A stretch of DNA of 64,000 nucleotides, from positions 544,001 through 608,000 of the forward strand of contig CBDATS010000004.1 of the NCBI GenBank assembly GCA_965200245.1, in the 5' to 3' direction. The notes under the pieces were generated by a model that saw nothing but the letters and a program-made list of their open reading frames with translations, was not told where the DNA came from and ran no database searches. Shown here piece by piece: positions 1 through 64,000 of the stretch (the stretch's first letter is position 1; each line of letters opens with the position of its first letter). Both the position numbers and the translations under genes were made by a program. The DNA is from a bacterium (GTDB taxonomy: Bacteria > UBA8248).

Positions 1-790
1 GTTCGATGATGGCCGCCGCGTGGCCGAAGCTCACACCCTGCGGGGCGGTTTCGTTCACCATCCCCGCGATGAAGGCGACCACCGGCTTGGTGAAACCGTC
101 CTCGCCCATCAGCCGCGCTGCGTCCTCTTCGGCGCACGAACCCGGCTCTCCGAACAGGACGACACACTCGGTATCCGGATCGTCTTCGAACAAGGGCATG
201 AGTTCCGAAAAAGGAGCACCCACCATGGCGTCTCCCCCCACGCTCACATAGGTGCTCTGGCCGATTCCTTCCCGTGTCAAGAGCCAGCAGGTCTCACTGC
301 CCATCCCCCCGCTTCTGCTGAGCACGCCCACGGGTCCACGCCTGAACAGGAGGTTGGTGACGGGCAAGCCCCCGCCTGTACCGCCCATCTTGGCCCGTCC
401 CGGGCTTATGATACCCTGGCTGTTGGGACCTACGAGCCGCACGCCCTCGCGCCTTGCGTGGGCGATCATCCGTGCCACATCGTGCCGGGGAACGCCCTCG
501 GCGCATACGAGAATCAGATCGACACCCGCCTTCGCCGCCTCTATCGCCGAATCCGCCGCAGAGGCGGCCGGAACGAACAAGACGGCAGCGTCCGCTCGAT
601 GTTCGCCCAATGCAGTGGCGAACGAATCAAAAACGGGTATGCCGTCGCAATCCTCGCCTCCACGACCGGGCACCACACCCGCCACTACGCGGGTTCCGTA
701 CTTACGCATGAAGCCCGTGTGGGCGCGCGCCTGCCAGCCCGTGATCCCCGCCACGACGACGCGCGTTGCCTCGTCAATCAAAATGCTCAA
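1..790 (-). CDS. sucD: Succinyl-CoA synthetase alpha-like CoA ligase subunit (3' end runs off the window)
   Basis: Not in ORF track. Manual translation from TTG at 790 (GAGGTG upstream) gives MSILIDEATRVVVAGITGWQARAHT...VVAGVVPGRGG; phospho-His motif GVSFGHAAAII at window start; overlaps the end of the beta-subunit gene. Confidence 0.85.
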   Translation of the reverse strand, partial: MSILIDEATRVVVAGITGWQARAHTGFMRKYGTRVVAGVVPGRGGEDCDGIPVFDSFATALGEHRADAAVLFVPAASAADSAIEAAKAGVDLILVCAEGVPRHDVARMIAHARREGVRLVGPNSQGIISPGRAKMGGTGGGLPVTNLLFRRGPVGVLSRSGGMGSETCWLLTREGIGQSTYVSVGGDAMVGAPFSELMPLFEDDPDTECVVLFGEPGSCAEEDAARLMGEDGFTKPVVAFIAGMVNETAPQGVSFGHAAAIIE

Positions 791-2042
791 CTTGCACCTC
801 CGGTGTCGTCCACGACTCGCCGCGTTTGATGGCTTCCACCTGCGCGATGATGCGCTCGGCCGCTTCTTCGAGTGTCACTTCATCCCCAAGATACTGAAGA
901 CCAGGGCAGCCTGCGGCGATTTCCCGCGCTTCCTCCCCGCCCGCGCCCGCGAACCGAACGATGAAGGGGAATTTCGCGAGGTCGACTTCCATCTCCTCCA
1001 CCGCTCGGACAATGGCGCGGACTTTTAGCTGAACGCGCGAGAAACTTGTGATGTTGCTGCCTGCGAGCACACCCTTCACATGCGGCATACGGAGAATTTC
1101 TTTCGTGATCTCGAAATACTTCTCTTCCAGCGGACCCGGCGTGATATCGAACGCCGTCGCGGGTTTTCCGCCCAAGCGCGCCATCGTGTCCAGCAGGTAC
1201 AGGCCGCCCCCTCCCCCACTCCACATGAGGGCGATCTCCCCGCCCTCGATTTCCGTGAAGCGCGTCGTGTTGTATGGAAGTATCCTGGCGTCAATCTCTG
1301 CCACCCTCGCCTCCAGCAGTGTGGGCGGCCGCCAGCCGCCGTCCGAATCCTCATCAAGCAGTTGCCTGAGTTCTTCGTGGCGGAACAGCGCGTCCGGATC
1401 CAGATCGAGCACACATGCAGCAGCGAGGACATCATCCCTGTCGGTCAAGACGAGGGGATTCACCTCCAGGAGCCGCGCCTCGGTACGGCGAAAAAGCGCG
1501 TAGCAGGCTTCCAGAGCCAGTGCCGCGCGGTATAAACCCTCACCGTGCACCCCACAGGCACGAAGATACGAGATGCAGTGCTCCTCACTCAGGCCATCTA
1601 GGATATCGACTTCAAACCGTTTAAGGGCGTCTGGATTATCTTCCAGGAGCGTTTCTATCTCCACGCCGCCATCGGTGCTGAACATCACGATCGGCCCGCG
1701 CGAGGCACTGTCAAAGGCGATGGAAAGATACCATTCCTGCGCGATCACGACTTTCTCTTCCACCAACAGTCGTTTCACGGGAAAATGGTGCACGGTGCGG
1801 CCCATGAGCTTTCGCGCCACATCTTCCGCCGCACCTGGCGTATCGGCGGAGAGAACCGCCCCCGCCTTGCCGCGCTTCCCCACGGGAACCAGCGCTTTCA
1901 CCATTACGGGACCGCCGATTGCGCGCGCCGCCTCGGCCGCCTCCGCAGGCATGCTCACGGAGTGGCCTCGGGGGACCGCCACGCCTGCATCTCTCAGAAG
2001 CAGTTTGGCCCTGTCCTCGAACACGCGGGGCATGGTTATCAC
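774..2042 (-). CDS. sucC: Succinyl-CoA synthetase beta-like ATP-grasp CoA ligase subunit (divergent paralogue)
   Basis: Motifs VMVKALVPVGKRGKAGAV, LLVEE, LLEVNPLV, LDPDALFRH; coupled to the alpha subunit; start may be ATG 2033. Confidence 0.8.
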   Translation of the reverse strand: MITMPRVFEDRAKLLLRDAGVAVPRGHSVSMPAEAAEAARAIGGPVMVKALVPVGKRGKAGAVLSADTPGAAEDVARKLMGRTVHHFPVKRLLVEEKVVIAQEWYLSIAFDSASRGPIVMFSTDGGVEIETLLEDNPDALKRFEVDILDGLSEEHCISYLRACGVHGEGLYRAALALEACYALFRRTEARLLEVNPLVLTDRDDVLAAACVLDLDPDALFRHEELRQLLDEDSDGGWRPPTLLEARVAEIDARILPYNTTRFTEIEGGEIALMWSGGGGGLYLLDTMARLGGKPATAFDITPGPLEEKYFEITKEILRMPHVKGVLAGSNITSFSRVQLKVRAIVRAVEEMEVDLAKFPFIVRFAGAGGEEAREIAAGCPGLQYLGDEVTLEEAAERIIAQVEAIKRGESWTTPEVQVEHFD

Positions 2043-2065
2043 ACCGGAAACGGTAGGGAGCGCGC

Positions 2066-2860
2066 CTACAGGATAGCCACGGGGCGGACGGGCGAGCCCG
2101 TGCCGCCGCGCACCTTGAGCGGCAGACAGACGAAGAGGAATTCATACGCGCGCGCCTGGCTCAATTCCTCCAGCACGGCGACTTCAAGCAAATGGATTCC
2201 GCTGTCCACCAGCATGTGACAGTGCACGGGCAAGGAAGGTGCCGGCAGCACCTCGACAGCGAAGTTGTCACTACCCACCATGAAGATTCCCTTGTCGGAG
2301 AGCCACGTGGCGGCTTCGAGGTCGATGCCGGGCACGCCGCCCTTTTGGTGGTAATAGTTCCGGCCCGGCCAGTAGCGCATGTGACCCGTACGCACGAGAA
2401 CGACATCACCCTCCTCCACCTTCACCCCTTGCGCTGCAGCGGCAGTTTCAAGTTCTCCCCTGGTGATGGGTCGGCCTGCCTCCAACACGTCTTTTTCGAG
2501 ATGTCCCGCCAAGTCGAGCATAACGCCGCGCCTGACCACGGGCGCTACGCTCTCGATGCCGTGGCTCTTCAATACCCCGGTCTTGCTCTGGTGCTCGGTG
2601 ACGTTCAGGCCGCCATGGAGCTTCATGTCCCGAGCGACGTGACCCAAGGCGTCGATATGCGTGCCGGTGTGGCCCGTGCAGAAGAACGTATCCACCGCCG
2701 AACACGCGCCTCCTGCATACATGAAGTCGCCGTGTTCCCTGATCATGGAATACCCGAAGGGGCCATGGATCGGCACGTGGGGCATACCGGGAAAGAGTTC
2801 GACACCCAAATCGAATACCCTGCTGCCGCGCACAATAGTCCGCACGTCTTCCAGGTTCAT
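2066..2860 (-). CDS. Cyclase family metal-dependent hydrolase (kynurenine formamidase-like)
   Basis: HTGTHIDALGH motif, GDVVLVRTG, VGSDNFAVE, C-terminal PLKVRGGTGSPVRPVAI. Confidence 0.9.
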   Translation of the reverse strand: MNLEDVRTIVRGSRVFDLGVELFPGMPHVPIHGPFGYSMIREHGDFMYAGGACSAVDTFFCTGHTGTHIDALGHVARDMKLHGGLNVTEHQSKTGVLKSHGIESVAPVVRRGVMLDLAGHLEKDVLEAGRPITRGELETAAAAQGVKVEEGDVVLVRTGHMRYWPGRNYYHQKGGVPGIDLEAATWLSDKGIFMVGSDNFAVEVLPAPSLPVHCHMLVDSGIHLLEVAVLEELSQARAYEFLFVCLPLKVRGGTGSPVRPVAIL

Positions 2861-3327
2861 CGTTCCCTCAAACGGAATTCAGGAAATTTTTCCGAGACGT
2901 TTCACAACGCATTATACCTGGCAACAAGTGTTCACAACTCCTGTTGGGTTAGTCCCCGTATATTCCAACGTCGCCGACCCCTGGAAACGCTTCATGAGAA
3001 ATGTCCGGGAGTTTTAGCCTCGAATGTCCAGTACCCATAGGGATTGAGCGAGTGATTCAGGCCTTTGGTCATCTTTGTCGCAGCCGTCAAAATTCGTGTT
3101 TCTCTCCTTAATGGAAAACCACAAGATATTGCACCAAAACCCAACCCATAGGAAAACACAAGAGGTTGTATCCCAAACCGAAAAATGAGGCGATGCCCAA
3201 CAAAAAAGGGAATCCCATGAATGATATTCTATAATTCCTTGCAGGAACACGCAAAATGAAGATGACTTCAGCAGCAAGGGAAAAAGGATAAAACGCGTAT
3301 TTTTAAACCCGACCGGAGCAGAGGCGC

Positions 3328-3750
3328 ATGAATTATTGGGCGTACGTTCACCCGGCCTTTCAGATTGTGACGCTCTCGCTAGGCCTGATCACGATGGCGA
3401 ACGGCCTGCGCGTGAGGCGCTCGCGCAAGGGACGCGCAGGAGCAGAGACGGCGCGCATCGCTCGCCTGCACATGCGGCTCGGACGCTGGTCCGTTGCCTT
3501 ATTCACGACGGGCTACGCTTTAGGGCTGGGCGGAATGCGCTTTGCCATGGAAGAACCTCTCTACGAGACAGCGCACAGCTATTTCGCCACCCTGGCGCTG
3601 GGCCTCTTCTGGGCAACGGCCTACCTGGGCCGAAGGCTGAGAAGAAACCTCAAGAACGTGGATGTAAGGCAGATCCACTCCTACTGCGGTTTTCTCGCTG
3701 TTTTTCTCGCACTGTTCGTCTCTGTCCTGGGAATGCGGCTGTTGCCCTAG
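3328..3750 (+). CDS. DUF4079-like four-TM membrane protein (cytochrome b561-like His pattern)
   Basis: Four hydrophobic segments with conserved His (VHP, RLHMRLG, AHSYF, QIHSY); GGAG/GAGG RBS. Confidence 0.65.
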   Translation: MNYWAYVHPAFQIVTLSLGLITMANGLRVRRSRKGRAGAETARIARLHMRLGRWSVALFTTGYALGLGGMRFAMEEPLYETAHSYFATLALGLFWATAYLGRRLRRNLKNVDVRQIHSYCGFLAVFLALFVSVLGMRLLP

Positions 3751-3829
3751 CATCTCTGAAAAAGCGAATCGTGGACTGTCCGGCTCATTGCGGTCGACCG
3801 GTGAGAGCGGTTTTCGTACTCAGGGGCCA

Positions 3830-4604
3830 AAACTGCAGACAAACATCTGGCCCCTGGAAACGATATCTGTCTCGATATGGCAGGGATACATCCAGCAGGG
3901 CATCTCCGGTCGACATTACCTATCGCCTGAGCGATTCAAGTAACAGAAGCTCCGCCCGAAATCCACGTATGACCCTTGTATGTGTATCGTCCAGGAATTA
4001 GCCACCGTGAATTCAATATCCAAACCAATCGCCCATCCGAATTCAGTCGTAACGTCGCGAAAGGAATCATCAGAGTCAAAGCGCCGTGGTGCATCCGGGC
4101 TGAAAACGATGTCGGTCCCCGAATTCTCGAACCGAACGGCTGCAATCCCGTCTTCAAAGAACGCCGTCATGGGGCTGACGGACGACCGCCCCAACTTACG
4201 CTGCCGCTTTTCACCGAATTTCAAATTCACCGTTTCATGCATCCTTGCGGATCCGGCCTGTTCGACACGGCCTTTACGTCTACGAACGTCGCGTCTGCTA
4301 CAACCCGGAGCGGCAAGCCGCCGTGCCGGAACTTCGTTCCTGTCAACCCATCGGTCAGGAAACCGGTATCCAGATAACCAAGCACCGACCCGTCACTGTC
4401 TTGGTTCGCAAACCCGGCAAAGTCGACAAATCGGTTTTCCATTCACGCGAACCCGGCACCAGCACTCGCGTACGTCGCAGCCCACTCAAACCGGACATCG
4501 CCCTTCCCGGTGCTTGCGGGATCGGAGAATGCCAGCGTCAGAATAGCGGAAAGCGCGATCACGACACTCCGCAACGCGTCGCAGCGTCACAAATACACGC
4601 TCAT
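3830..4604 (-). pseudogene. Degraded outer-membrane beta-barrel protein (Omp25/RopB-like)
   Basis: Signal-like segment, in-frame TGA before 4442, frameshift near 4240; barrel motif GWAIGLDIEFTVANSWTIHIQGSYVDFG; ends approximate. Confidence 0.55.
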
Positions 4605-4806
4605 CACTGAAACCTTTTCTATTACGGGTATCATCGACATGCACATCATAGCGATTTTCCTTCCACAATTCGCAGCGACGTCATTCCACTCAAGTCCTCC
4701 ATTTTGATACAATGTATATGGTGTTAACGCTCCATGAGGCAAAATCCATGACCCGAATCCCTTTCCTGCTATCGCACCGAACCCATCCTCCCGGAGAGGA
4801 TGCGCC

Positions 4807-5451
4807 ATGTTGAAAAAATCGAGGTCCACTCTCCTTGGATCACTCCTAGTTGCCTCGGTCTGGGCCGCTTTTCCTGTCTATGCTGCGAATCAAAGCGCCA
4901 AGAACCCCTGCGCAGCCAAGAATCCATGTGCAACGAAGAACGCCTGCACCAGAGTCGGGAAAAACCCCTGCGGAGAGAATCCCGGCTCTCGAACGCCGGA
5001 AACCACGCACATTGGCAATCCTGCAAACTCCGGTGCGGGCGGTGCGGCTCCCGTGAGAAACGAGTCCGTCATGCTCATCGGCAAAGTCACCGACAGCGGC
5101 AAGGATTATCTGGACGTGCGCACCTCCACCGGGAACAGCGTGCGCGTCCATGTCACCAAGAACACGCTGGCGCATCTGGGCTCCAAACCGATCAGTCCCA
5201 CCCCTGTCAGGACCGGAACCCGTGTGAACATCTCCACACAGGCGAGAAGCGGCTACTACAAGGCGAACTTCATCTACGCGATCGAAAGTGACGGGAGCAA
5301 TCCACGCGCAGCCGAACCTCGCGCGATTAGCCAGGGCGCGCAAGGAAACACCGCCGGCAGGGACGTGAACAAGGTCAAGAACATTGGCGGGAGTAATCCG
5401 CGTGCGTCGAAGAGCGCCTGCGTAAAGAACCCGTGCGCGCCGGGTTGTTGA
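4807..5451 (+). CDS. Secreted protein with N- and C-terminal NPC repeats around a DUF5666/OB-fold-like beta domain
   Basis: Signal peptide; AKNPCAAKNPCATKNAC...KNPC; central LIGKVTDSGKDYLDVRTSTGNSVRVHVTKNT; ends ACVKNPCAPGC; GAGAGG RBS. Confidence 0.75.
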   Translation: MLKKSRSTLLGSLLVASVWAAFPVYAANQSAKNPCAAKNPCATKNACTRVGKNPCGENPGSRTPETTHIGNPANSGAGGAAPVRNESVMLIGKVTDSGKDYLDVRTSTGNSVRVHVTKNTLAHLGSKPISPTPVRTGTRVNISTQARSGYYKANFIYAIESDGSNPRAAEPRAISQGAQGNTAGRDVNKVKNIGGSNPRASKSACVKNPCAPGC

Positions 5452-5537
5452 TAACGCCCCGCAGGGAGAGGACATCGAGTTTCATGGAATCGTATAGTGC
5501 CCTCGGGGCCTGATTGCTACCCTGCAAGGAGAACACG

Positions 5538-6185
5538 ATGAGAACGGCGAAGCGGGTGCTCATTCTCGCGCTGAATCTGGGGTTGCTGGTTCCCGGGATT
5601 GTCCCTGCAGCGAGTATCACACATCCGCCTTACTTCTATACCCAAAAACACGACAACAGCGTGAAGGACGCCGTCGCCCGGGGCAGGAAACTTTTCCGCA
5701 GCCTCGGCTGCGTGGGCTGCCATCCCAGAGGACGCACTATCCGAGGGACTGCAGTAGACGTATCAGGTGTCAGACATCCCGTTCCCATTCCCACGCTCAT
5801 CGGAGCGGCGGAGCACTTTCCGCGCCTGAGTCCGTCGGGCCAGGTGGTGAGCGTAGGCCAATTCAACGACTTCTGCGCTACAACATTCATCGGTAATCCG
5901 CCCATGGACCCTTACTCCCAAAAATACAAGGACCTGGAAACCTACGTGGTTTCGCTCTCACCTGCGCGCTACAAGCGCATGCTCGAATGGGAGTCAAAGC
6001 GCAAGGCGTTCATGAGGACGAGCCGAGACGCAGGAGGAGGCGCAAACCCTGGCGGAAGCAATCCTGCCGTGCCTGGGAACCCGCCTCACGCGAATAATCC
6101 GCACATACCTCAAAACCGGCCCGCCGCCCAAAACCCCTGTGCCGCCAAAAATCCATGTGCGAACAATCCATGCGCCAGGAAATAA
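5538..6185 (+). CDS. Periplasmic monoheme cytochrome c (SoxA/TsdA-like domain) with C-terminal NPC repeats
   Basis: AAGGAG RBS then ATG 5538; signal peptide; CVGCH heme motif; FPRL..GQVVSVGQFNDFC..PM.P.S..YKDLETYV resembles the SoxA/TsdA heme domain; tail QNPCAAKNPCANNPCARK. Confidence 0.75.
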   Translation: MRTAKRVLILALNLGLLVPGIVPAASITHPPYFYTQKHDNSVKDAVARGRKLFRSLGCVGCHPRGRTIRGTAVDVSGVRHPVPIPTLIGAAEHFPRLSPSGQVVSVGQFNDFCATTFIGNPPMDPYSQKYKDLETYVVSLSPARYKRMLEWESKRKAFMRTSRDAGGGANPGGSNPAVPGNPPHANNPHIPQNRPAAQNPCAAKNPCANNPCARK

Positions 6186-6259
6186 CGGAGTTTGAACCGG
6201 CACCACCGAGGATCATCCGGCATACAACATAGCCGGGAAAGACGACGAAGGACGGAAGA

Positions 6260-7060
6260 ATGATGTTTGGGAAGAAAGGGAGTTTCGGGATCGCTCTGGC
6301 GCTCTCGTTATACCTCGCGTTACCCGCCACCTCCCTCGCGGCGAAGAGGATACCCCCCCATCCTGAGACGGCGAAGCAAAACGGCGGAGACTACTGGCGG
6401 GGCAAGAAGATATATGAGGAAATCTGCTTCTCCTGCCATGGGGTCAAGGGCGACGGCAAGGGACCGATCTGGCGCACGGTGAGACCGAGACCGCAGGTTT
6501 TCATCAGCCCCTACATGAAGCGCATGACGGACGACTACATGTTCACCGTCGTGAAGTTCGGCAAGATGAACACCCTCAAAAACCGGACCAAAGGCCATAG
6601 GATCCAAAACGGCGTCCCCACCGCCATGCCCTCTTTCGGTGAAGCGATCGAAGACGGACAGATACGAAAACTCATCAGGTGGGTACGCGGCTTCAGCCAA
6701 GGTAATCAACCGAAAGATGAGCGGACCCGGAAAACCTTCATCGACGCCTGTTCTCCGTGCCACGGCAGAAAGGGCCTCGGCAATGGAACCCGCCCGGTGG
6801 AGGATCAGAACCCCGGCAAGCCGTTCATAAGCCACATCCAACCGCCGCCAATGAACTATCACCTGAAAGAACAGATGGCACGCTTTGGTGATGGGTTTCT
6901 CTTCTGGCTTGTCAAACTTGGACGCATCGACGTCACCGAGATGAAGAAGTTCGACTTCATGAAGTCCTACGGCCACCTGCTGAAAGACGAGGATATCTGG
7001 TCGGTCGTCCACTATGTCAGGGAAACATTCATCAACGGAAAACCGAGAAAGAAAAAATAG
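6260..7060 (+). CDS. Periplasmic diheme cytochrome c
   Basis: Signal peptide; two CxxCH motifs (CFSCHG, CSPCHG), each followed by a Met-ligand motif (TAMPSF, FMKSY) and a W..V helix. Confidence 0.85.
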   Translation: MMFGKKGSFGIALALSLYLALPATSLAAKRIPPHPETAKQNGGDYWRGKKIYEEICFSCHGVKGDGKGPIWRTVRPRPQVFISPYMKRMTDDYMFTVVKFGKMNTLKNRTKGHRIQNGVPTAMPSFGEAIEDGQIRKLIRWVRGFSQGNQPKDERTRKTFIDACSPCHGRKGLGNGTRPVEDQNPGKPFISHIQPPPMNYHLKEQMARFGDGFLFWLVKLGRIDVTEMKKFDFMKSYGHLLKDEDIWSVVHYVRETFINGKPRKKK

Positions 7061-7111
7061 AAGAGGAAGTCCAGAACTCCTCTAACTCCCGCCGCCACCG
7101 GGTGAAACCGA

Positions 7112-7540
7112 ATACGTTTATGGAGTCTTCATCCCAAATATCTGGACGCCAGAGGCCTCGTCGCCTTGTGGAGAGAAGCCCTCCTTGCACAGGCAGTTCT
7201 GGCGGACGAGGCAAAGGGCTATCGCAATCATCCCCAACTCGATCGTTTCCGCGCAGTCACCAGACCCGCCGCTCACATCACCGAATATCCGAGAGCCGTA
7301 CACACGGAATCCATCGAGCGCAACTACTGCTTCGATGAGAGCAAGACAGGCCGTCCTCGCTCTGCGAGGCGATTGGCCGTAACGAGCGGCCAGATTGATT
7401 TCGAATGGCAGCATCTGATGAAAAAGATCGAAACCCGCGCGCCTGAGCGACACGAAAAATTCACGCCAATTCTTTCGCCTGATCTTCATCCTCTCTTTCG
7501 CGTCATCCCCGGTGGCATCGCCGACTGGGAACATCCTTGA
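7112..7540 (+). pseudogene. Pyrimidine-dimer DNA glycosylase (T4 endonuclease V-like), start codon ATG changed to ATA
   Basis: Frame reads (I)RLWSLHPKYLDARGLVALWREALLAQAVL..KGYRNHPQLDRF, the family N-terminus; first codon at 7112 is ATA. Confidence 0.75.
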
Positions 7541-7661
7541 ACTTCGTTTCAGGCGAGACACGGCGTCAGGTTTATGGGAAACCACGCGCATCTCCCGAAA
7601 AATCGGGGAGTTCAAGACGCATGTCTAAATGATCACCCGACAATGGGAGTTCACGGTGTAT

Positions 7662-7967
7662 TTGAACGTCGAAACATTGCACAAGGATATCACCGCCTTT
7701 TGCGAGCGCTGAAAAGTGACGCAACTCGCTGTCTTTGGCTCCGCGTTACGCGAGGATTTCGGCCCCGACAGCGACGTTGACCTCCTCGTCAGTTTCGAGG
7801 ACAGCGCGCGTCATACGCTCTTCGACATGGTCCGGATGGAAGAGGACCTCAGAACTATTTTCGGACGTGATGTGGATCTCGTCAGTCGGCGCGGCATCGA
7901 GAAAAGCCGAAACCACCTGCGACGAAAGGCTATCCTGGAATCTGCGGAACTCCTTTATGGCTCGTGA
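7662..7967 (+). pseudogene. mntA: MNT (minimal nucleotidyltransferase) antitoxin with internal stop
   Basis: LNVETLHKDITAFCER*KVTQLAVFGSALREDFGPDSDVDLLV (GSx10DxD); TGA 7710-7712 at a position that is usually Trp. Confidence 0.8.
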
Positions 7968-8294
7968 TTTCCATACTTGCTGGATATTCTTGCATCGGCC
8001 CGGATGGCCTGAACTTATGTTGAAGGCGTCACACAACAGGAATTTCTCCAGGACACGAAATTACAGGACTCCGTCGTTCGCCGCATTGAAATTATCGGCG
8101 AGGCGGCAGGGCGCGTCTCATCTGCGTTTCGGGAAGAAAACCCTGCAATATCCTGGAACGGAACTCGGGGAATGCGAAATCGAATGGTCCATGTCTGTGA
8201 TGACATCGATATGGATATCGTATGGGAAACCGTGCAACAGGAAATCCCCTGCCTGATCACCCTGCTAGTACGACTCGCGCCACCCGAATCTTAA
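7957..8294 (+). pseudogene. hepT: HEPN (DUF86/HepT) RNase toxin, frameshifted and with internal TGA
   Basis: ATG overlaps mntA end; after an early frameshift reads YLLDILASARMA*TYVEG...IEIIGEAA...GMRNRMVHVCDDIDMDIVW (Rx4H motif). Confidence 0.8.
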
Positions 8295-8302
8295 CGTATC
8301 GC

Positions 8303-9124
8303 CTACGTATCCGCCGCCCAGACCTTGACGAGGGTGTGAAACTCCCCGTTTTCCCCGAAACGGTCGATGCACGCGGGCAAGGCCGTCATCATCGCGCGGT
8401 CGAAGCGCTGTCCGACTCTCACGATACTCCCCGCCTCTTTCGTCACCGCCGACACTTCGCAAACGGCGCCGCTCGCCTCGAGATCGTCCATTAGCGCCTC
8501 ATATGGTGCGCCCCACAACGGGAAGTGAAGTGATGTGCCAAGGTCGGCGGCCAACTCTCGAAACGCCTCAATGCGCCAATCACGTATGTGCTCGAGATGC
8601 AGATCGCCGAAGACGAAGCGCGTTATCTTCGGAATCATGCGAGCCGCCTTGGCAATACGCGCCTCATAGGCCTCTTCCGGATACAGCGGGACACCCAGCA
8701 GCGGGACTTCCAGATGTCCGGCCTGTCTCGCGACCAACTCGATATCGAGTTCTTGGTGCGCGATTTTCCGGCTCGCCGCGTCGAAGGTGGTGAGAAGAAC
8801 GACCGAGCGCAAACCCTCGCGCCACAAGGCCCGGCATGCAAGATAGCTGTCTTTACCGCCGCTCCAGAAAAGCATGTCCACGGGTTCAGAGGGGGGCAGA
8901 ACGTCGGTCATCCAGGTGGGTCTGCGGGCGAGGCGGGGACGTTCTTCCAACGGAACCGCCTCGTGCGCATAGGGACAGTGCCGGCAGCCGCTGCCGCAGC
9001 AACTCCCGCGCCTGTGCAGCCCGATTTCGGTGAAGACGCGCCATCCCGTCTTGGGGTCAATGTAGAATTCCTCTCCATTGCGGCACGCACACTCATGGAG
9101 AACCCGCCAGTTATCATTTTTCAT
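8303..9124 (-). CDS. DUF5522 Cys-rich domain fused to a Dph6/PP-loop ATP pyrophosphatase
   Basis: YIDPKTGWRVFT...RGSCCGSGCRHCPY then WSGGKDSYLA, FGDLHLEHIRDWR, FGENGEFHTLV; likely start ATG 9124. Confidence 0.8.
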   Translation of the reverse strand: MKNDNWRVLHECACRNGEEFYIDPKTGWRVFTEIGLHRRGSCCGSGCRHCPYAHEAVPLEERPRLARRPTWMTDVLPPSEPVDMLFWSGGKDSYLACRALWREGLRSVVLLTTFDAASRKIAHQELDIELVARQAGHLEVPLLGVPLYPEEAYEARIAKAARMIPKITRFVFGDLHLEHIRDWRIEAFRELAADLGTSLHFPLWGAPYEALMDDLEASGAVCEVSAVTKEAGSIVRVGQRFDRAMMTALPACIDRFGENGEFHTLVKVWAADT

Positions 9125-9152
9125 GGACTGTTTGAATTCGCTCTGACAGGCA

Positions 9153-10097
9153 TCAGGATGCGCCTGTGTCAATACATTCCCAGCCCGCGCCCTCGTGGCC
9201 GAAGACGAAGACCTCGGGATGGAGAATCTCCGCCAGAATCTCGGCGGATTCGACAAGCCTGGGCCCCGGGCGGTTAAAGAACTGGTTCCCGTCAGTCACG
9301 AACACCTGTCCATTGCGAACCGCTTCCAGGCATGTCCACTCCGCGCGTCCGATAAGTGCAACCAACTCACTGCGCGAGCGAGCAATATCGAATCCACACG
9401 GCATGAGTACGATAACCTCGGGCCTGGCTTCCTCAAACGCGGTCCATTCGAGCCAAGCGGAATGTTCGCCTTGGGTGCCCAGGACATCTACGCCGCCTGC
9501 GGTCTCCACGAGTTCCGGCACCCAGTTGCCTGCCGCCATTAGCGGGTCGTACCACTCGATACAGGCGACCCGGGGTCTGCGGTCCGTCTCTTGCGCGCAT
9601 CTGGAAATGGCGCCGAGCCGCTCATGCAAATCCGCCAGAAGCGCGTCGCCGCTTTCACGGACACCCAATGCCGCTGCCACTGAGGCGATGTCATGCCAGA
9701 CGTCTCCCAGCGCGTTGGGCTCAAGCGAAAGAACCTCAGGTCTGGAGCGCACCAGTTTGCGCACGGCCGCCTGAACGTCTGCGAGGCTCACTGCACACAA
9801 CTCGCATTGGGACTGTGTGACCACCAGATCGGGCGCGAGTTCATCAAGCAAGGCGGTGTCGACGCTGTAGACCGAGACGGCTTCCTGCAACACTGCCTTC
9901 ACACGCTCGTCAATTTCGCGGCTCGTGCCGTTCGGGTCGAATTTGGGAGCGGTGCAGGCAGGAAGCGCCGTAATATCATCGGGATAATCGCATTCGTGTG
10001 AACGGCCCACGAGGTGTTCACCGCATCCCAAAGCGTGAATAATCTCCGTACTGCTCGGCAAGAGCGATACGACGCGGTTCAAGAACCAGACCTCCAT
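9153..10097 (-). CDS. BtuF-like cobalamin/Fe-siderophore-binding protein without signal peptide
   Basis: RVVSLLPSSTEII...LVGRSHECDYP, PDLVVTQSQCELCAV, DGNQFFNRPGPRLVES. Confidence 0.8.
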   Translation of the reverse strand: MEVWFLNRVVSLLPSSTEIIHALGCGEHLVGRSHECDYPDDITALPACTAPKFDPNGTSREIDERVKAVLQEAVSVYSVDTALLDELAPDLVVTQSQCELCAVSLADVQAAVRKLVRSRPEVLSLEPNALGDVWHDIASVAAALGVRESGDALLADLHERLGAISRCAQETDRRPRVACIEWYDPLMAAGNWVPELVETAGGVDVLGTQGEHSAWLEWTAFEEARPEVIVLMPCGFDIARSRSELVALIGRAEWTCLEAVRNGQVFVTDGNQFFNRPGPRLVESAEILAEILHPEVFVFGHEGAGWECIDTGAS

Positions 10098-10144
10098 AAA
10101 CGTGAAACCCGAACTTGCGAATCCTCACACATCCCGAGCACTTA

Positions 10145-10550
10145 CTTATTCTTCATTACTTCGCCATTCACCAACAAAAGAATCGAAAACCAGAATGCTC
10201 AGACCCGATCAGAAATGATTGGGAATAAAGCGAAACAGAGTTGGAGTCAGAACAGGCAAATTTCGTATATAATTTCCAAAAGAGTCCTTCCAGTGTCCGC
10301 TAGAATTGCCGATTTTTGACACGCCTTCGGGAGTGACGTCCTTAATCTCAATTCCTTCAAACATTTTGCTATCCTGACCTATTCTGCCACTCTCGATTGA
10401 CAACCCCTCTCCATGCTTACCTTGGAACATACTCACTGAGCCGGACATTTTCCCTTCGCCAAAACCGGCATTCATGACCAGCTTGCCGCTGGAATGCATC
10501 GCCTCGTCCCGGCGTCGACATGGGGCGAGGACCCGCCCGGAGTTCCACAT
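10145..10550 (-). pseudogene. Degraded further TbpB-like beta-barrel segment, probably the decayed tail of the upstream lipoprotein
   Basis: Beta-strand pattern SSGKLVMNAGFGEGKMSGSVS...SGHWKDSFG, directly downstream of the lipoprotein stop. Confidence 0.35.
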
Positions 10551-10558
10551 CCGATTCC

Positions 10559-12115
10559 CTAGTCGCCCGAGGACTGCCGCCCTGCCTCAAGTCCGCCGGA
10601 AAGACGCACCGCGCCGTCGTCCACCTCGAAGGCACCGCGAGCGATTCGCCGTCTGCGGCGCGGAAGCCCGACACCCAACCCGAAATCGGCAACCAGTTCC
10701 GCATCGGCGGTGAAGGCACCCCCGTCCTTCCCGTGGCGAGCGATCCGACCCGCGGCGTCGCCCGAATAGCGTGCCGTCCCGCCCAGAGGGGCCAGCGCGG
10801 TGCCCGACCAGGACGCCTCCGCCGAAGGCGCGGCCGAACCGGCGGGTCCAGATGCCGGCCCGTTCATCCAGGGACCCGGACTCTCCGGAGAATTTTCTTC
10901 GGAACTCTCCTCGCGGCTCGCGCCGAAGGCGCCGACAAACGCCTCGGACGAATACCAGCGCGGACTGTCGAGATCGCTGGACCACACGCCGGCGACCGTC
11001 CGGCCCGCCACGCCCTCGTGATCCTCATAGAACTGGCCCTCCACGCAGTTGGACGTGTCGGAAGAGCAATCGCCGAACTTGCCGTTCTCCACCGACAGGC
11101 CATTCCAGCTCTTGTTCAGAACAGGATCGGGGTCGGAGTTAAATGCGCTGTAATAGTAGTAGAGGTTGTGCAACAGGACATCGACCGTGTCGTCGTAAAA
11201 ATCGTAAGTTATCCTGGCATCTCCGGAAAGATGATAACCGACCCCGTCGTCCAAACTCCGGGCCAATGCCGTACCGTTCCAGGTGGCGGTCGTTTCCTCG
11301 TCCACCGGGTCGGGGTTGGCGTTCGTCGGAATCCCGAACGTGAAGCCGGAGAGTTCATATTCGAGGTCATCATCGTAATCAGACGCCGAAGCGAAAAACA
11401 CGCCATCGACCCAGTCCGCATAGAAAAAGACACCGTCAACCAACCAGCCCGCCGATTTTCCGGAATATGGGTCACCCTTATCGAAGCTCAAGGTTATAGG
11501 GTTGGACAGCTTGTCGGTGATGCCTGTAGCGTCGGTAATCTCCGTCCCCATTTCGGGGAGCCCCAGCTCAATATGGCGATTTGTATCGGTGCCACCATCG
11601 CTGCGCCGGCTGTGCACATGACCGCGCAGGGTGGCCACCAAATCGGTGAAGCCTGGAAGCCTCTTCAGAAGCTCCCGCATCTCCGCGGTTTTGTATCCGC
11701 TCTGGATAGGTAATGATTCGGGCGGCGGGTCCCAGGGGTCGAGCGGAGACGGGTCGTCCTCATCAGGCACGCCGTCGTTATCGTCATCGGGGTAGGCATT
11801 GTTGCCGATGCCGTCCCCGTCGGTGTCCACCCACTCGTCCGGATCCAGCGGGAAGGCGTCGGCAGCGTCGGCCACCCCGTCATTGTCGTCATCGGGGTCC
11901 GCGTTGTTGCCGGTCCTGTCCCCATCCGTGTCCAGAACCTCAGGAACCGTGGCGGGGGGCGGCGCCGAGACGCGCGGCGTTCCACCACCTCCTCCCCCGC
12001 AGCCGCCAACCAGCAGCACCAACGCCAGGCAAACCCCCACGAACCACGCTATCCGGCCACCCGAAAAAGATTCAGACAGGCAACGGAAACTCATACACCA
12101 GCGTTTCTCTCGCAT
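10559..12115 (-). CDS. Surface lipoprotein with thrombospondin type-3 (Ca-binding) repeats and a TbpB-like beta-barrel; C-terminus probably degraded
   Basis: Lipobox LVGGC followed by poly-Gly; repeats DTDGDRTGNNADPDDDNDG / DTDGDGIGNNAYPDDDNDG; barrel ATWNGTA...VEGQFY...VAGVW...FVGAFGASRE. Confidence 0.75.
   Translation of the reverse strand: MREKRWCMSFRCLSESFSGGRIAWFVGVCLALVLLVGGCGGGGGGTPRVSAPPPATVPEVLDTDGDRTGNNADPDDDNDGVADAADAFPLDPDEWVDTDGDGIGNNAYPDDDNDGVPDEDDPSPLDPWDPPPESLPIQSGYKTAEMRELLKRLPGFTDLVATLRGHVHSRRSDGGTDTNRHIELGLPEMGTEITDATGITDKLSNPITLSFDKGDPYSGKSAGWLVDGVFFYADWVDGVFFASASDYDDDLEYELSGFTFGIPTNANPDPVDEETTATWNGTALARSLDDGVGYHLSGDARITYDFYDDTVDVLLHNLYYYYSAFNSDPDPVLNKSWNGLSVENGKFGDCSSDTSNCVEGQFYEDHEGVAGRTVAGVWSSDLDSPRWYSSEAFVGAFGASREESSEENSPESPGPWMNGPASGPAGSAAPSAEASWSGTALAPLGGTARYSGDAAGRIARHGKDGGAFTADAELVADFGLGVGLPRRRRRIARGAFEVDDGAVRLSGGLEAGRQSSGD
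10644..10829 (+). repeat. 186-bp exact direct repeat, copy 1 (copy 2 at 13908-14093)
   Basis: attcgccgtctgcggcgcgg...ctccgccgaaggc reads identically at both loci. Confidence 0.95.
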
Positions 12116-12282
12116 GGTTCACGCCTTCTCATGTTCAGGTTTCATGACGCATAGAGAATGAAAACCTAGTCAGCCGCGACCAGCTTGTCAACGACTCCGC
12201 GTCCTTCATCCTTTTCGCTTCCCGCCCGCTTTTGGGGAACGCGATAACAGTGGCGAGTTTACCAAGCAGTTTCCGGGTAAGA

Positions 12283-12358
12283 AAAGGGGCGAGATAAACC
12301 TTCCCCTTGCCGGGTAATACAATCCCTGTTAGCATCCGGGGAATCCATTCGCCATTTT
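12283..12358 (+). promoter_or_regulatory. Sigma70-like promoter block, copy 1 (copy 2 at 14233-14308)
   Basis: TTGCCG(12307)-17 nt-TAGCAT(12330) with extended TG; near-identical block 1950 bp downstream. Confidence 0.55.
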
Positions 12359-12515
12359 TGGCTCTTGATGAACATGAGATATTATAATGATGTTTATCTA
12401 ACCAAGGGATAGAGAACTTCGCGCTATATGGCTTTATGATGGAGTTCGTTTTCTCGCTAAAACCAAGGAGGCGACTCCGCGCCTCCATTCCTGAAATCTC
12501 CGATGGAGGAGTGTC

Positions 12516-13660
12516 GTGAAGAGACTATCGATCCATGTTTGCCTGTGTCTGTCGCTCGCCTTGACGGCTTTCGGTTGTGGAGGCAGTTCGGGAGGGGGAG
12601 GATCAGCCGGAGAGCCGGTCACACCCGAAACGGGCGTTCGGCAGGAAACCTTTCTGTATCGGGATCTGCAAAGGACGCTTCCCGAGGTGATCGGCGAACA
12701 GGCAGACTCGCCTGATGAGGGAGTCATCCGTGAGTTTGTCGTCACCCGATCGTTTCTCCTGCTTCCGCCAGCTGCGTTAACTGCTCCTGCGACTCCCGTC
12801 TGGCAGAACGAAGACGATTCTCCTCTGGACTCTACGGCTTTTCTTTGGCCCGGCGTAAACAGCGGCCACACACTGCATATACGGGGCCGCGCCGGACTCC
12901 GCGGAAACTATCCATTTACCGGAGAGGAGGCGGTCGATGGTTGGGGCAACCCAAACCATGAACTCTCCCGGCCAGCCATGTTCAAAAGCCGTCATCCGTC
13001 GGACATCGGCATTGTGCACGACATCGCGCTCGCCTACGCGGATTCGGGCAACGGCGGCATGGCCCTGGAATACGCCGCCTATGGCTGGTGGGCGATGGCC
13101 CCGGTGCCGGGCGGTGGAGCTCTGGATACCACCCGAAAGCTGAGCGCCCACGGCGGCATGAGTTTCGGAATCGAAGTCCATCCGCGTGACATGCCGGGGT
13201 CTGCCGACTCTCCGATTACGGCGATGTACGTCGGTCGCGCCACCGGTCATGCCTAGGACTCAAGAGGACGCTGGGTGTTGGCGGGCGACGCCATCCTGAA
13301 TGCAGTACTGAGAGGTCCGTCCGGCAGCATTAGCGGCATGATAGAGAATACGCACATCGCACGGATCGATCCGGAGACCCTCGAAGTGTTCCGGGCACGG
13401 GCGGAAGCTGGCACAGTGTCGTGTTGAGGCCGACTACGATAGAAGGGAACGGATACAGGGGCCGAATATACGTCGACGGGACGGCCGATTCAGGGCCCCC
13501 GTTCCGGACCCCCGCGGGCTTATACGAAGGGGCACTCTACGGACCCGAAGCCGTGGAAACCGCTGGCCAATGGTGGCTTATCGAGGCCTATCCCGCAGAC
13601 CACGAAGACGACGGGGAGATGGTGGTGGTCGGCGCCTTCGGAGCGAGAAAGAACCCATAA
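12516..13660 (+). pseudogene. TbpB-like surface lipoprotein with internal TAG (13254) and frameshift (~13420)
   Basis: Lipobox AFGC+GGSSGGGG; frame continues after TAG (DSRGRWVLAGDAILNA); last fragment ends YEGALYGPEAVETAGQW...VVGAFGARK. Confidence 0.75.
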
Positions 13661-13879
13661 CGTCAATCTCGGACCGCCGGGGAACGAATACACCCTCCGG
13701 CTCATTGCTCGCGGAAGTCCTGAAACTCCAGCGTAATTTTGACGCCGAGAGTGATCACCCACGCGAGCAAGCAATCCTGATCAATATCCTCGCCCCTGAA
13801 CCTCCCGTTCCAGCGGTCAGCGAAACCGTCCCCGGACGCGCCGCCCGCGAAACCTCCGGAAAGACCTATCGGCGTGGCC

Positions 13880-14179
13880 TCAAGCACGACGGCAGGAAAC
13901 GCGAGCTATTCGCCGTCTGCGGCGCGGAAGCCCGACACCCAACCCGAAATCGGCAACCAGTTCCGCATCGGCGGTGAAGGCACCCCCGTCCTTCCCGTGG
14001 CGAGCGATCCGACCCGCGGCGTCGCCCGAATAGCGTGCCGTCCCGCCCAGAGGGGCCAGCGCGGTGCCCGACCAGGACGCCTCCGCCGAAGGCATCGCAC
14101 CAGTCATCGTCGCGTCGGTCAGGCGCGTCAACTCACTGGTGAGTCGGCAGGTTTCGTCATTCTTGATGTTGAGACCCAT
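13880..14179 (-). pseudogene. VapB-type (Rv0623-like) antitoxin N-terminus fused to the duplicated lipoprotein fragment
   Basis: MGLNIKNDETCRLTSELTRLTDATMTGA resembles MALNIK.....RLA.ELA..TG.S.T.A; switches at ~14094 into the 186-bp repeat. Confidence 0.6.
13908..14093 (+). repeat. 186-bp exact direct repeat, copy 2
   Basis: Identical to 10644-10829. Confidence 0.95.
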
Positions 14180-14232
14180 CGTCGCCCTTATAGGGTAATG
14201 GTTCCCCCGCTTCGATGTAATCGACGTATAGC

Positions 14233-14308
14233 AAAGGGGCGAGACAAACCTCCCCCTTGCGGGGTAGTACGCCCCCTGTTAGCATCCGGGGAATCCATTC
14301 GCTATTTT
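14233..14308 (+). promoter_or_regulatory. Sigma70-like promoter block, copy 2
   Basis: TTGCGG(14257)-17 nt-TAGCAT(14280), just upstream of the AGGAGG RBS of the PPOX gene. Confidence 0.6.
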
Positions 14309-14331
14309 TATATTTCAGGAGGATGTGCGCG

Positions 14332-14865
14332 ATGGCGGAATTCACCGTAGCCAAGTTCAAGGATGTTTCCGATGGCTTGCAGGAGGGCCAGTTCGCTATA
14401 GGAGAGCGGACGAAGGCGACCGGTCTGGCGGATTTGGACCCGATATACAGGGATTTACTGGACAAGCCGATTACGGTCACTCTGGGTCTCATCGGCTCCG
14501 ATGGACGGGTAAACATGACACCTATGTGGTTCGACTACGAGGGCGACACGATTCTCGTGAGCACAGCTTCGCACCGGCCAAAGTGCGGGTGGATACGTAA
14601 CAACCCGCAGCTCACAATTCTCCTCGTGAACCCCGAAAACCCTTACCACTGGATGAGCATCAAGTGTACGGTGGTGAACGAGATATATGAAGACGGGCCG
14701 GGCGGCGAGCGGGCAACCGAACAACTCGACCGCATCTGGACGAAATACACGGGTACTGACCCGCCCTACGCGCTCAGAGACCCCGCAATCGACGAGAAAC
14801 GCGTATTGTTCGAGTGTCGTGTAGACAGGATAGCCACTTTTCGGGAAGCCGTAATCACGGCTTGA
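14332..14865 (+). CDS. Pyridoxamine 5'-phosphate oxidase-like split-barrel protein (PPOX class)
   Basis: LGLIGSDGRVNMTPMWFDYEG...K..WIRNNPQLTILLVNPENPYHW; AGGAGG RBS. Confidence 0.8.
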   Translation: MAEFTVAKFKDVSDGLQEGQFAIGERTKATGLADLDPIYRDLLDKPITVTLGLIGSDGRVNMTPMWFDYEGDTILVSTASHRPKCGWIRNNPQLTILLVNPENPYHWMSIKCTVVNEIYEDGPGGERATEQLDRIWTKYTGTDPPYALRDPAIDEKRVLFECRVDRIATFREAVITA

Positions 14866-14869
14866 AAAA

Positions 14870-15063
14870 ACGTCTCCCTGCACTTCGCCTCGTGGCCGAG
14901 CGCGCGGCTCCAATCGTGTATGTTCGCGCGCGCCTTGGGAAGCCGTGTTTCGCCACGTCGACGCCGATGATGGGATATCCTCCCAGGGATGCCTCCTGCA
15001 AGGCGCTATGTGACGTTACCCCGTCATGGCTCAATATTGCCGGAAGGGGGCCTCCATCCCATC
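14870..15063 (-). mobile_element. IS110/IS1111-family remnant (left end plus degraded transposase start)
   Basis: Minus frame IIGVDVAKHGF matches the IS110 RuvC-like N-terminal IGxDxAK motif; upstream DNA resembles IS1111-type ends. Confidence 0.5.
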
Positions 15064-15221
15064 GAACTGCTCATGGGAACCAGGATTGAAAAAACCGACG
15101 GACTTGCCGTCGAAGTCGATCAACAAGTCCGCCTTTACCAGTTCGCCGGATCGGCAATATGTCTCGTCGGCGCAATAGGCGGCACCGAGATCGGCCTTTG
15201 AAATCCCTGCCTGTTTTCGGG

Positions 15222-16214
15222 TCAGGTCTTTTTCTTTCTGACACGGCTCCGGCGGGGTTTCGGCGCGGGCCGTTCCTTAAGGAACCAGTCGAGTATCTGC
15301 TCGCCATCCCAACAGACTACCCCCGGCTTGGACAGGATATGCTCGAAGGTTTCGCGTACGTATTTGATACGGTGCGGCGAACCGGATAGATACGGGTGCA
15401 TGGCGATCGACATCACCTTCGTGGATTCGTGGCTTTCGGCGTAGACGGTCTCGAAGTAGTCGAGCGCCCTGTCCCGAAAGACCTGGGATTCGTGGTGCTG
15501 GATAGCCATGCTCACGATGTCGTGGAGTTCATAGTTGTAGGGCAGCGCTACAACGGATTTGCCGACCGTCGTCTTCACGTGTACGGGCTGGTCGTCGAGC
15601 ACCCAGTCACCGATGTATTCGATGCCGGCCTCGGCGAGAAAATCCAGCGTCCGGTATGTCTGGGTCAGCCCCGGACCGAACCAGCCGCGCGGCTTCTTGC
15701 CGGTGAAATCCGTGATGATATCCATACACTGGTCGATGGTCGCGCGCTCGTCGTCAAGCTTGTGCATCGGCACCTGTTCGTAGGAATGGGCGTTGAATTC
15801 CCAGCCCGCTTCCAGGCACGCCCCGGCGACGCGCGGATACTCCATGCAGGTACGGGCGTTCAGTGTCACCGTTGGGCGTACACCGAGATCGTCGAGCATC
15901 CGCTTGATGCGCCACACGCCGACCCGCATACCATACTCGTGCCAACTCCAGTTGGGATGATCGGGGAGCATCGGCACCCCTTGTGGCGGGGGTATCACCA
16001 TGCGTGCCATCGGCCGGACGATATCCCACACTTCCAGTGCCAGCACCGGCCAGAGAACCAGGCGCGCGCCGTCTGGCAGTTTCAGTGGTTTGCGATCGAT
16101 GATGGCCGAATAGGGCAGGCGATCACCGGGTCTCATACCTTCTTTCATGTCATATCCCCGAGGTGGCTGCGCCTGCAGGATGGAGCGGCGCACGGTTCTG
16201 TCAGGTGCGGTCAT
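15222..16214 (-). CDS. Polysaccharide deacetylase family protein (PuuE allantoinase-like)
   Basis: WSWHEYGMRVGVWR, EFNAHSY, PRGWFGPGLTQT, IAMHPYLSGSPHR; start probably 16148. Confidence 0.85.
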   Translation of the reverse strand: MTAPDRTVRRSILQAQPPRGYDMKEGMRPGDRLPYSAIIDRKPLKLPDGARLVLWPVLALEVWDIVRPMARMVIPPPQGVPMLPDHPNWSWHEYGMRVGVWRIKRMLDDLGVRPTVTLNARTCMEYPRVAGACLEAGWEFNAHSYEQVPMHKLDDERATIDQCMDIITDFTGKKPRGWFGPGLTQTYRTLDFLAEAGIEYIGDWVLDDQPVHVKTTVGKSVVALPYNYELHDIVSMAIQHHESQVFRDRALDYFETVYAESHESTKVMSIAMHPYLSGSPHRIKYVRETFEHILSKPGVVCWDGEQILDWFLKERPAPKPRRSRVRKKKT

Positions 16215-16376
16215 ACTATAGTCAAGATGGCATGGCAGGCAACCTCGACGCTTTTCTGAGCGAATTTACCGGAATCGCGCCATGGCACGATGCTGATCGT
16301 ATCGGTCGAAACCTCATCCGCATGCATGACGCCACCGCCTGCAGTATCTCCCTTTTCGATGGAAAACAGTGCACCC

Positions 16377-17507
16377 CTACCAGACGCAGCCGCGCGCGGC
16401 CACGGGGATCACGGCTTCGAGCACGCCCATCTCCATTCCGCCACGAACGCCGTGGTAGACATCGTAGAGGTTGATGGTCGGGTCACAGTGGCTGGGCTGG
16501 AACAGGAGTGTCTCGCCAATTTCCGGTCGTCGCGAAGTCGGGGATAGCTCCAACACCCCGTGCTCATCAGAAGCCCGTGCATGCACGGCGCCTTCGAGTT
16601 CAAGGCAAGGAGCCAACCCACTGTCCGAGGAAAGTGCCTTGTGACCAGCGTCCATCACGACATGGCCGAGACCGGGCGCGCTCACCACGGTCGTCAGAAC
16701 GAACAGGCTGGGTTTGAAATCGTCATACGTGTCGGAATCCTCTCCGCCGATGCTGCGATAGTGCGAATCCATGAAGAGATAGCTGCCGGCCTGAAGCTCA
16801 TTCAGCACGCCATAGTCCGCATCCCACCGCCATGAACCAGTGCCGCCCCCGCTCCTGATTTCCGTCGAAAGCCCGGCAGCCTCGAACGCGGCCACCGTCT
16901 CGTGCATCAGCGCGACGGCGCGCGCGTAGGTTTCGCGCCGTTCGATGTATCCATCCACGTGCTGGGCCGCGCCCTGGTAGGCCTGAATCCCCATCAGTTG
17001 GAGCCCCTGCGCCGCTTCCACGCGTCTTGCGAGTTCCACCGCCGGCTCTCCGGGCGTCACGCCGCAACGGCCCTGACCCACGTCCACGTCAACGAGCACG
17101 CCGATTTCCACCCCCGCCGCCGTCACAGCTTCCGAGAGCATGCTCACCCCCTGGGGATGATCCACCACCAACATCAACTGCGTATGACGTGCGAGCGCGG
17201 CCAGACGCTTGAGTTTCGAGACAGCCGTGACTTCGCTGCTCACGAGCACGTTCTCCACCCCGCCTTCCACCATCACCTCGGCCTCGCTTACTTTCTGGCA
17301 GCACACGCCCACTGCGCCGAGTGCTACCTGTTTGCTCGCAAGCCAGGGACTCTTGTGCGTCTTGGCGTGGGCGCGCAGCCTGACACCCGTTCCTTCCAGA
17401 CGCTTCGCCATCAGGGCGAGGTTCTCCTCCATGACGTCTAGATCGATGACCAGGGCAGGCGTTTCTATTTCGCGCACCGGCGTTCCGATACTCTGGGCAT
17501 GGGGCAT
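16377..17507 (-). CDS. DSD1/D-threonine aldolase family PLP enzyme (fold III)
   Basis: TPALVIDLD, LRAHAKTHKS (PLP Lys), SGGGTG, ELQAGSYLFMD, SDEHG, PSHCDPTINLYD. Confidence 0.9.
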   Translation of the reverse strand: MPHAQSIGTPVREIETPALVIDLDVMEENLALMAKRLEGTGVRLRAHAKTHKSPWLASKQVALGAVGVCCQKVSEAEVMVEGGVENVLVSSEVTAVSKLKRLAALARHTQLMLVVDHPQGVSMLSEAVTAAGVEIGVLVDVDVGQGRCGVTPGEPAVELARRVEAAQGLQLMGIQAYQGAAQHVDGYIERRETYARAVALMHETVAAFEAAGLSTEIRSGGGTGSWRWDADYGVLNELQAGSYLFMDSHYRSIGGEDSDTYDDFKPSLFVLTTVVSAPGLGHVVMDAGHKALSSDSGLAPCLELEGAVHARASDEHGVLELSPTSRRPEIGETLLFQPSHCDPTINLYDVYHGVRGGMEMGVLEAVIPVAARGCVW

Positions 17508-17675
17508 GCAGTATCCTCCTCAAGGAGAAATCGACTCTTTATCTTAAGAATCTGTGGAAGAATATCACCAGAAAGACGAGGCGGGAACCGGCTTGCCCGC
17601 TGCCCTTTCATGCCGCATGATGGGGTTTCACGGATTCATGTGACTTTCCCGCTTGCATTCGGAGGTTTTTTCTTC

Positions 17676-18566
17676 ATGCGCACGAAGGCGGACGATCTCC
17701 TCGAAGGTGCCATCGACGTTCACGCTCACATCTTTCCTCAGGTATTCCTGGAAGAGCCCGGGCGCGTTTTGGACCACGAATGGGCCCAACTCGCGCGTGA
17801 CGTCGGTATGCGCGGCTTCGTCATGAAGAGTCACCTGTGGCCCACCATCGCGCAGGCGAGGATTCTGAACGAGGTATATCCGGGCGTCACGGCCTTCGGC
17901 GCCATTACCCTGAACGCCAACGTAGGCGGGCTTTCACCCTTCGCTGCGGAAAGCGCGGCGCGCCTGGGCGTGAAGGTCATCTGGATGCCCACCTACTCGG
18001 CGGCGAACGACATCACCGTGGGGGCCTACAGCAAACGCATCGCGGAGGCTTATCAGCAGCCCCCGCCTGCGCAGGGCCTGACCGTGCTGGATGAGAACGG
18101 CGCGGTGCGTCCCGAGGCGGACGCCATACTGGAAATCGCCCGTGACGCAGATGTAGCCGTGGCCACGGGGCATTTGTCCGCAGATGAGGGAGTCTCTCTG
18201 GCGAGGCGGGCGAAAGAAATCGGCGTGAAGAAATTCATTTTCACTCATCCGATCATCTTCATCATCAACGCGAGCGAGGGACAACTGCTTGAAGTAGCGG
18301 ACCTGGGCTACATCGTCGAGTTCACGTGGATATCGGCTTTTCCCATGTGGCGCGACCTCGACCCCGTGAAAGTTGCCGAAACGGCACGCGCCCTCGGCCC
18401 TGAACGATGCGTGATGAGCACCGACGCGCAACTGGACCTCAATCCCCCGCCAACGGAAATGTTGCGCATGTTCATCGCCACGATGCTTCGCCTGGGTTTC
18501 GAGGATGAGGATATCCGCTGGATGGTGCAGCGAAACCCCGCCCGCCTGATGGGCCTCGAAGAATAG
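17676..18566 (+). CDS. Amidohydrolase-fold protein (DUF6282-like)
   Basis: GAIDVHAHIFP, GMRGFVMKSH, VIWMPT, ATGHLS, MSTD, NPARLMGL; GGAGG RBS. Confidence 0.8.
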   Translation: MRTKADDLLEGAIDVHAHIFPQVFLEEPGRVLDHEWAQLARDVGMRGFVMKSHLWPTIAQARILNEVYPGVTAFGAITLNANVGGLSPFAAESAARLGVKVIWMPTYSAANDITVGAYSKRIAEAYQQPPPAQGLTVLDENGAVRPEADAILEIARDADVAVATGHLSADEGVSLARRAKEIGVKKFIFTHPIIFIINASEGQLLEVADLGYIVEFTWISAFPMWRDLDPVKVAETARALGPERCVMSTDAQLDLNPPPTEMLRMFIATMLRLGFEDEDIRWMVQRNPARLMGLEE

Positions 18567-18965
18567 GAAACACGCGTGGTGCACCCCAATATACGACCTG
18601 GAGAGGTGTATTGCGCTTCGGTTCGCCCCGCTGAAGCGTATTCTTGACTCTCTGCGCAAATTTCCTGCACAACTTTTGGGAAAATACAAAATCAACAGCA
18701 GCACTCTTATCCATACTCAAGGAGAATTCAGGACAAAACGAAATCCAGGGAGGGAACTTGAGTCGATATCTCGCTATTCCGTCAGAAGATGCACGGATTC
18801 GACCATTTTTAATCAATCTGTCGTATCATTTAGACACGCTTGTCACAATGAACATTTATACTGGCGCGTGCAGTCATCGCGAAAAAACGCCGCGACAGTC
18901 AATCAATTCTCCGGCGAATCGAATACCGCAAGAGTCGGGGACACTACCAAAAAAGGAAAAACGCC

Positions 18966-19430
18966 ATGCGAAACCCCTGCAAATCGTTCATGATTCTCCT
19001 GGCGGCTTCCCTGCTTGTCCTCCTGTCCTCTCCCGTCAACGCTGCTGAACCGACCGTTATCACACTCACCCAGACGGGATGTCAGTTCACAGAGCCCGAG
19101 GGAAAGGACCACGGGTTCCAGACCAGGGGAGCGGCCGATTGCAAGACAATCAACGCCAAAAGCGGGGAAAAACGCCTCGCACAGGCCAGGACCATTACGC
19201 TCAAGCCGGGCAGATACATTTTTCGGGTGACGAACAAGAACGTGCCCTATGCGCTTGGCTTCTATCTCCGAGGTGCAGGCATCAGACGCCTTACGTTGCC
19301 GAAAGTTTCGGGTGGCGGTCTCGTGAAGGGGAAATCGAGGGATTACCACATCTCCCTGAAAGAGGGAGACTATCACTACTCGTGCCCCCTGAACCCGACA
19401 CCCGACTACAAGCTGAAGGTGACGAACTAG
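18966..19430 (+). CDS. Secreted cupredoxin-fold protein
   Basis: Signal peptide; LKPGRYIFRVTNKNVPYALGF, GDYHYSCPLNPTPDY. Confidence 0.7.
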   Translation: MRNPCKSFMILLAASLLVLLSSPVNAAEPTVITLTQTGCQFTEPEGKDHGFQTRGAADCKTINAKSGEKRLAQARTITLKPGRYIFRVTNKNVPYALGFYLRGAGIRRLTLPKVSGGGLVKGKSRDYHISLKEGDYHYSCPLNPTPDYKLKVTN

Positions 19431-19682
19431 GTTTACACACAAGCGCGTGAACATGACTTTCGCGTTTACCCAGGATGCAAGGGGGTTTTGCGTGTGCACC
19501 TCCTCATGCGACGGCTAACTTTCTCATCCCGATATCCCGGGTAAATTTCAATACGGGAACTCTTGGGGCATCCGGATACCTTGAATTCTCCGTCTCTACC
19601 CACGAAGAAGCCGACTCCGAAAAACCCGGTTTCGCTGGCACATCACGCTCGCCTTATTCTATAATCACGCATTCGCAAGAAT

Positions 19683-20639
19683 ATGGCCGCGAACGATATA
19701 TCCATCTATGGAAAACCTGATGGAGAGATGTTCTTGAACCTTCCATATCTCCCCATTGTCTGTGTTCTGGGATTCGGCATGGCGGGCAGGCCCATCGCCC
19801 GGGGACTGGCGGAGGCTGGCGTGGCCGAGGTACGCGTATGGAAAAGGCCGCCCTGGCGGGCGGAGCATCTCGACGCCTCCGATCATCCGACCATCCAGAT
19901 GACGGAGTCCATACAAGAAGCTCTTGAGGGAGTTGACCTTGTTTTCTCGCTCGTCACGCCGGAAAGTGCGCTGGATACAGCGCGCGGCGCCTCCGCTTAT
20001 ATCCGGGATGCCGTGTACCTGGATTTGAACACCACGACGCCCGAAGCGAAAAAAGAGATTGGCCGTGTCATTGAGGAGGGCGGAGGTATGCCGGTCGACG
20101 GGGCGATCTGCGACCCTGCGGAGGTCTATGGTCACAAGGTCGTCACGTTGATCTCGGGAGCCGAAGCCAAACCCCTGAGCGAGGCCATGGCGCGCTACGG
20201 GATGCAGCTTGAGGTGCTCGGCGAACACGTGGGGGACGCCTCCGCACTCAAGGTCGTGCGCAGCGTGTTTACCAAAGGCTTGATGATGACTTTTCTGGAA
20301 TCTATCGAGGCGGCGAGGCGCTGTGGCCTCGTGGAGGAGTTGCTCGAATCCATCGCTGGCACCGTGGAGGGGCTTCCCCTGCGGGATCTCGCCCTGAGCC
20401 TGGCGGGCACGAGCCTGATCGTCGCCGAAAGACGCGCGCAGGAGATGGAAGATGTCGTCTCGACACTCGAGTCCCTGGGGGTGGAATCGCACATCAGCAC
20501 CGCCTCGCTCGAAAAATTCCGCTGGATCGGGGGTTTCGATTTCCACGAAGCACTTGAGGGGGTGCCACCCGAGTCGATAGAAGCCATGCTTCGTGCGCTC
20601 GGAAAAATCTTCGACACCTCGCCGAGACAAACAGATTGA
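19683..20639 (+). CDS. NAD(P)-dependent oxidoreductase (6PGD/HIBADH-like with DUF1932)
   Basis: VLGFGMAG Rossmann motif; YLDLNT; GDASALKVVRSVFTKG; AERRAQEM; true start uncertain. Confidence 0.8.
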   Translation: MAANDISIYGKPDGEMFLNLPYLPIVCVLGFGMAGRPIARGLAEAGVAEVRVWKRPPWRAEHLDASDHPTIQMTESIQEALEGVDLVFSLVTPESALDTARGASAYIRDAVYLDLNTTTPEAKKEIGRVIEEGGGMPVDGAICDPAEVYGHKVVTLISGAEAKPLSEAMARYGMQLEVLGEHVGDASALKVVRSVFTKGLMMTFLESIEAARRCGLVEELLESIAGTVEGLPLRDLALSLAGTSLIVAERRAQEMEDVVSTLESLGVESHISTASLEKFRWIGGFDFHEALEGVPPESIEAMLRALGKIFDTSPRQTD

Positions 20640-20837
20640 GAATCCCCTCGCCCGTACAGGAAAGAATCTCGATTTTGTGCGTTTCTACCCTTGATTTTCT
20701 GAAGCGCCATTTGATAGCATCGTCCTGCGCTTGGGCTATCCAGGTGAGTTCGAGTTCAACAAACGTGAATCGCCAGGGGATAGTTCCCTCGGGGTTCCAA
20801 TCGTAAAAATTTCATCATCTGTAGGAGGAAATCATCC

Positions 20838-21149
20838 ATGACATTTGTCATCGGGGAAAAATGCCTGGGCGAGCGATATGCGACGTGTGTGAGTGTCTGT
20901 CCCGTGGATTGCATGCACCCAGGCGACTACAAGGGGGAACCCTTCCTGATTATCGACCCCGAGGAGTGCATCGACTGCGGCGTCTGCCAGCCGGAATGCC
21001 CGATTGACGCCATTCTGGAGAGCGAAGACGACGATCCCGTATGGGCGGAAATCAACGCGGAACTCGCCGAGGAATTCAAGAATAACGAGCCGGTGGAACC
21101 GCGTCCGGCGAACGATCCACCGCACAAGCCGGGCAATGTCCTTCGTTAA
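20838..21149 (+). CDS. fdxA: Bacterial-type dicluster ferredoxin (probably 7Fe)
   Basis: C..ERYATCVSVCPVDC and CIDCGVCQPECP motifs; AGGAGG RBS. Confidence 0.9.
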   Translation: MTFVIGEKCLGERYATCVSVCPVDCMHPGDYKGEPFLIIDPEECIDCGVCQPECPIDAILESEDDDPVWAEINAELAEEFKNNEPVEPRPANDPPHKPGNVLR

Positions 21150-21168
21150 CTCCACTCCGCTGTTTCAC

Positions 21169-21201
21169 ACACCGCGGTCTCCCGGATCGCGGTGTTTTTT
21201 T
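21169..21201 (+). terminator. Rho-independent terminator after the ferredoxin gene
   Basis: acaccgcggtc-tcccg-gatcgcggtgt stem followed by a T run. Confidence 0.85.
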
Positions 21202-21322
21202 GTTTGCGCCCACGCACTTTTACAATCCCATGTCCCGCCCCTATAATGCCGCCATCATTATGATTCATTTCTTTGGAACACAGTTGCAAGCGGACTCATA
21301 ACGCCTGTTTTCAGGGAATTTC

Positions 21323-21994
21323 ATGGCGTCGAAACTATCTATTCGGGGTCTCCAGAAAATGTTTTCGGTGAACGAGGGATTCGGCAGCGTTCGCGAAATC
21401 CGCGCCATCGACAACATTGACATCGAAGTGCAGGACAACGAATTCGTCTGCATCATCGGCCCGAGCGGATGCGGGAAATCCACCATGCCGATGATTCTGG
21501 CTGGTCTCTATCCCAAATCGACCGGCGAGATCATGCTTGATGGGCAACCCCTCTCCGGGCCGGGCTTGAACCGGGGTGTCGTGTTTCAGGATTTCGCCCT
21601 GTTCCTTTGGCAGGACGTACGCACCAACATCCTCTGCGGAGTGAGGCAGAAGGGAATCCCCAAAAGTGAGTGCGAGAAAATTGCGGGTCACTACATCCAT
21701 CTCATGTCCCTCCAGGGGTTCGATAAAACCTTCCCCAACCGCCTCTCGGGTGGCATGCACCAACGCGTGGTCATCGTCCGCGCCTGGCGGGTGTTGCTGG
21801 CGGGCGAACTGCGCGCCTCGCCGGAACTGGGCTTGGGCGTCCGCATATTCGACGCTCAGGAAACGCTGAACAGCGCCGTGATCCATGGCGGCATTATCAT
21901 TATCGGTTTTCTGGGCTTCACGGTGGAGCGCCTCGTCCTGCGCTCACTCGAAGTCGCCATTGTCCAGAAATGGGGAATGCTGAGGGAACTATGA
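21323..21994 (+). pseudogene. In-frame chimera of a NitT/TauT ABC ATPase N-terminus and a permease C-terminus
   Basis: Walker A GPSGCGKST and LSGGMHQR present, Walker B absent; after ~21780 reads RAWRVLLAGEL..ELGLG..I..A...GGIIIIGFLG as in SsuC/TauC ends. Confidence 0.75.
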
Positions 21995-22971
21995 TTCTGA
22001 GTCCACCCGCAAAAGACGGACCGCTCATTGCTGTCGCCGGAACCCGTTTCGGTCCTCCCACGATCGAGGAAGAGGTACTCTCGCCTCTGGGTCCTCGACT
22101 AGGTCTGGGCATGGGAGCGGACACCGAATCACTCGTCGAACTCTGCTCGGAGGTGGAGGGCGTAATCATCGGCGCCGCTCCCAAATTCACGGCGGAAGTT
22201 ATCGCCCAGCTCGAACGCTGCAAGATTATCGCGCGCGGCGGTGTTGGCGTGGACAACATCGACCTCGAAGCCGCAAGAGCGAATGGCATCCAGGTCACTT
22301 ATGTGCCCGATTACTGCGTCGATGAGGTATCGGACCACGCCATGGCGTTCATCCTCTACTTCGCCAGAAAAATCGAGGCGGGAATCGCGGAAGTTGAAAA
22401 AGGCGGCTGGGGAATTGCCCCCCTAAGACCAATCGCACCGCTTCGGGGCGCGACGCTGGGCGTGGTGGGAATCGGTAGAATCGGCGCAGCCCTGGCGGAT
22501 AAAGCACGCGCCTTCGGTATGCGGATCATCGCGAACGACCCATTCGCGCCCGAATCCGTTTTCGAGAATCTGGGAGCCGAGAAAGTCGTGCTCACACGAA
22601 TCTGGGATGAATCCGACTACATATCCCTTCACGTGCCCCTGATGCACGAGACGAGAGGTATCGTGAACGTCGAGGCGTTGGAGCGCATGAAGTCGGACGC
22701 CGTTTTGATCAACGTGGCGCGCGGCGAACTCGTGGATGAAGGGGCGCTCGCCGCCGCCCTCAGGAAAAACGACATCCGGGGCGCGGGTCTTGACGTGCTC
22801 AAACAGGAACCTCCGCCGCCGGATCATCCCCTGCTCGGACTGCCCAACTGTCGCGTCACGCCGCACAGCGCCTGGTACAGTACGGCCGCTCTCGAAGATA
22901 TGAGGCGAAAGGCGGCTATGGACGTGTTGCGTGTCCTGCGGGGGGAGGATCCGCTCTACCCCGCTCAATAG
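21991..22971 (+). CDS. D-isomer-specific 2-hydroxyacid dehydrogenase (CtBP/SerA-like)
   Basis: GVGVDNID, VPDYCVDEVSDH, GIGRIG, INVARG, TPHSAWYS. Confidence 0.9.
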   Translation: MILSPPAKDGPLIAVAGTRFGPPTIEEEVLSPLGPRLGLGMGADTESLVELCSEVEGVIIGAAPKFTAEVIAQLERCKIIARGGVGVDNIDLEAARANGIQVTYVPDYCVDEVSDHAMAFILYFARKIEAGIAEVEKGGWGIAPLRPIAPLRGATLGVVGIGRIGAALADKARAFGMRIIANDPFAPESVFENLGAEKVVLTRIWDESDYISLHVPLMHETRGIVNVEALERMKSDAVLINVARGELVDEGALAAALRKNDIRGAGLDVLKQEPPPPDHPLLGLPNCRVTPHSAWYSTAALEDMRRKAAMDVLRVLRGEDPLYPAQ

Positions 22972-22997
22972 CACAACCTGCCAGTATGGTGAACGCG

Positions 22998-23846
22998 TTA
23001 CTTCTCGATTGGAAAACCGACGATGCTCCCCCACTCGGTCCATGAGCCATCGTAAATTTTCAGGTTTTCATAGCCCAGCAGGTACCGCATGGCGAACCAG
23101 ACCAGACTGGCCCGGTGGCTTAGCCGTCAGTAGAGGACGAGTTCTATCTCGTCATCGGGCGCGACGCCCACGCCGTCGAGGATTCGGGCCAGTTCTTCCC
23201 TGTCCTTGAACGTGTCGTCTTCGTTCAACAATTCCCGGAAGAAAAGATGAGCCGCCCCGGGTATGCGTCCCGCGCGTTCGGCCCCGTGGTCGAAACCGGG
23301 GGGCGGCATCACTCGCTCGCCCCTGTATTCCTCGGGCGAGCGAACGTCGATCAGCACCCTGCCCGGCTTCCCGAGCCCGTCGCGAATTTCGTCCCTGCCC
23401 ATGCTGAGGATATCTCCCCCATCCGGAGCGGGGTGAACGACGGCGTCGGCATTCGGCGTCTCACTCGAGACGGACACTCCGTCAACCATCCACTTTTTCT
23501 TCGAACCATCGAGTAGTTTCAGGTTCGAAAAACCCGCTATCTTGAGCACCCAGAAGGCATAGGTCCCAAACTGCACCGGCTCGCCGTACAGGACGATTTC
23601 ATCATCCGGTCCGATTCCCATTTTGCCCAGACGCCCGGCCAGCGCTTCGGACGTTGCGAACATGCGGTCCGTCTCGTGCCAGAGCGCTCCTTTCCAGAAC
23701 CACCAGTGCGCACCTGGAATGTGGGCCTCACGATAGGAGGCGTCGTCGCTGGCGGATGATACCTCGATAACGTGGAGATCTGGATTTCCGAGGTTTTCAG
23801 CGAGCCACGCCGATGAAACGAGCGCGGAGTTTTCGGCTTGCGTCAT
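22998..23846 (-). CDS. Tandem-rhodanese sulfurtransferase (SseA/CysA type), probable selenoprotein with Sec at the catalytic position
   Basis: Frame continues past TGA 23127-23129: LVLY-U-RLSHRASLVWFAMRYLLGYENLKIYDGSWTEWGSIVGFPIEK*; TGA sits at the catalytic Cys of the YCR loop; 282 aa in total. Confidence 0.85.
23096..23116 (-). promoter_or_regulatory. Putative bacterial SECIS hairpin
   Basis: mRNA UGA-CGGCUAAGCC-ACCGGGCCA-GUC-UGGUCUGGU: 9-bp stem (two G-U pairs), apical G about 20 nt after UGA. Confidence 0.7.
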
Positions 23847-23912
23847 GTCTCATACCCTCATAGTCAGAAAACGAACCTGCAAATCGCGTCAGTGAAATCG
23901 TTTCGGGAAACA

Positions 23913-25337
23913 TCACCCACCGAACATCGGGGGCTTCCTGTTCTGGATATCCTGCGTGGCCTGTTCGAACGCATGGGACGCCTGCAGCACGCGGGCTTCC
24001 TCCCAAGGCGGTCCCACGATCTGCACCGACACGGGCAGGCTATCCGCGCTGAAACCCGAAGGCGCCGACATGACGGGGAAACCGAACAGGTTGTAGGGGC
24101 CGGACTGGGGCCTGCCGAGTCCCGTATAGGGAATTTCCACTCCATTCACGACGCCCATCGTCGTCGCAATCGGCGCGGCAGGACAAGGATAGCCCGGTGC
24201 CAGGAGAAGGTCGATCTCGTCGAACACCTTCTCCATCTCCCGCGTTAATGTGCGCCGGTCTCTCATCGCGTGCGCATACTCGTCCAGCGTCACGCGGCTC
24301 GATACCTCCAGGCGCTCGCGGACATCGTCGCCGAACTTTTCGGGATGAGATGCGAGCCGATCGCGGTGAACCACTGCCAGTTCGGCCGCCGCAATGATGC
24401 GCCGTACCTCTCTCATCCTTTCCGTGTGGGGGTAGCGCACATGTACGATAACACCTCCCAAAGACTTTATGGTCTCTATCACGAACTCGAAACCCCTTTG
24501 CACCGATTCGTCGTTCTCATCGAGGTATAAATCCTCACAAACCCCGAACCGCATTCCATCGATGCTTTTCCCTATCTGGGCGCAGAAATCGGGAGCTTCC
24601 CGATTCTCGGAACCGGGATCCGCCATGTCGTAGCCCGCCATGGCCTGGAGTATCAAGCCGCAATCGCGCGCTGTCCTCGCAAGCGGGCCGGCATGATCGA
24701 GACTTGGAGCGTTCGGGAAAACGCCACGAAGGCTCACGCGCCCATAAGTGGGTTTCAGACCCATGACCCCGCATGCGCTCGCGGGTCCCCGCACGGAGCC
24801 ACCCGTGTCGGTTCCTACGGTGCCGGGACACATGAACGCCGCCACCGCCGCACCCGAACCGCCGCTTGAGCCACCCGATACCCGCTCGGTGTCCCAAGGA
24901 TTGCGGCATGGACCGTAGTGGAGGTTCACCGTGGTGGAACCCGCCGCGAACTCATGCGTGTTGCATTTCCCGATGATGACGGCGCCCGCCTCCTTGAGCT
25001 TTCTCACGCACTCCGCATCTGCCTCCGGGACGTTATCCGGGAAAAAGCTCGACCCCTGCGTCGTAAGCACGTCCGCGGTATCGATGATGTCCTTGATGCC
25101 GACGGGCACTCCGTGAAGAGGACTGCGGTAGTGGCCACCCTGAATCTCGTTCTCCGCCTTTGCCGCGTCCCTGCGAGCCTCGTCCGCGCATACGGTGATA
25201 AAGGCGTTGAGTTCGGGGTTGTGCGCCTCGATGTGGCGCAAATGCGCGTCCACGACCTCGCGCGGGGAAACCTCCCTGCTTTCGATATGCCCGGCGAGTT
25301 CGTGAAGTGAGAGAAAAATCAGTCCATTGACGCTCAT
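23913..25337 (-). CDS. Amidase signature family enzyme (GatA-like)
   Basis: PLHGVPVGIKD, GGSSGGSGAAVA, GTDTGGSVRGPA; GGAGG RBS before ATG 25337. Confidence 0.9.
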   Translation of the reverse strand: MSVNGLIFLSLHELAGHIESREVSPREVVDAHLRHIEAHNPELNAFITVCADEARRDAAKAENEIQGGHYRSPLHGVPVGIKDIIDTADVLTTQGSSFFPDNVPEADAECVRKLKEAGAVIIGKCNTHEFAAGSTTVNLHYGPCRNPWDTERVSGGSSGGSGAAVAAFMCPGTVGTDTGGSVRGPASACGVMGLKPTYGRVSLRGVFPNAPSLDHAGPLARTARDCGLILQAMAGYDMADPGSENREAPDFCAQIGKSIDGMRFGVCEDLYLDENDESVQRGFEFVIETIKSLGGVIVHVRYPHTERMREVRRIIAAAELAVVHRDRLASHPEKFGDDVRERLEVSSRVTLDEYAHAMRDRRTLTREMEKVFDEIDLLLAPGYPCPAAPIATTMGVVNGVEIPYTGLGRPQSGPYNLFGFPVMSAPSGFSADSLPVSVQIVGPPWEEARVLQASHAFEQATQDIQNRKPPMFGG

Positions 25338-25608
25338 TTTCACCTCCATTCCACATGTGTGATTTTCATTCTGCTTCCACCTGTTTGATGAAATACTACC
25401 ATACCACGATGCGCCTGTTTTCACCTTACGCGATGTGAGTATATTCGCGCATCGTCACTGCTCCCGGTTGGACATTCGGCCCTCTTTCCGTAAGACGAAT
25501 CCCGCGAAAGAAACACATACGCGATTGATATTTCCACGCCGCTCATGTGGAATGTTCTCTGCGTGCCACGGAAGCCCCGGAACGGCAACGAAACAGTGGA
25601 GACCCCGG

Positions 25609-26760
25609 ATGAATCACGACACCTTCGACGCTCTGGTTATCGGCAGCGGCATCAATGGACTTTGCGCGCTTTATCATCTGAATCGCCTGGGGGCCGGGCG
25701 CGTCGGTCTGGTGGAGCGATTTTATGTCGGGCATGACAGGGGCAGTTCGCACGGTGCCGCCCGTGTCACGCGAAGTGCCTATATAGCACCCGAATACGTG
25801 CGCCTGATGCAGTGGGTGCACGCCGAAGAATGGCCCAGACTTGAAAGGGACTTGCGCAAAAAACTCGTCTATCCCAACCCCGGCATTTTTACCGGCCCGC
25901 CCAGTGATCGTTTCGAACGCTACATCAACGCAGTTTCCCAGGAAGGTGTGGACGTCGATCTCCTCTCGGCGGGTGAAGCGCGGAAGCGATTTCCCCAGTT
26001 CACGTTTGAAAACGCCGAGAACGCACTGATGGACAGGACGGGAGGCTACATCTCCTCCAGGGAGGCTATCGACTCACTCGCCGCGTTTGCGCGTGAGAAC
26101 AACCTGAGTATCCATGAGAACACAATTGTCTACGAAATCGACACCACGACCGACCCTGTGCGTCTTGAAACGAGCGGGGGGCCTCTCGAAGCAGAACGCC
26201 TGGTCGTCACGGCGGGGGCGTGGGCGCGGGATTTGCTGCCCTTTCTCAACCCGAAGCTCAACGTCGCCCGCCAGACGGTGGGATACTTCACGCCCGAGGA
26301 TGATCCGGACGCCTACCGACCCGGCCGTTTTCCCGTATGGGTGTACATGGAACAGGACGAGAACCAGCTTTTCTACGGAATGCCGGAATTCGGCCGCATC
26401 GGCATCAAGGTGGGCCACCACATTCGGGTCGGGGTGGATGACGATCCGGACGATCCGCCTGATTCCATCGAGCAGGAGAAGATAGACGATCTGGAGTGTT
26501 TCCTGCCGACTTTCTTCTCCTGCAGGAACTGGAAGCTCGCGAGTGCGGAACAATGCCTCTACACCAACGCGCCGAACGAGGATTTCATCATCGACCTACA
26601 TCCCGAGAACCCGCGCATCGCCTTCGGAGCCGGTTTCTCGGGCCACGGATTCAAGTTCGGTCCTCTCACGGGGAGGATCCTGGCAGAACTCGCCTGGGAG
26701 GGAAAAACGTCCATACCCGATGCCGACATGGCGAGACAACTATTCTCACTCAAAAAATAG
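25609..26760 (+). CDS. Monomeric sarcosine oxidase / N-methyltryptophan oxidase family FAD enzyme
   Basis: VIGSGING, HDRGSSHGAARVTR, CLYTNAPNEDFIID, GFSGHGFKFGP. Confidence 0.9.
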   Translation: MNHDTFDALVIGSGINGLCALYHLNRLGAGRVGLVERFYVGHDRGSSHGAARVTRSAYIAPEYVRLMQWVHAEEWPRLERDLRKKLVYPNPGIFTGPPSDRFERYINAVSQEGVDVDLLSAGEARKRFPQFTFENAENALMDRTGGYISSREAIDSLAAFARENNLSIHENTIVYEIDTTTDPVRLETSGGPLEAERLVVTAGAWARDLLPFLNPKLNVARQTVGYFTPEDDPDAYRPGRFPVWVYMEQDENQLFYGMPEFGRIGIKVGHHIRVGVDDDPDDPPDSIEQEKIDDLECFLPTFFSCRNWKLASAEQCLYTNAPNEDFIIDLHPENPRIAFGAGFSGHGFKFGPLTGRILAELAWEGKTSIPDADMARQLFSLKK

Positions 26761-26771
26761 GGAGTATTTCG

Positions 26772-26800
26772 GGAATTACATACTTGAATCCGCAAGTCTG
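26772..26800 (+). repeat. 29-bp perfect inverted repeat, left copy
   Basis: GGAATTACATACTTGAATCCGCAAGTCTG is the exact reverse complement of 27699-27727. Confidence 0.95.
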
Positions 26801-27197
26801 AATATCCTGATTTTGCGTTTTCCGGGTGTATCTTTTCAGGTCACAGGCGGAATTGCTGTCAGAACCGGTGCATGCGCCGCCTTCTTCCATTCAGCCGATA
26901 CACCGGAACTGACAGTAATTCGAAAGTGGGCACTTTCGTATATGATTTCCCTTGTTGATACCAACCGTGATCGTCAAGGGACGCAGCCGTGATACGGACT
27001 GGTTTTACCTCACCCGGGAGGAATGATCTGCTGTCCGCCAGGCACACGACCGCTGGCTCGCGCCGGACAGTTTCGACGCCACGGGCCGCCAGAAATGCCC
27101 GCCAGGCACCCTCACCCGCGCGCTTTGGTGAAAAGGCCTGTTCCCTCCGGACGATCAGCTGTCGTTCGGGGAAGAAAATCGTGACACCCCAATCTCC

Positions 27198-27461
27198 CTA
27201 ATTATGAGCCATAATAGGGATTATCATACAATCCGCCTTGAACAGACGCTGTTCCGTGGTGAGCCGGGGCGAAGACGGAAGGACGAGATAGCAGTTCTCG
27301 GCGTCGTCCTCCATCACATGCAGGTTGAAAGTCTCCGGCACCGAGATTCCGAACTCCTCGGATACCACGGCCCTCGGCTCGGAGATCAGACGGGTACGGA
27401 ACTCTTCACTGTCGCCTGCCTTCTCGATCAGGTGCTCGCGCATCTCGGAAATAGATTTCAT
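27198..27461 (-). pseudogene. NHLP-family RiPP precursor, frameshifted just before the GG cleavage site
   Basis: AAGGAG RBS; MKSISEMREHLIEKAGDSEEFRTRLISEPRAVV...LHVMEDDAENCYLVLPSSPRLTTEQ; alternative frame gives ASVQGG-LYDNPYYGS* (stop 27202-27204). Confidence 0.8.
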
Positions 27462-27698
27462 TCCGGTCTCCTTATCCTGAAAAAATGAGTATGGTTTGGT
27501 ACCCTGATACTTTCGTTTTTTTGCATCGTCATCATGAACAGGGTATGGGATGTTCCGATGGGAAAGCAGGAAATTTTTCGATGGTTTTCCCGTTTTTCTG
27601 TTGGGGAACAGGCTTTCTCCCGGAAGCCCGTCCGTATGCCCCCTGTTCTCCCGGGAAACCGGCGGCCGAAGGCTCCGTTTTTCCAAAATTCAGGGAGC

Positions 27699-27727
27699 CA
27701 GACTTGCGGATTCAAGTATGTAATTCC
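27699..27727 (-). repeat. 29-bp perfect inverted repeat, right copy
   Basis: CAGACTTGCGGATTCAAGTATGTAATTCC. Confidence 0.95.
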
Positions 27728-28030
27728 AAATATTTCACCTGACTGAGAATTCCCGTCTCTCACGCAGCATCGAGCATAGATGCCCTCAAAGTGAACCTGG
27801 AAAGCGAGCAACGCCGCGCGGTCTTCCTGCGTCATCCTGACAACGCGCTTTTCGCTGCGGCTGAACCCGATTCGGTTCGAAGGTCCAGACAGTCCCGACA
27901 GTCTCAAGACAGTATTTCTATAGCGATCTGAAGATACCGGCCCTGCCCCACCTCCCTGTCCTTCGCCTGATTCCTCCTGTGATTCGGCGAAGGATACGGG
28001 TAGCGGGACAGCAACGTTTCATGGAAACCT

Positions 28031-28855
28031 TCAAGCTGTCCCATCCGCTATAAGCGTCCTTAACTTCTCTGCCGCCAGCCGCGCCGCAGTCTGGATGTCG
28101 GGTTTTGAGACAATCTGGCACGTCAGGTAGTTCGTATACCCGATCGAACGCAGCGCCCCGATGACCTCGCCGAAGGGAATGTGCCCGCCACCCGGATAAA
28201 AGCGGTTGTTCTCGGCGATGTGCATGTGCCCCAGAAGCTCTTTCGATTCCAGGACGGGAACCGTGAACGACGCCTCATCCACGTTCATGTGGTAGGTATC
28301 GAGCATAAGGACAAGGGCATCGTGTCCGAGTTCATGGCAAAGGGCCGCACCCTCGGCAGCCGTATTCACGTTGTTGATCCAGTGGCTGCACAAGGGTTCC
28401 AGATAGAGTTTCGCTTCCCTTGCAGCGGCTTCATCCGCAAGGCCGAGCAACGCATCCCGCATCCATTGGACCGACGCATAACGTCGGTCGTCCTCACAGA
28501 GATTCCCGCGCGAGGATCCGATCACCAGGCCGCACCCGAACCTTTGCGCCATACCGAGAGCGTCAACGTGACGGCGGCAGGAGACCTCCCTAATCTCGGG
28601 TACGGGGTGGCACAGCCATATCCTGTCCTGAAAACCCATCGACGCCGTGTGTATCATCGAAACTGAAAGGTCCCGGCGCGAGAGTTCCTTTCCGATTTTA
28701 TCCAAGTCGAGTTCGTCGGGTTTTCGCACCGAAAGCTCCACGGCCTCGAAACCCGCCTCAGCCACGCAGTCGAGGTTTTCCTCCAGCGTTCCCTGCGCGC
28801 TGGGAAGATTGGGAGTGGAAATATCGGGCGTGGCAATCTGATAGCTCAGCTTCAC
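28031..28855 (-). CDS. Sugar phosphate isomerase/epimerase, TIM-barrel (IolO/psicose epimerase-like)
   Basis: AGFEAVEL, LYLEPL, MLDTYHMN, HMHIAENNRFYPGGGH. Confidence 0.85.
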   Translation of the reverse strand: MKLSYQIATPDISTPNLPSAQGTLEENLDCVAEAGFEAVELSVRKPDELDLDKIGKELSRRDLSVSMIHTASMGFQDRIWLCHPVPEIREVSCRRHVDALGMAQRFGCGLVIGSSRGNLCEDDRRYASVQWMRDALLGLADEAAAREAKLYLEPLCSHWINNVNTAAEGAALCHELGHDALVLMLDTYHMNVDEASFTVPVLESKELLGHMHIAENNRFYPGGGHIPFGEVIGALRSIGYTNYLTCQIVSKPDIQTAARLAAEKLRTLIADGTA

Positions 28856-29310
28856 TGCAGAGACTCCTCCTCGCCTATCGCACCCCAGGATACGGCGCGG
28901 TGAGGCGTTATCTCTATCATCCAGGCGTGAATGATGATGGACCCGCGATATTGTGCATATTTCTCCTTCAAGCGTATCGCCGCTGTCTCATACGCTTCGG
29001 CGTCCGCCCTGGCGTGGATGATGACGGCACTCCCGAAAATCAGCACAAAGCCGAGTTTCGCCCAGTCGTCCTCATAATGATCTAACAGAAACGAGACTTG
29101 CGCGTTCTCGCGGATGTTCTCGAGCCTTTTCAGGCGCTCAATGTCTTTTTTCTGCTTGCCATCCACCGGAATGTATATTTTCCCGTCCACCACGGCAAAA
29201 ACGACGGGAACGACGTGGGGCGCGGCGTCCTTGTCCGCCGTCGCCAACCGCGCCACGCGTGCGCGCTCCATGAAACGCCAGGCATCGTCGGTGAGCAGTG
29301 ACGACGTCAT
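28852..29310 (-). CDS. PPOX-class split-barrel oxidoreductase (Rv0121/TIGR03668-like, putatively F420-dependent)
   Basis: ARVARLATAD..PHVVPVVF...VDGK.K...LKRLENIREN..VSFLLDHYEDDW. Confidence 0.8.
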   Translation of the reverse strand: MTSSLLTDDAWRFMERARVARLATADKDAAPHVVPVVFAVVDGKIYIPVDGKQKKDIERLKRLENIRENAQVSFLLDHYEDDWAKLGFVLIFGSAVIIHARADAEAYETAAIRLKEKYAQYRGSIIIHAWMIEITPHRAVSWGAIGEEESLQ

Positions 29311-30851
29311 TGCGGCTTTCCATACCCGCCGCCGCCCGGCGTTATGAGCGTGAGAGTATCACCCGGCTCCATGTCGGTGGTCACTTTGGGGTCTATCTCG
29401 CAGTCGTTGATACGAACCTGTCCCCGCGCACCGGGAGAGCCGCCGAACAGTCCAGGCGCGGGCGATTTCGTGCGTTCGGCCATGAACGAGACCGTGATGC
29501 GCGCGGGCGAGTCGTTGCGGAAAACGATCCGTTGCCCGCAGCCGCCCCGGAATTTCCCGGCGCCGCCGGAGTCTCTCAGAATTTTCTTGTCCAGCAGCGT
29601 GAAGGGGGTGATACGCTCGATCACCTCTATTGGCGTGTGGGAGACGTTGCTGGGATAACTCAGGCACGAATGGCCGTCGCCACGCGCACTGGCTCCCGTG
29701 CCACCGTTCTGAAAGAAAAGTCCGGCCGTGCGCACGCCTCTCTTGTCAAGCCCTGTATAGTTCACGCACCAAAGCGGAGAGCCGCTCGCCGCGGGCACCT
29801 CCCCGGGGATGACGGGAGCAAGCGCCTCGAAAACGGCAGCGGGCAGGTAGTGGCCCACCAACATACGGCCTCCTCCGGCAGCGGGGTGGAGCGGTTCCAG
29901 AATGCTGCCCGGTTCCGTTCGCACTTCGATGGGCCGAAAACACCCCTCGTTGTTGGGAACCTCGGGACAAAGCACGCATTTGATGGGATAGACCGAATAG
30001 GCGTAGGTGTAGTTGTAGGCCACGTTGACGGCGCGATCGACCTGGGGAGAGGAACCTGCGTAGTCGATGACGAGGGAATCCCCTGTTTTCTCGATCCGTG
30101 TCCTTACCCGTATGGGTTCTGCCAGGCCGTCGGTCTCGATTTCGGAGGAAAACTCCCCATCGGGCATGCGGCGCAGGGCGTCACGCATCGCCATCTCCGA
30201 GCGGCCCTGAATCTGCTTCGTCAGCGCGCGCAAATCCTCAAGGCCGTATTCCTCGAGAAGATCGCCAAGGCGTCTTTCCGCCAGACGGTTCGCCGTGAGC
30301 TGGGCGTTGATGTCCCCCATCACCAGATCGGGCACGCGTACGTTGTAGCGGATGAGATCGATGAGCGTTTGGTCGGGTTCACCGCGCCGGTACATCTTCA
30401 TCATGGGAATCTGGAGGCCTTCCTCGTAGACTTCTCTCGGATCCGGCGAACGGATTTTTCCGCCGATGTCTGGCAGGTGGGCCGTGCTGGCCGAGAAACC
30501 GATGAATTTCTCCCGATAGAACACCGGCTTTACGATGTTCACGTCGGGGAGATGGCCCGTTCCGTACCAGATGTCATTGGTGATGAGGATATCGCCGGGT
30601 GCCAGGGTTTCGGGCGGAAAAACCCTCAGGAAGTGGCGAACCGTTATTGGCAGGGTACCGATGAACGAGGCAATGCTGGCCGAGGATTGCACGAGCGAGT
30701 GACCCTGATCGTCGGTGATCACGCAGGAGAAATCATTCGACTCGCGCACCAGCGTCGAGAAGGAAGTACGCACCAGCGTCGCCGCCGCCTCGTCCACGAT
30801 ACCGGTGAGCCTTCGCCAGAGCACTTCCAACGTGATGGGATCGAATGACAT
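29307..30851 (-). CDS. hyuB: Hydantoinase B / oxoprolinase family subunit
   Basis: DPITLEV, FSTLVRESNDFS, NDIWYGTGHLPD, DSGGAGKFRGG, TPGGGGYG. Confidence 0.9.
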   Translation of the reverse strand: MSFDPITLEVLWRRLTGIVDEAAATLVRTSFSTLVRESNDFSCVITDDQGHSLVQSSASIASFIGTLPITVRHFLRVFPPETLAPGDILITNDIWYGTGHLPDVNIVKPVFYREKFIGFSASTAHLPDIGGKIRSPDPREVYEEGLQIPMMKMYRRGEPDQTLIDLIRYNVRVPDLVMGDINAQLTANRLAERRLGDLLEEYGLEDLRALTKQIQGRSEMAMRDALRRMPDGEFSSEIETDGLAEPIRVRTRIEKTGDSLVIDYAGSSPQVDRAVNVAYNYTYAYSVYPIKCVLCPEVPNNEGCFRPIEVRTEPGSILEPLHPAAGGGRMLVGHYLPAAVFEALAPVIPGEVPAASGSPLWCVNYTGLDKRGVRTAGLFFQNGGTGASARGDGHSCLSYPSNVSHTPIEVIERITPFTLLDKKILRDSGGAGKFRGGCGQRIVFRNDSPARITVSFMAERTKSPAPGLFGGSPGARGQVRINDCEIDPKVTTDMEPGDTLTLITPGGGGYGKPQ

Positions 30852-32941
30852 TACCTGGCAACCTCGATGACGACGTGTCCGTGTGATTCCTTTCGAAAGC
30901 ACATGCCCTCGGGAACCAGGATGGTGGATTCTCGCTCCTCTACGATAGCGGGGCCTGAAAACTCCCGTCCGGCTGGCAGTGAATACCTATGATACACGCG
31001 CGCCTCCTGAAACCCGCGCTCGGGACCTTCGTATATCGTTCTTGACCCCTTGTCGAAATTCGCCTCTTCTGCAAGGTGCGCGAAGTTCATGTCACGAGGC
31101 CCCGGACCCAGCATGGTCAGCCGCCAGGCAGCCACCTCCGCCGCCACGTTCTCGATTTTTCGCAAATACCGCCGTTCATAGGCGCGCTCGAACAACTCCT
31201 GCATGCCCGCGGCGTCTCGAACCGGCATCCCCCCTTCTTCGGGCAGGGAAACGCTCACTGTATCCGTCTGCCCCCGGTAGCGCATGTCGGCTGCACACAA
31301 GAACTCCCATCGCACATCCGCGCCGAGCCTCTCCCCGAGAGAATCCTTCATCTGCGCGGACATGTCCCGATACAACTCCTCGACATACGTCCAGTCGACA
31401 GCACCCACGTCGGACACCAGCACACGGACGGCGTCCGCCCTCGGTCTCGCCGCCAGGAGACCGGCTGCGGAGGCCACACCCACATCCGGCGGGCAGACGA
31501 TGCGGCTGATGTAGAGTTTTTTCGCCATGTGGCAGGCGTGCAGAGGTGCGGCGCCACCCGTGGCAATCAGGGCATAGTTTCTGGGATCGCCTCCTTTTTC
31601 AGCGATGTGCACGCGCGCCGCGCTCGCCATCTGCTCCGTGATGATCTCGTAAATCCCCCATGCTGCGTCTTCCATGCCCATGTCCAGTTGTTCGGCCAAA
31701 GATGAGACGGCCTCCCGCGCTTTTTCCGGATCGAGCCGCATCGTGCCGCCCAAAAAGAACTCGGGATCCAGGTAGCCCAGGAGCAGATTTGCATCCGTAA
31801 CAGTGGGTTGCGTGCCTCCCTGAGCGTAGCAGGCGGGCCCCGGTATTGCACCCGCGCTCCGGGGGCCGACGCGAATCAGTCCCAGGTCGCTTATCTGCGC
31901 GATACTGCCGCCTCCAGCACCGACCTCGACCAGATCCACCGTCGGTGAAAGGATGGGCAGGCCACTTCCTTTCTGGAACCTCGAGGTTCTCGCCACCTCG
32001 AAGCGATTCTCCGTCGCGGGTTCGCCGTCTTCGATGAGACATATCTTCGCCGTCGTTCCGCCCATATCGAATCCCAGCACGTGGGCTTCGTCCAGGGAAC
32101 GGGCGATTTGCGCTGCCGCGAGCGCGCCGCCCGCAGGCCCCGATTCGATAATGCGCACCGGATGCTCACGCACGCTGTCGAGCGTCGCGAAGCCGGAATT
32201 GGACAGCATGATAAAAAGATCACCTGAAAAACCCGAATCGCGCAGGTTCTCGAGCAGGCGCGTCAGGTACGCATCAGCAATGGGTCGTACGTAGGCGTTC
32301 GCCGCCGTGGTGGAGGTGCGTTCGTACTCGCCCGTTTCGGGAGCCACGGCAGATGAGATGGAAACGGGCGTGTCGCCCGCGATTTCCCCAATAGCCGCCT
32401 GGGCCGCCCATTCGTTCCGGGGGTTGACGGGCGCGTGAAGAAACGAGACGGCGATGGATTCCACACCTGACTTCAGGAGTTTTGCCGATTCGCGTCTCAC
32501 GGCCTCGACATCGAGAGGAAGAACCATCTTGCCGTCCACATGGACGCGTTCGGGAACCTCGACCCGGAATGCCTTCGAGACGAGAGGCGCCGGCATCTCC
32601 TGGTGCAAGTCATAGAGGTCGAAGCGCTTCTCGCGGGCGATCTCGATGACGTCTGAAAATCCTCGGGTCGTGATGAGGCCCGTTCGCGCGCCTTTCCTCT
32701 CGATGAGCGCATTGGTGATGAGGGTAGTGGCATGCACGATACTCGCCAGTTCCGATGCGTCGAGACCGGCAGATTCGAGAATTTTCCTGAAACCCGCAAG
32801 CGCTCCATCGGCGGGATCACCGGGCGTGGTCAGCACCTTGGCGATATGAACCGCGCTTCGAGTCTCGTCAACCAGCACGAAATCAGTGAACGTGCCTCCT
32901 ATGTCTATGCCCAGGCGGATTCGCGCTTCGTTGTCCATCAT
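30851..32941 (-). CDS. hyuA: Hydantoinase A / oxoprolinase family ATP-dependent subunit
   Basis: GIDIGGTFTD, HATTLITN, EYERTSTT, ESGPAGG, DMGGTTAK, GPACY. Confidence 0.92.
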   Translation of the reverse strand: MMDNEARIRLGIDIGGTFTDFVLVDETRSAVHIAKVLTTPGDPADGALAGFRKILESAGLDASELASIVHATTLITNALIERKGARTGLITTRGFSDVIEIAREKRFDLYDLHQEMPAPLVSKAFRVEVPERVHVDGKMVLPLDVEAVRRESAKLLKSGVESIAVSFLHAPVNPRNEWAAQAAIGEIAGDTPVSISSAVAPETGEYERTSTTAANAYVRPIADAYLTRLLENLRDSGFSGDLFIMLSNSGFATLDSVREHPVRIIESGPAGGALAAAQIARSLDEAHVLGFDMGGTTAKICLIEDGEPATENRFEVARTSRFQKGSGLPILSPTVDLVEVGAGGGSIAQISDLGLIRVGPRSAGAIPGPACYAQGGTQPTVTDANLLLGYLDPEFFLGGTMRLDPEKAREAVSSLAEQLDMGMEDAAWGIYEIITEQMASAARVHIAEKGGDPRNYALIATGGAAPLHACHMAKKLYISRIVCPPDVGVASAAGLLAARPRADAVRVLVSDVGAVDWTYVEELYRDMSAQMKDSLGERLGADVRWEFLCAADMRYRGQTDTVSVSLPEEGGMPVRDAAGMQELFERAYERRYLRKIENVAAEVAAWRLTMLGPGPRDMNFAHLAEEANFDKGSRTIYEGPERGFQEARVYHRYSLPAGREFSGPAIVEERESTILVPEGMCFRKESHGHVVIEVAR

Positions 32942-33906
32942 CCCGCTTTCAGGAGCATCTCGCCGTCCCGGACGATGACTTCAACATCAAACCATACCGT
33001 AGGCGCACGGATAATCGCGTCGAAATGGGTCTTGGCCCGTACATTACCACCCAGGTTGGCAGAAGTCCCGATTCCAATGTGGATCGTGCCATTCACACCT
33101 TCATCGTTGAGCATTTCACCCGTGAAATCCCTGCACTCGGGATTCAGGCCCATCGCGAACTGCGCGACATTGTAGACCCACTCGTCGTCCTGCTCGGCCA
33201 GAAGTGCTCTGAGAAAATCCGCCTGCCGCCCGCCCGAAATCTCGCGTACGAAGCCGTCTTCAATGCGAAAAGTCACCGGTTCTTCCATTACGCCTATCCC
33301 GTAGTAGGGAATGCTGCCATCCACCACAAGAATGCCTTTCGTCGTTCCTTCCACCGGCGATATGTTGGCCTCGATGTTGGGAACGGCGGTGAAGCCGGGA
33401 CCATCCAGAACACAGGCGTGGCTGTTGCCGGCGCGACCATCGACGGAAAACGTGAGTTCGGTGCCCGCCTTGTTGGAGACGCGCACCTCGCGCGCCAGAC
33501 TCAAACGTTCCGCCAGGGCGTCGCAAAGCGGCTTTCTCGCCCTGAAATCCGCCATGAGGCCGCCACGCTGCATCTGCCCGGTCGTGAATGCCGTCATCGA
33601 GAGTACACGCGCTCCTGCACTGACGGCCGCCCTGGTCGCCTGCGTATGAGCAAGTGCATGGGTAACGGGCAAAAAAACTGCGTCTGACGCCCGCATCGCC
33701 TCTGCCACGGCTCGCGGCGGTTCCTCGTTGTCGATGCTTCTGGGCGGGCACACGACAATCGTGGCACGCGCACCGCGTGCTCCCGCCTCGTCGCAAAGGG
33801 CCTGCGCGACAGGGAAGCGCTCCGCGTCAGTGACGATGAGCACATCCTCACCACTGCTTACGCCGGCACAGTCGCCTACGAGAATTTTCGCGCCTTCTTC
33901 CACCAA
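32938..33906 (-). CDS. M29/AmpS-fold metalloprotein (leucyl aminopeptidase- or NicX-like)
   Basis: GEDVLIVTD, GTELTF, VPNIEANISP, AQFAMGLNP, DEGV.GTIHIGIG, HFD; an in-frame TAA at 33907-33909 may cut off a longer N-terminus. Confidence 0.7.
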   Translation of the reverse strand: MVEEGAKILVGDCAGVSSGEDVLIVTDAERFPVAQALCDEAGARGARATIVVCPPRSIDNEEPPRAVAEAMRASDAVFLPVTHALAHTQATRAAVSAGARVLSMTAFTTGQMQRGGLMADFRARKPLCDALAERLSLAREVRVSNKAGTELTFSVDGRAGNSHACVLDGPGFTAVPNIEANISPVEGTTKGILVVDGSIPYYGIGVMEEPVTFRIEDGFVREISGGRQADFLRALLAEQDDEWVYNVAQFAMGLNPECRDFTGEMLNDEGVNGTIHIGIGTSANLGGNVRAKTHFDAIIRAPTVWFDVEVIVRDGEMLLKAG

Positions 33907-34039
33907 TTACTCCTTGACCTGGAGCGATGAACCCATGATCGCGCAACGCTGTCTGCCCATATCCATGGTTGCAAAGCGTCTCGAAACCACGCAGGGGCTA
34001 TGAATACGTCGTTGTCAGTCCCGGTTTGCCCATATAAAA

Positions 34040-34783
34040 ATGGGAATCTACACTACGGACTTGCGAGAGGCGAGCATGAGGCAGGGAAAATTCTCCACAC
34101 CGAAATTAACGCTCGACCGAAAACGGCTGATGGATATCTACGAGCGCTTGTATGCGCGTTTCGGTGCCCAAGGGTGGTGGCCCGGCGAAACAGCGCTCGA
34201 GATCTGCCTGGGAGCCATTCTGGTCCAGAACACCTCGTGGTCGAACGCCGCGCGCGCCATCGAGAATCTGAAACGAGAAGACCTCCTCACGGAAAGCGCG
34301 CTAGGTCAGGTGCGCAAAGACCGCCTCACTCGACTCCTCCGCCCCGCACGGTTTTTCAATATGAAGACGAAACGGCTGAAGGGTTTCATGGCCTATCTCC
34401 GGAAACACCACGGGGGAGACGTAAACAAGTTCCTCAGCCTGCCTACGGAGGAATTGCACGAAGAACTGATGAGCCTCGACGGCGTAGGACGGGAGACGGC
34501 CGATTCCATCACGCTTTACGCCGCCGGGAGACCCGTGTTCGTGGTGGACGCCTACACGAAGCGCATTTTCTCCCGGCTCGGGTATTTCGTGGCCACAAAA
34601 AACGGGGACAGGGACTACCTCACATTACAGGAAACCCTCACGGCACACCTGCCACACGACACGGCTCTATTCAACGAATACCATGCCCTCCTCGTGCGCC
34701 TCGGGCACACCTGTTGCCGTCCCACGCCCAAATGCGACGAATGTCCGCTCCGTGCGGTCTGCCGATACTCCGGTGACAACTAG
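34040..34783 (+). CDS. Endonuclease III-related HhH-GPD DNA glycosylase
   Basis: WWPGET, GAILVQNTSW, LDGVGRETADSI, VVDAYTKR, C-x6-C-x2-C-x5-C cluster; start may be 34076. Confidence 0.9.
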   Translation: MGIYTTDLREASMRQGKFSTPKLTLDRKRLMDIYERLYARFGAQGWWPGETALEICLGAILVQNTSWSNAARAIENLKREDLLTESALGQVRKDRLTRLLRPARFFNMKTKRLKGFMAYLRKHHGGDVNKFLSLPTEELHEELMSLDGVGRETADSITLYAAGRPVFVVDAYTKRIFSRLGYFVATKNGDRDYLTLQETLTAHLPHDTALFNEYHALLVRLGHTCCRPTPKCDECPLRAVCRYSGDN

Positions 34784-35600
34784 AATTCACCAGCCAAGAG
34801 GACGCTGAACGTGTCGGAGTCCTTGCCAGTGCCACCTTCATCGACTGCATAATCGGTGTCATTCGCCCACTCAACACCCAGAAAACTCCATCCATCAACT
34901 CGTCCGAAAGGCCGATCAGGATACGTTTTTTTCGGCAATTCCAGTGCGAGTGCCTCATCTTTCGCTTGGTAGCCAACCGCCAGCGTCGCCGCCTTGCCGA
35001 CCAGTTCGAATCCGCAGGCCGCCTCGACCATCCAGGCCGAGGGTTTTCGCCGTAGTCGCCGAACGCCAATTCATCTCCGTGGAACTCGTCCAAGGCCCCA
35101 AGATACTCGCCGAGGAACGTGATACCGTTGCTCCGCATTTTTGCGCTTGCGGAGATGCCCTGCGCGCGATCGATGACCTCGTTGCTACCCAGCGTATCTG
35201 CAATCACGTCTTGAAGCGCGTCCGAATCCCCCAGATCGTTGATGTAGGATAGATTCAGGCCAAGTTCGAATCTCTTCCTCTCTACCGAGTAGCCCACCGC
35301 AGCGCCCGCACCCTGGACCCTGTCTTCTCCGTCCTCCGGGCTGTCACCCTTGAAAATGAATATCGATCCGTTCAGCCCACCGGAGGAAAGGTTGAGTTGC
35401 AGGGCTGTCTGCCTAGTCTCGCCGATGTCCACAGTAAGGGGGTCGGATAGCAATTCTGTCTCGAACGATCCAAACGGTACGTAGAGTTGGCCTCCCGTCA
35501 GAGACCATGCCCCACCCGGCGGGCCGAAGGTCAACGAGGCGGTATCCACGTCTACGGAATCATCCTCCTTGGTGAGCACAGCCTCTCCGCTCACCCAGTC
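34780..35600 (-). pseudogene. LbtU-family siderophore porin, 5'-truncated and frameshifted
   Basis: GQLYVPFGSFETELLSDPLTVDIGETRQTA, SYINDLGDSD; frame changes near 35045 and 34915; ends VLLAGEF. Confidence 0.7.
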
Positions 35601-35858
35601 ATTTATTATTTTCGCTCCTATCACCCTCTTTATTCGAGAGGCCAACATCAAGATGAAGCAAGAAATTTAATTTCACGTTTCGATAAAGTTAATTCCATGT
35701 TTCGGGAATCAATCTGTTCGGGGAAAATATGTCGTATGAGATTTTACAGTTCAGCGCATGAAGGAGAAGTTGCATTCTCCCAAGCGGGAGGACCGGTTTC
35801 CAGAAGAGAAGGCGGAATTGCCCCTTTTGGGTATTTTTCGGGATAGCAAGCCCTGGGC

Positions 35859-36641
35859 CTAGACAACCGGGCAGAATCCCCCATCGATGTTCACCGCTGT
35901 TCCCGTGATGTAGGAAGCGGCGTCGGATGCGAGAAAACACGCCATGTTGGCGTATTCCTCGCTCGTTCCCATCCTCCCGAGCGGTATGTCACGTCCCGCT
36001 TCAGCGATGTAATCCTCGAGCGATGTGTCAGGATTTTCACGCTCATAGCGCCGTACAATCTGATCCGTCACGATACGGCCTGTACAAAGCGCGTTCACCA
36101 GCACATTGTAGGGTGCGCCTTCGCCCGCCAGCACCTTTGTCATCGCCATTCCTGCAGCGCGAGAGACGGAGGTCGGCGCGCTGGCGGCGAACGGCGCCTT
36201 TACCGCCACCGTCACGACGTTGATGATACGACCCCAGCGACGTTCCTTCATCGCCGGAAACGCGAGGCGGCATGTTCTGATGGCGCCGAAGAGTTTGAGA
36301 CCCAGGTCCTCTTCCCACATCTCGTCGGTAATCTCTTCGAAAGGTCCCCGGGTGGACGTGCCCGCGTTATTCACCAGAATGTCGATTTGCCCCATATCTT
36401 CGAGAGCCGACGTCCACATCTTCCTGATTGCCGCCGCTTCGCGCATGTCACACGAATAGGCGAACACCTGGCCCCCGGTAGTGGCTTCCATCTCGCGCTT
36501 CGTCTCCTCGAGCACATCAGGTCGCCTCGCGACGATGGCTACCTCGGCTCCCGATTCAGAGAACTTGAACGCCATACCTCTGCCCATACCACGGCTGCCG
36601 CCCGTGATGAGCGCTTTTTTCCCTTCCAGACGAATATCCAT
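35859..36641 (-). CDS. SDR family oxidoreductase
   Basis: ITGGSRGMG, LVNNAG, PLGRMG, YITGTAVNIDGG. Confidence 0.9.
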   Translation of the reverse strand: MDIRLEGKKALITGGSRGMGRGMAFKFSESGAEVAIVARRPDVLEETKREMEATTGGQVFAYSCDMREAAAIRKMWTSALEDMGQIDILVNNAGTSTRGPFEEITDEMWEEDLGLKLFGAIRTCRLAFPAMKERRWGRIINVVTVAVKAPFAASAPTSVSRAAGMAMTKVLAGEGAPYNVLVNALCTGRIVTDQIVRRYERENPDTSLEDYIAEAGRDIPLGRMGTSEEYANMACFLASDAASYITGTAVNIDGGFCPVV

Positions 36642-36758
36642 GAAACACTCCCTGAAAATTGAGCGAGCACTTCACTGTGGCAAGCATACAGGAACGGGAA
36701 CATCGGCCCGGCGCGCGGGAGCCTGTCCCGCCCGATAACACAATCGCCCCGGATTTCC

Positions 36759-38444
36759 TTATGAAATTTTCGGCAGGGGCTGCTCGCGCGTCATCACTTC
36801 TACGATGGCCGGTTTTCTCGCCGAGAGTGCCGTTTTAATGGCCCCGTCGAGATCGGCGGGGTCTTCCACACGCACGCCGAACGCATCGAAAGAGCGCGCC
36901 ATGTCGGCGAAATTGGGACTCTTGAAGTCACAGCCGTATGCCGCGCCGTAAAGGTTCTGCTGCTGACGGTCTATCTGGCCGTAGGAACCGTCGTTCAGGA
37001 CAACCATCACGATGTCGGCGCCATATTCGCTCGCGGTAACGAAATCGCCGATCGTCATGAGAAACGCGCCGTCTCCCACCAGACCGATGACGTCGCGCCC
37101 GGGGTATTCCATCTTTGCGACGATGGCCGTGGGCAGCGCAAAGGACATGGCGTTCCACACGCCCGACTGCATGAAGGAGAACTGGTTCGTGAGCGGCACG
37201 TAGTATCGCGCGAACATCTGGCAATTGCCTACATCGCTGACGACGATGGTGTCAGACTTGATGTGGCGGCTGAGTTTTTCCATCAGCAGCGCCGGATGAA
37301 TCGGTGTCTCGCTCTCGTGGCCCGCGATCAAATCCGCAGCCTGTTTTTTTAGATCCGCCTTGCCTTGCGCGATCTGCTCCCTCACCTCTTCCCTGACCCG
37401 TCCGCTCTCTTGGGCCAGATGTTCCTCCAGGGCGCTCAGGAACAACTCGGGGTCTGCGACAATTTCGTCCGTGCCTCCATAATGCGTATCCTCCGCATCG
37501 TCGAAACCGATGAAAATCCGCTCCCCGGGTGCATAGGGGTCTATGTGATCCACCTCCGCCGTGGCGGCTCTCAGTCCGATGAACATCATCAAATCACACC
37601 TTGAAGTGACGTCGTTCATGAAACGGGTGTTCCTGAAGGCGAAGTAATGCCCCACCGCCAGGGGGTGATCCTCAGGAATCACGCCCATCGCATCCTGGGG
37701 GTAGATGACGGGAATCGAGAACTTTTCGGCAATTCGCGCAAGTTCTTTCATCGCTCCCTTGCGCATCAACCCTTTTCCCGCGCAGATGACGGGATACTTC
37801 GCCTCCAGCAGCCTGCGGGCATACTGGGCGACATTTTCCGCATTTGGGGTGACGACATGTGCCGGTATCGGCACGTATCCGGGCAGCGCAATGGGATCTT
37901 CCTGCAAAAGATGAGGGCTGTAGTCGCTGAGCCTTGGAATCTCGACGTGAACCGGCCCCGGCCTCCCGCTCCTGGCGACATGAAACGCCTTGGCCATGAT
38001 TCCGGATATCTCCTTGATGCTCTTCACGCGAACGCTCCACTTGGTTACCTTGCGAAACATTTCTACCAGAAAATCGGGATCGTCCACCCCATGGAACGCC
38101 TCGCGAGACGCATCGAGCGGCACGGAACCTGTGATGTGCACCATCGGCGATGCGGCGCCATAGGCCTGCGCTACGCCCGCGATGGAGTTCGCACCGCCGG
38201 GTCCCGCCGTAAGCAGACACACACCGGGCTCTCCGGTGAGACGCCCGTAGGCATCGGCCATCAGGGAGGCGTTCGGCTCCTGTTTGCAGGTGACGAGACG
38301 GATGGATGGCGCTTCTCTCAGCGCATCGTAGAACTGCAGAAGGTGGGAACCGGGCAGACAATAGAGCCTTTTGACGTTTTCCCTTACGAGCGCGTCTACG
38401 ACAATTTGGCCCGCGTGCGCGAGCGCGCCGACTTCAAAAGGCAT
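36759..38444 (-). CDS. ThDP-dependent enzyme (acetolactate synthase-like)
   Basis: QEPNASLMADAY, GPGGAN, GRPGPVHVEIP, GDGAFLM...VLND. Confidence 0.9.
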   Translation of the reverse strand: MPFEVGALAHAGQIVVDALVRENVKRLYCLPGSHLLQFYDALREAPSIRLVTCKQEPNASLMADAYGRLTGEPGVCLLTAGPGGANSIAGVAQAYGAASPMVHITGSVPLDASREAFHGVDDPDFLVEMFRKVTKWSVRVKSIKEISGIMAKAFHVARSGRPGPVHVEIPRLSDYSPHLLQEDPIALPGYVPIPAHVVTPNAENVAQYARRLLEAKYPVICAGKGLMRKGAMKELARIAEKFSIPVIYPQDAMGVIPEDHPLAVGHYFAFRNTRFMNDVTSRCDLMMFIGLRAATAEVDHIDPYAPGERIFIGFDDAEDTHYGGTDEIVADPELFLSALEEHLAQESGRVREEVREQIAQGKADLKKQAADLIAGHESETPIHPALLMEKLSRHIKSDTIVVSDVGNCQMFARYYVPLTNQFSFMQSGVWNAMSFALPTAIVAKMEYPGRDVIGLVGDGAFLMTIGDFVTASEYGADIVMVVLNDGSYGQIDRQQQNLYGAAYGCDFKSPNFADMARSFDAFGVRVEDPADLDGAIKTALSARKPAIVEVMTREQPLPKIS

Positions 38445-38479
38445 GAACCATCCTCTTTGGTCAGAAGAAAGAAATAAAT

Positions 38480-39559
38480 CTACTCACCCGATTTCTCGAT
38501 GTGCGCACAGAGATAATCGCCCACTTCCCGTGTATTGAGCGAACCGCCCAGGTCGGCCGTGGTTTTTCCCTCGCCGACGGCGGAGCGTATTGCCTCCCAA
38601 ATCAGGTCCGCGGCTTTCCCGAGTCCCAGTTCGTTCAGCATGATTCTGCCCGTCAGGCAGACCGCGAAGGGGTTCGCGATTCCCTTGAGCGCGATGCCTG
38701 GCGCCGTGCCGTGCACCGGTTCGAACATGCATACGCGGCCCGGGTGAATGCACCCCGACGCCGCAAGACCCACGCCTCCCACGAGGCCCGCGCAAAGGTC
38801 GCTCAGGATGTCGCCGTACATATTGTTGGTAACGATGACCCCGAAATCCTCGGGTCTGAACAGGAGGTCCTGGCACAAGGTATCGATGAAGTAATGCTCT
38901 CCCTCCACGTCGGGGTACTCTTCCGAAACCGCCCAGAAAACCCGCTGCCAAAGTCCGTGCGCGTGGATGAGGGAGCCGTGCTTGTCCGCCATGGTCACCT
39001 TGGGGTAACCGTGTTTCAGTGCGTACTCGAAGGCATAGCGGCAGATGCGCGAGACCCCCTTGTACGTGTTGATATCCTCCTGGATGGCCACTTCATCCGG
39101 CGTCCCCTTCTTGAAGTTGCCACCCACACGCACGTTTACGCCCTCGGTGTTCTCGCGCACGACGACGAGGTCGATGGGTACGTCTTTTTTCAGGGGACAA
39201 AAATCCGGATGCAGCAACGGCGATGGCCGCAGGTTCACGTACAAGTCGAGTTCGAAACGAAGCGCGCGCAGGAGGTCGCGGCAATTTACGTCTTCGGGAA
39301 TTCTGGGATCGAGACCCGCGCTTCCGAAAAGGATGGCGTCGTGCCTGTCCGCCAGGCCACGCACCAGCCCATTCACGTCTTCGGGCAGGGGCGTTCCGTG
39401 TTCGAGATAGTGGAGCGCGCCGTAGTCATAGACTTCCGCCTTGACCTCCACTCCCATCGTGCCCGTAGCCGTCCGTACAACTTCCGTCGCCACGGGCAGT
39501 ACGTCGTGCCCCACGCCGTCGCCCAAGATGACGGCCAGGGAAACCGATTTTTCGCTCAT
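38480..39559 (-). CDS. Isocitrate/isopropylmalate/tartrate dehydrogenase family
   Basis: GDGVG, LYVNLRP, VVRENTEG, NMYGDILSDL, FEPVHGTAP. Confidence 0.9.
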   Translation of the reverse strand: MSEKSVSLAVILGDGVGHDVLPVATEVVRTATGTMGVEVKAEVYDYGALHYLEHGTPLPEDVNGLVRGLADRHDAILFGSAGLDPRIPEDVNCRDLLRALRFELDLYVNLRPSPLLHPDFCPLKKDVPIDLVVVRENTEGVNVRVGGNFKKGTPDEVAIQEDINTYKGVSRICRYAFEYALKHGYPKVTMADKHGSLIHAHGLWQRVFWAVSEEYPDVEGEHYFIDTLCQDLLFRPEDFGVIVTNNMYGDILSDLCAGLVGGVGLAASGCIHPGRVCMFEPVHGTAPGIALKGIANPFAVCLTGRIMLNELGLGKAADLIWEAIRSAVGEGKTTADLGGSLNTREVGDYLCAHIEKSGE

Positions 39560-39572
39560 GGAATTCCCTCGC

Positions 39573-40748
39573 CTAGAGATGCTTGATGACCTTGATGCGC
39601 TGTACTGCATCGCCTGCGAGATGCGTCCAGATGAGCGCATCGCGGACGAGTTTTTCCACGCCCTCATCCTTCATCACGCCCGCACCGCCGTGAATGTCCA
39701 TGTTCAGTTGGGTGACGCGCTGGATAACGTCAGTGGCGAAGTTCATGAGCAGGATGTTGTGTTTCATTTCGCGGTCGGCGCCCTTTTCAAGATCACATGC
39801 GGTACGCATGACGTAGGAACGAAGCGCCTCGGTCAACATGTGCATCTCCGAGAGTTTGAGCTGAATCGCCTGGTGCTCGATGATGTATTTGCCGCCCTGC
39901 CAACGCGTCCTGGCGTGGCACATCGCCATGTCGACCGCCGCCTGACAGACGCCCAGGCCGTTCGCGGAGAGTTCGAGGTCACCGAATTCCGACGTATCGC
40001 CCTTTCTCGCCTGAACGCCGCGGTTCACCTCGCCCACCACGTTGTCGTGCGGCACGCGGGCGTTCTCGAAAATGAGTTCCGCGTTCTGGTAGAACCTCCA
40101 GCCCATCTTGTCGTACACTTTCCCTACCCGAAAACCCGGTGTGTCCGTCGGCACGAGAAATATCGTGGTACCCTGCGTGATGGGGGCTTCGGGGTCGGTT
40201 CTCCCGTCGATGAAAAAGAGCTTGGCCACGCTCCCGTTCGCAATGTAGCGTTTGCTGCCGTTCAACACCCACTCATCTCCGTCGCGCACCGCCTGGAGTT
40301 TCCATCCTGTCCGGGGGTCATCAGAGGGCATGCGATTGTCCGAGCCTGCAGATTCCTCGGTTCCACCCTTCCCGAGAAGATAGGTGTCGTCCTCCAGAAA
40401 AGGTTTCAGGAATCTGTCTTTTTGATCCTCCGTGCAGGAGGCGGCTATCAAGTGGCTCCACTTCCAGCATTGACTGAAAGTCTTGGAAATCGCGCTGTCG
40501 CCACGCGCGATTTCCTCCATCACCAGCGCCTGGGTGACAAAATCGATGCCGTGGCCTCCACGTTCCCTGGGTACGACGGCGGTGCGAAAACCGAGTCTGG
40601 AACCCTTCCTGATGATCTCCCAGTCGAATGTCTCACGCGGGTCGGGAATCAGGTCCCGCTCAAGGGATATGGGCGCGACTTCTTCTTCTGCGAATTTCCT
40701 CGCCTTGTTACGCCACGCTTTCTGTTCTTCGTTCAATTCAAAGTCCAT
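39573..40748 (-). CDS. Acyl-CoA dehydrogenase family protein
   Basis: TEESAGSD, WVLNGSKRYIANG, KMGWR, HQAIQLKL, IHGGAG. Confidence 0.9.
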   Translation of the reverse strand: MDFELNEEQKAWRNKARKFAEEEVAPISLERDLIPDPRETFDWEIIRKGSRLGFRTAVVPRERGGHGIDFVTQALVMEEIARGDSAISKTFSQCWKWSHLIAASCTEDQKDRFLKPFLEDDTYLLGKGGTEESAGSDNRMPSDDPRTGWKLQAVRDGDEWVLNGSKRYIANGSVAKLFFIDGRTDPEAPITQGTTIFLVPTDTPGFRVGKVYDKMGWRFYQNAELIFENARVPHDNVVGEVNRGVQARKGDTSEFGDLELSANGLGVCQAAVDMAMCHARTRWQGGKYIIEHQAIQLKLSEMHMLTEALRSYVMRTACDLEKGADREMKHNILLMNFATDVIQRVTQLNMDIHGGAGVMKDEGVEKLVRDALIWTHLAGDAVQRIKVIKHL

Positions 40749-41968
40749 ACAGGTTTGCCCTCATCGGTAAAAGTAAAAACAGACTCTGCTCCAGGTAAAC
40801 AGATATTTCGTGAAATTCCGGGAACCTGAACGGAGACTCCCTGGCTCAGGGACAAAAACGCCTCATCCTCATCGCGTACGAGATCGAGGTCCCTCTCCAT
40901 CTCGCGCACGATAGGAATCACGTGCCTGCCCACGGTCTCGCATTCCTCGTGCAGGGGGAAGCCCGAGAGTATAAGCAGGTCGATTCCAGCCTGTTCGATC
41001 TCGATGATCTTCTGCGCACACTGCTCATAGGAGCCCACGATGGCGACGGCCGAACCCGAACGAATCCGGCCCATGCCCGCCCAGAGGTTCGGACCCACCA
41101 TCTCCTCGCGCGTGCGGGCCTGTTGATCCTTCGTACCTTTGCTCTCAAACGAGGAGATGATCTTCCCTCGATGCGCCAGCACCTCGGGGTCGACCCGGCT
41201 CATCACCTCTTCGGCTGCATTGAAGGCTTCCTCCTCGGTTTCGCGCGCGAATATCTGAAAGCGCGTCACATATTTCAGCGGACGTGTACGCCCTGCCCGC
41301 TCGCATTTTTCGTTCATGTTCCGGACGCGCTCGGCCACCTGTTCGGGAGTCTCTCCCCAAAAGACCGAATATTCCGCCCGCCGGATCGCGATGTCCTGCG
41401 CAATCTCCGAAGCACCCGCCATGAAGAAGGGAATCCTCGGCTTTTGTGCGGGACGAGGATACACAGTGGCGTCTTTCAGGTTGTAGAACCTGCCCTCGAA
41501 AGAGAATTTGTCTTTCGTCCAGAGACCCTCCAGGATTTCGAGGTATTCATCCGTACGCTCATAGCGCGTATCGTGATCCAGCACCTCCCCATAGCTTGCG
41601 AGCGCGCCACCACCTGTCACGATGTTATAGAGAATTCTCCCACTCGTGAGTTCATCGAGCGAAGCCATCATTCGCGCGCAAATCGCCGGGTCGATGATGC
41701 CCACCCGCACGGCCAGCAGGAGCTTGATCGTCCTGGTCGCCGGACCAATGACCGCGGCGTTCACCATGCTGTCCCAAGTGGGCGCCTGCGGGCCGTAGTG
41801 GCCGCTCACCTGTGATGTCGGTACCAGAATGGTGGTGAAGCCGCTATGTTCCGCGTTTTGCGCGATTCGTGTAAAAGTCTCATAACTCGGGGGGTGTTGG
41901 GCGAATTTCTGGCCGATGTAGGCGCTGTCGCCGTCACACGACATGTACCAAGCAAGTTCAATTGCCAT
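40733..41968 (-). CDS. LLM-class flavin-dependent monooxygenase (SsuD-like)
   Basis: AEHSGFTTILVPT, LLAVR, LTSGRILYNIVTG, DHDTRYERTDEY, VGPNLWAG, LILSGFP. Confidence 0.88.
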   Translation of the reverse strand: MAIELAWYMSCDGDSAYIGQKFAQHPPSYETFTRIAQNAEHSGFTTILVPTSQVSGHYGPQAPTWDSMVNAAVIGPATRTIKLLLAVRVGIIDPAICARMMASLDELTSGRILYNIVTGGGALASYGEVLDHDTRYERTDEYLEILEGLWTKDKFSFEGRFYNLKDATVYPRPAQKPRIPFFMAGASEIAQDIAIRRAEYSVFWGETPEQVAERVRNMNEKCERAGRTRPLKYVTRFQIFARETEEEAFNAAEEVMSRVDPEVLAHRGKIISSFESKGTKDQQARTREEMVGPNLWAGMGRIRSGSAVAIVGSYEQCAQKIIEIEQAGIDLLILSGFPLHEECETVGRHVIPIVREMERDLDLVRDEDEAFLSLSQGVSVQVPGISRNICLPGAESVFTFTDEGKPVWTLN

Positions 41969-42067
41969 GAGACCGTCTCCGCGTGTATTTCCTGTCCTGA
42001 ATGAGGAGTCAGTATATCTCTTGAGAAGGCTTTCCGTCACTTGAGTTCGGAGATTCGCGCGGGAAAC

Positions 42068-42928
42068 TCACTTTTCCAGAAACGCGCTGATCTGCCGCTT
42101 GTAATCTGTGTCGTTCATGTATTTTTTCATGAAATCGCCTGTGGGAACGTTTTCCAGGTCTTCGGGCTGCACGCCGTCTCGAAAAGCCTTCAAGACCGAA
42201 TATGCCGCATGGGCCGCTGCCATGATAGGCTGATGGCCCTGGAGCGCAACACGCACGCCCAGACTCGCGAGATAATCCAGCCCCCGCACTTCCTTCGCGC
42301 TCCCACCCAGAATGATGGGCAGACTCACCTCCGCCACGATGGTTTCCAGTTGCGCGCGGCTTTGAACGCCTACCAGGAAGATGGCGTCCACCCCCGCCGC
42401 CTCATACGCCGTGACGCGTGCGATGGCATCCTCGGTGTTCGTGACGCGCGGCGCGCTCGTTCTGCCCGCGATGACGAGATTCGGGTCCTGACGTCCCTCG
42501 AGTGCTGCGTGCATCTTGCCCATGCCTTCTTCGATCGAAGTGAGCTTTGCTCCATCAGCCCCATAGGGCTGGGGCAGCAACGTGTCCTCTATCGAGAGGC
42601 CTGCCACCCCTGCGGTTTCGAGTTCCTCAACGGTCCTCTTTACGTTCAGTGCGTTTCCGTAGCCATGATCCGCATCTACCAGCAGGGGTACCTCCATCGC
42701 GCGGTTGATGCGCAGTGCCTGCGCGGCAAATTCGGTGAGGGTGAGCAAGATGATGTCGGGCGCGCCCAGTACGGTGAGCGAGGCGGTGGAGCCTGCAAAC
42801 ATCCCGACCTCGAAGCCCAGATCTTTCGCCATGCGGGCCGTGAGCGGGTCGTAGACCGAACCGGGATGCACACATCGCTCACCCGAAAGCACGGCACGGA
42901 ATTTCTCTCGTCTGGGTGTCCAGTTCAT
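42068..42928 (-). CDS. Isocitrate lyase/PEP mutase family (oxaloacetate decarboxylase-like)
   Basis: GMFAGS, VDADHGYGNALNVKRTV, IEDTLLP. Confidence 0.88.
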   Translation of the reverse strand: MNWTPRREKFRAVLSGERCVHPGSVYDPLTARMAKDLGFEVGMFAGSTASLTVLGAPDIILLTLTEFAAQALRINRAMEVPLLVDADHGYGNALNVKRTVEELETAGVAGLSIEDTLLPQPYGADGAKLTSIEEGMGKMHAALEGRQDPNLVIAGRTSAPRVTNTEDAIARVTAYEAAGVDAIFLVGVQSRAQLETIVAEVSLPIILGGSAKEVRGLDYLASLGVRVALQGHQPIMAAAHAAYSVLKAFRDGVQPEDLENVPTGDFMKKYMNDTDYKRQISAFLEK

Positions 42929-42964
42929 TTCAGGGAAATCTCCTGCACAGGGGTGGAAACTGGT

Positions 42965-43357
42965 TTATATGACCTCGCGGCCGCCGTCGGAATAGGTGAT
43001 CCGCATCGTCACGCAGCCTTCGTTCATCAGCCAGGGGCGTATGGTGAACGTGCGCGCACCACTCGCGTGCATGGGATCTGATTCCGCGATCTTTCTCGCC
43101 TCCGACAGAGATTCGGCGCGAACAATGATCATACCCTCCCCCTCCCAGCGTTGCTCATCCTCTGTCCAGAAAGGCCCCGCGCCGAACATGATGCCCTTTT
43201 GTTCGAGTTCGACCTAGAATTTCAGATGATCTTCCAAGTTTTCCATGACAGGTCCCAGTCCATTCGCAGGTTTCGTGAAATAGACGTACATCTGTTTTTG
43301 CAGACATCCGGCGCTGGCGTTCAGGACGTCTTGCGCACTGATTTGAGGTTCACTCAT
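42965..43357 (-). pseudogene. YciI family protein interrupted by TAG (43214-43216)
   Basis: Single frame ...LEDHLKF*VELEQKGIMFGAGP...GMIIVRAES..EA...DPMH; probably CAG to TAG. Confidence 0.75.
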
Positions 43358-43489
43358 GGTTCGCTCCTGTATAAGGAATGATGGTGTGATTTCAAGAGGG
43401 GCCACTATAGCATCTTTTTTCGCAGCAACCATCGTCTCCCGACTCTCCTTCGAGTCGATTCCGGGAAATTGACATGCTTCGTCAAGTGC

Positions 43490-43800
43490 GCGGGTTTACA
43501 CCCTCCTCCTGGCACACCGTGCCGCCTGCGGCGATGGCCGCACTTCGCAGGATGAAGTTCTTGACGGGTTCTTCGGGCGTGGGAACGAAGGGAGTTTCAT
43601 TGAGGCAGGCCTCGGGCAGGAAAAACAGCGGCAGAACCATCCCCGCGATCTGCAGAAAAGCAGGAACAAAGCAAATCGGATGAGTAGGCAGAAGGGCAAC
43701 TCCAGCCCTGGCGCCACCTCCCGCCAGTCGATCAGGGAGATGAAAAAAGGCGGCAGCCGATAGATCGTACGGCGCACGAACCCGGTCCTTGACGCTTGAT
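43490..43800 (-). pseudogene. Degraded DoxX-like membrane protein fragment
   Basis: Frames give FISLIDWREVAPG and FLQIAGMVLPLFFLPEAC..TPFVPTPE..VKNFIL.SAAIAAGGTV. Confidence 0.45.
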
Positions 43801-44218
43801 CCGGAGGGTTTCAGTGCCCCGAACCAAGGTAAAGACTACGGCGAGTGAGATTCTCGGGAACAACCGGACATAACGGTTCATTCAGTCCGAGGCGTGACGA
43901 CCGATTTGGTCGATGCATGGGGTCAAGGGGAATTCCGTCCCTGTGACTGGTGTTGGCAAGCAACATCTTCCCTGAAAATAGCCGTTTATGGAGAAGGGTG
44001 GAATTGCCCGTAGCCTCGAAATCACCCAAGAGCGTTTCTCCCACTGTTTCTCAGCGAAACCCGAGCAGAGAAATGCAAAAAACCACAAATCCCCAAATTG
44101 AAAAACGTGCAACATTCACGCATAATTTCCTCACATTCAATTCATGCGGAAAACCGAAAAGTGTGGACTCCTCCGTTTCGGGAGCCGTGGGACTCATTCT
44201 CAAACTCAGGAGGCGTGT

Positions 44219-45946
44219 ATGATTATCGAACGTGACCTGCCCGTCGAGATGGATGACGGAGTTGTGCTCAGGGTTGACGTATTCCGGCCCGACACCAAGG
44301 AGAAAGTGCCCGTCGTAATGGCCGGGGGCCCCTACGGCAAGGGCGTCAAGTATCAGGAACACTACAAGCCGCTCTGGGATTCGCTAGTGAAGATGCATCC
44401 CGATATCCTCCAGGGTTCACAGCACCGCTGGCTCACCTGGGAGACGGTGGACCCCGAGATATGGGTACCCTGGGGCTATGCCTGCGTAAGGCTTGATTCA
44501 CGTGGAGCGGGGCGTTCGCCCGGCTATCTCGATATCTTCTCCCCTCGCGAGACCAGGGACTTCGCAATCGCCATCGAGTGGGCGGGACAGCAGAAATGGT
44601 CGACCGGCAAAGTGGGCCTGAACGGTGTTTCATACTACGCCATCAACCAGTGGCAGGTTGCGGCACTTCAGCCCAAGCATCTGACGGCCATGATCCCCTG
44701 GGAGGGGGCGGCCGACCACTATCGCGACTGGGCGCGCCATGGGGGCATTCTCTCCAACAAATTCATGGAAATCTGGTATCCGCGTCAGGTGGAAGCAGTG
44801 CAACACGGAAACCCCGAAGGCCCGCGTGACCACTGGATGGAAACGCGCTCTACGGGTCCGGCAACGCTCTCGGAGGAAGAGCTCAAGGAAAATCGCGCCG
44901 ATACTCTCGCGAACTTCCTCGCGCGCGAGATGGACGACGACTGGTACCGTTCCCGCTCGCCCGATTGGTCAAAGGTGAAGGTTCCCTTCCTGAGCGCGGG
45001 TAGCTGGGCAGGCTTCGGCCTCCATCCGCGCGGCAATTTCGAGGCTTTCACACAAGCGGCGTCCGAGGAGAAGTGGCTCGAAGGTCATCCGGGCAGGCAC
45101 GAAGAGTGGTTCTACCTCGAATATGGCATGCAGCTTCAGAAGCGCTTTTTCGACTATTATCTCAAGGACGAACAGAACGGATGGGAGAAAGAGCCGCGCG
45201 TGTGGCTGAATCTCCGTCGTCCGTTCACCGACGAAGTGGAACTGCGCAAGGAACACGAATGGCCGCTCAAAGGCACCGACTGGACGAAGCTCTACCTCCA
45301 CGCGGGCGACAAGGGCAAGCTCGACTGGGACCCGCCCAAGGCGGAGTGCTCGGAGACCTTCGAGGCACTCACGCGCGGCATCACACTCAGGACGCCGCCA
45401 CTCGAGGAAGAGACCGAGATCACCGGCCCGATGGCAGCCAAGCTGTTCATCTCCTCATCCACGGTGGATGCGGACCTGTTCGTCACCGTGCAGGCGTTCT
45501 CGCCCAGTGGCAGTGAGGTCTACTTCCAGGGCACGGTTGACCCCAAGACGCCGCTTGCCCAAGGCTGGTTGCGTGCCTCGCACCGAAAGCTCGACGAGGA
45601 GAAATCCGAACCTTGGCGTCCCTATCACACGCACGACGACAAGCAGCCACTCATGCCGGACAGGGTTTACGAACTCGACGTGGAAATCTGGCCCCAGTGC
45701 ATAGTGCTGCCCAAGGGCTTTCAACTCTCCATCAACATCGCCGGGCAGGATTTCGACCGGCCTGGACCTGCGGTGGATGCCTACGTGCCCTCACGCGGCT
45801 CGGGTCCTTTCCTGCACGATCATCCCGTCGATCGCTCAAAGGAAGTCTTCGGAGGGCGCACCACGCTGCACACGGGACCGGAACATCAATCCTATCTACT
45901 TGTTCCGATCATCCCCACGGAACGCCCGGGTGCGGTTGCGAAGTAG
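44219..45946 (+). CDS. CocE/NonD family hydrolase (peptidase S15)
   Basis: PYGKG, WETVDP, DSRGAGRS, nucleophile elbow GVSYYA, PWEG, GWLRASHR; AGGAGG RBS. Confidence 0.92.
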   Translation: MIIERDLPVEMDDGVVLRVDVFRPDTKEKVPVVMAGGPYGKGVKYQEHYKPLWDSLVKMHPDILQGSQHRWLTWETVDPEIWVPWGYACVRLDSRGAGRSPGYLDIFSPRETRDFAIAIEWAGQQKWSTGKVGLNGVSYYAINQWQVAALQPKHLTAMIPWEGAADHYRDWARHGGILSNKFMEIWYPRQVEAVQHGNPEGPRDHWMETRSTGPATLSEEELKENRADTLANFLAREMDDDWYRSRSPDWSKVKVPFLSAGSWAGFGLHPRGNFEAFTQAASEEKWLEGHPGRHEEWFYLEYGMQLQKRFFDYYLKDEQNGWEKEPRVWLNLRRPFTDEVELRKEHEWPLKGTDWTKLYLHAGDKGKLDWDPPKAECSETFEALTRGITLRTPPLEEETEITGPMAAKLFISSSTVDADLFVTVQAFSPSGSEVYFQGTVDPKTPLAQGWLRASHRKLDEEKSEPWRPYHTHDDKQPLMPDRVYELDVEIWPQCIVLPKGFQLSINIAGQDFDRPGPAVDAYVPSRGSGPFLHDHPVDRSKEVFGGRTTLHTGPEHQSYLLVPIIPTERPGAVAK

Positions 45947-46069
45947 ATTCCGTGGGACTGAGTGATAGAGAAAGGGGGCATCAGGCCAGGGGTTCAACTC
46001 CCTTGGTCTGGTGTTTCCAGTAATGTAGCGGAGGCTGAACGCTTCCGTCTCTTCTTTGGTTCCTTCTTC

Positions 46070-46369
46070 TCAGGTAGCCGTTGCGCACGAGCGCACGGCG
46101 ACCCTGCGTGTCGCGCGCGACCGGGTGCTCCTCGAGGAAGTCCCTCAGTTCCGCCTCCACCGCCTGGCGGATGATGTGTTGCGCGCCCGCGCGCAACAGT
46201 TCGCTCAGTTCGTCCCGAAAGGCTGGATTCACGAAGGGAATCGTCATATCTTCCTGCATGGTGGTGCATCTCCTCCTTGCTGAATGACCGGGCTTCCAAC
46301 AACCCCATTTCAGCAGGAATGCGCCGCCTTCTTCAATTCAGCTCCATACACCAGATCCGACAGTAACTC
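46070..46369 (-). mobile_element. IS256-family remnant (left end plus transposase N-terminus)
   Basis: DELSELLRAGAQHIIRQAVEAELRDFL...GRRALVRNGYL then abrupt loss of similarity; IR-like end GAGTTACTGTCGGATCTGGTGTAT at 46369. Confidence 0.8.
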
Positions 46370-46414
46370 CAAAACCCTCTGTGATTTCTTTACCCACAGC
46401 GGAATGAAGGAGCC

Positions 46415-47014
46415 ATGGCGCGAAGAGGATTAAAGACCCCAAAATCCGACACCGGAGCCGTGACAGGCCATGAACGCGAACTTTGGCAGATGGCCGACAC
46501 CCCGTGCGGATCGATGGATGCCGCGGAATACAAGCATGTCGTCCTGGGTCTGCTTTTCCTCAAGTACATCTCCGACGCTTTCGAGGAACACCATGCCTCG
46601 GTTCTGGCCGAATGGGGCGCGGAGGCTGCCGAGGACCGGGACGAGTATCTCGCCGAGAACATCTTCTGGGTCCCGCCGGATGCCCGCTGGAGCCATCTCA
46701 GGACCCGGGCGCGGGAGCCTGTCATCGGCCGGATCGTCGATGACGCCATGGCGGCCATCGAGCGCGACAATCCGGCGCTCAGGGATGTGCTGCCCAGGGA
46801 CTACGCCCGTCCGGTGCTCGACAGGGTGCGGCTCGGCCAGCTCATCGACATGATCGGCAACATCCGGGTGGGTGATGCGGATGCGCGATCACGGGACGTT
46901 CTGGGCCGCGTCTACGAATATTTCCTGTCGCAGTTCGCAAGTGCAGAGAGGTTCAGTTTGTTTTGGTTTTTGGGGTTGGTTTGCGGCTCTTGCCGCGTTG
47001 GTCAGGATCCTTGA
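46415..47014 (+). pseudogene. hsdM: Type I R-M methyltransferase, N-terminal fragment only
   Basis: [54 protein letters not shown]; similarity ends at ~46950 before the SAM motifs. Confidence 0.85.
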
Positions 47015-47309
47015 GCGGCGATGCGTTGGAACACGCCCGCGAGCATCGGCTGGTTTGCCGCTCCTCCTTCGTAAATGCGGACCGGCTGCAGACACCGCCC
47101 GCCCGCATGGGCGTTGAAAAAGGACAACCGTTGACCACCACAGGTGCGGTCGATTGTGTCGTCAATGTCCAGCACAGAATTTGGGGGAACGCAGAAAAAT
47201 TTCTTGCGTTTCCACCGGAATGTCCCGTATCCTGTTCATGATGCAAAAGAAAAACGAAAGCAGCGTGGGTGTCAACCCATACCCATTTCTCTCGGGAAAG
47301 GAGACCAGG

Positions 47310-47573
47310 ATGAAATCTGCTACAGAGATGCGGCAGCAGCTGAGTGAGAAGGCAGGCACGGACGAGGCGTTCCGGCAGAAACTGCTCGACGACCCGCGCG
47401 GCACGATCGAAAGCGAGTTCGATGTCGCCCTGCCGGCCGGTTTTTCGGTTTCGGTGCTCGAGGTCGCTGTCGGGGATCATGCGCATCTGGTGATCCCGCC
47501 CTCGTCGCTGATCCCCGACAGCGACCTCGAGAGCGTCAGCGGCGGCGGCGACCCGTGGTATTGGCGGGATTGA
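47310..47573 (+). CDS. NHLP-family RiPP precursor, intact, core GDPWYWRD
   Basis: AAGGAG RBS; MKSATEMRQQLSEKAGTDEAFRQKLLDDPRGTIE...HLVIPP...DSDLESVSGG|GDPWYWRD. Confidence 0.85.
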   Translation: MKSATEMRQQLSEKAGTDEAFRQKLLDDPRGTIESEFDVALPAGFSVSVLEVAVGDHAHLVIPPSSLIPDSDLESVSGGGDPWYWRD

Positions 47574-47803
47574 TGAATGGAGATCTGTTGTTGACGGACA
47601 GTTTTTCGCTGGGCTGGTTTCTGGACGCGCTCCGGCCGGAGATTCCGCAGTCGCTTCTGTCGGGTTCCAGTCTGGAGCGTGTTCTCGTGTGCGCCTCCGC
47701 ATTGCCGCTGGCGGCGGCGGGCAACAAGCATTTGTCGTTATTGACACTGCAAATAGAGAAAATGAGGGACATGCCAGTATTTACACAAAAAATCCTGAAA
47801 TAG
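47573..47803 (+). pseudogene. Short ORF coupled to the NHLP gene, probably the truncated N-terminus of a partner protein
   Basis: TGATG stop/start overlap; GC-rich coding-like sequence to ~47725, then abrupt AT-rich DNA. Confidence 0.45.
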
Positions 47804-48663
47804 GAGAAGGTGGAACTAGGAAATTGAGAAACTTGCTCCTCCCGTTGCTACAAAACAGGATGGCTTTAGACGAAGCATTTCATCACTTTTCGATTTCAAA
47901 GTGAAACTCTGCCAAATTTTCAAGTTTCCCGAGCCCCCCGTCATTTCGATATGTCAGGCTACGCCATAAATCTTTTTTGAGTGGAATTTTTTCCGGCTCA
48001 ACTTGTAGCAATACTTTGACAAGATCGGGGAAATGGCCTGTTTCCGGCTGTTTGCGGGAGTGGGTCAGTTTTTATGAGGAAACCATTGGAGATACGCATA
48101 TAGCATGCACTTGGCTTCATTCTCGTTATAAGAATACAGAACCCACAAATTATCAGTCTCTGCGAGATTATTTCCATGAAAAACATCAGAGTTACTTTGT
48201 GGGTTCCCTCTTGTCGCGTGGTCTTCCATCTGCTGGGGAATGAGACAAACTCCATTCGGCTCCTCGCCATTGTTCACTGAATCTGTTGTTTTCTCATTAC
48301 GCCTTATCTATGGATTCCTCGGCGCAACGAGCCAAAGCGACGGTGCGATATTGCGGGAACCAGGAATTAGACATTTTCGATTTTTCAACTACTTTACTTG
48401 CCCATATCTTGACCTCTTCCGCTATCTCCTCCTTTTCAGAAACCAACGTGGCACACATGGGAATTTCTTCTCCCTCAGTTGCCATTTCCCAGATTCTGTC
48501 GTGAGTGATTTCGCGGATACCTGTGGCTAATCTACGTTCACTCTCAGAAAGCAGGCTGATGTCTGGTCAGTCTTCTGTAAACAGAACCGCCATATGAGAA
48601 TTATTTCCGTTATCGAATCCGGGACGAAGCATATGTGTTTGCAACACCTGATCAAATTCTTAC

Positions 48664-49422
48664 TCATTTCTTGACAAAATACACTTTTTCCTTGTCGTCC
48701 CAGAGTTCGCACCACTTCCGTGCGCGCTCCTCTATCTCAGTATCACTGTTCACAATAAAGAACGTCCTGGGCGACACATACCGCCATCTAACCGCACAGC
48801 TATTGGAACCAAGCCGTCTCAGCCAGCACTTGACCTCCTCGCAATGCCCGCCCTTTCGGCGTGTGTTGTGGTGGTAGATAACGACGGGTCGCGGCTGCCC
48901 GTTATTTTTCCACAAGCATTTCACTTCGCATTCCGAGATACTTTTTCCGTGCTTTTTTTGACCGGGTCTGAAATTACACTTTTCTTTCAAACCGTTATCG
49001 GGGTCGGCGAATACCAAGTCACATTCGTTCAAGTCCTCCAGAACACGCTTGAACCAAGCGTGTCTCCAGTCTGCTTGTTCGCCTCGACTACAGCCAGCGA
49101 AGGACAACCTGCAACCGGAAAACACGGCATTCTTAAGAATACCGGATTTTTCGATTTCCTTAACGGAACGTCTCTCCTCTATAATTTCCTTGACGGAACA
49201 TTTCTTCTCTACAATTAAAATTTGCCGAAGTTCATCGAATGTCTTGGGGTCGGAATCTCGCAACCTCTCATCACGCAAATACTCCGTATGTTTCCCGTCT
49301 TCCGTCTTTTTCTCATCGGGGAAAAGATACTAGGCTACGCCGAGTTTCTTTCCGCAGGACAGCGCGCGGAGGAGGCTGTATTTGGCGTAGTCCCCGATGT
49401 CTCCCGTATACCTGTCCTGCAC
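48664..49422 (-). pseudogene. Conserved hypothetical protein (MQDRYxGDIGD...DPDNG, MTase-like) with internal TAG
   Basis: GTG 49422: MQDRYTGDIGDYAKYSLLRAL...LGVA*YLFPDE, in frame with ORF 48664-49278 (LVFADPDNG); TAG 49330-49332. Confidence 0.65.
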
Positions 49423-49567
49423 CTGGATTCTCCAGTTCAGTGTTCAAGACGTCACGCCACCAAGTCCCGGTAGCACAGACGCCAGCCGATTATGTCCTGC
49501 GCCATGTATGCTATCAGGTTGATGGTGTCGGCTTCAGATGTTGGATTCGCTTTTTCTATTCGTTCTT

Positions 49568-49643
49568 TGGTGGGCGGGAGAGGGCTCGAACCTCCGACCT
49601 ATGCCTTGTAAGGGCACCGCTCTGCCAGCTGAGCTACCCGCCC
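49568..49643 (-). tRNA. tRNA-Val(TAC)
   Basis: GGGCGGGTAGCTCAGCTGGCAGAGC-GGTGCC-CTTACAA-GGCAT-AGGTC-GGAGGTTCGAGCCCTC-TCCCGCCCA-CCA cloverleaf, 76 nt. Confidence 0.97.
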
Positions 49644-49730
49644 AAATAAGGAAACGGCGAATGGAGAATAGCATCTTGGGGGCCAGGCGACCATCCCCGG
49701 AGGTGATGAGAACCTGGTCCCATCAACCAG

Positions 49731-50852
49731 CTAAATCTGGAGTTCCCCGTCCTTCGAGAAGAGTTTTCCGTCGACATAGACCTCACCACCCTGTCGTAAA
49801 TCACACACCATGTCCCAGTGAAGTGCCGAGTTGTTTTTCGATCCGCTCTGGGGATAGCCCTTGCCGAGAGCGAGGTGCAAGGAGCCGCCGATTTTCTCGT
49901 CGAACAGTATGTTCTTCGTGAAGCGCTGGATGCCACCGTTCAGTCCGAACGCGAACTCCCCTACCCTCTTCGCACCCTCGTCCATGCCAATCATCGATTT
50001 CAGGAATGCCTCGTTCTTCTCGGCCACTGCCTTGACGACCTCGCCTTTCTCGAACTCGAGTTCCACACCTTCCACCTCACGCCCCTGGATGCAGGCCGGG
50101 AAGGAATAGCGAATCTTGCCGTCGATCTTGTTCTCCTCGGGGCCGGTGAAAATCTCTCCATCCGGGAAATTGTTGTGTCCTGAGCAGTTGAGAAACGGAC
50201 GCCCCGTGATGCCCACTCGCAAGTCGATGCCCGGCGCTCCGATTTCCACCACCTTGCGACCCTTGAGATAACGGATGACCCGCGCCTGAAGCCTGTGTTG
50301 TTCACGCCAGCGCTTGATGCCGCCTGCCTCGTCCGCGAAGCAGGCGCCAAAGACGAAATCCTCGTATTCCCTGATTCCCATCTCCGCATCCTGGGCGTAG
50401 GCTTCGGTAGGATAGAGGGTGAGCGTCCACCTGAGGCCCCCCTTGCCTTTCTCTTCATGCTCGGCAGCGCGCCTCATGAAAGTATCCATGATGGGCTGCC
50501 TCGTCCTGGACACAATCGCCTGTTTTTTGGGGTCCACTCCCGAAAGCCGCCGGGTGTTCGTTTCCGACAAAACGGAGATGACAACGTCCACGTTCTCGAC
50601 TTCGAACTTCCTCAAGGGAGAGAGATATTCCAGCTGCCTGCGGGTGGCGTGCTCAAAGAAAATCTCTTCCAGTCCCGGCAGCGACACCTCGGTATGGACG
50701 TAAGCGCCACGCCGGACGCACTCGGCGTAGAGCGCGCGAATGAGGGGAGCAGCGGCCGTACTCCCCCGAATCCCCACGAGATCACCCCGCTTCACTTTTG
50801 AGGAATAGCCCGTAATGATCTCCGCCATCCGTTCCACACGCACATCCGCCAT
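49731..50852 (-). CDS. Aminopeptidase (peptidase M29, AmpS/AmpT)
   Basis: WTLTLYPTEAYAQDA, NFPDGEIFTGP, GEFAFG, ILFDEKIGG..HLALG, SALHWDMV. Confidence 0.92.
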   Translation of the reverse strand: MADVRVERMAEIITGYSSKVKRGDLVGIRGSTAAAPLIRALYAECVRRGAYVHTEVSLPGLEEIFFEHATRRQLEYLSPLRKFEVENVDVVISVLSETNTRRLSGVDPKKQAIVSRTRQPIMDTFMRRAAEHEEKGKGGLRWTLTLYPTEAYAQDAEMGIREYEDFVFGACFADEAGGIKRWREQHRLQARVIRYLKGRKVVEIGAPGIDLRVGITGRPFLNCSGHNNFPDGEIFTGPEENKIDGKIRYSFPACIQGREVEGVELEFEKGEVVKAVAEKNEAFLKSMIGMDEGAKRVGEFAFGLNGGIQRFTKNILFDEKIGGSLHLALGKGYPQSGSKNNSALHWDMVCDLRQGGEVYVDGKLFSKDGELQI

Positions 50853-51239
50853 CGTTCCCTCTCCCGTAATGATTTGTTCAGGTAATGCTGCAAACGGCAA
50901 CCACCAAGCACGGCCCTTGCGGACGAAGCAAGAAACCATGAAGCGCTCGACTCTGCAATTACCATACAACAAAACAGCAAAGAGGTTCAGCAGCAAATGA
51001 GTTTTGGAAAGCAAACCGATTGGCATTCCATTTGAGTAGAAGGTGCTGCCGATACCGGATCCGGTATGGTGACGATATGATGGGTTTCCAGTCCCTTTAC
51101 TGTTGACCCGACACAATGCAATAAGCGACGGGCTCTCTCGATAAACCACCCCGTCCGGGCAGACCCCAATCTTACCCGGATGTGCTATAAGCAATGAAAA
51201 TGCGACGACTTACACAGCCCCAAAACGGAGAAGCAAGAC

Positions 51240-52046
51240 GTGGCAAAATCGGATTTGGAAGGAAGCTGGGCGCTCATACTGGGAGCCAGCAGCGGCTTCG
51301 GGGAAGCGAACGCGATCAAACTCTCAAGCATGGGAGTGAACATCTTCGGCGTTCATCTCGACAGGAAAAGCACGCTTCACAACGTGGAGCGCATTCAGGA
51401 GCAAATCAAAATCAATGGTACCGAATCCCTGTATTTCAACGTGAACGCAGCGGGCCACGAAGAGCGAAAGAGTGTTCTGGATCAAATCGAGGAACATCTG
51501 GGCGGGAGTGCGAAAGGTGCGGTACGCATCCTGCTTCACAGCCTGGCCTTCGGCACGCTCAAACCCTACATCGCGGATGAGGAAAAGGACGCCATCACCC
51601 CCAGGCAACTCGAAATGACGCTCGATGTCATGGCGAACAGCCTGGTGTATTGGACCCAAGCGCTCGTACGGCGAGAACTCATGGGTTTCGGGGGCCGTAT
51701 CTACGCCATGACAAGCGCGGGCGGACACCGAATCTGGAAAACCTATGGTGCTGTTTCGGCGGCCAAGGCCGCTCTCGAGAGCCACATTCGTCAACTCGCC
51801 GTCGAACTCGCGCCCTTGGGCATCACGGCGAACAGCATACAGGCCGGCGTCACGGACACACCCGCGCTTCGCAAAATCCCTGGAAATGTCAAGATGATCG
51901 ACAACACGAAAAAAATCAACCCCCACGGGGAACTGACAACGCCACAGAAAGTAGCCGACGCCATCGCCACGCTGGCCACCTCCGGAACGCAGTGGATGAC
52001 GGGCGATTTGATTCGGGTCGATGGAGGCGAAGACATCGCGGGCTGA
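51240..52046 (+). CDS. SDR enoyl-ACP reductase-like (FabL-like)
   Basis: ILGASSGFG, YGAVSAAKAALE, GVTDTPAL, TGDLIRVDGG. Confidence 0.8.
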   Translation: MAKSDLEGSWALILGASSGFGEANAIKLSSMGVNIFGVHLDRKSTLHNVERIQEQIKINGTESLYFNVNAAGHEERKSVLDQIEEHLGGSAKGAVRILLHSLAFGTLKPYIADEEKDAITPRQLEMTLDVMANSLVYWTQALVRRELMGFGGRIYAMTSAGGHRIWKTYGAVSAAKAALESHIRQLAVELAPLGITANSIQAGVTDTPALRKIPGNVKMIDNTKKINPHGELTTPQKVADAIATLATSGTQWMTGDLIRVDGGEDIAG

Positions 52047-52227
52047 GACGAGTCATGGCCAGAGAACTTTCCGGGAAAACCCGACTTGGCGTGTGACAGA
52101 AAGCATACGGAAGCGCCGAACGCCTTGAGAAACGTTCGTCGTTCGTCCCCATGATCACTTGCTCCTGGCGGGGCATGCCAGACACTGCGTTTCGAGATAG
52201 ATTTCCCTCTTTTTCCTTGAGAATCGC

Positions 52228-52980
52228 ATGAGCGAAGTGGAAGCCGTCGTCGTCATTCTTGTTCTCTTTTTTGGCGGATTCGTGAAGGGTTCTATCGGCT
52301 TCGGTACGCCCTTGGTTTCCGCGCCGCTTCTCGCGCTCTTTATCGATCCTCAGGAGATCGTCACCCTGCTCGCGCTCCCGCTCCTGGTCTCCAACATCAC
52401 CGACACCTATCGCCTTCGCTCGGAATGGCGCTCGCTCAGGGAAATATGGCTGTATCTGCTGTGCGCCCTCGCACTCATACCGGTGGGGGTGTGGTTTCTG
52501 GGGTTCGGAGACCCCGATTTCATCCGTTTGATGATGGGAATCATGGCTTATACGTACCTGCTCGTGGAGAGCCGCCTTTCCTCCTTCAAGGAACTCGGCA
52601 CGGGGCTGCAAAGAATCGTCGGCGCCTTGATGGGCGCGATACTGGGTTTCGTGTACGGGACGACAACCATCAGCGGAGCCATCAACGTGATTTACTTCAG
52701 CATGCTCAGGTTGTCGAAAAATCCCTTCATCTTCCTGATGAACGCATTCAACACAACTGGCATGATCGTCATAATCTCGAGCCTTGGCCTACAGGGTATT
52801 TATACGAAGCCGCGCTTCACGAACGCGTTGCTGGCGATCATACCCGTGTACGTCGGGTACTGGGTGGGCATTCGCGTTCGAGAGCATATCGACCAGGCGC
52901 TTTTCTTCAAGCTCATCCGGATAGCCCTGTTCCTGATCGCCACGAGTCTCGTGATCAAATTCGCCTTGGGAAAGATATGA
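52228..52980 (+). CDS. TauE/SafE family membrane exporter
   Basis: GGFVKGSIGFG.PL motif; about eight hydrophobic helices. Confidence 0.85.
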   Translation: MSEVEAVVVILVLFFGGFVKGSIGFGTPLVSAPLLALFIDPQEIVTLLALPLLVSNITDTYRLRSEWRSLREIWLYLLCALALIPVGVWFLGFGDPDFIRLMMGIMAYTYLLVESRLSSFKELGTGLQRIVGALMGAILGFVYGTTTISGAINVIYFSMLRLSKNPFIFLMNAFNTTGMIVIISSLGLQGIYTKPRFTNALLAIIPVYVGYWVGIRVREHIDQALFFKLIRIALFLIATSLVIKFALGKI

Positions 52981-53031
52981 GGTTCCACGGGCACAACAGA
53001 CTTATGCCCTGAAGCGATGCAGCAGATTTCC

Positions 53032-53069
53032 AGAAAGAAACCCCGCCCGGACGAACCCGGACGGGGTTT
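53032..53069 (-). terminator. Rho-independent terminator between convergent genes
   Basis: aaaccccgcccgg...ccggacggggttt stem with T-rich tails on both strands. Confidence 0.75.
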
Positions 53070-53102
53070 GATGCTATCGGGCGAGAGATCGCCCTGTTTC
53101 AG

Positions 53103-54257
53103 CTAGCCGCTCTGTTTCGCCATGATGGCGCGGGTGATGTCACCCTCGGGTGTCGTGCCCTCCGGCGAACCGTTCATGCCAGGGAATTTCAAGTGGTTCT
53201 TCACAGGGTCAATGCCCGCAAGCCTTGCCAGCGTGCCACCCAGGAAATCCGCCTTGTCCTGCTTCGTAATGGAGGGATATCCCCATTTTTCCTGGAGTTC
53301 TTCGTCGATGTGCAGCTTGAGAATCGCTTCAACCGACTGATACGGATCCGAAGCGGGCCAGTCGCTGCCCCACACGAAACGGCCGGGACCCACGATTTGC
53401 AGCGTCGTTCCGACCATGTGGGCGAAGCGATGGGGGGCACGCATGAGCCAGGGCAGCAGAATCGAGTAGCTCACGTACACGTTCGGGTGTTTCCACATCA
53501 GCATGATCAGGTCTTCCCAGTAGGGATAGCCGCCGTGGTAGGCCACGATTTTCAGGTCCGGGAAGTCGGATGCCACCTCATCCAGCAGAATCGGAAGGGT
53601 ATAGCGTGTGGGACCCATCCGGATGGTGATGCCGGTGTGGAAGAAGGCCACGATGTCCTTGTCCTGGCACATCTCGTAGGCGGGCCAGAGTCTGCGGTCG
53701 TTGATGGGGCAGTCTTCGGGTTGATAGAACTTGGTGAACTTGAAGTTGTAGTTGTCGTGGAGATATTCCATCTCCCAGAGGAAATCCTTGGTCTTGCGCT
53801 TGGAGAACGGCCCCACGTTCGAGACGCCGATAACGCGGTCGGGGTATTTCTCGATGGCGTCGATGACGTGCTGGTTCGTGGAGAACGGCGCGCTGTCGCC
53901 CGCCGTGTCGATGAACGATTCGCGCATCAGGGCTATCTGGTCTACACCCGATCGGTCCATGTCGGCGATGATCTTGTCGATATGCCAGTCCATGCCCGGG
54001 TGGATGGCCGCCGGCCTGTTGTTCCTGTGGTCGATCCACTGCCACTGGTTGCACATTTTGTGCGCGTACTCGAATGTGCTCGTGCCCTCGAAATACTTGA
54101 TGAAGCGCCGGTAGTCCTCGGGCATCACGTGCGTTTCGCAGTCGATGATATAGTAATCGTTCGCGTCCTCACCCGTCTCGGGATTGGACGGTAAGGGCAT
54201 CTTTGTGTCCCAAGTGGGAGCCACATATTCAGCTTGCGCGGTTCCGTCTGTGCTCAT
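53103..54257 (-). CDS. Amidohydrolase-2 family metal-dependent hydrolase
   Basis: IIDCETHV, FFHTG, FPDLKIVAYHGGYP, VWGSDWP. Confidence 0.85.
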   Translation of the reverse strand: MSTDGTAQAEYVAPTWDTKMPLPSNPETGEDANDYYIIDCETHVMPEDYRRFIKYFEGTSTFEYAHKMCNQWQWIDHRNNRPAAIHPGMDWHIDKIIADMDRSGVDQIALMRESFIDTAGDSAPFSTNQHVIDAIEKYPDRVIGVSNVGPFSKRKTKDFLWEMEYLHDNYNFKFTKFYQPEDCPINDRRLWPAYEMCQDKDIVAFFHTGITIRMGPTRYTLPILLDEVASDFPDLKIVAYHGGYPYWEDLIMLMWKHPNVYVSYSILLPWLMRAPHRFAHMVGTTLQIVGPGRFVWGSDWPASDPYQSVEAILKLHIDEELQEKWGYPSITKQDKADFLGGTLARLAGIDPVKNHLKFPGMNGSPEGTTPEGDITRAIMAKQSG

Positions 54258-54418
54258 TCTCTCTTACCTCCAGAAGGGTCGAATAAAGAAAGCGAAATCA
54301 TCGCGTTCCGCTCTATGATGACGAACACCATTTGCTCAGAAACAAAAGAGGCCCTATGTTAGGATGCTCAGGTAATCGTGTAAAGTAGCGTCATCACCGA
54401 AAACGGCGAGAGAAGGTT

Positions 54419-56695
54419 ATGTCCGGCACAACTCGGAAATCCTATACGATCTGCTCCCCCCATTGCGGGAATAATCCGTGCAGTTTTGAGGTTGAAGTAA
54501 ACGAAGGAGAAATTGCCTCGTTCCGGGCGAATCCCAAAATGCGCATCAAGCCCTGCATCAAGGGGTTCCAGTTACCGGACAGGTATCACCACCCCGACAG
54601 GCTCCTCTACCCCATGAAGCGAGTAGGCGCGAAAGGTTCCGGACCGGGCAACTCGAACCGCTTTGAGCGAGTGAGTTGGGATCAAGCACTGGATCTGGTC
54701 GCCGAGGGACTCGAAGCCGCCAGGGAGAAGGGTGGCAACGAATCCGTGATGATGTATCACTACTCCGCCCAGCACACCCTGCCCGGCGGACGCGACGCGG
54801 AACCGGCCACCATCATGCGGCTTTTGAACATGTGGGGCGGCGCAGTGCAACCCTACATGCGTGGCAGCCTCTGTTGGAAGGCCTTCTTGGGAGCGAGCAC
54901 GGACGTATTCGGACACTGGCAGGTGAGCAACAAGCCGACCGATGACTGCGAGTGGATCGTCCTGTGGGGCAACAACCCGGTGGAGACGGGATACCGCGGT
55001 CTCCTCCAGTCCCTGCAAACCGCCAAGAAAAATGGATGCCGCTTCATTGTGGTAGACCCTTTCCGCACGAGGACGGTGGAACGCTTCTGCGATGTGCACG
55101 TGCCGATTCGCCCCTCCACCGACACTGCGCTCGCGCTGGCCGTGCTGCGCCTCATGCTTGCAGAAGACGCATTCGACGAAACCTTTCTCAGGCAAAGAAC
55201 CAATGCCGCCTTCCTTATTAATACTGATACAGCCCGCTTCGTTCGGGATTCGAGCGGTGCACCGCTTGCCTGGGATGAAGAAACCGCCTCGGCCGTAGCG
55301 TTCGACGCTTGCACGAAACAGGCCCTGAGCGGCACTTTCCATGTGAATGGAACCGGCTGCAGGCCCGCACTCGATTACCTGCGCGACGCCGCCGAACCCT
55401 GGACACCCAAACGCGCAGCGCGAGAATGCGGCGTCTCGACGGAACACGTGCGGGCTATTGCAAACGCGATGCGAAACGGAAAAATTATCGTCTATTACGG
55501 TTCCTATCAACGCACCGTATACGGTGAGCAGGCTGTCCGTGCGCTGCACATCCTGAACCTTCTGGCGGGCGCTTCGGGCGGTGTTTTACGCCACGGAGCA
55601 AAAGAAACGGGTTTTCCCTCCGACACGGCGCACGGCACTGGCCTCGCCGAAGTGATGACTGATCGATGGGCCGTCCCGAATCCCGTGAAACGCACCATTC
55701 CGACCGGTCGGATCGGAGAAGCCATCCTGACCCCTGATTCTTACGGTGGCCCCGTGCACGCCGCGCTCGTGATGTGGGGCAACCCGGTCGGCCAGGCCGG
55801 AAATGCGCACAAAACCGAGCGCGCCCTGCACTCTTTGGATTTCTGCGCGGTGGCGGACATCTTCATGACGCCGACAGCGAAATGCGCAGACGTAGTGCTG
55901 CCGGCCTCCACTTGGCTTGAACGCTGCGCAATCACCGGGGGCATGGAGATGGGCAGTACCTTCTATCATCTCGCTCATGAGAATTCACCCAAGCATATTC
56001 TCCTTTACACGCCGGGTGTCATGCCGCCGCGTGGGGAGTCGCTCGATGATTTCGAGATCGTCTGCCGCCTGGCCGAAAAAATGGGTTACGGCGCACATTT
56101 CCCGTGGAAATCATCCAGGGAATGGATTGAAGAACTCCTGGAAGCGGCAAGGACGGACGCACGCTTCCCCTGGTTCCGGGACGTTACGCTCGAAAGGCTC
56201 GAAGTCGAGGGCCAGATTACCCTCGATATCCCGGACGCCGCGCCGCACTGGGAACTCGCCACTCCGCAAGGTCGCGCGCAGGTTTATTTCGAGGACATCA
56301 AACAAAAGACACCGGCTCATTTCTCACCAGAACAGGGTCCGAACGGCACAGGCTACCCATTGCAACTCCTTACGCCGAAAACCTATTTCCGTGCGAGTTC
56401 GACCTTCAACAACGCGAGGAAACTCCTGCGCCACGGCTGGAACGTCGTCACCCTTCATCCGGCCGATGCAGCCGCCCGGGGCATCGGGGAAGGCGACAGC
56501 GTACGGCTTCGGAACGATTTCGGAGAGTCCGTCTTCGAGGCCAGGGTGAGCGAGCGAATTCGCCAGGGAGTCGTGCACGTGCCTGCGGGCGGATTGCCGG
56601 AGGACGGCGCGGCAAATCAGCTCACCGGCGACGCCTTGTCAGAATACGAAAACGCCACGTTCAACAGCTACCATGTAGAGGCTGAGAAAAGCTGA
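54419..56695 (+). CDS. Mo/W-bisPGD oxidoreductase catalytic subunit (DMSO reductase family), no Tat signal
   Basis: CSPHCGNNPC..C, HPDRLLYPMKRVG, VLWGNNP, PIRPSTDTALA, TPTAKCADVVLP, LHPADAAARGI. Confidence 0.9.
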   Translation: MSGTTRKSYTICSPHCGNNPCSFEVEVNEGEIASFRANPKMRIKPCIKGFQLPDRYHHPDRLLYPMKRVGAKGSGPGNSNRFERVSWDQALDLVAEGLEAAREKGGNESVMMYHYSAQHTLPGGRDAEPATIMRLLNMWGGAVQPYMRGSLCWKAFLGASTDVFGHWQVSNKPTDDCEWIVLWGNNPVETGYRGLLQSLQTAKKNGCRFIVVDPFRTRTVERFCDVHVPIRPSTDTALALAVLRLMLAEDAFDETFLRQRTNAAFLINTDTARFVRDSSGAPLAWDEETASAVAFDACTKQALSGTFHVNGTGCRPALDYLRDAAEPWTPKRAARECGVSTEHVRAIANAMRNGKIIVYYGSYQRTVYGEQAVRALHILNLLAGASGGVLRHGAKETGFPSDTAHGTGLAEVMTDRWAVPNPVKRTIPTGRIGEAILTPDSYGGPVHAALVMWGNPVGQAGNAHKTERALHSLDFCAVADIFMTPTAKCADVVLPASTWLERCAITGGMEMGSTFYHLAHENSPKHILLYTPGVMPPRGESLDDFEIVCRLAEKMGYGAHFPWKSSREWIEELLEAARTDARFPWFRDVTLERLEVEGQITLDIPDAAPHWELATPQGRAQVYFEDIKQKTPAHFSPEQGPNGTGYPLQLLTPKTYFRASSTFNNARKLLRHGWNVVTLHPADAAARGIGEGDSVRLRNDFGESVFEARVSERIRQGVVHVPAGGLPEDGAANQLTGDALSEYENATFNSYHVEAEKS

Positions 56696-56710
56696 ATACG
56701 CGTGTGGCAC

Positions 56711-57697
56711 CTAATCATCATGGACTAACCGGGATATTTCTACGTCTTTTCTTGCATAATCCATCAACTCTCCGTTACTGAGCTTGGCAATTTCCTTTAA
56801 GTAGAGTTCTCTGGATTCCTCGTCCTCCAAAAGCACTGCAACACTGTATTTGAAAAATTGGGGTTTTCTGTCTTTGCTTCTATTCGGATATTCTGATTGT
56901 TTCTTTATTTCTTTCAATTCTGCCACATGCTCATCCATTATTCTCTTCATGGATAAATCAGCATATTCTTTCTCTTTCTCGCATCCTACAAAGTTTCTCC
57001 CGTTCCGTATTGCTGAAACGCCCGTGGTGCTGCTCCCCGCAAAGGGGTCGAATATCCAGTCGCCTTCATTTGTTGACGCAAGGACAATCCTGTCGAGTAA
57101 TTCGACGGGCTTCTGGGTCGGGTGTTCCCCATGTTTTTTCTCGGACTTTCTGGGAGGGCCAATCCTCCAAACCGTTTTCATCTGCTTTCCGCCGTTCCGT
57201 TCGTGCATTGCCTGGTAGTTGAAACAGTGTTTTGACTTGTCAGACCTCGCAGCCCAAAGAATAGTTTCCGTGGAATGGGGAAAATACCGGCGAGACAGAT
57301 TTGGGGGAGGATTCGGTTTCTCCCAAGTGACGCTGTTCAGTATCTTCATTCCGAGACATTGCATGACGTATCCCACGGAATGAATGACGTGATGGGTGCC
57401 GGAAACCCATATCGTGCCGTTGGGTTTGAGAAGATTCCGGCATTTGCGGAGCCATTCGAGATTGAATTCATGATTTGCTTCCACGCCCATAGATTTGTCC
57501 CAGCGTCCTTTGTTGACGCTACCCATTTTTCCGGCATGGCCGCTAATTCCATCATTGGACAGAAAATAGGGCGGAGCGGCGAAAATCATGTCATACAAAT
57601 CATCAGGATAGTCAGTCGCCATTTCATCCATCAAGGTCAAGCTGTCGGCATGAAACAAAGTAATACCACTAACTTGAAACGTCGGTTTTGTGTTCAT
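56711..57697 (-). CDS. Beta-class DNA adenine methyltransferase (DpnA-like), catalytic DPPY changed to APPY
   Basis: MIFAAPPYFLSN, WEKPNPPPNLS, HPTQKP, FDPFAGSSTTG; AT-rich. Confidence 0.8.
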   Translation of the reverse strand: MNTKPTFQVSGITLFHADSLTLMDEMATDYPDDLYDMIFAAPPYFLSNDGISGHAGKMGSVNKGRWDKSMGVEANHEFNLEWLRKCRNLLKPNGTIWVSGTHHVIHSVGYVMQCLGMKILNSVTWEKPNPPPNLSRRYFPHSTETILWAARSDKSKHCFNYQAMHERNGGKQMKTVWRIGPPRKSEKKHGEHPTQKPVELLDRIVLASTNEGDWIFDPFAGSSTTGVSAIRNGRNFVGCEKEKEYADLSMKRIMDEHVAELKEIKKQSEYPNRSKDRKPQFFKYSVAVLLEDEESRELYLKEIAKLSNGELMDYARKDVEISRLVHDD

Positions 57698-58164
57698 CTT
57701 TCAATAACTCCAATATCAGGGGAATAAACAAAGTAACGAAAAAGACTTGAGATCAATCACTCAATGAGCCCGGCTATTTGGTGTCCGTCTTCTTGGCTAA
57801 TTTCACATCCCGCAAGAACGCCAATATCTTCCATTGGAGCGGGGAGATGGATATTTTCTTCAAGTTTCGCTTTTGACGGTTGATAAGGCGAGGGTTTTAT
57901 TTCAACTCTAGGTTTGTTTTTGCTTCGTCAATCTCTGTACAAGAAATGCTGTCGAAGATATGAGAGTCAGAGAGAATACCGAGCCCCACTCACGATGCGC
58001 AGTGTATCGCTTGATTTCTTGGCTGAAACCAGACATATCATCTTCACTTGCAACCAACTAAATATGACATATTTGGGGCCGAAGGTGAAAGAACAATCTG
58101 AAGAAAAAGCCACTATGGCGGCTTCGCGGAAGCTATACTGTAAAACCAATTCGATGTCTTTGGG

Positions 58165-58284
58165 AACCGGTATATCCTCTGCACTGGCGTAGCGACGAAC
58201 GTCTGCGTGGAGAGCACGGCGCGCGAGGCCTGTTTCCGCGAATTCCGGCCCATTCTCATCGACGACACGATAAATCACAGCGGA
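58165..58284 (+). pseudogene. Isochorismatase/cysteine hydrolase (RutB-like) fragment
   Basis: RYILCTGVATNVCVESTAREACFREFRPILIDD motif with no start codon. Confidence 0.6.
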
Positions 58285-58300
58285 TACAACGCCCGGAGAC

Positions 58301-60681
58301 ATGGAGGAGGAATTGGCGCAGGGAATGTCTGATCGCGACGAAGCTGCCTCCATTCACGCGCGTCTCATGCAACTCGCGGCCGAGAAGGCTGCACTGGAGG
58401 CTCGACTTGCCGGGATCGAAGCTGCGGGACCGGGCATTCAGGATAACGAATGGCCCAAGGAGCCGGTGACGAACCGTTCGCCGACACGCGAGAAGATCGC
58501 GCTGTTCCGATCGCTTTTTCGCGGTCGGGAAGATGTGTTTCCGAAGCGCTGGGAAAATGTCCGGACCGGTAAAGCGGGGTATGCACCCGCGTGTAGCAAT
58601 GAATGGAAACCGGTCACATGCGGCAAGCCTCGCGTCAAGTGTGGTGCCTGCCCCAATCAGGCCTTCCTGCCAGTGACAAACGAGGTGATCGAAAGACACT
58701 TGCGCGGGCACCACATGATCGGTGTCTATCCCATGCTCTCCGATGGTGCCTGCTGGTTTCTCGCCATCGACTTCGACAAACGGACATGGCAGCGGGACGT
58801 GAAAGCCTTTCTCGTGACCTGCCGTTCGAGAGAGGTTCCGGCGGACATGTGTGGATATTCTTCGCTGAACCAGTCCCGGTTGCGGTCGCCCGTCGCCTCG
58901 GCACCCATCTCCTGACCGAGACCATGGAGTGCAATCCCGACATGGGCTTCGAGTCCTATGATCGGCTGTTCCCCAGCCAGGACACAGTGCCGGCCGGCGG
59001 TTTCGGCAACCTCATCGCGCTGCCGTTGCAGCACGGTCCACGAACAGATGGCAACAGCCTGTTCCTCGACGAGCGCTTCGAGCCCCATGCGGACCAGTGG
59101 GCATTCCTTTCCGGGCTTCGGCGCCTGTCTCTGGCAGAAGTGACGACGATCGTCGAGGAAGCGGGTCGGCAGAGTGGAATTATAGGGCTGCGCCTGCCGC
59201 TCAATGAAGAAGACGAAGAGCCCTGGACTACACCCCCATCACGCCTCCGACCGCTGCCGGAGATTGCCGGGCCACTGCCCAAAAGTGTCAATGCCATCCT
59301 AGGCGATCTGATCTACATCCCGCGCGCCGGCCTGCCGCCGCGGCTGATCAATCGGCTTGTCCGCCTCGCAGCCTTCCAGAACCCCGCATTCTACAGCGCC
59401 CAGGCGATGCGACATTCCACGTTCGGTATTCCCCGTATAGTCGCCTGCGCCGAGTTACTCTCCCATCATATTGCCCTGCCACGCGGCTGCCTCGAGTCGA
59501 TGGAGTGCCTGTTCGAGGAATTGGGTATTGACGTGAAACTGCATGATGAACGTTTTTCCGGCCGTCCCGTCGAGACGGCGTTTCTCGCAGAATTGACCCC
59601 GGAACAGAAAGCTGCTGCCGATGCCCTGCTTGCACATGAGAACGGTGTGCTCGCAGCAGCCACCGGGTTCGGTAAGACCGTCGTCGCGGCGTCCACCATT
59701 GCCACCCGCGGGACCAATACACTCGTTCTGGTCCACCGCCGCCAACTCATGGAGCAATGGATCGCGCAACTCGGCGCGTTCCTTGATCTCCCGGTATCTG
59801 AAATCGGCCGGATCGGCGGTGGCAAGCGCAAGCCCAGTGCCACAGTTGATGTCGGCATCATCCAGAGCCTCGTACGCAACAGGGAAGTGGACGATATCGT
59901 TGCCGATTACGGGCATCTGGTAGTCGACGAATGTCACCATCTCTCCGCCGTCAGTTTCGAGGCGGTGGCACGCCGCGCGAAGGCCAAATACGTCCTCGGG
60001 CTGTCCGCGACCGTCACCCGCCAGGACGGGCATCATCCGATTGTCTTCATGCAATGCGGCCCGATCCGGTTCCGGGCAGGCGCGAAGGCGCAATCCCGCC
60101 AGCGCCCGTTCAGGCATCGGGCGATCCTGCGTCCGACATCGTTCGGGATGCCAGCGGGCCTGGACAGGGAGCGACCGCCGATCCAGTACGTCTATACCGC
60201 GCTTGCTGCAGACGAGGATCGCAACACCTTGATTTTCGATGATGTGCTGAACGCTCTCAAGGCGGGACGTTCGCCACTCGTTCTCACGGAGCGCAAAGAC
60301 CACGCGTATCATCTCGCGGAAAAGCTTGACCACTTCGCCCGGAATGTGCTCCTTCTCCGGGGCGGCATGGGGACGAAACAGCACCGTGAGCTCATGCAGC
60401 GACTCAAGGATATACCCGAAACGGAAGAGCGAGTCCTCGTTGCGACGGGTCGTTATATCGGCGAGGGGTTCGACGACGCCCGCCTAGATGCGTTGTTTCT
60501 GGCGATGCCAGTCTCCTGGAAGGGAACGCTCGCGCAGTATGTCGGTCGCCTCCACAGGCTGCATCCAGAGAAGCGCGAAGTGCTGGTCTACGATTATATT
60601 GATGAAGCCATGCCAATGCTCCGGCGCATGAGCGAAAAACGCATCCGGGGCTATCGCAGCCTCGGCTATTCCGTCGAATAG
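58301..60681 (+). pseudogene. TOTE-type AEP primase-like domain plus SF2 DEAD/DEAH helicase, frameshifted at ~58840
   Basis: EKIALFRSLFRGREDV...GYAPACSNEW...AIDFD; frame change to GHVWIFF...SYDRLFPSQD..GGFGNLIALPLQ; Walker A ATGFGKT, DECHH, GLSAT, QYVGRLHR. Confidence 0.8.
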
Positions 60682-61080
60682 TCCCGGCGGTCGAACCGGT
60701 GGATTGGACCGTCATGGGACCCTTCACATCCTGTTTTGTCGACTCGCCCCGATGTTCGGGATTGAATTCGACAGAAGAGGGAGGGTTCCACCTTTCCATG
60801 CAACGTGCGCGATACCGTATCGCCTGTTTCTCATGTGCACGGCAATCCCGGTCCGGTTTCGGGAGTGTGCGATTGCATCTCTAGTGGGACAGGTAATGGC
60901 CTGTCCGAAAACCCTGGGTTGCATGCGCAAATTCGATTGCGAATGTTGCTGGATGAAAGCTATGATAACGTTGCCTTCGCGCATATCCACACAATCACTG
61001 TTTCCCGGATCCAGCCCGGTTTTCAAGGGTATTCATTCCGGGAATTGGGATTGTCCTCGTTATCCATATGGAGATGAACC

Positions 61081-61989
61081 ATGGAGAAAAGAGTACTCGG
61101 ACGCACTGGTTTGGAGGTCACGGTTATCGGGTTCGGTGCAATGACCATCGGGGGCGTGTTCGGCCCTGTGGATGACGGCGAGAGCAACCGCGCGCTGCAT
61201 GCCGCCATCGATTCGGGCATGAACTTCATCGACACTTCCGACGCCTACGGCGCGGGACACAGCGAGACCGTCATCGGCAAGTTCCTGAACGAGCGTTCCG
61301 ACAAGGGTGATATCCTGATTTTCACCAAGGGTGGGAACGACATGACGACGGGCAAACGCAATTTCGCACCCGATTACATCGCAGGCTGTCTGGAAGGAAG
61401 CCTGAAGCGCCTCGGAGTCGATGCGATCGACTACTACCAGCTTCATAACCCCAACGTCGACAACATGGCGGCCGAGGACAGTTACGCCCTGCTTGAACAA
61501 GCGAAAGCCGACGGGAAGATCAAGCACTGGGGCGTTTCGGTGAACACGGTGGAGGAATGTAATCTGGCTGCGGAACAGGACAAGTCCTCCACTTTGCAGA
61601 TGGAATACAACATTATCAGCCAGGAGGCGGCACCTGCCTTCGCCCGCGCGAAAGAGGCTAACGTGGGCGTGATATCCCGTGTGCCCCTGAAGCGGGGTTT
61701 TCTCTCGGGACGTATCGACGAGGCGTTCGAATTCGCGGAAGGCGACCGGAGAAAAGGCATCCTCTCGCCCGAGAACATCCGCAAATTCCAGACCCAGTTG
61801 AGCCGCACCCGCGAGGTGGCAGACAACCTCGGCATTTCGGCGGCCCAGGCAGCTATCCGCTTCTGTGTTTCGAACGAGAACGTCAGTTGCGTGATTCCGG
61901 GAATCAGAACGCCAGAACAATCTGAACAAAACGCCGCATGCGGGGAATCCCTGCCCGCCGAAGCCGTCAGAAGGCTGCAAGAGGTCTAG
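61081..61989 (+). CDS. Aldo/keto reductase
   Basis: LGRTGLEV..IGFG, FIDTSDAYG.GHSE, SLKRLGVDAIDYYQLH, IPG. Confidence 0.92.
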   Translation: MEKRVLGRTGLEVTVIGFGAMTIGGVFGPVDDGESNRALHAAIDSGMNFIDTSDAYGAGHSETVIGKFLNERSDKGDILIFTKGGNDMTTGKRNFAPDYIAGCLEGSLKRLGVDAIDYYQLHNPNVDNMAAEDSYALLEQAKADGKIKHWGVSVNTVEECNLAAEQDKSSTLQMEYNIISQEAAPAFARAKEANVGVISRVPLKRGFLSGRIDEAFEFAEGDRRKGILSPENIRKFQTQLSRTREVADNLGISAAQAAIRFCVSNENVSCVIPGIRTPEQSEQNAACGESLPAEAVRRLQEV

Positions 61990-62096
61990 GCAGCGCAAGG
62001 CGTCGAGACACAGTGAGTTTTCGATTTTCGCAGAATGGCCATCGCCCTCGATCGAGGGCGTGACGTTCGCGATACTGGATACTGAAGGAGACGAAA

Positions 62097-62498
62097 ATGC
62101 CTGTGACGAATTGGGACAAACTGCCGACGAAGGTCCCGTTCCCCGGAGTGGAAGTGGGACTCGTGAGCGGAAAGCACTGCATGATCAGCTACATTCACGC
62201 GAAAGGCGGAAATTCCACGCGCAGACACCACCATGAGGCGGAACAGATATTCTGCCTGATAAGCGGATCCGCTCGCGTACAGGCCGGAAACGACCCGGTG
62301 GCGGTGCTAAAGCCGGGCGATGTCTGGTACGTGCCTCCGCACACCGAGCATCAGGCGGATTATCTCGAAGACACGGTGGCCTTCGAGGCTTGCGGCCCCA
62401 TACGCAAGGACAATTTCGCGGGTTACCTGCACCAGGACACGCATTTCGTCGAGCAAAGGGATCTCGCGGCGGACATGGAGAAGGAGCAAGCCGAATAG
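62097..62498 (+). CDS. Cupin domain protein
   Basis: HHHEAEQ...G...LKPGDVWYVPPHTEH; AAGGAG RBS. Confidence 0.88.
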   Translation: MPVTNWDKLPTKVPFPGVEVGLVSGKHCMISYIHAKGGNSTRRHHHEAEQIFCLISGSARVQAGNDPVAVLKPGDVWYVPPHTEHQADYLEDTVAFEACGPIRKDNFAGYLHQDTHFVEQRDLAADMEKEQAE

Positions 62499-62532
62499 AG
62501 GAGGAGTGATCAACGGGCACGGGTAACAGCTT

Positions 62533-62578
62533 TCCAGGCACAGAGATACAGGTGCATACCTGTATCTCTGTGCCTGGA
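62533..62578. repeat. Perfect 21-bp-stem palindrome
   Basis: tccaggcacagagatacaggt-gcat-acctgtatctctgtgcctgga. Confidence 0.9.
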
Positions 62579-62982
62579 GCCCCTGTGGGTCCGATTCGAT
62601 TTACGTGGATTCCGTAGCAGAGGCAGATCGTGGCCTGTCCGAGGTTTATGTGCCTGCAGTTATCTCCCGAAACTGCATGTTGGAAATCATTTCGGTGTCG
62701 TGGTTTGCCTCGATGGAGGCGAATGCGTGCAGGGTTCCTGCACGTGGATAATGGCCCTTCATGTATTGCCAACCCTGAAATGACTCCAATGGCAGTCATA
62801 GTCGTCCATGGGGCAGGGCGGCCTACCGTAGCCGTCTGTATTCGTTTTGACCGCAATCACCAGGACAGTTCTCCCCACATCGCATGAGCGAATCGCCTCG
62901 AAAAGGTATACAATCCCCCCTACAGCACTGGCCGCCTGGTGCCGTCATCCCTTCATTGGTTCCAAAGCGAGGAGGAACAAAG

Positions 62983-63864
62983 ATGGAGCGCAAACAAGCG
63001 AGTGATTTCGACCAGGAATTGTTGGATCTGTTTGATGAGTATGTCCACGGCATCATCGGGCGCAGGGAGTTTCTCGACAGGGCAGCCAAGTTCGCCGTGG
63101 GAGGTCTCACCGCCGTTGCCTTGCTGGATATGCTCTCACCCGACTACGCATTGGCGAAACAGGTCGATGAGAACGATGCGCGTATCAAAGGCGAGAACAT
63201 CGAGTATTCCTCTCCCAAGGGGCACGGCAAGATCAAGGGCTATCTCGTGCGTCCGGCGGACGGGGGCAAGCAAGGCGGCGTGGTCGTGGTGCACGAGAAC
63301 AGGGGGCTCAATCCCTATATCGCGGATGTCGCCCGCCGCGTGGCCGTGGCCGGTTTCACGGCCCTTGCGCCCGACGGCCTTACGCCACTTGGCGGATATC
63401 CCGGCAACGACCCCGACGGCAAGGTCATGCAGCGAAAGCTCGACAAGGGAAAACTGCTGCAGGATTTTTTCGCCGCCTACGATCACTTGAAGGCGAACGT
63501 GAACGGCAAGATAGGCGTGGTGGGCTTTTGCTACGGTGGAGGCGTTTCGAACGCCATGGCTGTCCACAAACCGGACTTGGCCGCCTCAGTTCCCTTCTAC
63601 GGCCGCCAGCCCAAGACCGAAGCCGAAGTCGCCAGAATCAAGGCGCCACTTCTGCTCCATTTCGGCGAACTCGACCGTCGCATCAACCAGGGGTGGCCCG
63701 CCTATGAAGCCGCCCTCAAAAAGCACGGCAAGGAATACACAGCGCATTTCTATCCCAAGGCCAACCACGGTTTTCACAACGACACCACGCCGCGCTACGA
63801 CAAGTCAGCGGCCGAACTGGCCTGGAAACGCACGATAGACTTCTTCCAGGCGAAGCTGGGGTAG
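62983..63864 (+). CDS. Dienelactone hydrolase family (YghX-like)
   Basis: [43 protein letters not shown]; GGAGG RBS. Confidence 0.92.
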
Positions 63865-64000
63865 ACGTGCATTTGGGCTTGGAGAAGAAGTTCGTCCGCC
63901 TCGTTCTGATCATCAACGGAATACAGGATCACCTGACCTGATCGGGAACATCTGCACATACTCGAATGCGGTCCTTTGACCGGCAAGGAAGTGTAGGCCT

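Follow-up and report, generated by a model that had tools for sequence, protein, structure and literature searches.

Gene and reading frame

The window analysed here, a stretch of 64,000 nucleotides, carries on its minus strand a predicted selenoprotein gene of the rhodanese family (22998..23846), with 282 codons followed by a TAA (23000-22998) and with selenocysteine (Sec) at codon 240 of the translation. Upstream of it on the same strand lies a gene for an amidase of 503 aa (23913..25424; Pfam Amidase, 1e-116), 66 nt from the rhodanese start. Inside the rhodanese gene, the UGA codon is followed by an invariant block that holds a SECIS-like hairpin, and then by a coding tail.

Read in the minus-strand frame from 23846 to 22998, the translation contains a single internal stop, a TGA at codon 240 (23129-23127; context LVLY-TGA-RLSHRA), followed by 42 sense codons with YDGSWTEWG among them. 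Pfam places the rhodanese domain PF00581 in two stretches (E 1.8e-29). A phmmer search against the PDB matches residues 4-282 collinearly to 1uar (E 2e-59) and puts the TGA in the column of a Cys, which belongs to the motif YCRIAERS in 1uar and to YCRIGERS in 3hwi. An earlier note on this DNA had placed the TGA exactly at the catalytic Cys, with 42 intact codons after it that include YDGSWTEWG, and both the translation and the PDB alignment bear this out. The protein has the layout of a tandem rhodanese, with two domains and the catalytic residue in the C-terminal one. At codon 240 (23127..23129, minus strand), Sec takes the place of the catalytic Cys, within the loop U-R-L-S-H-R-A of the C-terminal domain. 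The rhodanese active-site loop, a Cys plus five residues with basic side chains, is found here as U-R-L-S-H-R, Sec standing for Cys. The N-terminal domain has LYG-E at the position of LY-U-R in the C-terminal domain; judging from these residues, the N-terminal domain is inactive and the C-terminal domain is the catalytic one.

Standard annotation truncates the protein, as had been expected: in the public gene calls the source gene encodes a protein of 239 aa and its orthologues are called at 237-239 aa, with the active site missing. No second close copy was found in the genome, where the gene gave a single match at E <= 1e-30. Contigs of two RNA libraries (X6 and X7) span the UGA and the tail; they come from the study that also produced the likely source sample, DNA carry-over being possible.

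Conservation of the UGA codon

Across the genus, each of the 21 full-length orthologues (from G000 and 20 further genomes; 72-85% aa identity) has its TGA in this one column, and a C-terminal fragment in a further genome of the genus, G010, has TGA there too. One genome of the genus, which is 79% complete, gave no match. None of the Sec-form orthologues contains further stops or frameshifts. The nine orthologues read from sister genera, about 60% identical to the Sec form, all have TGC at this position. Farther out, the codon is TGC in 76 and TGT in 4 of the 80 more distant loci from genome_contigs, and TGC in 77 and TGT in 3 of the 80 from metagenome_contigs. Divergent Sec forms were sought in both of these sets, and only Cys forms were met, 80/80 in each, with records very close to the source genome possibly left out of these sets. 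Cys is present at this column in 169/169 of the Cys-form homologues examined, and in the 51-genome phylum none of the orthologues from beyond the genus was reported with an in-frame TGA. The pairing of Cys and TGA codons in one column, which the earlier note had suggested looking for among homologues, was thus recovered, with TGA in every full-length genus member, TGC in each of the nine sister-genus orthologues read and TGC or TGT in 160/160 of the more distant loci.

One quick tree was computed for the rhodanese sequences. In this tree, the branch of row L069, within the neighbourhood of the Sec group, is very long; the broken match of this row makes a faulty extraction probable.

Hairpin and invariant block

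A SECIS-like hairpin was predicted within the coding sequence (23096..23116, minus strand) in both the minimum-free-energy and the centroid structures of RNAfold. Its 9-bp stem (5' arm 23116-23108, 3' arm 23104-23096) closes an apical loop GUC (23107-23105) and begins 10 nt past the UGA, the first stem base being the 11th nucleotide. The 9-bp hairpin at 11 nt that had been described earlier therefore stands, while its combination with an AGUCU apex does not: a stem of 9 bp leaves a GUC triloop, and an AGUCU loop goes with a stem of 8 bp. In the textbook bacterial element, the E. coli fdhF SECIS, an in-frame hairpin likewise lies just downstream of the UGA, has a small apical loop with G and U and is presumed to be bound by SelB; between that element and the rhodanese hairpin, sequence homology is absent.

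The stability of the 76-nt fold is z = -0.92, with 34 of 200 shuffles at least as stable. Among the TGA-ended ORF candidates of the genome, a stem of 9 bp or more occurs in the searched interval of 216/21811 (1.0%); the further requirement that this stem be offset by 8-14 nt and close a loop no longer than 5 nt, with G as its first base, leaves 17/21811 (0.08%). It is the comparative data, and not the folding energy, that raise the predicted hairpin above chance. RNAfold predicts this hairpin for every Sec form except L031, whose identical stretch takes another minimum-free-energy structure (20 of 21), and for none of the nine Cys-form orthologues. It lies in a block of 30 nt (codons 244-253; 23088..23117, minus strand), made up of the hairpin and 8 nt on its 3' side, that is nucleotide-identical in 21/21 Sec forms at pairwise gene identities as low as 74% nt. 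This is the longest invariant run of the gene alignment, followed by one of 14 nt. Amino-acid-invariant degenerate codons are frozen at 8/8 positions in the block versus 19/126 elsewhere (Fisher 1e-6, the sequences being related and not independent), and pS is 0 in the block versus 0.42-0.47 in its flanks. Among the nine Cys forms the codons of the block do vary, though nearly the same peptide is encoded. Codon 247 is AGT (Ser) in 21/21 Sec forms and ACC or ACG (Thr) in 9/9 Cys forms, and it is this AGT that supplies the G of the loop. The hairpin thus goes with the TGA, frozen in all Sec forms and missing from the nine Cys forms.

A rival explanation is that the block serves as a regulatory RNA, a protein-binding site or a translational pause site, and that decoding of the UGA depends on something else. 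Covariation is not demonstrable because the hairpin is identical in all 21 Sec forms, and the ordinary folding energy would also suit this explanation. The same holds for Rfam: in a search of positions 22500-24500, SECIS families included, no match was obtained over 23060-23135 of the minus strand at E <= 10, and three chance-level matches fell elsewhere or on the opposite strand. However, the block is confined to TGA forms and is missing from Cys orthologues with nearly the same peptide. In addition, its position and its small G-containing apical loop directly past the UGA agree with the bacterial SECIS described in the accessible part of PMC1088965, and its geometry falls within the range of the hairpins of SelD and 13 other selenoprotein genes of the same genome. 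The rival is for these reasons considered very improbable. As a SECIS, the predicted hairpin structure rests on folding prediction together with frozen synonymous sites.

Selenocysteine machinery and other selenoproteins

The four genes that the earlier note had named for a search of the genome, selA, selB, selC and selD, are all present. SelA (572.7 bits), selB (391.9 bits) and selD (338.6 bits) score above their curated cut-offs, and the tRNA-Sec (selC), called SeC with anticodon tca by ARAGORN, has 75.9 bits where the cut-off is 47. SelD itself contains one in-frame TGA, in the context KAGG-U-GSK. Within the phylum, selA was found in 49 of 51 genomes.

A crude scan of the genome, with the hairpin partly as a selection criterion, yielded 126 candidates, the top 40 of which were sent to Pfam. 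Based on these best 40 of 126, the genome has at least 13 other selenoprotein genes. In 12 of the 40, the TGA falls within a Pfam domain belonging to an established selenoprotein family, namely deiodinase-like/redoxin, OsmC, CMD (four), UGSC (two), Grx and DSBA (three), and for one further candidate a GrdB-like match stops 4 residues short of the TGA. The hairpins of those selenoprotein genes are located 9-17 nt past the UGA and have 6-8 bp and small loops with G. For 25 of the 40 there was no match to a Pfam family at E <= 1e-5, and many of these resemble antisense frames. Rejected candidates include L138, which represents two adjacent genes sharing one frame, and L172, in which the domain does not cross the TGA; L163 is CMD-like by eye, had no Pfam match and was left out of the count. 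Three minus-strand candidates in the window (44969-45724, 56324-56710 and 17628-18704) had no Pfam match and look like antisense artefacts. The crude scan ranks the rhodanese itself 84th of 126, and SelD fails its upstream coding filter.

Alternatively, the UGA could be decoded as an amino acid other than Sec, through reassignment of the codon or because a suppressor or near-cognate tRNA inserts Trp, Cys, Gly or Arg. Stop-codon read-through and UGA reassignment both occur in bacteria, which gives this explanation a general basis. In this genome, however, TGA terminates 1060 of the 2169 ORFs of at least 300 aa and is the commonest stop codon, so UGA is not reassigned. Since the catalytic Cys is invariant among all Cys-form homologues examined, Trp, Gly or Arg at this position would kill the enzyme. 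A complete Sec system, at least 14 other TGA genes of classic selenoprotein families and a SelB-type hairpin frozen at the right distance further speak against non-Sec decoding, to which only a very small probability is assigned.

Selection downstream of the UGA

The coding tail past the block (codons 254-282, with YDGSWTEWG; 23001..23087, minus strand) is translated only if the UGA is decoded. It aligns up to the C-terminus of the solved rhodaneses, and among the 21 Sec forms it has a pN/pS of 0.084 at a pS of 0.47. Judging from this substitution pattern, the codons past the TGA are under strong purifying selection and the tail is translated. A plain nonsense mutation, leaving a pseudogene or a 239-residue protein without the catalytic loop, would fit the end of the public calls at 239 aa and the use of the commonest stop codon, but its probability is negligible in view of the retention of the TGA in 21 full-length orthologues with aa identities as low as 72%, the constraint on the 29 codons past the block, the lack of further stops or frameshifts, the frozen 30 nt and the lack of a close second copy to replace a dead gene.

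Genomic neighbourhood

Co-transcription with the upstream amidase, as put forward in the earlier note, is compatible with the data: no promoter and no terminator were predicted in the 66-nt gap, and RNA-library contigs tile it, so that the two genes may share a transcript. The pairing itself is genus-specific and not continuous, the amidase being found upstream in 20/21 Sec-form loci versus 0/9 Cys-form loci (some with short flanks), with 0.4-1.2 kb inserted between amidase and rhodanese in 6 of these 20. The amidase was rejected as a functional partner in view of these inserts and of its absence from the Cys loci, and the functional link between the two genes is weak. Other neighbours encode a DAO-type oxidoreductase, a 2-hydroxyacid dehydrogenase and hydantoinases, pointing to amide and amino-acid catabolism; none of the neighbouring genes is specific to sulfur or selenium.

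Proposed function and origin

The gene very probably encodes a 282-residue tandem rhodanese of the COG2897/SseA-CysA type in which Sec, encoded by UGA codon 240, is the catalytic nucleophile of the C-terminal domain. This reading, a Sec sulfurtransferase as the earlier note had proposed, finds support in the Sec machinery, the Sec/Cys pair, the frozen hairpin and a pN/pS of 0.08 past the TGA. For decoding, SelB loaded with Sec-tRNA(Sec) would bind the 9-bp hairpin, with its small G-containing loop, 10 nt past the UGA, and Sec would be inserted without termination. By analogy with Cys rhodaneses, the selenolate would then attack a sulfane sulfur donor, and the resulting Se-S(-) intermediate of the enzyme would hand the sulfur to a thiophilic acceptor. 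Both half-reactions would be expected to run faster with selenium, given its lower pKa and its quality as a better leaving group. The basic loop U-R-L-S-H-R-A suggests, again by analogy, an anionic donor, e.g., thiosulfate or a persulfide. As for the origin, a single TGC to TGA switch may have taken place in the ancestor of one genus, in a phylum that uses Sec throughout, and the Thr to Ser(AGU) change that is the source of the loop G would have accompanied it.

Another possibility, in a lineage with dozens of selenoproteins, is that Sec marks a change of job, the protein being either a dedicated selenium carrier to SelD or an enzyme for a donor that Cys rhodaneses cannot handle. In the first version, an Se-Se or Se-S relay could capture selenide or selenotrisulfide and pass it to SelD; in the second, the Se-S intermediate could serve another sulfur donor, with the unusual U-R-L-S-H-R-A loop as a hint. 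Such a change of job is regarded as unlikely.

For the predicted Sec sulfurtransferase, several consequences follow. Every genome of the genus under-reports an enzyme that is predicted to be active, because the genes are called at 237-239 aa without the active site and no NCBIfam model reaches its cut-off for the source protein. The locus also offers a clean, datable Cys-to-Sec conversion, confined to one genus, with sister genera that have the same Sec machinery and lack the Sec form. The predicted SECIS hairpin appears to have been built within a highly constrained coding stretch, where the one change from Thr to Ser(AGU) gave the loop its G. Finally, the Sec form and the Cys orthologues, about 60% identical to it, provide a natural enzyme pair in which the contribution of selenium to persulfide transfer could be studied. 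No report on the biochemical characterisation of a Sec-containing rhodanese was found in the accessible parts of the literature, the search not being aimed at biochemistry.

Comparison with known systems

In the parts of the sources that were accessible, a selenoprotein family named 'Sulfurtransferase COG2897' or 'rhodanese-related sulfurtransferase' was predicted from the Sargasso Sea (PMC1088965), from Olavius symbionts (PMC1976440) and from GOS (PMC2398784). The statement of the earlier note that Sec sulfurtransferases had been predicted before is therefore correct, these being metagenome predictions of 2005-2008 that have since been catalogued. The present gene is not of a new kind: predictions of such proteins go back to 2005, and the gene would come as no surprise to a specialist. 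The source lineage seems to be one of the selenoprotein-rich lineages that have been catalogued before, and the terms 'rhodanese', 'sulfurtransferase' and 'UBA8248' were not met in the accessible part of the supplement of the BSepDB paper.

Compared with the solved rhodaneses, the Thermus thermophilus enzyme 1uar and the thiosulfate sulfurtransferases 3hwi, 3aax and 3hzu, the source protein has the same two-domain layout, the same catalytic column with an Arg next to it and another five residues on, and the same C-terminal YDGSWTEWG. The solved proteins, however, have Cys in a loop C-R-I-[AG]-E-R-S and need no hairpin, whereas the source protein has Sec in U-R-L-S-H-R-A. According to the accessible text on the single-domain rhodanese selenoproteins (forms 1-3 and 5; NF041203), these share the rhodanese fold, and their Sec lies within the active-site loop or beside it; form 1 likewise shows UxxS. 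They are, however, single domains or DsbD fusions, while the source protein is a tandem. Against the NCBIfam model NF041203 (rhodanese_LYCAU) the source protein scores 34.8 bits, below the cut-off of 115, and it is therefore not a member. It also remains below the cut-off of NF008557, the equivalog model for 3-mercaptopyruvate sulfurtransferase, with 93.5 bits against 250.

The closest likeness in architecture is to the COG2897 selenoproteins, which, as far as the accessible sources describe them, share the tandem rhodanese layout, Sec in place of Cys, a SECIS-like hairpin and Cys homologues; both they and the source protein are known through sequence prediction alone. A 2026 review (PMC13188914), in its accessible part, lists the Sargasso COG2897 family as rhodanese selenoprotein 'form 4' with the motif UxxG. 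This motif matches the widespread C-R-I-G-E-R-S loop, whereas the source protein, with U-R-L-S (UxxS), belongs to a C-R-[LM]-S-H-R-A subfamily and is set apart from form 4 by the motif as described there. Based on these sequences, the gene appears to represent a Cys-to-Sec switch separate from that of form 4 and confined to one genus, because Cys is present in all of its closest relatives, which belong to sister genera within the family.

Reading frame and predicted protein

The tandem-rhodanese sulfurtransferase gene lies on the minus strand at 23846..22998 and consists of 282 codons followed by TAA. Its sole internal stop is a TGA at codon 240 (23129-23127, minus strand; context LVLY-TGA-RLSHRA). 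Translated across this TGA, the frame contains two stretches recognised by the Pfam rhodanese model (PF00581, 1.8e-29), and a phmmer search of the PDB aligns it collinearly and over its full length with tandem rhodaneses/thiosulfate sulfurtransferases, among them 1uar (2e-59), 3hwi (6e-54), 3aax and 3hzu. In the phmmer alignments displayed, the TGA column corresponds to the Cys of YCRIAERS and YCRIGERS, so the only in-frame stop does sit at the catalytic Cys, as the earlier note had claimed. At the matching position the N-terminal domain has a Gly (LYG-E), which is what the inactive half of a tandem rhodanese should show. The protein scores below the curated thresholds of NF008557 (93.5 bits vs a cut-off of 250) and NF041203 (34.8 bits vs 115). 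In public records the gene is mis-annotated: a member of a close cluster, named 'rhodanese-like domain-containing protein [Nitrospinota bacterium]' at NCBI, is 239 aa long, which is the truncation foreseen for standard annotation. The stretch is also present in sponge-metagenome runs.

Selenocysteine machinery and other selenoprotein genes

The window (C4:544001-608000) belongs to a genome of 3.68 Mb in 15 contigs, G000, in which selA, selB, selC and selD were all found when the check proposed earlier was made. The selA gene (572.7 bits) adjoins selB (391.9 bits), the tRNA-Sec scores 75.9 bits vs a cut-off of 47 and is typed by ARAGORN as SeC (anticodon tca), and selD (338.6 bits) has a single in-frame TGA of its own (KAGG-U-GSK). 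The selenocysteine (Sec) system is complete and the organism is able to insert Sec. Reassignment of UGA is excluded because TGA is otherwise an ordinary stop, the commonest in G000: of the 2169 ORFs with 300 or more aa, 1060 end in it. As selA is over the cut-off in 49 of 51 phylum genomes, the two misses being 79% and 67% complete, Sec use is ancestral to the group.

G000 was scanned crudely for frames that are interrupted by a TGA, show coding signal before as well as after it and have a hairpin; 126 candidates resulted. Pfam was run on the top 40, and in 12 of these a classic selenoprotein-family domain spans the TGA: deiodinase-like/redoxin, OsmC, CMD (four), UGSC (two), glutaredoxin-DinB and DSBA (three). 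One GrdB-like match stops four residues short of a U-x-x-C (together with the 12: L136, L139, L145, L148, L151, L152, L155, L156, L160, L161, L162, L167 and L170). Including selD, itself a selenoprotein gene (C8:72779-73741), and the rhodanese gene, G000 has no fewer than 15 selenoprotein genes, a count that covers 40 of the 126 candidates and is probably too low. G000 probably belongs to a lineage already noted for many selenoproteins, with 'Nitrospinota'-labelled MAGs of GTDB phylum UBA8248 given among the ten most selenoprotein-rich bacteria, at 48-54 genes each (PMC13326102). A further frame from the scan, L163 (G000:C15:128338-129045, minus strand), has 235 codons interrupted by a TGA; its coding signal is good before and after the TGA, and its hairpin has 8 bp and a GGTC loop. 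Its context 'NNCLGHN' is C-x-x-C-like and resembles CMD/AhpD-type selenoproteins; no Pfam match was found at E <= 1e-5.

Sec and Cys forms among relatives

With the read-through protein as query, 42 genomes of the family were searched. Full-length orthologues with exactly one in-frame TGA were found in G000 and 20 genomes of the same genus (72-85% amino acid identity). In a 21st further genus genome, G010, two contigs each carry part of the gene, and one TGA lies in the C-terminal part. The sole genus genome with no match is 79% complete. All 21 extracted full-length genus genes (the Sec forms) have the TGA at the identical column (LY-TGA-RLSHRA), followed by an intact tail. This agrees with the claim that the 42 sense codons 3' of the TGA, which encode YDGSWTEWG among others, are undecayed.

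Elsewhere in the family, orthologues (51-61% identity) lack an in-frame TGA; a TAG occurs in one partial match located at the end of a contig. In the 51 genomes of the phylum, no in-frame TGA was found in orthologues outside the genus. All nine extracted sister-genus orthologues (the Cys forms) have TGC at the catalytic column. Among wider relatives, Cys occupies this column in 80/80 genome_contigs loci (76 TGC, 4 TGT) and 80/80 metagenome_contigs loci (77 TGC, 3 TGT), samples which possibly lack records very close to G000. The Cys/TGA pairing which the earlier note had suggested looking for is thus present, with TGA in 21/21 genus genes and Cys in 9/9 sister-genus and 160/160 wider loci. The UGA at the catalytic position has been kept by selection.

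The loop U-R-L-S-H-R-A falls in a distinct subfamily, with C-R-[LM]-S-H-R-[AG] in 14/80 genome and 13/80 metagenome loci (one of the latter being C-R-M-S-H-R-G). The common loop C-R-I-G-E-R-S is separate (63/80 and 64/80 loci, respectively). On a quick maximum-likelihood tree with 53 sequences, the Sec label has to change once only. Support is only 66 for the exact Sec split and 88 for a group also holding the Cys row L069, a long-branch row that was probably mis-extracted. The simplest history would be a single TGC-to-TGA change in the genus ancestor. The terminal branch of the window's own protein (L024) is 0.18 long, vs 0.02-0.08 in its closest genus relatives; beside this, the assembly is reported with 8.1% contamination.

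Hairpin and tail downstream of the UGA

Folding places a 9-bp stem with a GUC loop 10 nt after the UGA (5' arm 23116-23108, 3' arm 23104-23096, minus strand), which can alternatively be paired as 8 bp with an AGUCU loop. The hairpin noticed earlier therefore stands, but its description as 9 bp with an AGUCU apex mixes these two pairings. In folding energy the 76-nt stretch is unremarkable (z -0.92). Stems of 9 bp or more occur within this search window in 1.0% of the 21811 TGA-ended ORF candidates of G000, and only 0.08% combine such a stem with a matching offset and a loop starting with G. No Rfam match was found at the hairpin.

Pairwise nucleotide identity over the gene ranges from 74% to 95% among the Sec forms, yet codons 244-253 (23117-23088) are identical in 21/21. 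These 30 nt are the longest invariant run of the alignment, the next longest being 14 nt. Degenerate, amino acid-invariant codons are written with a single codon in 8/8 cases in the block vs 19/126 elsewhere (Fisher 1e-6, overstated because the sequences are related), and pS, which is 0.42 upstream of the TGA and 0.47 downstream of the block, is 0 within it. In the nine Cys forms, whose peptide is nearly the same here, two to four codons are used at the block positions and no such hairpin is predicted. The loop opens with the G and U of codon 247, which is Ser (AGT) in 21/21 Sec forms and Thr (ACC/ACG) in 9/9 Cys forms. Taken together, the frozen block, the variation in the Cys forms and the AGT at codon 247 indicate that hairpin and UGA entered the coding sequence together. 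This frozen hairpin lies at the distance of a SECIS, the hairpin directing Sec insertion; covariation is undemonstrable in it since all Sec forms are identical there. Its position and its small loop with a G match what PMC1088965 describes for bacterial SECIS elements. It fits both the selD hairpin of G000 (6 bp, GGA loop, offset 11) and 13 other selenoprotein-gene hairpins of this genome (offsets 9-17, 6-8 bp, 9/13 loops starting with G), the latter coming from candidates pre-filtered for having a hairpin.

In codons 254-282, pN/pS is 0.084 (pS 0.47), a stronger constraint than on the 239 codons before the TGA (0.245). The tail is translated, as a dead tail would not show such a value. Contigs from the metatranscriptome libraries X6 and X7 span the UGA and the tail with at least 99% likeness; the study that produced them is also that of the probable source sample, and carry-over of DNA is possible. 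With the conserved TGA/Cys pair, the frozen hairpin, the Sec machinery and the constrained tail, the interpretation as a hidden selenoprotein is borne out, and UGA codon 240 very probably encodes Sec.

Genomic neighbourhood

The rhodanese start is preceded, 66 nt away, by the end of an amidase gene (Pfam 1e-116; minus strand, 23913-25424). In the gap, which is tiled by RNA-library contigs (X6, 23582-23913; X7, 23854-24022), neither a sigma-70-like promoter nor an intrinsic terminator was predicted. These observations are compatible with the suggested co-transcription of both genes rather than demonstrating it. The amidase is upstream in 20/21 Sec-form and 0/9 Cys-form loci, directly adjacent in 14 of the former; in the other six (L028, L030, L032, L033, L038 and L044), 0.4-1.2 kb of extra DNA intervenes. 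A functional amidase-rhodanese pair was considered and judged unsupported by the data, given the six separated loci and the absence in the Cys forms.

Other neighbours are a D-Ser-dehydratase-like protein, a DAO-type oxidoreductase, a 2-hydroxyacid dehydrogenase, hydantoinases A and B and an ABC ATPase, which points to amide and amino acid catabolism, not to sulfur or selenium metabolism. The 2-hydroxyacid dehydrogenase gene (21970-22971, plus strand) is convergent and downstream of the rhodanese gene; as it also adjoins the Cys form in 3/9 sister-genus loci (L045, L047 and L053), its place beside the rhodanese gene is conserved more broadly than that of the amidase. A 355-aa ORF with a DUF6282 match (17499-18566, plus strand; 1.6e-59) also lies among these catabolic genes.

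Proposed mechanism and relation to known Sec rhodaneses

SelB and Sec-tRNA(Sec) would bind the hairpin and insert Sec at codon 240, where the selenolate may take the role of the rhodanese Cys thiolate. It would capture sulfane sulfur from an anionic donor, and the resulting Se-S intermediate could hand the sulfur to a thiophilic acceptor. Searches not aimed at biochemistry, in full-text literature outside subscription journals, found no biochemical work on a Sec rhodanese. The BSepDB method, as described, uses tblastn with known selenoproteins and retains Sec/TGA pairs (PMC13326102), and would probably pick up this gene; the word 'rhodanese' does not occur in the part of one BSepDB supplement that was consulted.

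That Sec sulfurtransferases had been predicted before, as stated in the earlier note, is confirmed by three reports. 'Rhodanese-related sulfurtransferase, COG2897', with 3 sequences, is listed as one of 15 new Sargasso Sea selenoprotein families (PMC1088965), and 'Sulfurtransferase COG2897' is listed with 3 Sec and 4 Cys members in Olavius symbionts (PMC1976440) and with 1 Sec and 8 Cys members in GOS (PMC2398784). According to a 2026 review, there are five rhodanese selenoprotein forms, of which form 4 is the Sargasso family with motif UxxG (PMC13188914); compared by this motif description, the window protein differs in having UxxS. Because of this motif, the scores below the NF008557 and NF041203 cut-offs and nearest relatives that are all Cys forms, it appears to be an independently arisen member. 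From the sequence comparisons, it is best described as a new, independent arrival among the known predicted Sec tandem rhodaneses. It neatly illustrates a recent change from Cys to Sec, with the SECIS built into constrained coding sequence, in a kind of protein already predicted two decades ago.
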